The notes below the pieces were generated by a model. It searched no databases, was not told where the DNA came from, and saw only the letters and a program-made list of their open reading frames with translations. A DNA stretch of 54,515 bases, the filler included, from Bipalium vagum (Eukaryota), in the NCBI GenBank assembly GCA_037834085.1. It is 3 parts of 3 records of this genome, joined end to end, with 100 filler letters (N's around TTAATTAATTAA, not from the genome) between each part and the next. Parts side by side here need not be neighbours in the genome. Positions count along the whole stretch, not along the records: positions 1 to 18,716 come from JBBMKC010021736.1; 2 more parts are not named here. One strand, given 5' to 3'. The translations under genes and the position numbers were made by a program. Below, one piece after another: positions 1-54,515 of the stretch (position 1 is the stretch's first letter; each line of letters opens with the position of its first letter).

Positions 1-70
<70 letters not shown>
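1..70. repeat. (TAA)n microsatellite at the window start
   Basis: Pure TAA tandem run read directly. Confidence 0.98.
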
Positions 71-164
71 CTAATCTATAATTATGTATTATAATTAATT
101 ATGGAAATAATTACAATTTCCTATTATTAATGAACGGCAGTCAATATTTTTATTATTATTTCAG

Positions 165-272
165 GCATCTGTATTATGTGACATCATAGTCTTGCACGTA
201 TTACGGTCGAAGGATGTCTACCAGAGAGCTAAATATCAAACAGTTGTCCAGGATGATAAATTTGTTAACCAA
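165..272 (+). CDS. p2x: P2X purinergic receptor, internal exon encoding the end of TM2 and the start of the C-terminal tail
   Basis: Acceptor ttcag| and donor |gtatgt, phase 0/0. Translates to ASVLCDIIVLHVLRSKDVYQRAKYQTVVQDDKFVNQ, matching the P2X4-type ATVLCDIIVLY...YREKKY segment, with the conserved TM2 Asp and YxxxK motif. Family recognised from memory, no search run. Confidence 0.88.
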
Positions 273-1289
273 GTATGTTAAATTAACTTTTAATACAGTA
301 AATAGAAACTAAATCGGAAATAATACAGGAAATAATTAAGAAAATTCTGACACTATCTTAATTTCTGCTTGATTTATAAGAGAAAGGAATATTGCTTCTT
401 TTTTATTTTATATATACATTATAATCTACTTTCGGCATAAATCGAAATAATTGACTTGATATATTAAAAATATGGGACTGTGTTCCATTTTGAATGTTAT
501 TATAACGGCGTTACTAAAAGCTATCCAAACTTTATTTAATATTTAATGAAAAATTTTTTTTTTCTTTAATTAATTATGATATAATCAGAACGAATATAGG
601 GAAAAATCAAATAATAAAAAAATATTTAAGGTAATTTTTATAAGTGGTTATTATTTGAAGTTTATGATTAGTTCTATGATATTATTTGTCATTAATATGT
701 ATTTTTTCAATTATGTTTGATAAAGTTTGAGATTTTTATTTTCGTTTTTCTTAATTTTTATAATTTTGAAAACTTATTAATCAAGTAAAAAACGAGTGTC
801 ATGAAATTTAAAATTTGAGAATCTTTCTTTTCTTTAAGAGAAAGTAAAGAAAATAATAAATCAACTACCTATGATAACATTGAGCTACATATCCTTTGAA
901 TAGATTGTCGCAAATAAAAAGAAATTCGGTATATCGTACTTATTTCTATTATGATTTGTCTTAGGCATCTCAAAAAGTTTTAAATTATTATTTTTCATTC
1001 CTTTCATAATGTCAAAATAATAAAAAACACTCTATCCATAGGGCAAGCAATGGATAATAATTTCACAAATGTTTATATTCAAGGCCAAAAATTAATTCAC
1101 GTGAACTTTCATTAACTTCAAAATGTTAATAATTTTACGATTTATAAAACGAGCACTGACAAAATATTTGGTTGTGCAATAGGTTCTGCATTATTTTTAT
1201 CAATATTAAAAGACGAATTTCTAATACATAAATCTTTATTTTATTCACAAAAACATTGATCGTTTTTTTCGATTCCAACACTATTCCCA

Positions 1290-2040
1290 GGTTCATAAAA
1301 ACTTTAGGACTTTTCTGTAAAAAAATTTTCACACTCCTTGGCATCCTCAATTGAATGAAGTTTTTGTTTGTCCAGGTTACTTTAAAGTGATCAGAATAGA
1401 TGGAAATCCGAATGAGCGAGTACGATAGGTGCTGCAATGCTTCCAAACTGAGGTCTTTTATTTTGTATTTGGCTGTCAAAGCAATGTGTGATTTAGCGTT
1501 AAGCTGGTGAAAGACAACATTATATCTGGTCACTAATTCCCGTCAATCAAAATCCTGATCATAATACCTCTCCGTATTGATAGTAGGCCACTTAGAAGCA
1601 ACTCATAATAAATAATCTTCTTTCAATCCCACCAAATGCATAACATAATCAACTTGGGATGAAAATCTGATTTTGCAGCTGCTTGCGATGAATTACATGT
1701 ACGCACCCTGACCACCGACGCCTAATGTTGTTGTAAGCAACCAGTTTTTCGATCCCAATTATAATGCACCACAACATAGGTTCTATCTATTCAATTTTTC
1801 CACAGTGATCCGATCAGAAATTTTCTTTTGGGTCGATTCGTGAGGGACCTGCATATCCATCTTTTTGGTCATTCTTAGATTTTTTAAAATTCTTCGTAAT
1901 TGTGTAATATTTACTACCCACGTTCTGCACTATTTCTCGTGTTGAGATATGCCGACCTGCTTTGATTGTGGCAAAGATTTCGTTGTTATTAATGAATAGA
2001 TAGCGATCTTTTTGGATACTATCTTGAAGGCTGAAAATTC
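1290..2040 (-). mobile_element. Degenerate mariner (DD34D-type) transposase relic in the P2X intron
   Basis: Fragments RYNVVFHQLNAKSHIA...LEALQHLSYS (cf. VVFHHDNARPH...EVLPHPPYSPDL), MLCIWW..IIYYELL and an HTH region (ISTREIVQNVG). Contains stops and frameshifts; ends approximate. Confidence 0.75.
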
Positions 2041-2492
2041 CAGAACTGAAATGCGCAAATTCAAGAATCACTGACAATTCTCAACCTTATTTATTAAAAA
2101 AATATCTCAGAAATCAGATAAAATTCTGTATTTATGAAATAAGCCAATATATATTTATATTTGAAAAATATAAATTTTTTTGTTTTAGTATAATTATTTG
2201 TCATTTAATTATATTTTTTATTTATATTTATATTTATATTTAATTAATAATCCAGTTTTATTTAAATGGGAATTTTTTAAAACAAATGATCGTAAATATA
2301 ATTTCACATCTAAAAATGAACTTTTATAAACAAAGCAACGGGAATATTTTGTTTTATCCTAATACCAACACTGGCCTGAAACCTTTTTAAAATTTATTGA
2401 CCTGTATGGGTTTTAATTGAAAACGAGATTATGAAATATGAAATGAAAATTTTTGATAAATTTTTGATAAATAAATAAAAATATTAATATTA

Positions 2493-3863
2493 TCTGGTGG
2501 CTGAGAATAAATGGGACACTTTAAAAACGTCGAATAATAAATGAATAAATTTAAGAACACCCAAATAAAAATATATACCGATAAACAACATGAGTATATA
2601 TTATAATATTTAAGTATTATACTATAAATACTATTTTATAATTAAAATATATTATATTATAATTATTATAATATAATATAATATAATATTTATTAAAGTT
2701 AAAAAATTAATCAACTAAATATTTTCTTCATTTCGTCGTAATCTAAAACATCTTTTAGTCCATGAGTTCACACTGCACTTACAGCATCTTGTCTAATTTT
2801 TTTGAATCTTTTCAAAATTTCTTGTTTAGGTGTGTTTTTGTTTAAATTTTTTTTCAAATCCATATTCCAACACAGTTCGGTCCAAATTGAATAATATAAC
2901 GGGCTTAAATCAGGACAGCTTGGAGGCCATTTATCAGAAGGAATAAAGGAATTAAAATGGGTTTTACACAATCTTGTGTACGTTTTGCTGTATGAGCAGT
3001 ACAGCCATCTTGTTGAAACATTCAATTATCCCCCATCTATTTTTTACCTTCTTTGAGTGCTACTGGTAATAAATTCTCAATATAAGTATTACAATTTACT
3101 TTTCCCTCTAGGAATACAACTTTTTGGTTCCATTGTAACATGCACTCATTCATATCATTAAATTAGAAGAAAATTTAAGTTTTTGATGACTGTTTTGTAA
3201 ATCAGCTTCAGATCTAGTTGTAGCTCATATTCTTGTGCTTTGTGAATTGTAAAAGCCATTGATAGTAAACTTTTTTTCATCAGAAAATAGAATTTTTCAT
3301 TCTTAAAAATACTTATTTGCACCAAATTCACAAAACTAATTCACTAATAACTAAACAAATAAAGTATTGACCGTTTGCAATACGATTTAAACTAAAAATC
3401 TTCTTTCAAAAGAACGTTGTACAGTATTTCTATGCACATCTAGCTTTTGGACAATTACTTTGTTCTCACATTTTTCTGTTTCAACAGTCTCCTCACGCTT
3501 TTTATTACTTCTTTTGTCCTTGATGTTTATTTTCTACCTATAGGAGATTTGAATATTAACTTACCCTGCTTATTGAATCTTGTGATCCACCGTTGCAATG
3601 TGGACTTTGAAACATAACCCCTTAAATGGTTTGATATTTCTCATAAACTCTTACTTTCTTCTGCAAGGTTCTATGCCAAATCTTGAATACCAATAGATTT
3701 CATTAAATAATAGTATTTTGAAAGGCTGATAATAATATTACTATTGAGTATTTGTTAAGGTCATTGTTAATAAGATTTACCAAAACAAAATTGTAAAAAT
3801 AGATTTCAGAAAATACAGCAAAAAATAATTAATCAAGTGTCCCATTTATTTTGAGCCACCCAA
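2493..3863 (-). mobile_element. Full-span decayed Tc1/mariner element (maT/DD37D-like) with both TIRs and TA flanks
   Basis: TIRs 2493-2521 and 3835-3863 match at 25/29 as an inverted pair, with TA on both sides. Transposase remnants: ILFSDEKKF, FQQDG.TAHTAK, FIPSDKWPPSCPDLSPL. Confidence 0.88.
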
Positions 3864-4167
3864 TATATTCTAAAATATTGTTCTTATATAATTAGTATTT
3901 TTACAATAACTTGTGGAATTACTTAAGTGTGAAGAAAAATACAGCTCTTATCAAAATTATATACTTTAATTTTGACAGGTCCCAAAACTATTATATATTA
4001 TTAATAAACTGTTGTATATGCTAAAATTCATAAAAAATTCCAACGAAGGGTTTTGAACAAGAATATTTATAGAAATATTCTATTATACTTTTATATTATT
4101 TTATTTTTTAAAACTACGAAGAAATGATATTGTTTTTCCTGTTTTGCAAACGAAATTTTCTGTTTAG

Positions 4168-4248
4168 ATTAGCAGAGATAAAACAGAAACATCAAAATTA
4201 TGTATATCTCCTGAGAATAATACTGAATCACATGGACTGAAATTATGA
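4168..4248 (+). CDS. p2x: Probable terminal coding exon of the P2X receptor
   Basis: Acceptor ttttctgtttag|, phase 0, compatible with the exon 165-272 donor. Translates to ISRDKTETSKLCISPENNTESHGLKL-stop. No homology support. Confidence 0.6.
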   Translation: MSRDKTETSKLCISPENNTESHGLKL

Positions 4249-7085
4249 TAATTTGCAATGAAAAAATATTCCTACATTTATATATTTTGTTGTTTTTACT
4301 TTAATTAAAAAGTACTGTTGATTTTTGGATATATAATCCAGTCTTTTTGTTTGGCAAACTATTGGAAAATAATTTTTATAAATTATATAAATTGATAGTC
4401 GCTAATTAGTTTATGGTGTAATCTAAATTTAGTAATCAACTCTAATTATGTATATGAATTTTAATAAATAAATAATCTCTATATCCAATTTGTTTTAATA
4501 TATTGATTTTTTTTCAACAATTCTGCTTATTTATCGAATTTTGAGTTGGCCGGTTAATTGAAACCAATAACAGAGTCTTAGGGGAATGATAGGGGATCAA
4601 ATTTGATCATATCGGTATAAAAATTAAATTATTTAAACCTTAGGCAGTAAATTAGTATTTATTTCTAATTTTGTTTGTCAGTTATGAGTGTTAGGGGCAA
4701 AAAATATGAGATTGGTTTTGTTAATATTGTAAGATTTATTATCTTCTACAATCAATTATTAACATTAGTTAACTGAATTAAAACAAAATCGAAGTGTGGT
4801 GTAAGTTAATCTTTTTTTAAAAATTATTTTTTTGACGAATTTCCAAATATATTTACTGACCTATTTTAATTGTTTCCTCACCTCTCTGTAGAGGTAAATG
4901 AAAAACAGTTTGTCCAAAAATATTTTTTGTCACAATTCACAAACTCTTACAATCTTTATTTTAAGTCTTTTCTTATTATTTATGGTTTTAATATAATCAT
5001 CTTGATTCCTGATATTCGGAAGAGGGTCTGTGTCATAAAAAATGCATACCTGTAACACAAGGTTAACCTGTACTGAATTGAGAATATATATATATATATA
5101 CATATATAAAGAAAAATAAGAAGTAGTAAAGTGTTCACGAAGAATTTATTATAGTCACCAGAAAAATATTTATTTAGTTATTATCTAATTTGGATTTCAA
5201 GAAATGGAAAAAATAACATTCCAAAAAATAACCAAAGTGTATTCTTTGAAGATAAAATTCTCTATTACCAGTTGTAAGAATGTGATTAAAATTAATCCAT
5301 TACATTTAATGTTTTATATAAGTATAATATAAATAACCCTTTAATTAAAGTTTTTAATGAAGTTTTAAAAGTTAAAAATTCTTTTAAGTTTACAAATATA
5401 TTAAATATATATAAATAAATAATATATATAATTAAACACATTATTTTTTAAAAGAAAATTATTAAAACAATTTTGTGGTAAAATAAACCAATATAAATAA
5501 AATGGATAAAACGCGTTCAGCATCCAATTTTACCCATATTATTTTTCAAATCTTTAGACTTAGGTTGAATATCGCTTGTTTTTATCTACTTTATCAAGAC
5601 TAATATTTTCATAATTTTACATTTTTATAAGTACCAAAAATAGTTCCAATTTAGACCCTAACAAAATGTAATTAAATTTGTTTAGTACCAGATAATAAAA
5701 AAATATATTAGTCATAATAATAATAATAATAATAAAATATTGTTATAATAATAAAATTAATTTAATAAATTTTTTAATGTGGAGACTCCAACATTAGTCA
5801 AAACAAAAATACTGGACTAAAACATTGAACAATATTTAATTATTTTCATTATTTTCATTTATGTAAATTAATAAACATTTTTAGTTGCATATGTATTATT
5901 TATCACCAGTCATTACATAATATAAAAGAAAACTCCAAATAAATATTAGTAATAAAAATAATAAAAATTAGTCTTTCTAATTCTCTTATCAAAAATATTA
6001 TTATACCTGTAAATAAATACAATATAAAAAATAAAATTATTATCATTGTTATTGTTAGAAATAGTATTATCTTTGTAATTAGATAAAATATAAAAATTAA
6101 TAGAAATATTGTTATATTATTGTTAGAAATAATATATAAACAGTTAAAAATAAATTATTGTGTAAATACGAGGAGTCACCATAATATTTAATGAGTCATA
6201 AATTTATTTCGCTGATTGTTTTACCTCTCAAAAAACAATGTTTGAAGAGGACTCGAAATTTGTAATTTTCCATTTTCATATTGATAATTGTTATTGACAA
6301 CTTTGAAATGTGATATAATTAAAACAATTTTATGTATTTATCTGAAATTTCGGATTTTACATTTTTAATGTCTAAATTGTTTATAAACAACGTTTAAAAT
6401 CACTAGTGCTAATTTTTTTATTTTTCTCGGACTTATTGAACCGCCCTTGTATAAAAAATAACATACTTTTACTACATGTAGAAAATAAGTACAAAAAGGA
6501 AATTTAGAAAATAATGACAAATACAAAAATAATAAATTAAAATAAATAGGGACTAATATTAAGAAATGTAATATTTCTAACTTTAGAAATTAATATTAAA
6601 TTATTAGTATATAAAGCAATAAAAAATTATAAAATCAAACCTTAATCATCAGTAATTCGAGAACATCACGATTTGATTTTTAAACAATATTCGAAAATCA
6701 TCCAATAATAAGTCGTCTACATTTGTATAAAAACGAATATTGGAATCGATACCAAAAATCAAACAAATATTATATTCTATTTCGACAAGGTGATTTATCA
6801 CATAGTGGAGTTCATTTTATGCTTAGAATATTTTAAGTTAGTTTTGTTGCATAATTATTCCTTTTATTCATTCCAGTTATAAATTCGTAAATGAAAATTA
6901 TTAGTAATTGTGAAACATTAATATGGGGCTTGTTTTAGTAACTAAAACAAAATAATGAATCCTATTAATTAATTATTATTCTTTGATTATTATGGATTTA
7001 AAAACAGTGTGAATCATCACTGATTCGTTTAAATTATATATTTTTAAATTTTACTTCCGCTAAATAAATATCAGGAACACTAGGA

Positions 7086-8173
7086 TCAAATGAAGTTCCA
7101 TCCCAGCTTATCATAGATTTTTTTTGGTAAATCTATGAACCGACTAAGGTAATGACCGGATTGTTTCTTCAAGAATCTTTGAATCTAAGAGCGAGAAAAT
7201 TTCTATTTTTAATTAATAGGATTTTTAAATAATTTGAGTTTTTCCTTAAATGAAGAACGATAACAAATTTTATTGGAATCAATAAAAATTTGGTCTTAAG
7301 TTGTAAAATCTTTTAAAACTCTGTAATTGTGATAAAAATTAAATATATTTGTTTAAAATATTTATGGTAATTTTCTCATCTGTCTAACTTCTTATTGAAA
7401 ACATTTACCGTTAGGACTTTGTTTAATATTTTTAGGTCTTAAAAATAATATTAATAACTGAATAATATTTTTTACCACAATCAAAGCCTCAACGTTGATA
7501 GCCTGGAAGGGCCTAAATTCATTAATTCTACCCGACAAGAACTTTCACAATTTTCTTTTATGTACTAACGGACTTTTAAATTAATTTTTAATCAATTTTC
7601 GATACCTCTTCTTCACGTTGGCAGCTGACGCTGCCTGAAAGATTTTTTTGATTGCACTCATGTGAGCCAATATTGGAAAGTAGACTTTCATGTCTGATAG
7701 TATGTATGAAATTGTTCACTTTGTTCTCAAAAGTAATGTCTTTAGCTTGGTTAGACAGTGAACGTAAAAGATAAAAATGTTTTGTCTGCTGACTTCGACG
7801 GTGTTGAAGAACATCTATAATGAGCAATTAGAGATAGGTTTCTCGGTGGCTTATCCTTTCTTTTCTGTTTTATAATGTTGAAATGACTTTGAGATCAGAA
7901 ATCATAAGAGTTTTCAACCTAAGAACGGAGACTAGTCAACTTATTAAATACAAAACAGTAATCATTAAAAGTTAAAGAAAAGTTCAGTTGATTTTAAATT
8001 TTTATTGGTAATTTATACAATGGTAAGCGTGTCGTTTATTTTGCAGGAATCACTTGGTCAATCAGATGAACCAAGAACATCACATACATTTTGATAAGAA
8101 AAAATCAATAATATGTCAATAATTTTATAAAAAATCATAACCAGCTTGGAGTCACAGGTTCCACATCGTTCAT
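7086..8173 (-). CDS. Six-exon small uncharacterised gene (about 107 aa); exons 8173-8142, 7918-7888, 7814-7720, 7634-7606, 7512-7476, 7184-7086
   Basis: All introns are GT-AG. Phases agree at four of five junctions. Product: MNDVEPVTPSWLKTLMISDLK / (D)VLQHRRSQQTKHFYLLRSLSNQAKDITFENKAASAANVKKRPFQAINVEALIVIQRFLKKQSGHYLSRFIDLPKKIYDKLGWNFI-stop. The exon 2/3 junction is one base short. Confidence 0.62.
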
Positions 8174-8795
8174 CAACCACCGTGGTTATTTTTCTATACT
8201 AGAATTAGAATACTTCAGATTACGTCTTCGAACATGAAAACGAAAATTATTTTTGTTTCTTTGATGTTTTAAATGAAAAAATGATTTCATTTTTAAAATT
8301 TTCTACAATGAATCAGGTTAAAAATTAAAATATAAAATTACAGAAAATAATTGTGAATTTAGATATAGATATTAGTAAAAATTGGATTAATAACTAAATG
8401 TAAAATACTCAAGGATAAGAGTAAAAAACCTTAATATATGTCTTATACAGTAAATTTAAAATTATCAATTTATTAAGATTAAAGTAAATTGTATCTTCAA
8501 ATTTTTTATTTTAATACTTTTCTTAATAACAAAATAAATTAACTAAATTATATGACTGTATCAAAGCATAGAATATATATTTTAAAAACGTATCTAAAAA
8601 TCATAAAATTAAAAATACCAATGACAGTTAAGCCATTGTTTTTTTTGAATATTTTTTTTAATTAAATTAATCATCCTATAATCAACTCTTGCTCTTGTTT
8701 TATCAAAATATTGTGTTTATTTTTTCAAATAGTGTAATTTCAATTTCTTTGTAATTAATTTTATTAATTATTATTAATTAGATTGATAAATTTTA

Positions 8796-8847
8796 ATGTC
8801 TTTTGAAAAAAATGATTTAAGGATAGTAAATATTCAATTTGAAACCG
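8796..8847 (+). CDS. akna: AKNA-like gene, first coding exon
   Basis: ATG at 8796, MSFEKNDLRIVNIQFET, phase-1 donor |gtcagt, 54-nt intron to the acceptor at 8901. Confidence 0.6.
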
Positions 8848-8901
8848 GTCAGTTTATAAATTTGAACAGATAAATATTAAGAAGATAAATATGTTTTTCA
8901 G

Positions 8902-9059
8902 ATGATATGATTGAATCACGAAATAATTCACGTAATTCTATGAATGATGAGTTGCTAAGTCATTATTCTTATACTGATTCTGACCTGCATGATTTTCAAA
9001 AATTGGAAAAAGATATTTATGGTTCACATGGAGATGATGAATCGTCTCAAGATCACGAT
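8902..9059 (+). CDS. akna: AKNA-like gene, exon 2
   Basis: ttttcag| ... |gtatgt; acidic/Ser-rich DMIESRNNSRNSMNDELL...DHD; followed by a 58-nt intron. Confidence 0.75.
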
Positions 9060-9117
9060 GTATGTTTTTTATTAGTAATGTATAATCATAATATATAATC
9101 ATTTAAATATTTCTCAG

Positions 9118-9306
9118 ATGATGCAGGAATTTCTGGAGGACGTGACTGATGAGCAGACAGAATCTCTGGACTTTGTACGTCCCCACGTTCCAGTCAGACC
9201 TTCGTTAGGAAATCCAATTGATACTTATGATCAATTGCAAATGCATTACGAACCTCTAAAGCATTCTGAGAATAGTAAAAAGTCTACCTTGAATCACAAT
9301 TACAAA
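9118..9306 (+). CDS. akna: AKNA-like gene, exon 3
   Basis: ttctcag| ... |gtatgg, phase 0/0; MMQEFLEDVTDEQ...NHNYK. Confidence 0.75.
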
Positions 9307-12300
9307 GTATGGTCTTTCAATCTTTTCTGAAAAAAAATTAATATTAAAATATCATAATTGTTTTAAAAATTAACTCCATTTGATTATGTTATTGATTTTT
9401 TGAGAATTTAAAGTACGGATATTTTATATAAGTGTCTCTTAGATTTTGTTTATTTCCCCGTGTAAGAACTCATTATTGCTTTTTTTGATAAATATTTATT
9501 TATTAAACATGTGGATATTGATTTTGTTGATCTAACGAAGTTGTGTCCAAAGTATTATTACGGACATATTACGGAAATTAATAACTCGTTATGAGCCCCT
9601 CATCCACAGATATCATGTAGTTTATTTAGGAATGATCAAATTTGCAAAGTTATTTGTGGGGTAACGGAATAAAGGTTTTAAATAAGAGCCACAGCAGTAC
9701 TGTACCAAAAAACATCAAAGAGATGAATGAATAACAAAGAATAAGTAGATGTCGGTAAGATCGTGAATGTGAGATATGACACTGCTTCATATTATGAATA
9801 ACGGAACTGTAATCCGATGTTCGTTTCAAATTTAAGCAATGTTGGACTGAAGATGCTCATTTGTTCGTAGCTCTTGTTACCATCTCTAATAGAGAATGTT
9901 TGGTAAAATATTTGTGAATGAAATTTTTGATAGCTGCTAATTGTTTTTTGAGACCAGTCGGGCACTAAAAATCAGACCCGGGCCGCACTTTGGTCACTCC
10001 AGGTCTGATATCTATTGAAGATTGTTTTTATTTCTATATTAGTTTAAGACTAATGATAATCGGCCCGATGTGTTTTGAAACAATTGAAAAGTGATGTCAT
10101 CAGTCCGTTCTCGGTGGCACAGTGCGTGTGACCATCTCTGTGTTTTGTTTTGTTAGGATTAGTTTCATAATTCATTTGAATTATAGGTTTTTTTGTTCTC
10201 TTTTATCAGAGTATTTCGACCGACCTTTATTTTGTAAAGAAATCGAAGAAATCAATTATATTTCTTAGAATATGTGATATCTCAAATATAATTTTCACCA
10301 AAAGAAGTTGACTTCAATCTGACGCTATTTGACTAATAATTTCGCCTGAACATCTTTCACTGTTGTGACCTTCAGATCACAAAAACACCAATTCTCTTTG
10401 AAATTAGTAATTCTCTCTAGTGGCACTGAAATATTTCATCAAAATGTCACTTAGAAAATCCCAAAACCGTTTTCACATACCAATTTATTCTGAATCATAG
10501 ATTATCACTCACCGTGGTCGAATCAGCTCGTTCAACTATTTTCAAGAACTGGTCTCAGTCTTACCAATTTCCAGGAAATATTCTTTTTTAGACAAACTGT
10601 TTGTCTCTGGTAAATTATTTCAGCAATTTTGTCCACTGATCTCTCACATTGATAATTTCTCCAATCAGTCGTTATCGATTTTTATTTGTTTCTCTATGCA
10701 ATTTTTCTTTCAATCATTTTCTGTGGATTCTTTTTTTCAACCAATCTAAATAAGTTTGGAAATAAAAAATTATTATTAATTAATTAATCAAAAAATGATA
10801 TTTATTAAATGGTTTTCTTTTCCCACGAATGACTTTTATTGGTACTTAGAAAGAAGACGTCTGCACTTTATCTCGAAATTATTTTCTTTCTATTTTATAC
10901 ATATTCCAAGTTTAATTATTTCTTTTCAATATTTCAAAGGATATATCTTTGTCAAATCTGTGATATTTTGGTTTTGATAAAAAATTAATAATAGTTTGTT
11001 CTTATTCCGATTAGCAAAACTCTAATTATAATTGGGAGAATTTCTTTTTCAGCATTATTCATTTCATATAAATTTTCCCTTTTTTGAAATGAAATCGTTA
11101 TATTAATTTTACTTATGTAATTTTATTGATTTTCTTCAAAAATTGTTAATTTTTCTGGAATAATTAGTAAAATTCTATTATTTATGAAAAATCAATTAAA
11201 TATCAAATCAATAATAAAATCATTCCAGTTTATTAAAAAAAATTAATTACAAACCTGTTCGAAAAGAAAATTTTTTTCTAAATTTTTTATTTTTTAAAGT
11301 TTTTATGACTGAGTCTGTAGGAATTGGAATATCTCACTTTAGATTTATATTTAATGAAAAAAAAAGAAAAAATTGAAAGAAAAAACGATTCTTGAAGTCC
11401 GTCATAAATTTCGTTTAAAAATCATACTTCATTGTAACCAATTTAATGAGAATATTTCACCGTGGTTTCAACTTTTTAATTTCGAAAAATAATGTCAATG
11501 AAATTTTAGAAAATAGAACACATATATTATATGCATTTCTGTTTTGATAAGTGTTAACGTAGCATTAATACGCAACGACTTTGTTTTGTTATTCCATGAC
11601 TCCAGAAGTTGCTAAGCGTTGTCAAGTGAAATGCTTATTGAGATTTTCTGAATTCTGGTGGCCTTTTAAGGTAAAACTGGTTGTGTCTACCTTTGATTAA
11701 AGTCTTTTGTTTTTATTTTAGTAGACGTTCATAACCGAATAATTAAGTTTAATTGGCATTTGGTTCTCAAATTTTCTAATAATGTAGAGAGCTGCATCTT
11801 TTTTTTTATTAATATTGTTCTATTCTTTTAATCTTTTGATAAATTTTAATTTTTTTGTACCCCAAAAACCATGATCAAAAATTCAAATTGAAATTACCAA
11901 TAGTTTTATAAAAAAATACAGATAGAAATGAAAATATTTTTATCAAAATAGTATTAATTACAATTTAAAATTTAATAAAAAAATATCAGAAATATTTTTT
12001 TAAAAAATTTTATTTCAACATTTTCAAATGTAATAAACTTTTAAAATTATTATTATTATTATAATATCATCTTGCCACGAGAATATTATACTGTCAAGTT
12101 CTTGATAGCTGTTTACATAAATTAAATCCATAAAATTAAGTTCAAGAAGAACATGAAGTATACCGGAATTTTAATTTTAATTCAACATGTCAGTTCATTG
12201 GTTATTTAATTTCTACAGAATAGTATTTTTAGATAATATTTTATTATTATTTTAATATCAGAACGAATCTTATTATTTTTCAACTAAAATTAACCGTATC

Positions 12301-12917
12301 GAACTAATAATAAGTCATCCTGTTTGTAATGCATTACTTTCTATGTAATACAACTTATTCATGTTTTCAAGCTTTATTTAGACATCGAAGAGCATAAATC
12401 ATTGGAAATTTAGTTATCTTTGACAATATGAGAAAAAGTGATATAAAAAAACGTTTTTGGCAGTTGAACACTTTAAGTCTCAATAAAATTATTAAATATT
12501 TGAAAGTTAAAAATTAGTTTTAATGGTTTTTTTAAGTATTGAATAATCAATTATGCCTTGGTTCGTTATTATTACATGAAATTTCGGAAGTCAATTATTT
12601 CCCAATTTATTTAGCTGCTGCGGAAAAAATTCAAGTTTTCATAAATTGAAATTCTTCCCAGTTGAGGGAAACTGTCAATATAATTAAATAAATAAATACT
12701 AAACATTTTTGCACAAATTGTTTAGGTTTTTGTGTATTTATTATTTTGTGTGTTAAATAGAAAACGTTGGTTCAAGTGTAGAATTCATGTTATATTATTA
12801 TTTCATTGGCATCGCTATTCTTACATAATCTTAAAACTGGGAAAACTTAATTGATTAAAATCCAAGACATGCTTTAAATTCATTTTTGTACACGTATCAT
12901 TTTTTCCGATCTATTAG

Positions 12918-13468
12918 AAGAGCGCAAAATTGAATCACAGCCCAATGTCTCCTACTTTTAAATCAAGAGGGAGCTCTCAAGCTAGTGGGGGGTCAGCAGA
13001 GACTGTACTTTCTCAGAGCCAACAAATGGATGAAGTTCCGTCAATTAAAAAAATATCCGATAAATTATCCAAGTCCCGTAATATGGTCAGCTCCGTAAGC
13101 TCTACGGAAAGTGCAGCTAAACAATCGAAAAAACGAATCACCAACAGAGCAACTTTGAGAACATTGTTAGATCAAGAGAAAGCCACCAGAAAGTCTCAAG
13201 AAACCTATATTGAACATCTTCAACAATCTCTTCATCAATTATTATCTCAACATGCGCTGGCTAAAGAAACAATAGATCAACTGAGGCTGGGTATTGCACT
13301 GAATATTGAGGAAAATCATAATCGTCCTAAATTACGGCGCCATCATCACCAGAAGCAGCCGACTACTAACAGTAACAGTCAGATTTTATCTCGACGATTT
13401 AGCAGTATTGTCGATGGAGCTGATATGGGGGATTATATGGAAAAGATGAACAATATTTCTCGGGCAAA
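12918..13468 (+). CDS. akna: AKNA-like gene, exon 4, containing the AKNA domain
   Basis: ctattag| ... |gtaaga, phase 0/2. YIEHLQQSLHQLLSQHALAKETIDQLRLGIALN resembles the AKNA/AKNAD1 signature LIxQLQEDYHRLLTKYAEAENTIDQLRLGAKVN (recalled, not searched). Confidence 0.82.
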
Positions 13469-16400
13469 GTAAGATTTTGTATTGTTAAATAAAAATTGAA
13501 TATAATTGTGAAAAAGATCGAAAATTTTTAAAGTCAAATTTATCAAGAATCGATATTTTATAATATTGATATTTATTGTTTAAAGCATTTGTCATTTATT
13601 CTTTTTCTCTGCTTTTTTTTGGTCTTGTGTATTCTTGTTATCATTCTAGGTCCAAAGTTTGAGACTTGCAAACCTTTTCCTGTTAATTTCATAAGTTGGA
13701 GACTTTTATTAAGTACTTGTGAAATAATATTTTCAACTTTAATTGGTTTTATTATTTCATAAAATTTATGATTATTTGAAATTAAATTAAATTTTCAAAA
13801 TTTAATTAAAAGTAAACTATTTAAGCCAATCTAAAATAATACCGTTAATTAAAATTAAAATTTGGTGAAATCGATTATTAAGTATTTTATGTGAAAAATA
13901 TATAAATTAATTGACATTTTAAAATTATTGAAAAGTTTAAAAAATAAAATAAAATTCATTTAGGGAAATTAAATTGAATATTTTTATCGTTAAAATCTGT
14001 TGTACAAATATTTTATTGATTTCGTTAAATAATTATCAAGATATTTGGAATCGAAAATATAATAAAATAAATTAAGAAAAAATATAAACATTAATTTTTT
14101 CATTAGATATTTACTCGCACTTATCAATTTTTATATCTAGTTTATTTTTTTCATTCATAGTTATGTAGTGAATTAATTAATTAATCAAATCAAATTATTT
14201 CTTAATCATTTTTAATATATATTTATATTCATTTTCAATTTGTTATTGATTTGGCAAATAAGTAATTGCGTATTTTTATAACGTTATGTTTAGAGAGTTT
14301 AATACGTTTAAAAATCATTTTTTTAATAAATATTTTTTATATTTATTTAAACTGATGATAAAGATGGAAATGGTGATCGAGCATAATTGATAAAATTTTA
14401 GTTAATAAAAGTTTTTATTCTTTCTCATATTTATCTTTTGTTTTATTTACAATAATCCACAATTACTTAGTTGCAAACCCAAAAATTCTCGCTTAACATT
14501 TTCACTTTGGTTACTTATTTAACTGTGTAAAAGCTTGAGTATATGAAAACAAGATAAGATTTTTTTGTGGTTTGTATTTAAGGAAAAAAAATCCAAATGC
14601 TTTATTTACAAATAAATCAATTTACAGTTATTTTGACATGAAAATAGGTAGAAATTAAACCGAGAATTATTTTAATATTTTATAATTACATTTTTGTCTT
14701 TCTTTTGTGTTGATTTTAAATTTTTATATTTTTAAAAAATTCTTTATTTATGTTCACGATTTTTATGTAATGTAATGTTTAACAAAACCTTTTTAAATAG
14801 ATTTAGAATTAAAACACTAATTTTATTAAAAACTGTTTTAAAATGTTAAAGATTCAGTTGTATTTTCTACTTTTAGTAGATATTCCAATTTTCGATTTTT
14901 CCTTTGACTTATTATATTTTTTCTATGTGGTAACTCTTGCATCTTTAGTTTTTTTAAAGGTTCTTTTGAAATCGTAGAACCGGCTATTAAAAAAGCATTT
15001 TTCAGCTTTGTGTAAGTAATTGAGAAAGTTATGAGTGATCTAAACCATATCTATATCTTTTATTATTTTAATATTCAATTTATTAATTTTATTAATTGTG
15101 CTTAATATTTTTCTGTCAAGTACTTGTTTATATTTGTTTCTAACAATACGATTATTCAGTTTCAAATGAAATAATGATTTATTTATTATTATCAATTACA
15201 ATTTGTGCTAAACTTTGTCAAATATAGAAAGGATTTTTATAAAAATTATGTTAATAATTATATTTTTTTCAAATAAAAATTATCATTATTTGTTAAAATA
15301 TCTCTTAGAATTTTGTCTTGAGATAATTAAGTAAAATTAAAATTATTAATACTAGATTTAGCTGTAGTGAAATTTCAGTCTAAACGTTGCTATGTCTAAT
15401 AAATAATTTTTTACCATGTTCTAAATAGAATATTTATTACGACTATTTAAACTGTTTACTTTATATAATTCATTAATCATTATTACTACTTTAAATGACC
15501 TGCGTAATGGTCATTGGTTTTTTCGTGGAAATTGATAAATTATACAGCATAATATATGTCGTTATTATTATCATTTTAATAATTTTCTAGATAAATATTT
15601 TAATAATTATGTCTGCTATAATATCACTGATAGTTAATGTCTAAATTGCTTTTTAACTAATAAAAAAATTGTTTAAATGGACTATTTATTTTCTTGTTAA
15701 ACTTCAGAAAGTTATATGTTCCATGCAGTGATAATAATTAAAATGTTAATTTTCTTTTTATTAAAAACATTTCAGAGCAATATTTTTAACAAAAATATTT
15801 TTGATCCGATATGAGTTAGAGAAAAGTTAATGTTTTTTCTTTTGTTTGAAATTAATATATATTTTTACAAAATAATTTTCATATTTTATGATAGAATTTA
15901 AATGGTGCACAATAAACTTGTAATGCATCTCGCTCATTATTGGGGTTTCTATTGATTTGTAAATTACATACAAGATCAAGATACCTATCTATAATTGATT
16001 ATGTAACGACCTTCTTTATTAATTTGTATTGGTTCTTTTATTACTTCTCTTCTGAATCAAATTTTAAAAATATTGTTAAAGATTATCGATTCATTTTTGT
16101 TTTACTAAATATATAATCTTTTTATAACAATAATTTGATAAAGTAAAAATGTGATCTTGATGATTTCGAAAATATATATGTTATTCTTTTATTTGGAAAT
16201 GCGTAAACATTATAGATTATAGATAGATTAAATCATAAGCCTTTCTTTAATTTGATGGACATAGAAATTATAAAAGAATTTTTAAAAAAATTGATTTAAC
16301 TGATGCTTTTATAAGTTTTATAATTATAAAAGTCTAGAAATTTTGACGCTCCATGAAGTCACTCCCGTTTATAGGTATGTGTTTTGGGTAGAAAAAAAGT

Positions 16401-16769
16401 CAGTTAAATCAAAATAGATGATGAAAGGGTCTGCAATCTTATTAAATCTCTAAAAGGATATTAGAATTATCATAATATTTAATTAATATTGACCGGAATG
16501 TTAAGAATTTCATTGAACTCTGAAATTCTTGTCAGTGTCAGCAAAGTTATTATCAAAACAAAATAGTGATCTTTATTAAATCAGTTTATAAGTGTCAAGT
16601 CAATTAATTTTTTCCATTGTTTAACGTCAGTTAATTTTATTCAAATGTAACTGAAACAATTTCTATATTAATTGGACAATTGAACTTGATTTTTCTGTTT
16701 TTTCTTATTTATTTTATTATATTATATAGAATTTAAACCTGTGTGGAAATAAAATTATAAAAATAATCT

Positions 16770-17190
16770 TGGTCGAAGTATTTTTCATTTGAGAAAAACC
16801 AAATGATCTTGTTTTGCTGGATGTGTAAGTTTTGTTAGGATCATTTTCGCTTTAATTAAACAATTTTTTCTGATATTTCTTGAGAAATTGTCCTTTCTTC
16901 AACACACACTCCCAAGTTTTTATGGACATCATTTATGATTGTTTCCTCTGAGATCTTGAAATTTTTGGCAAGCCTGAGGTTGCCATCAACAATCTACTTA
17001 ATTTCTTTGATAAAATCATTTGTTCTCATGTCACAGCGTTTGGAATTTTTCTTAAGCTTTGTTCTCTTTGACACTGTTTCACTATCAGATAGAAGCTCTT
17101 GGTATACTTGTATGTAAAATGATTGTACAGCTTTTAAAAATCGATCGATTTCTAAATCGGAATAATCAGGTTTCAAAAGCACTAGAATAT
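16770..17190 (-). mobile_element. 5' fragment of a maT (DD37D, Bmmar1-like) transposase in the AKNA-like intron
   Basis: KKNSKRCDMRTNDFIKEIK.IVDG...ISEETIINDVH...VLKKGQF is similar to the element at 22.2 kb. Confidence 0.65.
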
Positions 17191-17405
17191 CATTTTTATA
17201 AATTTATAAAACATATTTTTATTTATTTTTATTCAGTCATTTTTAATGATTACATTACAAATATCATTTATTTATAATATTAATGATGAAAAAAATTAAA
17301 AATTTTCTTTCCCAACTTTTAAAAATTATTTATTATTTTCTTCTTTCGCAACTAATCAAAAAAATATTAATAACATTTCTTTACAAAAGCACTATTTGAT
17401 TCTAG

Positions 17406-17479
17406 ATCTGTGGACATGAATATGTTTGACGAAGAATCTCCAAATGAGATAATTGGACCACATCAGGCGAATAACGAAT
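17406..17479 (+). CDS. akna: AKNA-like gene, exon 5
   Basis: ttctag| ... |gttagt, phase 2/1, which bridges exons 4 and 6 exactly; SVDMNMFDEESPNEIIGPHQANNE. Confidence 0.75.
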
Positions 17480-17591
17480 GTTAGTCTTTTTTGTCTTATA
17501 ACTCTTTGGTCATCACTGAGAAAATTATAAAATAATCTTTACTCCTTTAATGAAAAATAAATAGTTACCAACGTTAATTGAAACTTTTCAG

Positions 17592-17915
17592 ATGGTGGGT
17601 CTTTGAAATATGTGAAAAAAGGACAATCTTCAATTAATCAAGGTTTATCAAAAGAAATTGCAAACGATTTTCAGCTCAATTTTGATAAATTTCAAACTCG
17701 AGTGGAAATAATTGAACAAGCTATAGAAGAGTTGAACATGTATATCGATGGAGGAGCTTCCGGTTCTTCAGGCTCACAGTATGGGGATTTGGATGGATCC
17801 AACGATCGTCATCAAACTGACACGGAAAATCGATTGCAAAATATTCTGCTGGCTTATGAAAACCTACAGAAAGATTTCAGTCAAGTTTGTCGGGTTTGGA
17901 AAGATACAGCTAAAA
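17592..17915 (+). CDS. akna: AKNA-like gene, exon 6 (second conserved helical block); the gene probably continues
   Basis: ttttcag| ... |gtaaaa, phase 1/1. RLQNILLAYENLQKDFSQVCR parallels vertebrate AKNA FQRLKAAHAALEEEYLKACR as recalled. Confidence 0.75.
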
Positions 17916-18716
17916 GTAAAATAATTGATTGGATTCGAAATTATTGATTATTTTACTTAATATTTTATGCATGAATATTTTTCTTTTCAATTATACAATG
18001 TTACCCACCCTTTGTTCAACATTGTTGAATGATGTCTTACAATCAATAACTTCAAAAACCACTATTTATCTATAATAATTATTATTCTGAATTGATTTCT
18101 GTCAGTGTTAAAAAAATTAAATGTAAAAAATCTCTTCAAATTTTATTATAATAATTAATAAAAAATTATAATTATAATAATAATTTTTTTCAATAAATTA
18201 TTATTCGTCCAACGTTAAATATGACAATATTTATTATACAGAGCCTTCAATAAGATATTTGGATGTAATCTTTAATTCCCAATGATGTTGTGACACCTTT
18301 CACTAAATATCAGATTTTAAGGATGAGGTATTTGTTACTCTTTCACAATATGTAGAATTAATTCAAAGAATAAAGGAAATCTTCTGTAATTTGTGCTCCG
18401 GTTGTGATTTCTTTTTGGCTTTAATTAATGATTTGTATTGTTTTACGTGATTTTGGATATTTATGAATATTGTTTCGTGTTCTTTTCTCATTAGATGGAC
18501 AATGAAACCGTCGAAAGCCAAATGTTGAGTTTTGATCTTACTTTTTTCTCTTTTTATTTGATACTTTGCAATATTAAAAATTTTTTAACAGTTTATTTAA
18601 TAATTAATTTTTTGGTTAATTTTTTTATTTATATTGCTTATAATAATAAATCAACAATATAATTATATTGAGCTGTTCGGAAAGTCACTTCGCTTTATAC
18701 CTATCTTTAAATATAT

Positions 18717-18816
18717 NNNNNNNNNNNNNNNNNNNNNNNNNNNNNNNNNNNNNNNNNNNNTTAATTAATTAANNNNNNNNNNNNNNNNNNNNNNNNNNNN
18801 NNNNNNNNNNNNNNNN
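18717..18816. other. Artificial scaffold spacer (44 N + TTAATTAATTAA + 44 N)
   Basis: Exactly 100 bp with a six-frame-stop palindromic linker; an identical structure occurs at 38397-38496. Confidence 0.95.
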
Positions 18817-18860
<44 letters not shown>

Positions 18861-19859
18861 CAAAAATATGAAGTGAAATAAGTTAAACTTCTTTTGCAAA
18901 ATTTTCAAGACACGAATCTAAATTATAATAAATACTTTCCTTCGTCAAAATGTTACATTGTAACATTGAACCCTAATATTGGAAAATTCCAATATTCAGT
19001 GCTCTCCACGTAAACCTTTCCAGTCTCGCATCTGGAAATTATACACTGATATTGTACTTAATTACTGCTGATGCTATCAGGCTGTTATAAGACATAATGG
19101 TGATATTTTATCTTTAATCTTACATTATAAAAATAACATAATTAGTAGTGGAAACAATTCTTAAATATTAAATGTCTTTAAAAATTATGATATTTGATCC
19201 TCGGAGGGATATGTCTGAAGATTAATTAATGATTGAAAATTTACAGATCTGTAATTATTATTTTAAAAATATCTCCTTAGATAATGATCTTTGGCTTGAT
19301 GAAGATTAAAGTGTTTTATTTTTTACTTTGCTCTTGGTCAAATTATATAAAACAAGTGAAAATTGGTTTCTTATCCTCACCAGGTATTAATACGTGAACA
19401 CCTTTAAAATATACTTTGAGCCAATAAAAATAATTATTTGGTTGATGCATATATTCTGTCGGTCTCAATATACAGTAAAACCTGTCTATTTTCTTCCTAT
19501 TTTCCCCCAAACTATTTTTCGAATCTGTCTATTTTTCCGAATTGTAAATTTGTTTAAATGTAATATTTCACTATGTCATTGAAAATTTTAATTCAAATTA
19601 CTTAAAAGTTATTTATTTTACAACGAACATTATTAAATTTTGTTACATTACTAAATTATATATACAGTAATTTCAATTACATACGAATTAAATATTTTAC
19701 ATTAAGCATTTTTAGTATACAACCGTCTTACCATTGTAATACAAAAAGAAAAATTCCAGTGTAAATATCCGATAGGAAATAGAAATATGGAAAAAATAAA
19801 AAAATTTCATTTGTAAAGAGGCATCAAAGTTTTCAACACAATTCAAATTGAATATACAG

Positions 19860-20800
19860 TATCAGCTTAATCAGTCGCAAATTATTTCGCAAATCGGGAA
19901 GAGATGAAAGCATGTTGGAGCGAGATCAGGTGAATAAGCTGCATGAGGTAGAATTTCCCAATCGAGTTTCTCAATGACAAGTTTGTCAGTTTAGTAGTAT
20001 GCGATCAAGCATTGTCATCCAACAAAATCACTTGATGTTGACTTTCAGGTCGTTTCTCACAAATTGCTGCTTTTAATCGTACAAATTGTTGGGAATAAAT
20101 ATCTGAAGTTATTGATATGTTTTTAAGTAATTCATAATAAATGACTTCTTTTTGGTCCCAACAAAAATTGTCTTTGGGGGATGAAGGTTCGATTTTTCTG
20201 CGATGTTGTTTGTTGATCTCGATCCTACCAGTCTTTCCTTTGTTTTAAATTAATATAAAGGCACAATTCTCATCAACGGTTATAATGCGTGGTAAAAAGG
20301 TCGATGTTGTGGCAAAAAAGCACGTGAAAGCAATGAGATGCTGATGACAACGTGCGGATGTTTGTGGTGTTCCTTCAGAATATATGGGACCCATGAATCT
20401 ATTTTCTGAAACTTAACCAAAAGCCAGGCGATTAATGCTTAATCACCATTTGACTAACCAATTCTCTAGGATTTTCATGCAGCAATTTGTTGAGAGCGTC
20501 TTGATAATTCTTAATATATATGTAATAATAAGCTTGGTCGAGCCTAATTTCTCTTTTAAAATGTGAAACATGGTCTGAGAGCTTTGATTCAAAGTCAGTC
20601 GATGATTATTCATCAACATATCAAGTGTGAAAGTAATCATTTCTAGTAATATTGCTCTTGCTGGTCGTTCAGAACGAAATTATATCCAATGTTTTCACCC
20701 AATGTTGAAACATCAAATCTCGATTGCAAGTCATAGTGTGCAACATAATGTAATAATTTCACCAATTCATTCTAAATTTGAAAAAGTTTCAAAAACCTTT
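19860..20800 (-). mobile_element. Degenerate mariner (DD34D) transposase
   Basis: WVP motif and EKLDWEILPHAAYSPDLAP..FHLF; many stops; ends approximate. Confidence 0.82.
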
Positions 20801-22199
20801 ATAAATGAATTTTATAACAGCGAGTTGTTTGACTTTTTCCATTTGAAAAGCACGTCACCTTTAGACTGCATTAAATAAAAATTAATTTTGCAAATGACCT
20901 TGACATTATATGAGTTAACGCGAATAATGAATTTTTAAACTCCAAATAATTTATAGTTATAAAATCTGAATCACAAGTGGCGCTCCACGAAGCTGATTAA
21001 ATTTAATGATATTAATTTTTAAAATTTAATATCAGTAATAAAATATTAATTTTATTAATTTCTTTTTAAATTCTGATTACGTAGAGAAAAATAAAATAAA
21101 ATTTGTTTTAATAATGTTCAATTTTAATTATTTTTTTTGTTTAATTTTATTGATTTTGAACATTTAACTTGTTTTAAACTTGTCTTAATTATTGCATAAC
21201 TTAAAGACGTTTTCATTTTATATTATATTCAAAGTTGATGTGGTAATATTTGTACTAAACTTGAATAAAAATTCTTCTTTTCAGCAGTATTATAAATGCC
21301 CAAAATGTTTTCATGTTATTTTAAAATTTCAATCAATTATTAATAAAAATTTGTCCGTCGTTCTGTTTTAGGAAATGTAAGAAAAACCTTTCATCTGTCT
21401 CTTACTTTAAACATCTTTTCATTGTCACCATTTTAAGTGTACATAATTACTTGAATCCTTTTTAATGGATATTCTAAACGCAGAGATTTTTATAGTGAAA
21501 ATTGAATTTGAGATATTCTAGGCACTTTTTGTCTTCATTAATTAAAGCAAAATAATTGAGAAAATTAGGGCTTCCTTTTTTGAACCTTCCATGTGAATCT
21601 GCAAAACAGTAATTATCCACTATTTTCGTGATGAGGTATTTTTTATGGTTTTTCATTATTTATAATTGTTAATATTTGAAAATTATTATTTTTCATAAAT
21701 AAATAGAAAAACAACCTTTGAGGATAAATAATTAATATAAAATGTAAAAAAAATTTAATAATTAAAACAAATATTATAAAATTTTAATTTATCTAAATGT
21801 TGAGTTAAACGTTAAAATAAAAATATGAAAAAATAAAAAAATCAGAAAATCAATGGAGAACTTCAGCATTTTTGAGTTAAGTAAAACATAATATCACTTG
21901 ATAAACTTGAAATTGTTTTAATTGAATTATTTTCCTCCTCCAAAAGAGATTCATTAGACATTTTTCTTATCAAGATTTATTTCAGTTGGTGATTTCTGAA
22001 TAAAATATTTTAAAGTAAATATTTTGTCATAATAAATTTGAAAAAAAGGACCGAAATAAAAATATTAAAATTAAAATTTAGAAACTCCTTGATGGTGGTT
22101 TCTTCTGTATTCCTGCGCAATTTCTTGAATTCTTCTTAAACCTCTGATGTATCCACAGCCATTCATCCAGATCGTTTGTCAATAAAATTAGCAAGGAAC

Positions 22200-23096
22200 G
22201 TTTGGCATCTGATCGAAAATTTTCCTCTATATCTAAAAGAAAAATACATTCCTCACGTTCAGACATTGTCAGAAATGGTTTTTTTTTTCAAAAGTCCAGG
22301 ATGTTGTTAATGAAAGTCCCGGAAAGCAAAGAAAATCGTTTAATCCGCTCGAAAAGTCTTTTACACAAAATCGAGCATTCTGATCATCCAAACATGCTAT
22401 GGTTCTTTACTGATGAAAAACGTTTTACTCAAGATCAAATGATTAATAGGTGGCTGTGCTCCTGTGCTTCTGAAGCTCCTAATGTTAGGCACACCAAGTT
22501 TCCATCATCTTCAATGATATTGGATGTTGTGAGCAACGAAAATCATGTTATGCCTCCGAATTTCTTTCCACAGGGACTTAGAATTAATACATGTTTTTAT
22601 ATCGAGTGTCTGGGTACATATGTGAAGCTCTGGATTGAAAAAGTTGCCCACGGAACCTTATGTGTTCCAACAAGACTCAGCTCCATGCCATACAGCATTA
22701 AAAACGCTAAAATGGCTATCGCTAAATTTTAACGACCATGTCACTCCCAACCTATGGGCAAATAGCTCACTCGACTTAAATTCTTTGGACTATTTCGTAT
22801 GGGGCGTCGTATAGAAGGAGACGAACAAACATCCTCATAATAACAAAGATTCATTATTTGGTTCTATAAGTTCTGCTATGATAAATATGAACAAAAACCA
22901 TTTGATCGCGGCTTTTAAGCTTTTCAGAAGCCGTCTTGAGGCTGTAATTGACACTGAAGGCGATTTTATTGAATAAATAAAAGGTACCTAAAATAAATAA
23001 AGTTTCTAATATTTCTTAAAAATATACATTCTTTTCATTAAAAATATTACTTACCTGTAATATCAATTTTTGTCCTCAAATAGCTGACGCACCCTG
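22200..23096 (+). mobile_element. maT (DD37D) transposon relic, 5'-truncated, with 3' TIR
   Basis: WFFTDEKRFTQD, VMPPNFFPQGLRIN, and FQQD-(37 aa counted)-DYFVWG. Ends ...GACGCACCCTG followed by TA. One frameshift near 22655 and an in-frame stop near 22812. Confidence 0.92.
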
Positions 23097-23725
23097 TACA
23101 TACATTTACATCTGAAATATGATTTATTCTTGAAATAATTTAGACAAAATAAGACTATAAGAAAAGATTTTTTTTTGAACTACTCTATATTATTTACTCG
23201 AATAATATATAAATTAAAATAAATATTTGTTTACATTCAATTGCATTGGACCAATCAGTGAGTTATAAGTCAGAAAAATCCCAATTAAATCTGGAAAAGG
23301 TTTTCACTAAAAATTATTATGTAATTATGAAATATTCGAAATAACTAAATACTCCCTTTTGATAGACTTGATAATTAAATATCACAAACTACAGAAAACT
23401 CAAAAATATTCTTTAAAAATTAATGGAACAATTAATCCCAACAAAATCAAAGTGAAGTGTATCGAATTCCCTGAAGGAACATGGGGGTGTTTCTCAATTA
23501 TTTTCTCTTTCCATTGAGAACATGATAATTTCTAGCTAGTAATACTACAAATACGAAACATTCCGTTACATAATCATCTCCAAGGACTTCATATATAGCT
23601 CAGAAATAACATTAAAAAAACTTGAATAAGCAAAAAAAAATCAAAAATAACTGGACTTTTCTTTTCAAATGTTTTATAAATGTTTTATTATTTCTTTATC
23701 ATTAAAATAATCTTTTAATATTAAT

Positions 23726-23763
<38 letters not shown>

Positions 23764-26667
23764 GGTGTTAGTAGTAGTAGTAGTTTCATGTTGCCCAATT
23801 TTGTTTCGTGAAATATTTCAGACATAAATAATTTATTATTAACTAACGTTATTATTTTATTTTTATTTTATTTTAAAATTTTTTTATTTTCATTTTTATG
23901 ATAATATTTTTAATAATTATAGTATTATTACCACCATCATATTTATTGTTATTCATCATTACTATTATTACATATGATCCTATCATTATTCAGCTTTCTG
24001 ATATTTGTTTCCTTCTCTGGCATAATTTTTTACTCAATTGTTTTATTTTCATTTCGATCAAAGAAAATTTAAACAATGATAAGTGCTAATTAATTTTCTT
24101 AATTAATCTAAATTTGTATAAGGAATAGCTAATTAAAAATTCTCACAATTAATATTTTCCTATTCAGACAATTCAAACAAAATATATTAATTAATTAAAT
24201 GATATAATATAATTCAAATAAAATATGTAAAGAAAAACAATTATTTTTTTTCAAAGTATAAATAGATTTTTATTACGATTTTTCCGATGTATACGATGGT
24301 ATAATACGATTTTCTTTCCATTGATAATATTAATTAAGAATGTTATGATGATCAACTAATCTATTTATTCTCATTATTTTCTTTCTGTAGAGAGATTCTT
24401 TCAATTAATTCTCTCTCGCAAAATTGAATGCAATTATTCTTCTTTTTTTCGACAGATATGAAGAAAGTTTACTTCTATTATACTTTATGCTTTATACAAG
24501 CATTTTTTTTCAAGTAACGACCTCATACACGTTGAATGTATGAAATCGAAGCGTCTGTTGCAGTTATTATACTATGAGATTTTTATGTAACAATATTTCC
24601 GTATTAATTTTAATCAGCTTAATTATTTTCATTATGAGCAGAACTGTATTTCAGTACGTTTTAGTTAGAGATTTTCCTTCATTTCATAATAATAATATTA
24701 TTATTATAATCTGAAAATAAATTATAATTTAAATAAATATTACCAAGGTGGTCTTTAAAAAATATTTTGTAAAGACTCTTTCGACACAAAATCTCCTGAA
24801 ATATATTAGGTTGAGGTAAGAGTATTGCCGCCTTTTCATCTCACAAATCAAACGTCTATTTTACTATTCAACCTCTTTCATAGCCCGATAGTTGGATAAC
24901 ATTTGTTTTTCTTATTTCAGTCATATTGCTATATGTAATATGAGTACTTTTTTATTCTTATTATTTATGACTTTTTATTCATGAATTATGTTATTACACA
25001 ATCAAATGATATGCATACAAAAATGTGGATGTCTGATTAAATTAGATTGATTAAGCAACAGATACAAAAATTTTCAATCAAGTAATAATTGATTCGTTTT
25101 TATTGAAATGAGTGTACACCCCCTTAATATTTGATTTATAATTTCTATATATTTTTTTATAAACTATTGAAATAAGACTTTAACTAAATTGCTGTGAGAC
25201 AATTGTTGTTCAATGAAGGTTTTTTATCATTAGTAATAATAACTTACTAAACAACAAAAATACCCCAAAGAAAACCAATTAAGATAAGGTTGCGGTTTAA
25301 ATATGTTTATTAGTCAAATGGCCATTACAAGTTTATCATTATACAATGTCCACCCTTCTTCTACTGACAATATTTCTATCAACATTCAAAAAGCAATTTT
25401 AACCTTTTTCTAACAATTTAACAATTCTTCTTTAATTTTAATTAAAATATTTCCCAAAACTTTATCAAATAAAATTTTTTTTATGATTTTAAATCTAATT
25501 TTCATATTACAATAATATTAAATATGACACTTTATCTTTTAATGTTATATTGACTAAATCTTTTGAAAGACCTTTTTCACATTTATTATTCAATAAATAC
25601 ATTATTTAGTCACTGGACTCGATGAAAAGCAATTTAGACGGCTATTAATATATCTATAATACATCCATAATTCTTCTTACTATTTTTTACGAAAACAACA
25701 GGACTTGATCTGATAATTCTTTGAAAATGTCCGCATACATTTCTCCTTTCCGCAGTCTTCAGTAACAGGGGTGAGGTGGTGGTCTACTCTGCCAGTGACT
25801 CGGGGTCTATATTTATTACTCTGTTATTGAATCATTGTCCTATAAATATAATTTCCTTATCAATTTGAGGCTCATTGTTTTCCATAATAAAAGACTTTCC
25901 TTTGAATAAATAATTTCGATATGATTAGAAAGATTCAAATATTTAATGAAATGACTTCCTGCCAATTTTATTATATTTTCTTTCTTCTCCGTAAAAGAAA
26001 ACACCTATTGTTCCATGAAAAAATTCATATTTATACCAAAACAGTTTTTCTTTAACTAATTACATGGACATGGTCCGTTTTTTGGGAAATAAAAGTCATT
26101 GAAAATTTTTTTTAATAATAGTAATTAAAATGAAATTTATTTATTTTTAATATCTTTTTTGAATAGATTTTATCAGAAATTATTTTTAGTAAATTCTCAT
26201 GATTTTTAATTCTTAGTCTCATTATCTTATCATACAGATAATGAGACTAAATTTCATTGCTTTTAATTATTTATATTTGCTACCACAAATCCGAATATTC
26301 AAACAATTCATTAATGTCTGGGGACTACAATCTCCCTTTTTCTTTAAATTTATTTAATTAATTTTTCTTCAAATAATAATTTATTTTTGATATATTATTA
26401 TTTAATAAAAATTCCAATAACAAAAATGACATCTGTATAATTACTCATGAACTTTAAATATTTATTATAATTAATTTAATTAATTAAAATTCTTATTTAT
26501 TTAACTTTTACATTACTTAAATTGTTAACATTATTATTGAAAAATAAAAAATACCGTGATCAAATACATTTCTTTTACTGATTTTTATATTTTCTTTTAA
26601 TATCATGTAATACACACTTTTCATTGTCATCAAGTTATTTCATGTTATTAAAATAAATATCATAATA

Positions 26668-26910
26668 TTAGGTCATTGAGTATGAAATGCATTGATATAA
26701 GACAAACATTTATTAATGAAATCTCTTAGAAGAAATAAGGCAATCAATCGAAGTGTGAACAATCAGACATAATACACATCTGCCATGTCGTCTCTAGGTT
26801 GGAAATGCCTTTATCGAAAACTCTGGTTTGAAGGAATCAATAAATTGAGTGAAAGCACTTTAAACAGCCTCTGTGGAATTGAAAATTTTTCCTTGTTGGA
26901 AGTTATGCAA
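26668..26910 (-). mobile_element. Mariner 3' end (C-terminal transposase fragment and TIR)
   Basis: NFQQGKIFNSTEAV.SAFTQFIDS...WQMCI...HFD-stop; TA+TTAGGTC... terminus at 26668. Confidence 0.65.
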
Positions 26911-27159
26911 GTTTTTCCAAGCAAAAATCTACAGATCAGAATTTTACAAACCATCGGCTGACATTATCATCGGGACATTATCATCGAAGACATCCTTCAT
27001 GTTCCTGACGGTCAAAGCTATCGTGTATTTTCTACGGAGCTCTTATTCCATTACTATACGAATTATGGATTTTTCCATTATGTATAAACTGTAATTTACA
27101 AATCATATATTGATCTAAAATAGATGCCATACTTGATATTTTGAAAGCGTGTGGCCATA

Positions 27160-27860
27160 GCTAAATACTAAAAGAAGGAAAGGAAATGAGCCATTGATCG
27201 GTAAAAATGGTAATCGCTAGATCTGGACTGAATGGATGATGTGGTAAAATTTCAACTCCTTCTAATTGGGTAATTTTATTTTGCGTTACTCGCGCAGTAT
27301 ACGGACGAGCATTATCCTGTTGCAAAAGCACCTGCTTTCTCTTGACTAAAGCAGGATATTTTATGCCTAATTGTTGGTTCATTCGATCGAATTGAATGTA
27401 ACTCTAATATAACTCTAATTGAATATAACTCTAGTTGAATACAACTCTGCAGTAATGGTTTGGCCATCTGGAAGTACTTCGAAGTGTATAATCCCCTCAG
27501 AGTTCCTCCACACGCACAACATGATCTTTTTCCGAACTTATCTTGTTTTGGACCAGCCTTGGACTTCTGCCCTGGTTCTAACCATTGATTTCTCCTGTTC
27601 AGATTATAAAATATATCCATTTTTCGTCGCACGTGAGTATGCGACGTATAAATTGTTCATCATTTGGATTATTTAATAATTGACGACAGATCGACAAACG
27701 GCTTTCAGCTTGACTTTCAAATCATGCGCTACTTCAGAAACGCTCTTGTATCGCTTGTTAAGTTGACGTATTGACGAACAGATGACGAACCACGGATGGT
27801 TGTAATGATCCGGTCTCAGCCGACAATCTACGCCTACTATTTGATGGATTCATTTATACG
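27160..27860 (-). mobile_element. Degenerate mariner (DD34D) transposase core
   Basis: MLCVWRNSEGIIHFEVLPDG and YPALVKRKQVLLQQDNARPYTARVTQNKITQLEGVEILPHHPFSPDLA; frameshifted. Confidence 0.88.
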
Positions 27861-28796
27861 GCTTTGAGGATAGCTTTCGAACCTACAGTGGTAGTCAGTT
27901 GTAGTCGCTTTGTCAGATGTGATAACAAATAGAAAAATTGCTTTTAACAAATATATTAAAAATTAAAACACTTAAACAAATTTTTCATATTTAATATATC
28001 AGTATAATGCGCCTTTATTATAAGAAATTTTTAATGTATAAAAATAGCACTTCAAATATTGAGGTATGTCATAAAATTTCTAATTTTCTCCAATCGGTAT
28101 AAATGCTCACAACAGTAATAAAAATTTATTTTTGTCGAAACCTTTTCATTGTAACTGTATTTGTCTTGGGCTTCGAGTTCATATGACAAAATATTCTTTC
28201 ACTGTTGAAATAATGAAAATCATTAAAATAATAATATTGAAATTAAAGAAATCAATTGGGAACAGGAAATCTTATGAATACACAAGAAAAATTAATGTTA
28301 TGCAAATTACTGAAATTAGCAATTAAGGATTATGGTAAAAGTCAGAATTTATTAGGTCTATTTTTATCTCTTTAATAAAATTAATTAAAAAAATATTATT
28401 TATTAAATTTTGTTTATCTAATTTAATAAAAATATTTTTTCGAAAGATAAATGCTATCAAAACCATCTAGACATGTTCTTTTTCTTTCAGAGAAATTTAA
28501 TAAATATTAAACATTTGACTGATTTAAACAAGGATTTTTTATAAGAATTTTCTTTCATATCTTGCAAATGCAAAATATCAAAAAAAACTCGTTCTCAGAC
28601 TCTGGCTTGTTACATTTTTTTATGAAGTAAAATTATTAAAGAATAAATTAAAAATTAAAATATATTATTAAATGAAAACAATAACGTGTTTTAATTTATT
28701 GCTGACTTTGAACAGAATTTTATGAGAAAAATAAGTGTTTAGCATATTTTTAAGGACTTTGTATTTTATTATCCATAATCCTTTTTAATATAATAA

Positions 28797-28985
28797 NNNN
28801 NNNNNNNNNNNNNNNNNNNNNNNNNNNNNNNNNNNNNNNNNNNNNNNNNNNNNNNNNNNNNNNNNNNNNNNNNNNNNNNNNNNNNNNNNNNNNNNNNNNN
28901 NNNNNNNNNNNNNNNNNNNNNNNNNNNNNNNNNNNNNNNNNNNNNNNNNNNNNNNNNNNNNNNNNNNNNNNNNNNNNNNNNNNNN
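28797..28985. other. Assembly gap (189 N)
   Basis: Run of N read directly. Confidence 0.98.
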
Positions 28986-29877
28986 GGAGAATTGCCGAAA
29001 TTCCAAAATGCTTCCATGATTCAATTTTTGGAAAATTTATAAATGACTTTCTCTTGATAAATTTTAAGTGACTGTCTTCCATTATGATTTTGCATTCATA
29101 TATTAACAATATCTAATAAAGAAACATCTGGGAGTCGAAAAAATAATCTGTAAGTTTTTTTGTGACAAATATTATTAGTTAGGAATTGATGAAAAATTAA
29201 ATTCTTAAATTTTTAAAAATTAAAATGTATGTGAAATATTTTATTTATAATTTCTATTTCAAATGTTTTCCTGTTTAAAACAAATTTTAATTTAGATTTA
29301 TTCAAATATATTATGGTAATTCGTTTCAAATTTTATGATTATATTAGTTGCATAACACGGATGTTACGTAAGTCCACAAACTTGTTTAGTACTTAATTTT
29401 TAACTATTCATAATATTTTTAAAACTTATTGAGACAATTAAGGTATTTAAAATCTTATAGTATTATTTTTTTCTTTAAATTGTTACAATTAAATTATGAT
29501 TCAAAATTAAAACTTCACGTGGTTTCATTATACTCCTTATATTTATAAATAAAGCTATTCTTAACATATATAAAAATTTTAATATTTTTCAGTTTTTAAA
29601 AAAATAATTATTATTATATTTTATTTTTCAACAAAAGAAATGAAACATTTAGATTCTGATTTTAACTTCTCGTAATATCACAACAAAATAACTTTTCTTT
29701 TAGTTTTATTTCAGTTAATCATTACGAGGAATCCCAGAGATATCACCCCCTACTACCAAATTTCGGCGTTGCAAGCAAAAAAGCGAACAAGCAGTAGCAT
29801 TGAGTGCGCGATTACACATACATCAATAAAAAATAGTGAGAACGTACAGTACGTTGTTTAAAGACAAATTAAACGTT

Positions 29878-30391
29878 TTGAGCAAACGAGATATTTCTTT
29901 CAGATGGGTCGAAATTGCTCCAATTTTTACACCTAACTCTTTTGCTATGTCTCTAACTGTGGTACGTGGATTCGCCTCCACCAATGCTTTCAATTCGTCA
30001 TTATTGATTGAACTCCTTCGACCACAACCCTCTTTATCTTTGATTGTTTCGTCTCCTTCGCTAAATCTTTTAAATCAATGTTGTACGGTGCGTTCGGTAG
30101 TCGTTCCTTCACCAAATGCTAAGTTGATGTTCGACTTGCTTCTGCTGCTGTGTGACTCAGCTTAAATTCATATAAGTAAATTGTACGTAATTGATTATTT
30201 TCCATGTTACCTTAAAAAATTAATGAAAACGTTATTTAAAATTAAATAATTTCGAAATGCTTACAAAATATAATTTATATTTCACGTTTTAAATTGATAT
30301 ATAAAATATATTAAAACAACACAAAGTTATGGTAAACTAACGTTAAATAAAATAGATTTAAAAAACCGACGTTCATTTCTAAACAACCTAA
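29878..30391 (-). mobile_element. Mariner 5' half (TIR and N-terminal HTH domains)
   Basis: TA+TTAGGTTGTTTAGAAATGAACG terminus; MENNQLRTIYLYEFKLSHTAAEASR..AFGEGTTTERTVQH.FKRF...ELKALVEANPRTTVRDIAKELGV. Confidence 0.88.
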
Positions 30392-32762
30392 TACATCAAA
30401 ATTTTTAATAATTATTTTGTTATTTAATACATACTTATAGTATTGTCACACTAAAATGAGCTTGTATTCACCACCGTCCCCCTAGATCCTTGCAGCGCCC
30501 ACAAGGGGGTGGTTGTGTCAATTTCGGAAATTCCTGGTTTAAAATGAGAAACGTAGTAATATTTTACTGCAAGAAGGCTAAAGAAGTTTAAAGGGTAGTG
30601 AAAAAGGAACAATATCACTAATTATCTATTAATCAAATGATTCCTGTACAAAATTTGTGTTTAAGATGAGCATTGCGTACTTTTCTTAGATAATGAACTG
30701 CAAAAAGCTAAAATAATTGACAAATAATTTAAAAATAGGAATATTACAGTTTATACCGTTCTTTTTAAATCTGGGGTCTAAATCAAGAAGAGAAAACTGG
30801 TGGTTATTTATTAAAAATTGAATCCACAAATTAAAAGCACAGCTAAAAATTTAATTAGTCAATGACAAAACCTTAAAAATCTGATCCGATCAATATAATT
30901 TACATTGGCTGCTCTATGGCCTCACCAAGTAAGCAGTAAGCTCTAATTGATTGAGAATGGTTTGGGGGGAAAACAAAAACAAATCCAATTTTGTTTTAAT
31001 AAAATTAGAGATCGATAAATAAAATCTTACTTTTTTAAAACATTATTTCCAGCCCTTTTCAAAGTCATATTATATTGTTTTTAATGTTTTTATTGAATAT
31101 TATTTATAAATATATTCAGAATTGAGATAAATAAGAAAATTTAAAAAAAATAAATAAAATAAAAAATAATAATTCAATAATAGTAATAGTAATAATACTA
31201 ATAGTAATAATAATAGTAATTCAATTCGCCGTTTTCAGAGAATTTGTAAATTCATAATGTACAATTATTATTTTTATTTCAGCTTGAATTGAATATTCGC
31301 AACAATAATAAATCCCAGTTGCTTGTGCAAAACAAACATACATTTTTAAAAAAATTAATCTCTTAAATTTATTTTTTGGCATTTTCGCAGTGGAAAATTA
31401 ATAAGATTGTACTTTTTACAGTAATTTATAACACAATTAAGTGATTTTTTATTTTATTAAAGTACATTAAAATTTATTGAATTATTTTTTTTATTTTCTA
31501 TAAATAAATAAATAAATAAATATAATTAATTTAATTAATATTGAAAATTTTACAATAATTTTAATAATAGCAATATCATAATATATTATAATACGATTTA
31601 GTGATCTATATTTTTTTATATTTTGTTGATGCTTAATTATCCGCCGTTTGTTTAACTATATTGTCTTTAATTGATTATTATTGGCAATATTCATCTATTA
31701 TCAAGATATAAGTCTTTCAAAAATCACATGCACATTTGTTATATCATTCTCTGCCGCTACGAGAAAGAATAGCAGGTAGAGCATAATCATATCTTGACTT
31801 CAGCAAAGTTTTCGTCAAAGAACAATTAACGAAAGATAATATTTATAATGGTTTTCGCGTTTAAAAAGCGGTGAAATCAACTGTTATGGAAGCCGAGGGC
31901 GAATATACTCCAGAATAAATTTTTAAATGTACTTATTTGTTGTCTTCTACAATAAAAATTGTTAGAAAACGTTGAGTTGTTATGAATCAACATAATATGA
32001 TTTCAATCACTTTCTTTGATATCATCACAATTTCTTATTGCTAAAATATGTTTCAAAATATTTTAATAAACTCTATCATAAATCTTATAGGCCTCTTATT
32101 ATTTATTTATTATCAAAATAAACTTTCTCAGTCTTATCTTTCAAATGCCTTATGATTTTTATGAATCTGGGGAAGAAACTAATTTTCTTTTCTGTGTGAT
32201 TCTTTGCCCTTTTCTGTTTTTAGGAGGATTTTCGTGACTGAAAAATATAATGAAAAGCCTCCCGTCTGTATTTTTTATCATATTTCTTCCAATTCCTTAT
32301 AGACTTGTCTGTTATTATTTGCAGAAGAAAATGACATAAAACATTTTTCATCTATGGACTTTTGAAATGATCAAGCAAAAACCTCAGTTTATCTAAAGTA
32401 ACTGAAAAATGTAACTTAAAAATTTCATGGTAATCTTTTCATAAATCCTTTTAGAGTCGTCATTTTAAGAAAGAAGGATGCATTTCAGTAGAAAATTTTT
32501 AAGTTGTGTCAATCATTTTGGTTTTGGATATTGAGTGTTGAATGGCAACGAAAATCTCGCAAAGAGTTCAAGAAAACAATGTGGAAATATTATTATTACA
32601 AGTGATCTCAATCAATATATAAATATAATAAAATAATCCTTCATCATGAAAGTAAAGAAATGATTATTAAGATTTCAGAAACAAAAGTACATCTACTTAG
32701 TATGTGAAATATTTTTATTTTCATAGGTTAAGAAAATATTTTATAAAAATATTCTATTATAA

Positions 32763-33599
32763 CCGTGTTTCCCCTATTATAGGACATGTCTTACACTTAA
32801 GGCTGTACCTAAAAGTTATACAATGCCTTATAACCATAATAAATAAAAAAAACATTCAAAATTATTTATTCATATATAAAAAATTCATCTTCCTCAAGAA
32901 TATAATTTGAGGCACCAATAGCCTCAAATGAATTTTTGAAGTCTTGCAGTTCCAATTCCTTCAGAACCTGTGGTCCAAGTCGTTCATGTTTTGTGATGAA
33001 TGTATCCTTAAATGCTAATATTTTAGCCAAGTTCCCTGAAATTGTCACTGACAATTTCCCACGAATTATTCATTCATAAAATGACCTCTTTTAAAGCTGG
33101 CTTCACACGTTCGATTTTTTGCATTCTGCTTTTTATGTATTTTTTTATTTCGCTGCGCATACTATCTTTAAACGGTCTATTTATAGTAAAATCAAGAGTT
33201 TGAAGATAGGTAGTCATTCCTCAATGAATTATTATTTGATCAATGGCTCTCTCCAAAAAATATTCTTCATTTAATACAGATATCAATGTATATTTCTTGA
33301 ATCATGCGCATAGGTAATAATTTCGTTTCGCAGATAACCTGTAGGTTTGAAGAATTTCGAGAATCTTCCACTATGCTTTTTTATAATCTTACGAATAGCT
33401 TTTTCGTTTTTGAACCATTTTGTATTTCTATTATACTATTATATATTATAATATTATAAATCATATAATCGATATAATCAATTATTTCCTTAAATAATAA
33501 ATTAACTGGATGACAACACAGTAATCAGATCATACCTTATTACACAAAATTAATAGGTGCCTTATAAACAGGAGATATCTTATAATAGGGGAAAAACGG
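32763..33599. mobile_element. Non-autonomous pogo/Tigger-like TIR element (about 840 bp)
   Basis: The inverted termini ccgtgtttcccctattataggacat and ccgtttttcccctattataagatat match at 22/25, with TA at the right flank. No intact ORF; family assigned from TIR style only. Confidence 0.72.
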
Positions 33600-34509
33600 T
33601 ATAAATATCTAAAAGTAAAAGAAAAAATCCCTTAAAATCCCTAACTGTTGTGTAAATTACAAACAAAAAGAGAAATAGGGAAATGTGAAAACAAAGAGAA
33701 TGGTAATCCTACTTAATAGTGATTATTGGAAAATATGATTTTAAATTGAATTTTAATATACTTGTGTAAGCTGATACAGTTTACCAAGTGTTATAATAAT
33801 TAAGGGTTAAATATTAACAAAATTAAAAATAATAATAAAATTAAAAACAATTACTTGCTCAATAAGCATAAATTATTTGTGATAATCTTTGAATGAATTC
33901 TCGTGTGTCCTTTGTCAAATGGATGATCCAATATTTATACGAATGCTGGTTTGTTTATGTTGTTTTTGACTTTATTAAACTGCTGATCGGTACATGATAG
34001 TTTTATGATTGTTTTTTAATTTTCAAATAGTCTCGTTTTATACTTTTGTGTTGACCTTTTATATTAAATTATTTATATAGTTTTTTTATTTTTAAACTTA
34101 ATTTTTTTCCTAATATAATTTCTGTCATAAAATTGCTTTCTTTTTTAGGTTCTATCATATTTTTTTGTTAAGTTTCTATTTTTAGAAATCCAGCTATTTC
34201 TAATTTTATTTTTATTTATTTATTTATTTATATATTATTCTTTATTTATCTATTATAATTAATTGTCAATATTAATAACAACAATAACCATAATATTAAT
34301 AATTGTTAGGGTTTTTAATTTCTTTTTTTAGGATTTCCCATTTTTACATGGGAAACAATAAAAAAATACTTTTATTAAAATAAAATCAATAAAAAATTGT
34401 CTCACTTAAAATCAAATTTTCACAATTTAAACCACAATTATTAGTTTATCTTAAGTCTCCACAATAAGAAAAAACATAATTTTGATCTGAACAAATATCT
34501 TTTTCAGTA

Positions 34510-34692
34510 TGTTTCATATTTTCTTCTGTTTATTTCATATTTTTTAATATTTTAATATTTCTCAAATTTTCATCTTTGCTTCATATTTTTATATTTTTTC
34601 ATTTTTTTATATTTCCATATTTTCATATTTTCATAATTTTTATATTTTTATATTTTCCTGTTTCCATATTTTCATATTGTAAGCATATTTTT
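34510..34692. repeat. Degenerate tandem array of 8-10 nt CATATTTT(T) units
   Basis: Repeated catatttt/tatatttt units read directly. Confidence 0.8.
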
Positions 34693-35389
34693 TGTCACTG
34701 CCATAATAGAAATAAACAATATTCTTTTGAGCCTAACTTGTTTTAATGAAAGATCAATATCGGTGTAATTATTTATTTTCTAACATTGTCAATATTAATT
34801 ATTAATATAGTATAATTTATTTAATTAATTATTATGACATGCAATTAAGGAAATATTAATTAATGTGTCATTTTGATACCGATAATTAGTTTGCTTATCA
34901 ATATTTTTTGCTTTGATATTTTAAAAAAGATATTTCTTTGAACAATAAAATTTTTTATTCATACTTTTTCAGAATTTTTCTATAAATTTCTTTTCAAAAA
35001 CAAAGTTTTTTTTATTTTTACAATTGTTTTACATAATATTTTACGAAATGTATTGAGACATTTTGGTATTTGATTAAACTGTTACTATCATTGTTTATTA
35101 CTTATTTAATGTAATAATACAAAATATATTTGATTGAGAAAAAATTAGGGTTCACCTGACTCACCTGACAAGTTCTACGGTCTTCATATATTCCTGCTTT
35201 TTATTCTATTCCTTTTGAGTCAAATTGACAGGTCTGTTAATGCTAATACTATACTCATTAATATTAATCTATCTTTAAAGGAGAGTATAAATACTCAAGC
35301 TATTAAAAACTCATTAGTTTGCCTACATTTTATTTGAAATCTCTTAAAATACATAAAGCTATTTTTAGTCTATTATTTTTCTTTTGAAA

Positions 35390-35830
35390 ATTCACAAGGA
35401 TCAAAAGTAACCCATTTCCTTTCTAAAAACGATTCAATGCCTCCTCAATTCCATTCGATTCTTTGAATGCAAAATGAGCATCGGATCATTATAATTTTAC
35501 TAAAAATAGAAAGCCGTCAATAAACAGCACCACCTCATCGAAGAAAATGCTAATCAGAAGTTGCCACGTCATATTGCTCGACGAATTAGGTAACCAATCA
35601 AATCGCACCACTTTAGTTTTCGAGCTCGATTTCCGAGCACAATTTCAGATTATGCTGAAGAATAATAACATGGTCCAGATTGGCTCTGCCTCATTCCGAC
35701 TGTGAGCAGCATCATTTACCAAAAATGCTTTTCAGGCTGCAAAAGTTCATAATGCAATATTCCATCGTAATTTCACAAAATATCAATGTTTTATTATTCC
35801 TTTTTCCTGAATCTTTTCCTGAAAAAGATT
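35390..35830 (-). mobile_element. Highly decayed mariner transposase relic
   Basis: NYDGILHYELLQP, VIILQHN and DVATSD.HF remnants. Confidence 0.6.
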
Positions 35831-36233
35831 CAAAGTGTAAGACGGGTTTTTATTTTAAAGTATGTGTCTCATTGAATTGTTTTCAAAATTTCAATTGTAA
35901 ATGACTTCGTTCGCAAAAAGTTTTGTTATCATGAAATTATGTGTAGCTCGTTATTATTGATTTTTAAAGTTCATTATTACAAAAATTTTATAACAATCAA
36001 TTTTATTAATATAAAACAATAAGACCTTGAAGGCGAATAAGATCTTATTCAGACCTGAGGTAGCATCTTTTTCAAAAATGATTGTTTTTTAGTTCTGTGA
36101 AATGATTTCGAAAACTCAAAATATTTTCATTTTAAATATTTTGTTTTAATTTTGAAATTTAATTTTTTGATTAGTTTATTAACAATATTTAATATTTATT
36201 ACAAATTGTTTAATAAATATAAAAAACATTTAC

Positions 36234-36352
36234 CTGGAACGTGGAGATAAACAGAGATATTGTATATGCAACATATAGCATATTCAAATATGTTGGAAAT
36301 AAAGGGAAGGTGGAGATATTTAGAGGGTATAATGTATTAATTGTAAGGTTCA
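36234..36352 (-). CDS. Candidate exon of a claudin/PMP22-like membrane protein gene
   Basis: ctttag| ... |gtaaat, phase 1/0; NLTINTLYPLNISTFPLFPTYLNMLYVAYTISLFISTFQ, hydrophobic end. Phase-compatible with 38143-38038. Confidence 0.35.
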
Positions 36353-36739
36353 CTAAAGTCACTTTAGAAAAAAAGCTTTAACTTTCAAATTAAAATCAAA
36401 ATTTCATATTAAAATTCGGAATAACATATAATTTTAGGGAAATTAACACCAAGTGGTACCCGTGAATATATAAACAGATTTTAGAATTTTTGTGATTTGC
36501 CTCACTATTTAAAATTAACTAATTATTTATTATATTTTATTATATTTTAAAAGGTTTTTTATTAAATTCCAAAATATTATCTCATATAAAATTTAATTTG
36601 AAAATATAAAAGCTCAATTAAGAATATTAGTGTATTGAATAAAATCTTTTGTTTAAATAATATCAGATTTTGGAGCGTGTTTTAAGGAAAAAAGTATATT
36701 TAAAAAAAATATTTATATTAATAATTTTTATTACAAAAT

Positions 36740-37441
36740 TAAAAGTTTACTGAACAACATACTCTTTAATGATGAGACGACCTTCTACACTTGTGGAAAA
36801 GGTAACCCACATAATTGTCGAATTTGGGGAATCAAAAAGCCAACTGAATTTCTTGAATATCAGAGAGATTCACTGAAAGTGAATGTTTGGCTAAGGATAA
36901 CAAAACCTTATTTCTCTCCAGTTGATACAGTTACAGGAGTTGTATATCTTGAGATGTTTTAAAAATTCGTGGAACCACTACTACTTTCAGAAGACATTCT
37001 TGACTCAGCTGTGTTTCAGCAGAATGAACTCCTTGTCATTATGCAAAGATCGTCGGAAAGCAAGTAAACAAAACATTCCTGAATCGCTAGATTGATTGTG
37101 GTGGACCACAATTATGTGCGACACGCTCTAAATTTAACACCCATAGATTTTAATACTTGGTGATTCACTGAGTCTAGTTGTACGCTGGTAAGAGAATTAA
37201 AAATGTTGCTGAACTTAAAAATCTAATTTCGGATGCAGCTCAGCAGATATCACCCCAAATGATAAAAATTGTGATTCGTGAAGCCAAACATCGTTTTGAA
37301 ATATGTAGAGAAACTGGTGGTCACCATGTAGAGATCTAATTATTTTATTATTATTTCGAATAAAGCATTTGATGAAAATAAAACTTGTTTTCAAAATTTT
37401 TAATGTTATTTAAAATAGATGGTGACCTTTGGAACACCATG
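36740..37441 (+). mobile_element. Rosa/DD41D-like Tc1/mariner relic, 3' part with TIR
   Basis: ILFNDETTF..GKGNPHNCRIWG, KVNVW, TVTGVVYLEM, VFQQN, C-terminal RFEICRETGGHHVEI-stop. Ends GGAACACCATG+TA. Subfamily inferred from motifs; spacing not countable because of frameshifts. Confidence 0.82.
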
Positions 37442-38037
37442 TACGTAAATGTTCGTACAAAATTGATTTTTTATATTTTGACGAAAAACTCCATTACTTT
37501 GTAGAAACACTGTTTTCGAATATTGTTGGTGTCCGTAAAGAAAATTCAGAGCATTATGGAGAAATCTATTTTAATTGAAAATTATTTTATTATATAAAAA
37601 TCAAATATTCTTTTATTTTTATGTTTCTAATGTCTGGAATTGATCATTAAGCCTTTGAAAAAATATAAAATATATGCTAAGAAAATGCGATCTTCAGAAG
37701 GCAAAAGAGAAAATATTTAGAAAAAAACAAGCTCTATGTAATAAATCAATTTTTAGGGGATTATTGAAGTGTAAATTTTATTACTAATATTAAAACAAGA
37801 AATGAAAAGGAGAAGATAAACCTGTATACAGGAGAATTATAAAGATTATTAAATTTTAACTACAGACTCAGCAACGAAAGGAAAGACGAAATCCGTATAC
37901 TGCGAGATTTATAATATATTTTCTGTTAATTTCAAAAAAAATCATTATTGAGTCTGGGAACCAAATAATTGTTCTCAAGGGAAAACTTATTAAGTTTCAC
38001 TCTACTGACGACTGAACATCGTTTGTGAGTGCCTTAC

Positions 38038-38143
38038 ACCAGTGGGAAAAAATATGATTAAAGTCACAAAGGTGGACAATAAACGATAAATTCTTCACAG
38101 CTCTGGGATCAGAAATGACTTCAAAACAGATTTTAAACAAACC
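38038..38143 (-). CDS. Candidate exon with a claudin/PMP22-like GLFxxC...C loop
   Basis: tttcacag| ... |gtaagg, phase 0/1; GLFKICFEVISDPRAVKNLSFIVHLCDFNHIFSHW. An alternative + strand reading also exists. Confidence 0.38.
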
Positions 38144-38396
38144 CTGTGAAATACAAATTCCTTTGAAATCTGAATCATCTCATTTTCGTGTACCATTATC
38201 ATGAATATAAGGTGAATATTTATTCAGCATCTTTAAGGATGAGATTAATTACGTTTTACATTTTTCAAATATAAAATGTAATGGGCTTAATTTAATTTTA
38301 TATGCAATTAATTTTTATATCCACATTTAATACAATGGAGTAAGTCTAAAACCATTTATTATTATTAAAATATATTGTTATTATTATTATTATTGT

Positions 38397-38496
38397 NNNN
38401 NNNNNNNNNNNNNNNNNNNNNNNNNNNNNNNNNNNNNNNNTTAATTAATTAANNNNNNNNNNNNNNNNNNNNNNNNNNNNNNNNNNNNNNNNNNNN
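38397..38496. other. Artificial scaffold spacer (44 N + TTAATTAATTAA + 44 N)
   Basis: Identical in structure to 18717-18816. Confidence 0.95.

Positions 38497-38566
<70 letters not shown>
38497..38566. repeat. (TTA)n microsatellite at contig start
   Basis: Read directly; a similar run lies at 18817-18854. Confidence 0.95.
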
Positions 38567-38636
38567 CAATTTAAAAATAATATTTTTAATGGAAAAGCAT
38601 TTTAAGAGAAAAAGTAAATTTCCTATGTTACTCTAG

Positions 38637-38894
<258 letters not shown>

Positions 38895-39189
38895 TAAGAC
38901 TAAATGTTATTATTTTCCGTTTTATTCGTACTAAACTCTAAGGATATATTTTTTCCAAAGTACCCATTAACCTAATGGATTTGATTTTCTGTTTCAAATT
39001 GACTTTTTATAATTATCTTCTTATTTCATATTATTAATGGGTTGACGAATAATATTTTGCCGATTTTTAGCATTTTATTTCATGATTAAGACAAGAATAA
39101 GTATATGTATTAAATCTATATATACTAGGCTTATTGAAATGTTCGTGGAGCGCTAATTTTGTCATTGTAAATTATATGCAGTTTGGTAT

Positions 39190-39470
39190 GAAAGCATTGA
39201 AGATGATTGTCGTTTTTATGAAAATCGCAATAAAAGATTAAGTACATACGTGATTTGGTGATGAATGATCATCGATTAACTTCTATTCAAATCTCTGATG
39301 CCATAGATATTTCAACTAAACGTTGAGGAATTAGGCTTCAAAAAGATTTTCGCGAATGGGTGTCGCATTTGTTAAATTTTGTTCAAAATGAATTTCGTGT
39401 AAACTTTCTATCGAATATTAGGATCTTTTTCTAAAGAAAAAACGGATTTTAAATTGACCAGCTTTTGTTA
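39190..39470 (+). mobile_element. Mariner (irritans-like) N-terminal fragment in the KLC intron
   Basis: VMNDHRLTSIQISDAIDIS...LGFKKIFA..WVSHLL (WVPH-like). Confidence 0.55.
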
Positions 39471-39639
39471 GGACATTATGGTGAATACTTTTTTTAATTA
39501 TAAACATTTGTCATTATTTTTGTTTCACTAACATTTAAATTTTCCTAGTTTTTAAACTAATATTATATCAAAAATCAATATAACTGAAATGAATTATTTC
39601 TTTTTTATTTAAAATTAGATTGCATTTTAGAACTGATGG

Positions 39640-40644
39640 ATAAATATGAGATATTATGTTTCATTAGTCTAAAAAGAACAAAATGCTGCAGAGAGGTAAC
39701 CAGAAAAACTTCAATATTCACAGAAGGAATACTGCTAAAAAGTGAAATGATCGAGCAATGTTTAAAAATTACGTATTTGTCTAACATCAACAGTTCATAA
39801 TGACAGTATCAATGCACTGGTTGCAATTAATTTTCACTTAACAATACGGGAACTTTGAGTTATGATAAGTGTAGACCATATCACAGTTTGAAGGTACTTA
39901 AAATCACTTTCGTTGAAAAATAGATACTATTATAAGGATTCCTCATGTATTATCAGAAAAAACACTTGACAGAATTTTGCTTTAATTTATTTGTTCGATG
40001 GAAACACAAATGAAACAGTTTTAAAACGAATTTAACAGGTGATGAAAATTGATTTCTGTACAATAATGTTCAATAAGAATGACATGGGAGAAGGAGATAT
40101 CAGAGTCTGGTAACAGTTCCAAAAAACAGAATTACACTACAAGAAGAAAATATTATCAGTTTGGTGGGGTTGGTTCGGAACATTTCATCAAATAACTAAA
40201 CAATTAATTCCGTTTGCTACTACTCATAATCGGATAGTGTGAAGAGAGATCTTGAAGAAAAAAGTTCAAGTTTAACCTATAGAAATGAAGTGATATTTTA
40301 CCAGGACAATGTAAGTACACATAAATCTATTGGACTTCTTATAAATTGAATTATCGAAACATGGAACTTTCCGTCTATTATTTTTTTCGATCGATGCAGA
40401 GGTGTTATATTAGAAAACAATTGGTATCTCTTGAAACTCTTAAAAACGCAGTGTGTCTCAGTTTTTCTTCATATAAAATCCAAAAAAATATTAAATAGAT
40501 AGATAATAGAATTATGCAGTTACCTCAGAGATGGTAGAGATCATTAAAAGAAAAAAGTGGTCAATATCTAACTAATTAATGTTTGAATAAAAATTAAAAA
40601 TTACAATTGCTTTTAAATTCGGCAAACATTATGTAGCTATCCAA
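39640..40644 (+). mobile_element. Degenerate mariner (DD34D) in the KLC intron
   Basis: LTGDEN.FLYNNV, ELHYKKKILSVWW, VIFYQDN and LPQRW remnants; terminus ...TAGCTATCCAA+TA. Confidence 0.75.
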
Positions 40645-41744
40645 TATTTCATATTGACCAACCGACTTTGAAAAAACAAAATTTTCATTGTACCTATTTA
40701 AATCGATTAAACAATGTCCTTTTGAAAGTCAATCATTTTTTCAATGTTAATTTTAAGAATGATTTTCACAAAAGACACTATCCGATTTATTCATTGTTGC
40801 AATTCGTTTCCCCTGATTATTCCTGTCACAGAAAAATCTTTTGAAAAATGTAAAAAACTGTTAAAATTTCTAAAAAAAATTATACAAAAATGTCATTTGT
40901 CAAAAGTGAATGTGTATTTTTGTAATCGATAAAATTCTATAAGGCGGTTTCTATGTTGCTTAGTTATTCCAAATATTTAGTTCTCCTTTTCTCTAACTCT
41001 TTGACTAAAATATACATAAGCAAACATTTCCTCTGAAAATCACGTTTTTTGTATTTCTCATATATTGATTTGTTCTGCTAAATGGTTCAGAAATTTTTCC
41101 GAAATGACAATGTATATATCCTTTACTTATATATTAATTTTATCGATTATTAATTTGTAATTGTATCTTCAAAATGTCTATGGTCTAAGAAGATATTTGT
41201 GAAAATATTTAAATGGTAACATTCGTTTTATTGACATTGTTTTTTGGATATCTTTTTACAAACATATGATATCTGGTATCTTATTTTTATATTTCAGAGT
41301 GACTGGTCCATATCGCTATTAATCATTTGTAGAAAAGAATGGTTGAACTAGTGCAACCAATTCTTCAAAATCCATAGCTTCGTTTTTGAAATATTTATAT
41401 ATACATCTACATTGCCAAGTGTTGTCACTATTATCAACATAACCAATTATTATACTTAATTATCATAGTATCTGAATTTATTTTCTAATTTCATGTTATT
41501 TTTGACAAAAGATTTTTTTATAATTTGTTAAGCATTAATTGATTGATTTCTTATGATTTTCTCAACATTTTGTATGCCGACATATTTGAGAGTAAATATT
41601 GAGAGATTTTTCGATATTTTTCAAATAATTGACAATACCCGTTAAACAGAGGAATTTTGCAATTTCTATAAAGACGGATAAAATCATTAATGGTCACAAA
41701 TAATTATTGATTTAATAATGACTCATTTAAAGTTTTAAGAATAA

Positions 41745-41861
<117 letters not shown>

Positions 41862-41915
41862 TAACGTTATTGTTCATATTGATCCCATAATGAGATGTGG
41901 AAATTGTAACGCCAG

Positions 41916-42133
41916 GCTACAGCATATTTGAAGCAAAACAAATTCGCCAGAGCAGAAGCATTGTATAAAGAAATATTGACACGTTTCCATGAACAAGAAT
42001 TTGGTAAAGACAATTCTCAACAGAAACCAATTTGGGTGTTGGCTGAAGAACGTCAAGACAACTTGGCAAAAAATAAAGAAATTCCATATCTGTCCAGTGA
42101 TAATTGTTGGCACAAATCATCGAGAATCGATAG
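41916..42133 (+). CDS. klc: Kinesin light chain exon (TPR5 and linker)
   Basis: gccag| ... |gtaggc, phase 0/2; ATAYLKQNKFARAEALYKEILTRFHEQEFG...KPIWVLAEER...WHKSSRID. Confidence 0.96.
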
Positions 42134-42189
42134 GTAGGCTTAATATTCTCAAGTCCTTGAATTCTTTAAAGTAATTCTGAATCTGTCAG

Positions 42190-42295
42190 CTCCACGGTAT
42201 ACACTACGCTCAAGAATCTCAGTGCTCTTTATCGCCGTCAGAACAAGATCGAAGCTGCAGAGACTGTTGAAGCTTGGATCAGCAAAACCAAAACG
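42190..42295 (+). CDS. klc: Kinesin light chain exon (TPR6)
   Basis: ctgtcag|, phase 2 entry; (S)STVYTTLKNLSALYRRQNKIEAAETVEAWISKTKT; donor |gttggt, or read-through to TAA at about 42313. Confidence 0.93.
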
Positions 42296-43685
42296 GTTGG
42301 TGATTATTATTAAGAATATGCATTGGATGTGGGTTGGTAATGATAATGACATTGGGAGGGTTTGGTGATGGTGAAGATTGTATGTCACAATTTTTGGAAT
42401 TGGGATTTAACATTCCCTGGTTTGAGAAACTTGTTTAGGCTTATTTATTTTTCCCTTTTATGCCCCAGGATTAATACGTCCTCGAAATATGCTGACTTGT
42501 GAGTGTAAAATATATGGTTCATGACATTGTTCAATTTTATCACTAAAATTATTCAATTTTTTATTGTTTTATCGAAATATGGTGAATATGAGATTTTTTC
42601 ATACTTATACTTTTTTATTTTAATAAAAATTTCTTTTAATAATAATAATAAAAATATATTCAATATGGATTATGTCATTAAAAATTATATATTATAATTA
42701 ATATTATATTATATTATAATTTTTTAATTATTGATTATAAATAAATTATAACCATTGATAAACTATTTTTCTGTTTTTATTCAAATATATTTAAACAAAA
42801 CAATGTAAATATTATCATGAAGATCATTGGATAAAATGAATCTTTATTGTTTTGTGAAAATAAAATTATTGTTTCATATTGATTATTTTAAAAATTTGAT
42901 TTTCCAAAATAGTTTAAATGGGTTATAATCTATTAGAGTAATATTTGAGATATATTATTATTTTCTGAAAAACATTACAAAATATTTAATATTATAAAAA
43001 ATCAATAGAAAAATCCATATACAATATCGCACCTAAGTAATAAATTTAATTAAGTGTTTAAATCTCTGTTTTTTGTAAATTTATTTCGTTAATCAACAAA
43101 AAATATCTTAAATACAAAACTTAATAAAAATATCACCAAAGTTGTAAAAGTTGAATGAAAAAATCCAGAGGTACGAAATGCAGCTGCGTATATATTATTA
43201 GAGGACGCTAGTAATCGTAATAGTAGTTCAGTGATATTTTGAAAGATTACAGTGTTCGAGTCAGTTCACATCAACATTACACGTGTATTACATGTTTAAC
43301 GTTAATAATTTGACATATGGTCTGTTTATTCGATATGTGGTCATTTATTAGATAGATCAATTGTATGATTGAAAGAATTACAAATAATCACATTCCATGA
43401 CGTCGATCGATTTTACTATGCTAAAGACTCAATATTTTACTTTATATACTACTTTTTGAAAATGTATTTTTATTCAAAGGAATTTAAGTTTATCACAATT
43501 TGGACAAAAGAAATTAATTTTCTTTATAATAATTATTAAACAATGATAATTAGCGAATTTTAAGAAAATCGAAATTTTAATTTTTTTTTATAAAGCTGAT
43601 TTTATAATGAACATTGCAATAATATTTTGATCTCAAATATCCAAAATATTTTGGATCTAGCAACTCTGTAATTGTATTATATATA

Positions 43686-44782
43686 TTAGGTTGTAACATA
43701 AGTTCATAGCGTTTTTGCGCTAAAAATCAAACAAAATGAAGACATACATGTATTTAATCACTCAAGTGTGTACCATTCTGTTCCACAACCTTTAGCCATC
43801 TTTGAGAAAACTTCGTTAACCCATCCTCCCAGAATTTATCTTTTTTGGGCTAGGCGTCGATCCAGTTCAATTTCGCAGTTCTCTAAATTTTTGAAATTTT
43901 TTCCACCAAGAAAATTTTTGAGGAATCTAAATAAATGAAAATCAGAAGGTGCTAGATCACGAATATGGTGGGTGACTTAGTTGCTCCCAACCAAGCTCCT
44001 CGATTTTCTGCTGGGTGATCAAATACTGGTGAGGTCGAGCGTTGTCCTGGTGGAAAATAATAGCCTTCCGATTGGTCAATGAAGGATACTTCTCATTGAT
44101 TGTAGCTTTTAAATGATTCAGCTGAGATTTGATGGAATTTAACGTCTGACTTTGTGGAAGGAATTCATAATATATTACACCCTTCCAGTCTCACCAAATG
44201 CAGAGTAGGGTTTTCTTTGGTTTTGATTTAGTTTTTGTGATGGTTTTGGAGGTTCATTTGATTTCGACCAAATTCTTTTACATTTCGGATAATTAAAACA
44301 ACACATTTTTATGGCACGATTGTTCTTTTCAAAAATAGGTTGGCTTTGTTAAGTAAAGAACTACGAACAGAAACACGAGCCATTAATTGATTCTCAGTCA
44401 ATTAATGAGGTATCCAAAGATCATAACGAATAATGTTCCCCAGTGTATTCAAATGTCTTGATACACTTATATTGGATATCTTGAGGCATTCCCTGATGAA
44501 TTTTCTTGTCGAATGGGAATCATATTCAATTATTGATTTTATAGAATCATCATCTATGATAAGAGACCTACCACAGCACAAAATAACATAAGATTCTTAA
44601 AATGCATTTCTATTTGTTCCATTTTTAAATAATCTAATTTTTAAAAAATTAAATCGACAATACGTTTAAACAATAGCTTTCAGGAAATTTATAGATATTT
44701 ATGTTTATTCAAGATTCATATCTCTTTTTAATGTTAAATGAAAACTGTAAAAAACGTTATAAACATATGTTACAATATTCAA
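43686..44782 (-). mobile_element. Internally deleted mariner (DD34D) with both TIRs
   Basis: The TIR cores ttgtaacataagttcatagcgttttt and ttgtaacatatgtttataacgttttt match at 23/26. IIFHQDNARPH...ELGWEQLSHPPYS.DLAPSDFHLFRFLKNFLGGKNF. Confidence 0.9.
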
Positions 44783-44819
44783 TAATGTTACAAATTGAAT
44801 AACAATCTTAATGGAAGAT

Positions 44820-45300
44820 GGTATTATTCAGAGATGCGTCAAAAAGAATCGGTGTGCATTGGCGGACGCACTCTATAAAATTGAATAAGGAAAATAATAT
44901 AACTGTTTTGCGATCAACTATCAGAAATCGAATGAGAGAGATAGGTTTACACAGTCGAATGGCAAAAAACCCTTCATTTCTAAGAAAAATATCAAAGAAA
45001 GGGTGAAGTGGGTCAGAAAAATTCTGAGGCATCACATGGATTGGAACCCAGCCTTATGGTCGGACGAAAGCAAATTTAATGTATTTTGGAGGTATGGAAA
45101 AGTTACTGTGTGGAGACCTGTGAAAGAAGAAATGAAGGTAGAGTGCCTCCGGCTGACGGTTAAGGATGGTGGTGGATCACTCATAAGATTAGAATGTTTT
45201 TCGAGTGATGGGGTGGGGAAAGTATATTTCATCAATGAAATAATGAAAAAAGAAAACTAAGAATATTTTGAAAGAAAAATTGATGCAAACAGTCATCAAA
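44820..45300 (+). mobile_element. Tc1 (DD34E family) transposase fragment
   Basis: STIRNRMREIGLHSR, LWSDESKFNVF, TVWRP, LTVKDGGGSL. Confidence 0.88.
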
Positions 45301-45539
45301 CTATCTGCAAGAAGTATTTGTACGATCACTTCATTTATAAAATATTTCGATTTGTAAAGTAGTGACACTTATTGAAAAATAATTGTAATCAAATCTACAA
45401 AATCTTAATCTATAAGTATCAAATAGCATAAAGATAAAAAATATATTTTCAAAATTCTATGGACTTAGGTTTGGAAAACTCAAAAAATTAATATCAAAAG
45501 AATTATTCGTAAGATTATATTTATGACACAAACAAAAAA

Positions 45540-46480
45540 GTCGATTGGACAATTTTTTTGCAAAAATCAGAAGAAATTTTCTGCTATTTTCTATGAGACA
45601 TGCTGTTAAGTTTTTCCCGGTTATTTCCTTCTCCCTGAATTTTCTTTAAAAGTAGGTCTATAAATTCTCAATAAGATTCATGACCGGTGATTGACCAACC
45701 CATTTCATGACCTCAATACCTGTATATTCTAGTTACTTTGTCACAATCTTCGTTGTATCTTTCGGATCCCTATCATGCTGAAACTTGACATTATTTTCCA
45801 TACCAAGTTGTTGGGCGGTTTGCACAATTTTTCTCTCTAAATGTTAAGATAGTCTTCTTTTTTCATTATGCCATCGATGAAATTTAATTTCCAAACCCCA
45901 TCATTCGAAAATTATTCCTCTATCATAACTGATCCACCAACATGTTTAACTGTCGGTGGGAGGCACTCTACCTTCATTTCTTCTTTCACAGTTCTCCACA
46001 CAGTAACTTTTCCATACCTCCAAAATACATTAAATTTGCTTTCGTTCCAATTGGCTGTATTTCAATCCATGTGATCACTCAGAATTTTTCTGACCAACTT
46101 CACTCTTTCTTTGATATTTTTCTTAGAAATGAAAAGTTTTTTTTGCCATTCGACTATGTAAACCTATCTCTCAGTCGATTTCTGATAGTTGATGGCGAGA
46201 TAATTATATTGTTTGCCTCATCCAATTGTATAGAATGCGCCTGCATCTCTGAATAATCTGATATTCCCTTACAGTTATTATTCTTTGCCGACCAATCCAA
46301 GGTAGAGATAAGAGGGTTCCCTCATGGAAATATTTATTCACGATGAATTAAACAGTTGAAGTTTGACATTGCAACATGGTGGAAATATGACCAAAGCTGA
46401 TTTCATCATTTCTTAATTTTTAGAATTGGTTTTATGAAATTAACTGGGTGTTCTTTTGACCTACGTCCCATTTTAATTTT
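45540..46480 (-). mobile_element. Tc1 relic of the same family as 44820-45300, in opposite orientation
   Basis: The reverse complement aligns by eye with the + copy; ESKFNVFWRYGKVTVWR, PTVKHVGGSVM and FQHDRDPKDT.K remnants. Confidence 0.86.
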
Positions 46481-47649
46481 TTTTATTGCTGAAAGAAATC
46501 GGAATTCATTCAGATTACGTTTTATGATGTAAACTAATAATTAGTTAATAACAATTTACCTTTATTTTAAAAATATGGATCAATAAATATTAAAACAAAA
46601 TTATTTGAACAATATTATTAGAATACAAATATTTATGTAATTGTATTTTTTTATAATTACATTTTATAAAAAGTATTTTAAATTCAAGGACTTACATCAA
46701 TACTGCATATGAATACTTTGTTTCATTTAATAAAGTGATCATACGAATAATTTTTGCAGATAGTGCATATACATAGTTGCGTTGAGAAAGTATTACATGA
46801 TATTGATCGATTAAGATTCTTATTAATGTTGAATTAGGTTTGTTCCAATTGTGATAATATGGGAATGGAAATATAGTTGAAATATACTTATATGAACTCC
46901 TACTTGAAATTTTAGAATTCAGTGTAAATATTTTTGAAGAAATCAAAAAACTTGTGTATTCAGAATTTTAGTTGATAATAACGTAAGCTTATTGAAATAT
47001 GGAAAGTTTTATAAAAAATGAAGAACTTAAATTTTTTATTCCTAATTATAGTTATACTAAAAGTAATAATATATAAAATTTTAATTATTCATAATTTATT
47101 GATAATTCTTTTCCTTTCATTATAATAAGTACCCAATAATTATTGATGAAAATGATAAAAAATTCTAGTTTCTATTCATGAAAGCTATTATTATATTATT
47201 TTTATTAAAACGTTTGAGATTCATTGTTGACTTAATAATTTCAATCCTGTACACATTATCGTCAAAAAGTACATATCTTTCCCTAATTATTTAGTTAAAT
47301 ATTAAATGAATTGGAAGCATTTACATTATGGTTTTTGCTCAACTAATCTTTTATAGATTTATTGAATAAATTTCATGACAATTAGACAGAAATCGATCTG
47401 GTTTTGAATCATAATAGGTAAATTAAAGTCAATGAAATTGATTAATTAGTGACAGAAATAACTACGAATAACTGAATAGTTTTAACAATCATTGAATACA
47501 GAAATTGTTCGAAAATTTTCTTTAAAAGAATTAATACCAATTTGAATAATTTATTAAAACTATATTATTAGTGCTGTTATTCATATTTTAATTAATTTTT
47601 AGGATTTTAAAATTTATCAATTTTTAATAAAAATTATATTTTTTATATA

Positions 47650-48672
47650 CATGGTGTGTATAAAGTAAATTTAATAAGTGTTTAATTTCTGTAATAGCTC
47701 GACTTTATCGAATTTAATTGCAGTAAATTCAATTTTCAATCACGTTTTCCATTGAATAAAGAGAGCCTGTCTTTTTTACTGATAGCTAAGATGGAATCAG
47801 TCATATTAGTAAGGTAGTATTTAGAACACTTAAAATGGATAAAGATACTCACAATGAGAAAGTGATTGAATCTTTGCAAAATTCGATGAGACTAAGTTTT
47901 TTAATTTTTGGAAGTCTAGAAGACAATTAATTTAAAAATCAAGAAATAATTCAGAAAGAACTGCTACTAATGAAGTTGAATGTAGTTTTAAAGCTGTTCA
48001 TAATGTAGTACGAAAGATCTTCAACCTTATCCATGCTGAAAGAATTATAATGTGCGAAAGTCAATAATAATAATCTTCAAAACCTGATTTTCGCTGAAGA
48101 AACAACTTTTTCCTTAAACGGATATTTCCAACTCCAGTCCAGAAGTTAATGTTTGAATGTGTCTTTTAATGTCCCGTGTTTATGATTCCTCTTTTCATGA
48201 AAATGTTAATGTTGAAGACTACTTAGACGTGCTTAGGCCTGGCTTCAAACCAAAATTTTATCGCAGAATTAAATCTAATATAGTTTTTCAGCAGGTATAG
48301 AGTTCATTATTCACTTCTTATAAGAGATATTTAAACAACATTTTTCCTGGAAGATGAATTGGCAGAACTTGCCGACCCATTGGGTTGTCGAATCACCGGG
48401 CCTAACACCACATGATTTCTTCCTTTGGGAACATCTGAAGACACAGATATATAGAATAAAAATAAAAGATATCCATGGTCCGAAAGTTGTTTTTCAAATG
48501 AGGGTAGTTAAAATATCAGCAGAAATGTGTCAAAATGTTATGAATGACTTTTATAATTGCTTACATAAGTATATTAAATACAATGATCATTCTCTATAAA
48601 AATATTAAATTTTAATAAATTAAAAAATGGTATTAAATTTAAAAATTGGAAACCTATTTTAGACACACCCTG
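47650..48672 (+). mobile_element. Decayed rosa/DD41D-like Tc1/mariner element with TIR remnants
   Basis: TA+CATGGTGTGTATAAAG left and ...TTTTAGACACACCCTG+TA right; LIFAEETTFSLNG, FPGR.IG, SPGLTPHDFFLWEHLKTQIY. Confidence 0.8.
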
Positions 48673-50689
48673 TATATATATTCACTTTTCAATTAATAAA
48701 AAATTCATTGAATTTTTGATTCAGAATTATTTGAATCGATTTTTATTCTTTCAAGCTATATTTTTGTTTTAAATTTTTAAATAATCCCTTTTATATGAAT
48801 TGAAAAAAATCCATATTTTTAGCTGATAAATTTCAAGTTAGAAAAATAATTTTCGTAATTTCATAAAAGATTGTTGTTTCTTCACATATTATACAGTTAA
48901 TATTTTAATTTTCTCTTGGAGATTGGATGGTTTATATTATGGAGGTTTTGTTTTACTCTCAGCTCCCTCATTGTGGGTGTGTATAATGGGGTCTGCAAAG
49001 ATTTTTTAATGATCAATATTTGACAACCCCAGTCATTATTGTCTGTAAAAGAGAGAGTGAGGAAACATTGCAATCGCATGACTTATTTTTTCCATCTACT
49101 CATTGATTGGTTAAGTGATTTAAAAGTGTTCGCTAGGCGAAATTTGACTTCAACTACAGCTCAAATGGTTCACCAGAGTCAGCATCACAAAATTTACCTC
49201 GTCAAGAAAAAATTAACATAAACGGTGAATCATCGGATAAATTGGAGAATACAATTGCCGACTCGTCCCAAGACCTTTTTTCCAAAAAGTCTTCTGTTGA
49301 TCTTTTTAATAGTAAAGGTATTCGGGTAAGTGAATGCGGCTTTTCATTTGATTAAACTGCTTGGCTTGCATTGATTTTCAAAACTTTTATTTCCCATCAA
49401 AATTTCCATTGATTGATGATTGATTGAATTTTTTTTTCATTTTCTTTCTCTTTTAAATAGCCCTCTGTAACTGATTACTCAATTACCGCAACGTATCCTC
49501 ATGAAGCACAACAACCTTTGAATGACTCTCTCGAAACAGCTCTGTCCAAACCCGTCATATCACCTAGATTTTTTTTCTCCAAAAAGTTGCTACCTGATAA
49601 TATTTTTTCTTTGAAATCAAAGCGCAATGTCGAAGACAAATTGGAAAATAAAATTGCAGAAAACGGTGGCGGCAGGTAGTATAAGTGTTGTGTCAGTGTT
49701 TTTAATGTTGTCTCTGTTTTTCGTCTTATCTTGTCCTAATTTTCCCCCTTTAAATTTCCCATATTTTTTTCTTTCAACTATTCCTATAGCTGTAAATAAA
49801 GATTATCGTTTTGCTGTCTTCTGTTGATATTCATTACCAAGGTCTTTTTATTTCCCCGGCTCTATTTTATTTGTACAAAATTTAATTTGGTGTTATCAAT
49901 AATATTCTGATTTTTCGAGTATATATCATAATAGCAGTTCATCGTTTTAACACAATTATATTAATTTCCGAACAGAAAATTGTAGAACATAAAATTAAAA
50001 TTTTAATTTTAAAACTATTAAAATATAATCATTTCCGTTATATTTCAATGATTTTTATTATATTACTGGAAAGAAAATTAACATTGAAAATTGAGTGAGC
50101 CTGGGATGAAATGGCTTTGATAATTTTCAATTTTTGATCATAAATATCGATATTTTGTGATGTGAAAAAAACTTTGTCACGCTTCACTTATTAAAAATGC
50201 TGTAATGGTAAATTTTAGCGGAATGAATTAAAACCTGAAAATATTCCACGTCAGGTGTGACGTTACCATAATTTTATTGATTTGATTTTGAATGGTAAAT
50301 GTTTCTTTCAAAAGAGAGACTTAAATTAAAATACACGAAATACGAAATCTTTTCCATGTAAGTCTTCGTCGTTTCATTTACCTAATTTTTTACTATTTTT
50401 AGATTTTGAATGTTATTTGTTTTAATTTTACTTTACTGATAAAACCTCTAGTTTTAAAATCAATAATTTAATATTTATTCACTTATTATTAAATTTTATT
50501 AATTTTTTATAATTGATAAACATCCAGCGAAAAAGTCTAAATTTAAAGTTGTCAGGTATCGATTTTTATAACAATATTACATGAAAGACTACTATATTTC
50601 TATTTAATAATCATTATTAATCTGACTAAATATTGATTTTTTAAAAAACTGAAATCAAAATAATTTTAATATTTATTGAATCCAATTTT

Positions 50690-51100
50690 CATTATTTTCT
50701 ACAAATTTCTTCATTTGTCTTGTAAATGATATGTAATCCATTCAAAAAGAAAGTGACAAGAGCTGATTTAACATCACTTGAATCAACGAATGGCTTTTGA
50801 TCCAAATAATTTATGAAAGAAAAAAATAGGTAATAATTGAATAGGCTGTAATCGTAGAACTTAACGAATGTCATTAAGAACATCTCAATCCTGTTATCAG
50901 CAACTGTGTTTTGATTTCTCATCGTTTCCATGCTGAATAAAATTGGATATACATTAATTATTTTAAGTGTTAAGCGTGTCAGATGATTGCAACACAATTT
51001 AAACGTAAGATCTTTGTAATTTCACGAAAAGGAAAGACAAGCTTTTGATTGATATCCAACTTTGATGTAATTGGTCAGTTTTCGTGTCTTCAAAACATTA
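50690..51100 (-). mobile_element. Mariner C-terminal relic
   Basis: YYLFFSFINYLDQKPFVDSSDVKSALVTFF resembles the mariner DYHLF.SL.NFL.GK.F...DVK.AL..FF tail. Confidence 0.5.
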
Positions 51101-52199
51101 AGAAATAAATTACTTTTTTGTATTTCTGATATTTCTAAGGATACCTGGTCAGATTATTTTCGAGTTCGAAAAATATGAAAAATATAGTTTTCAATTAAAA
51201 ATAAAAAATGAAACTTTAAAGTGATCTGATGGGCTAAAAGATGGTTATATTATCTAGTTAGGCCTACCTGATTAAGGAATATCTTCATACTAAAATCCTA
51301 TTTTGAAATTTTTATAATCAAAATTCAACTGTTCTTGGCTACCTGGCTCTTTAAATAATTTATATATATTTCTACTTTTTATAATTGTAATGTTTCTCTC
51401 GTGTAACATACGATTACGTATGTTGTTTATGAAGTATTTCCTGGAGTTCTATTTTTGTAAACACTGTTTATAAACAGCTAATGTTTTTATAAATAAAATC
51501 TAAATTATGATTCACTTAAAAAATATCAGTTAATTTTGTGATTTTGGTTTTATTAAAGGTTGTAAGCAACAAAAATATTGGAAAGAACTAATAATAATAA
51601 TTAAAAGTTATAAAAATATTAACAATTCATTAATTATTATTAAAATAAAAATAAATCTTTTGTTAAAATTTCCATTATCAAATTTTTTTAAATCCTTCTC
51701 TTAAGTTTTGTTTGATATCTGAATTTCATTGGTTAGCGGTTAATAAAAGTGCCAGTCACTGATGGACCTCTAGAAATCTTATAATTTTTAAAAATAAAAA
51801 TCTATCAAACATTTATTATAAATATTGAAAATCAATCTCTATTTTGTTCCTAGGATTGTTTAAGACAATTAATCTTCTCAGAATTTAAATTGATAATTGC
51901 TAAAATTTACTATTTTCCTGCTTACCAACTAAATTTAAAGAAGTTAAATGTCAAAAAGTGAAATTTTGGTGGTGAAACATAAGTGTTTTCTATTTAAGAC
52001 TGTCAGCTAAACCATCTCAAATGTTGTCAGTTATTCTCTATAGATTCATTAATAATAGAATAATTGTTGGTTTGTAGCACAAATTGTCAGAATATTAAAA
52101 TATCTTAAGAATTTGAACTCTTTCAATATTGAGGGAATAGGTATGAAAAATTCAAAATATAATTTTAGGTATTATTAATACTTGTTTTTATATACCAAC

Positions 52200-52770
52200 A
52201 GTTTTCATAAAAATTATTGATTTAACAGTAATCCAATAATTTAGCATAAAAAATGTTCATCTCTGAAGAATTTTTTTCCTTATGACCTCTCCGAGATAAC
52301 TTTAAAGATAGTGTCGGGCTATTCCTCGGTGACATTTTTTCCACTTCACGAATAGTCACAAACAGCTATTTTTATCCACAAAATTATATCGGTGATTAAC
52401 AGAGAAATATTGAAACCAAAAATTTTCAATTTGTGTGATTTTATATCCTTGTCGGCTATTGGAGTATGTTGTAGAACTATTTTCTGTGTTCCACAATCAT
52501 TGACAGAAGAGAGTTTGGAAATTTAAATCATAAAGCATTGGTTTGTTTCGCGGAAATTCCTCCAAGACCCATTGCGGTGGTAAAATACTTCCAACATTGT
52601 TCTTACGCATTGTGAACAAAGTCATCAATCTCAATTATAATTTCTGCATTACGAATCTTAGATACCTCTCTTTTTATGACGCTGTTAATGCATACCTCTT
52701 TCTTATAGTTATTTTAATCAAGCACGCAATTTTTCTCATTTCAAGTTCATTTTTGCTCCATTTGGAAATT
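52200..52770 (-). mobile_element. Highly decayed mariner-like relic
   Basis: Scattered remnants (MEQNELEMR..., KFLVSIF); many stops. Confidence 0.35.
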
Positions 52771-53204
52771 AGGTGATTTCTAGCTCTACCGATATGTAAA
52801 TCGGAGAATGGTAACTATTATAGATGTCCATTAGTAATGTCTTTTTATTAAAATATATAAAACTGTATTTATTTCTAAAACAACAACATTTAATCAGCAA
52901 TTTATTCACCTTCAAGTCCTATGACCTTCCTCCATCTGCTTATCAAATTTTCAACCCCAATTTTAAAAAAGATTAGGTTTCTGCAGTTAAAATCTTCAGG
53001 CAAGGTATTTTTCCAAACCCTTTTAAGAATATATGATATGTTATTAAATAATTTTAATTTAATTATTAAATAATAATTAAATTTAATCAGTTAATAACTT
53101 TAAATGTAAATATTTTAATGTATAAGATTTCCATGGTTTAACAAAATTTGTGTTGATATTTCTGATTTTTGTTGATATACTAGATTATTAAAAAATCTTA
53201 CTTA

Positions 53205-54350
53205 CACTGCCCTGTCAAAAGTCTTCGGTCACTTAGTAAATATCTCGAAAATATAAATATGATTTTTGCTTGCCTACTTTTTATTCTACTTTGAAGATTG
53301 AATAATCTACTTTTAGAGATTTTAAATTATCTATCAATATGCGTATAGAATTAAATTTATTTGAACGAGGAAAAATTATTGGATGTCACATGTGTGGAAA
53401 ATCTACCAGAGAAATATCAAAGATTACTGGCCATCCACACTCAACTATTCAGTCTTTTCTACTGAAGGACAATCGAGAAGGTACTATTCAGTCAAATTCA
53501 AGAAGTGGAAGGTCGCCATTGTTGAAAGACTTAGATCAACGACAATTGGTAAGGATTGTTAAAAGAAATCGACGCACGTCACTACTATAGATCACAATAA
53601 ATTACAACGCTAGTGCTGAACATCCTGCTAGTGTCAGGATTATACAACGCAATCTTCATAAACTTGGATTTCGTGGTCGAGCAGGTATTAGAAAGCCCTG
53701 TATAACTGAAAAGAATAGAAAGCGACGCTTTAAATGGTGTAAGGAGAGACAAACAATAGCGCGTTGGAACAATAGCGCAGAGTGATGAGTCACGTTTCAT
53801 TTTATTTCAAAGCGATGAAAGAATTAGGGTGTGGAGGAGAGATAATGAGAAATATGTAGTTGAGTGCCGGCTGCCAATTGTTAAACATTCGGGTGGATCA
53901 GTTATGTTCTGGGATTGCAGTGCTGCAAATAACCTTGGTTCTTTGGTAAAATGTAGTAACTCCATGAAATCTGCAGAATACAAAGCCATCCTTAATTCAA
54001 ATATTTTACCTTTTATAGATAATTTGGTAGAACCAATTTTCCAACATGACCTTTAACCTGTACGTAACGCTAGAATCATTGAAACATACTTGTTGGAATC
54101 CAACATTTCAACCATTCAGTGGATACCGCAAAGTCCAGATCTTAACCTCATTGAATGGCTTTGGGATGAGATGGAAAGGCGGATTCGACGAAAACTTACA
54201 AAGCCTCTCTAGTTGATTTGGAACAATTAGTTTTGGAAGAATGGCAAAAATTACTCTCAAACACTCTGAAAAAGATAGTGAATAGTATGCCTCACAGAGT
54301 AAAAGCTGTCATTAGGCAAAAGGTTATTCTACACCATATCAAATATTATT
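53205..54350 (+). mobile_element. Near-complete Tc1 (DD34E) transposon, pseudogenised
   Basis: TA+CACTGCCCTGTCAAAAG 5' TIR; ORF from 53339 with paired-like HTH and RSGRS; SDESRF; VKHSGGSVMFW; FQHD-(34 aa counted)-E; SMPHRVKAVI. In-frame stops at 53588 and 54054 plus frameshifts. 3' TIR not seen. Confidence 0.93.
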
Positions 54351-54443
54351 TTATGTACTATTATATAAATCGACAGATTTTAATATTTTATTATTTGTTA
54401 TTAAAATTCAGAGTTACGAAAAATTGAGTTTGAAGGATGTTTC

Positions 54444-54515
<72 letters not shown>
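54444..54515. repeat. (AAT)n microsatellite at the window end
   Basis: Read directly. Confidence 0.98.

What the first reader, a model, noticed from the sequence alone, without database searches (positions are those of the whole stretch)
8796..17915. AKNA-like centriolar/microtubule-organising gene in an apparently planarian genome
Seen: six phase-consistent exons encode a long low-complexity N-terminus plus two helical blocks (…HALAKETIDQLRLG… and …LQNILLAYENLQKDFSQVCR…) in the same order as in vertebrate AKNA/AKNAD1. Established: mammalian AKNA sits at mother-centriole subdistal appendages and organises centrosomal microtubules, and planarians lack centrosomes, building centrioles only in ciliated cells. 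Inference: if the host is a planarian, a retained AKNA implies a centrosome-independent role (basal foot of multiciliated cells, junctional or acentrosomal microtubule organisation). I know of no invertebrate functional study. Best candidate for new biology here.
Basis: partly seen in the sequence, partly recalled or inferred. Interest (0 to 1): 0.75.

Follow-up and report, generated by a model that had tools for sequence, protein, structure and literature searches.

The report
Flatworm AKNA-family gene, front half
This stretch holds the first five coding exons of a flatworm relative of AKNA, the mammalian protein that tethers microtubule-nucleating complexes to centriole appendages; it is an ordinary member of that family, and it gives a way to test what AKNA does in animals that lack centrosomes.

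Summary
Window 8907-17915 (+) carries five GT-AG, phase-consistent coding exons (430 codons), not six.

Main evidence:
- A profile of exon 12918-13468 and two close relatives, searched against 1.84 billion proteins, found 24 further proteins.
- 17 of the 19 I looked up are named. Twelve are flatworm. The others include Ciona "AT-hook-containing transcription factor" (AKNA) and a hemichordate protein with Pfam AKNA above cut-off.
- The shared element is a gapless block of about 45 residues ending TIDQLRLG. It is also present in mammalian AKNA: 38% identity over 56 residues, E=4e-9.
- A profile of 12 named family proteins, searched back against this genome, hits this exon best (E=3.8e-17). It also hits a second contig, C257401, which carries the later family blocks.
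- Eight gene pieces on the two contigs match the family in colinear order.

The gene is therefore cut by the contig end. Pfam's own AKNA model finds nothing in the window because that domain is divergent and split between exon 17592-17915 and C257401.

A basal-foot or acentrosomal microtubule role is inferred, not tested. No RNA data were available. This is a new member of a known kind, of moderate interest.

The parts
8907..9059 (+). Coding exon 1, starting at the likely start ATG. Carries the family N-terminal motif (SDLHDFQKLEKD, block 1).
   Evidence: Donor GTATGT at 9060. Weak colinear match to family columns 19-37 (hhalign P=0.023; hmm 14-40). BLASTP to residues 13-37 of trematode proteins gives E 0.03-0.05. 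An AG at 8900-8901 allows an upstream 5'UTR exon, not shown.
9118..9306 (+). Coding exon 2, with the flatworm-only motif GNPIDTYDQL (block 2).
   Evidence: AG/GT and phase 0-0. 70% identical to P0001 residues 1-33. Family columns 216-241, P=0.003. The motif is in 8 of 8 flatworm and 0 of 10 other family proteins.
12918..13468 (+). Coding exon 3, the main conserved exon (block 3).
   Evidence: Family profile A4 against the own genome: best hit, E=3.8e-17. hhalign probability 97.8%, P=8e-13. Single copy in G000.
13161..13292 (+). Core motif of about 45 residues, TLLDQEKATRKSQETYIEHLQQSLHQLLSQHALAKETIDQLRLG. It has no Pfam model.
   Evidence: Gapless alignment across 25 hits from flatworms to a tunicate. 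Present in mammalian AKNA at about 421-476. Identical but for one residue in the three planarian-like sequences.
17406..17479 (+). Coding exon 4, a short linker exon.
   Evidence: AG/GTTAGT, phase 2 to 1. Its first residues (SVDMNMFDE) match the end of P0001 (SVDTDMFDE).
17592..17915 (+). Coding exon 5. It carries family block 4 (about 17651-17734) and block 5, the first helix of the Pfam AKNA domain (about 17816-17899). It ends at a donor, not at the TGA at 17945.
   Evidence: hhalign to family columns 533-596, P=1.3e-3, with 0 of 60 shuffles reaching the score. hmm 480-512 and 516-548 match weakly. 85% identical to P0003 up to the donor. Pfam gives no AKNA hit.
17916..18716 (+). Start of the next intron, up to the contig end. 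It includes an unsupported open frame at 18314-18434 and a dispersed repeat at about 18650-18716, where the assembly breaks.
   Evidence: The open frame matches the family only over 6 columns, and out of order. The last 50-100 bases match at least 39 other contigs. The next family blocks are on C257401.
9307..12917 (+). Intron 2 (3.6 kb).
   Evidence: GC 0.26. No family match in any frame.
13469..17405 (+). Intron 3 (3.9 kb).
   Evidence: GC 0.21. No family match in any frame.

Best explanation
The window holds the 5' half (five coding exons, about 430 codons) of a single-copy flatworm member of the AKNA family ('microtubule organization protein AKNA').

Most likely the gene continues on contig C257401 (minus strand). 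That contig carries the second half of the AKNA domain, the YxxLMxRYNxLK block and a C-terminal block. The full protein would be roughly 1,100-1,200 residues, which is a rough estimate from open frames.

Shown: family membership, exon structure and colinearity.

Inferred from mammalian AKNA, about 40% likely in detail: the protein sits through its C-terminal part on the basal foot or subdistal-type appendages of basal bodies in multiciliated and sensory cells, and there tethers gamma-tubulin ring complexes and anchors apical microtubules. It would thus be a centriole-appendage job that needs no centrosome. The invariant 45-residue TIDQLRLG helix is the best candidate for the partner-binding module.
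For: Forward search. The profile of exon 3 plus two close relatives gave 26 proteins at E<=1e-3 among 1.84 billion.
- 19 of the 24 non-self hits were looked up and 17 carry names.
- Twelve are flatworm: cestodes, trematodes and a monogenean. One of them is Taenia 'AKNA domain-containing protein'.
- The other five are a crinoid, Ciona 'AKNA domain-containing' (cluster mate 'AT-hook-containing transcription factor'), a bivalve, a hemichordate and a nemertean.

Link to named AKNA.
- Pfam AKNA lies 127-165 residues after the block in deuterostome and spiralian members, and about 287 residues after it in trematodes.
- The hemichordate region containing both elements retrieves 12 vertebrate proteins, 10 of them named AKNA or AT-hook transcription factor.
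- Exon 3 against hyena AKNA: 38% identity over 56 residues, E=4e-9.

Reverse search. A profile of 12 named proteins hits this exon best in the genome (E=3.8e-17). It also hits C257401 at E=6.4e-10 and E=0.028.

Colinearity.
- All 9 hits at E<10 among 1302 six-frame pieces of both contigs are on the gene strand and in family order.
- 8 of 13 tested pieces are placed colinearly by hhalign.
- A deuterostome-only AKNA-domain profile hits the C257401 exon at E=2.1e-9.
- The exon 5 end and the C257401 exon start are both phase 1.

Function leads from passages read.
- AKNA recruits gamma-TuRC to subdistal appendages.
- AKNA sits at the basal-foot tip of human airway multiciliated cells.
- Planarian multiciliated cells have basal feet but no centrosomes.
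- The C-terminal 324 residues are needed for centrosome targeting, and truncating variants are linked to a ciliary-dyskinesia-like picture.
Against: - Pfam PF12443 gives no hit on any window exon, on the C257401 exons taken singly, or at this locus in a whole-genome scan.
- Exon 5's match to blocks 4-5 is weak: probability 18-39%, HMMER E 1.7-5. Column shuffling is a lenient control for helical sequence.
- The planarian-only profile reaches mammalian AKNA at only 19-24 bits, which is not significant library-wide. Homology to vertebrates therefore rests on intermediates and on the pairwise BLAST.
- No read or contig joins the two contigs, so 'one gene' is an inference.
- Four open frames in the middle of C257401 match nothing, and their exon chain is unresolved.
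- No RNA run holds the locus. Expression in this species is unshown.
- The block-3 tree puts the window clade on a very long branch and does not place it with the named flatworms.
- Nothing here tests localisation or binding.
Confidence: 0.8

Rival explanations
1. Two separate genes. The window gene is a short 440-residue protein ending at the TGA at 17945 (or in the 18314-18434 frame). C257401 carries the 3' part of a different AKNA-type paralogue whose 5' part is missing from this fragmented assembly.
For: - No sequence joins the contigs.
- The assembly is 440 Mb in 272,664 contigs and may be incomplete.
- An open frame does run from exon 5 to a stop at 17945.
Against: - Each family block occurs once in the genome, and the two contigs are exactly complementary: model positions up to 548 on one, from 557 on the other.
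- The phases match.
- Conservation with P0003 stops exactly at a GTAA donor.
- A stop at 17945 would cut the AKNA domain after its first helix.
Confidence: 0.12
2. Not AKNA kin. It is a lineage-specific coiled-coil protein whose helices resemble AKNA by chance or by composition.
For: - No Pfam AKNA hit.
- Coiled coils give spurious profile matches.
- The Atlas feature scores were only 0.76-0.78, in the chance range.
Against: - The alignment is gapless, 40-57% identical over 45-60 residues, with 13 invariant or near-invariant columns.
- 23 of 24 non-self hits share the same block. The 24th, P0020, is a repeat protein.
- The reverse search returns this exon as the best hit in 440 Mb.
- Eight blocks are colinear.
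Confidence: 0.03
3. The protein acts mainly as a nuclear AT-hook transcription factor, as AKNA was first described, and not at centrioles.
For: The historical annotation of AKNA and the Pfam domain name.
Against: - No (R/K)GRP AT-hook core in any of 21 family proteins examined, mammals included, nor in the gene's 12 open-frame pieces.
- Recent work places AKNA at appendages and the basal foot.
Confidence: 0.05

Closest known systems
Vertebrate AKNA (microtubule organization protein AKNA / AT-hook-containing transcription factor), e.g. P0055 from hyena, 1439 aa
   Same: - Same order of blocks: N-terminal LxEF motif, TIDQLRLG block (hyena 421-476), AKNA domain (603-697), YxxLLxRY block, DSGFxGSE block, C-terminal block.
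- Similar estimated total length if the C257401 part is included.
   Different: - Apart from block 3, similarity is visible only with profiles.
- The Pfam model does not score.
- There is an extra flatworm-only EDPIxTYD-type motif.
- The linker between block 3 and the AKNA domain is short.
- Function in this animal is untested.
Parasitic-flatworm AKNA-type proteins, e.g. Taenia asiatica A0A0R3VU28 'AKNA domain-containing protein', Mesocestoides, Echinostoma, Paragonimus, Schistosoma turkestanicum (1131-1835 aa)
   Same: - Best named hits (E 9e-8 to 1e-4).
- They share the flatworm-only block 2 and the His in K-H-A.
- Trematodes keep a detectable AKNA-domain second half (E 1e-6 to 1e-8), as does C257401.
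   Different: - The window clade sits on a very long branch (3.0 changes per column). Outside the core it is only 25-32% identical.
- All of these are unstudied, automatically named proteins.
AKNAD1 (vertebrate paralogue with an AKNA domain)
   Same: I did not fetch or test any AKNAD1 sequence.
   Different: Not examined. Invertebrate genes are presumably co-orthologous to AKNA and AKNAD1, which is inference only.

Membership tests
AKNA family (Pfam PF12443 definition) | Pfam AKNA model scores above its gathering cut-off (28.1 bits) | tested here: not met
   No AKNA hit on any window exon at E<=10, nor on single C257401 exons. The whole-genome scan gave only an 18.3-bit chance hit in a reverse-transcriptase-like fragment elsewhere. 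The domain is split between exon 5 and another contig. Also, 21 of the 24 family hits scanned lack a Pfam AKNA hit at E<=0.01, and only 1 of 24 passes the cut-off.
AKNA family | Sequence homologous to the AKNA domain (FDxxxExEGxxFQLxxxLDDL half), detected by a profile of named members | tested here: met
   A profile of 8 deuterostome AKNA-domain segments hits C257401 (rc 1021-1287) at E=2.1e-9 among 1302 pieces. hhalign gives P=2.7e-6, probability 88%. This lies outside the window. The first half, in exon 5, matches only weakly (P=1e-3).
AKNA family | Conserved TIDQLRLG-type block N-terminal of the AKNA domain, shared with named vertebrate AKNA | tested here: met
   16 of 17 proteins matched at the equivalent place; E=4e-9 against hyena AKNA.
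AKNA family | The family profile finds this locus as its best match in the organism's genome (reciprocal test) | tested here: met
   E=3.8e-17. The only other matches are the two colinear exons on C257401.
AKNA family | Colinear order of family blocks from N-terminus to C-terminus | tested here: met
   9 of 9 hits are colinear and on one strand; 8 pieces are placed at columns 19-37, 216-241, 392-455, 533-596, 605-672, 696-791, 1008-1060 and 1377-1401; 5 of 13 pieces are unplaced.
AKNA family | C-terminal region needed for centrosome or appendage targeting | tested here: inconclusive
   The C257401 piece rc 7744-8064 aligns to the family's last block at only P=0.008. The requirement for this region is taken from passages of PMC8535656.
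AKNA family | AT-hook DNA-binding motif | tested here: not met
   No (R/K)GRP core in the gene pieces. There is also none in any of 21 family proteins, mammals included, so by this simple pattern it does not define the family.
AKNA family | Localisation to subdistal appendages or the basal foot, and recruitment of gamma-TuRC | not testable with these tools
   Known only for mammals.

The most novel reading that the evidence does not exclude
In flatworms that have lost centrosomes and the CEP192 and CDK5RAP2 pathways, the retained AKNA orthologue is the main tether of gamma-tubulin complexes. It would act at the basal foot of multiciliated cells, and possibly at other acentrosomal sites.

The ancestral working part of AKNA would then not be the Pfam 'AKNA/AT-hook' domain. 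It would be the un-annotated 45-residue TIDQLRLG helix, the most conserved element from flatworms to mammals, acting as the binding site for the nucleation machinery.
Probability: 0.3. Interest if true: 0.55.

Novelty: new member of a known kind. Interest (0 to 1): 0.35.

Why it matters
In mammals, AKNA's contribution to microtubule organisation is masked by redundant centrosomal pathways. In RPE1 cells its loss removes appendage gamma-tubulin but hardly changes microtubule density. Its role at the basal foot 'still needs to be investigated'.

A planarian has abundant multiciliated cells with basal feet and easy RNAi. It has no centrosome, and centrosome loss there is correlated with loss of the SPD-2/CEP192 and centrosomin/CDK5RAP2 genes. 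That makes it a cleaner place to see what AKNA does.

The family map made here also points to a strongly conserved block with no Pfam model as the first thing to mutate. The gene's mere presence is not surprising, because databases already label a tapeworm homologue 'AKNA domain-containing'.

Tried and rejected
- **Pfam on single exons** and Pfam AKNA over the whole genome gave nothing usable. The one weak genome hit (L001) reads like a reverse-transcriptase fragment.
- **Exon 5 against family members.** BLASTP and a two-sequence HMM gave no significant match. Only profile-profile comparison placed it.
- **By-eye match rejected.** I first thought the FQL in exon 5 matched the FQLG of the AKNA domain's second half. 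hhalign and the find on C257401 showed that it matches block 4 instead.
- **Open frame 18314-18434** as a further exon: it is phase-compatible, but matches the family over only 6 columns and out of order. Left as unsupported.
- **Tree of block 3.** It does not place the window clade among flatworms. One row, the degenerate P0004, was left out, and P0020 was already absent from the alignment.
- **Species identity.** Organism names are coded. Earlier notes call the genome planarian, but I could test only the flatworm signatures.
- **Centrosome-gene check.** Cnn_1N reached at best 20.5 bits, below its cut-off, at a level where bacterial controls also ring. The positive control SAS-6_N was itself just under its cut-off, 24.3 against 25. 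This is inconclusive in a fragmented, exon-split genome.
- **Expression.** One DNA run and no RNA run hold the locus. Read laying was not used, since contigs of a DNA run cannot show expression.
- **Metagenome scan for DNA of P0001:** none found.
- **Literature.**
  - 0 papers hold both AKNA and planarian.
  - None of the listed papers (20 and 12 listed) holds AKNA together with a flatworm or spiralian term. Those lists are ranked extracts, not exhaustive.
  - An ascidian atlas names an 'AKNA+ cell' cluster without functional work.
  - The 2021 AKNA scoping review has no occurrence of ortholog, conserved, vertebrate, invertebrate or evolution.
  - Papers not held: Azimzadeh 2012 and Camargo Ortega 2019. 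What I say of them comes from citing passages.
  - Supplements were not consulted. A planarian RNAi-screen supplement could list this gene.

Full report
**What is in the window**

The piece is very AT-rich, with GC 0.19-0.34 per kb. On the + strand I find five coding exons:
- 8907-9059
- 9118-9306
- 12918-13468
- 17406-17479
- 17592-17915

Every internal junction is AG...GT. The phases chain as 0, 0, 2, 1, 1. Exon GC is 0.31-0.40, against 0.16-0.26 in the four introns.

Independent support for the splicing comes from P0001. It is a 244-residue protein fragment from a relative, open at both ends, 69% identical over exon 3. It runs straight through the 9306|12918 and 13468|17406 junctions.

I could not find a phase-compatible path from the ATG at 8796 into exon 1 (reading). 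The N-terminal family motif lies 24-36 residues after the ATG at 8907, as in trematode proteins. I therefore take 8907 as the start. An untranslated upstream exon is possible, because an AG lies at 8900-8901.

**What family it belongs to**

Pfam scans of the exon pieces gave nothing. A six-frame scan of the whole assembly with Pfam AKNA (PF12443) gave one 18.3-bit hit on another contig, and that contig reads like a reverse-transcriptase fragment.

The word-index protein search found only close, unnamed relatives: P0001 and P0002 for exon 3, and P0003 for exon 5.

I then spent the one exhaustive search on a profile of exon 3 plus P0001 and P0002 (alignment A2). It returned 26 proteins at E<=1e-3 among 1.84 billion.
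- Two are P0001 and P0002 themselves.
- Of the other 24 I looked up 19, and 17 carry names.
- Twelve are flatworm: Mesocestoides, Taenia ('AKNA domain-containing protein' in UniRef), Fasciola, Echinostoma, Heterobilharzia, Calicophoron, Opisthorchis, Schistosoma turkestanicum, Hymenolepis, Paragonimus, Spirometra and Protopolystoma.
- The other five are a crinoid, Ciona ('AKNA domain-containing protein'; its cluster mate is 'AT-hook-containing transcription factor isoform X4'), a bivalve, a hemichordate and a nemertean.
- Five hits (P0018, P0019, P0020, P0024, P0025) were not looked up.
- P0020 is a repeat protein with many spurious Pfam hits. I dropped it from the alignment.

The other 25 hits align with the window without gaps over a block of about 45 residues of the form RKQQxxYIxQLQxxYDxLLxK(H/Y)AxAExTIDQLRLG.

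Pfam AKNA scored at E<=0.01 in only 3 of the 24 hits scanned, and above its cut-off in one, the hemichordate at 33.0 bits.

**Link to vertebrate AKNA**

I used the hemichordate protein's first 260 residues, which hold both the block and the Pfam domain, for the last word-index search. It returned 19 proteins. Twelve are vertebrate, and 10 of those are named 'microtubule organization protein AKNA' or 'AT-hook(-containing) transcription factor'. A sea-urchin protein is named 'AKNA-like'.

In hyena AKNA (1439 aa) the block lies at about 421-476 and the Pfam domain at 603-697. Exon 3 aligns to the hyena block with 38% identity over 56 residues, E=4e-9 for that single comparison.

The planarian-only profile reaches 16 of the 17 proteins at the equivalent place. 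For mammals it scores only 19-24 bits, which would not be significant library-wide. The link to vertebrates therefore rests on the chain of intermediates and on the pairwise alignment.

**Family map and the second block**

An alignment of 18 named members shows about ten colinear conserved blocks:
- an N-terminal LxEFxxFE motif;
- a flatworm-only EDPIxTYD motif (8 of 8 flatworm, 0 of 10 others);
- the TIDQLRLG block;
- an LxFQ block;
- the two halves of the Pfam domain (LKxxHxxLExDYxQAKEE and FDxxxExEGExFQLGxxLxDL);
- YxxLLxRYNxLK;
- DSGFxGSExSR (17 of 18);
- ALxxEIxxLK;
- CxxCGGSG;
- a C-terminal block.

Exon 1 carries the first motif, exon 2 the second and exon 3 the third.

Exon 5 gave no significant BLASTP or HMMER match. 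Profile-profile comparison against the whole 1426-column family alignment put its best local match at columns 533-596. That is the LxFQ block plus the first helix of the Pfam domain, directly after block 3 (score 31.9, P=1e-3, probability 18-39%). None of 60 column shuffles exceeded 20.2, although shuffling is a lenient control for helical sequence.

**The gene continues on another contig**

Three observations point the same way:
- P0003 stays 85% identical to exon 5 up to '...DTAKS' and then diverges, exactly at the GTAA donor.
- The contig ends 800 bases later in a dispersed repeat with at least 39 other copies.
- A profile of 12 named family proteins (A4, no planarian sequence) gave three matches in the own genome: exon 3 (E=3.8e-17), C257401:7641-7862(-) (E=6.4e-10) and C257401:8753-8872(-) (E=0.028).

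On the reverse complement of C257401 the open frames read ...MDSTEQIEGNLFQLRMQLDDLERHVKQ... and ...LAMLEDNYRKLMERYNDLKRLSSPSRQKDIDDIV.... These are the second half of the AKNA domain and the next family block.

A profile of 8 deuterostome AKNA-domain segments hits the first of these at E=2.1e-9.

Scoring all 1302 six-frame pieces of both contigs with the family HMM gave 9 hits at E<10. All are on the gene strand and in family order, at model positions 14-40, 133-170, 242-375, 480-512 and 516-548, then 557-594, 634-706, 946-1010 and 1066-1100.

Piece-by-piece hhalign placed 8 of 13 pieces colinearly, including a C-terminal piece at columns 1377-1401 (P=0.008). Four C257401 frames and the window frame 18307-18447 were not credibly placed.

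The first C257401 exon starts after an AG in phase 1, which matches the phase-1 end of exon 5. Each block occurs once in the genome.

I conclude, at about 0.8, that this is one gene of at least 18 kb split by an assembly break. It would encode roughly 1,100-1,200 residues. That figure is a rough sum of open frames, and the middle exons are unresolved. I did not build or search a joined model.

**Host**

The flatworm-only motif in exon 2 and the His in K-H-A point to Platyhelminthes: the His is present in all 12 named flatworm rows and in the window, while every named non-flatworm row has Tyr.

A tree of block 3 puts the window, P0001 and P0002 together (100/99) on a very long branch and does not resolve their position.

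'Planarian' is plausible from the extreme AT content, which I recall as typical of triclads. Other agents' notes on this genome also say so (not tested by me).

A check for the centrosomin CM1 motif found nothing above cut-off, but the SAS-6 control was itself marginal. This says little.

**How it probably works**

Shown for mammals only, from passages I read:
- AKNA, not ninein, recruits gamma-TuRC to subdistal appendages in RPE1 cells, yet contributes little to microtubule density there (bioRxiv 10.64898/2026.08.17.745143).
- AKNA concentrates at the tip of the basal foot in human airway multiciliated cells, and its role there is untested (bioRxiv 10.1101/2025.09.04.674302).
- The C-terminal 324 residues are needed for centrosome localisation. 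Truncating variants have been linked to microcephaly and to a ciliary-dyskinesia-like picture (PMC8535656).

Planarian multiciliated cells have basal feet, and their sensory basal bodies have nine-fold blade-like appendages. Planarians lack centrosomes, correlated with loss of the SPD-2/CEP192 and centrosomin/CDK5RAP2 genes (PMC4799839).

My inference, at about 0.4: the flatworm protein is anchored by its C-terminal part on the basal foot or on these appendages, where it tethers gamma-tubulin complexes and microtubule minus ends. This would help set basal-body orientation and gliding. Retention of the family in tapeworms, flukes and a monogenean fits a job in ciliated larval stages and flame cells (recalled biology, not tested).

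**Novelty**

The family is known, and a tapeworm homologue already carries the automatic name. I found no paper holding both AKNA and planarian, and none among the listed papers that treats AKNA function in an invertebrate. An ascidian atlas only names an 'AKNA+ cell' cluster.

Two things are mildly new here:
- a family map showing that the best-conserved element is a block with no Pfam model, lying 127-290 residues before the Pfam domain;
- the observation that centrosome-less flatworms keep the whole protein.

Since AKNA is already seen at mammalian basal feet, a specialist would not be very surprised. Interest is 0.35.

Noticed in passing
G000:C257401 (L014), minus strand, about 10021 to 1955: The 3' half of the same AKNA-type gene. 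It carries the second half of the AKNA domain (contig 8746-8907), the YRKLMERYNDLK block (contig about 7530-7897), an ALxxEI-type block (about 5616-5876) and a C-terminal block ending at a stop near 1955. Four open frames in between match nothing.
   Followed up: partly
Family alignment, hyena AKNA about 914-930; C257401 rc 2497-2985: The block DSGFxGSExSR is present in 17 of 18 family proteins from tapeworms to mammals. It coincides with what a human-genetics paper calls the 'second PEST domain' (911-932). From recall, DSGxx(x)S resembles a beta-TrCP phosphodegron. The planarian frame has a similar STSGFQGATSG, seen by eye only.
   Followed up: no
window 18650-18716: The contig ends in a dispersed repeat with at least 39 other copies in the assembly, at 76-92% identity over 50-100 bases. 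This explains the assembly break inside the gene.
   Followed up: partly
window 1138-2080 and 3390-3533, minus strand: Open frames that by eye look like a decayed mariner-type transposase (FHQLNAKSH..., LDVHRNTVQR). Pfam gave no hit.
   Followed up: partly
window 7086-8200, minus strand: GC-richer stretch with open frames, e.g. 7591-7827(-), 79 aa. Pfam found nothing on the 79-aa frame.
   Followed up: no
P0004 (ENA contig of 538 nt, unnamed relative): A degenerate copy of exon 3 with deletions inside the invariant core (...EEATHETFIELQ..., the LRLG part missing). It may be a pseudogene or a divergent paralogue in a relative.
   Followed up: no
window 18314-18434 (+): An open frame with an AG before it and phase 1 (FKDEVFVTLSQYVELIQRIKEIFCNLCSGC...). 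Its CNLCSG resembles the family's CxxCGG motif, but it lies out of order. It is unsupported as an exon.
   Followed up: partly
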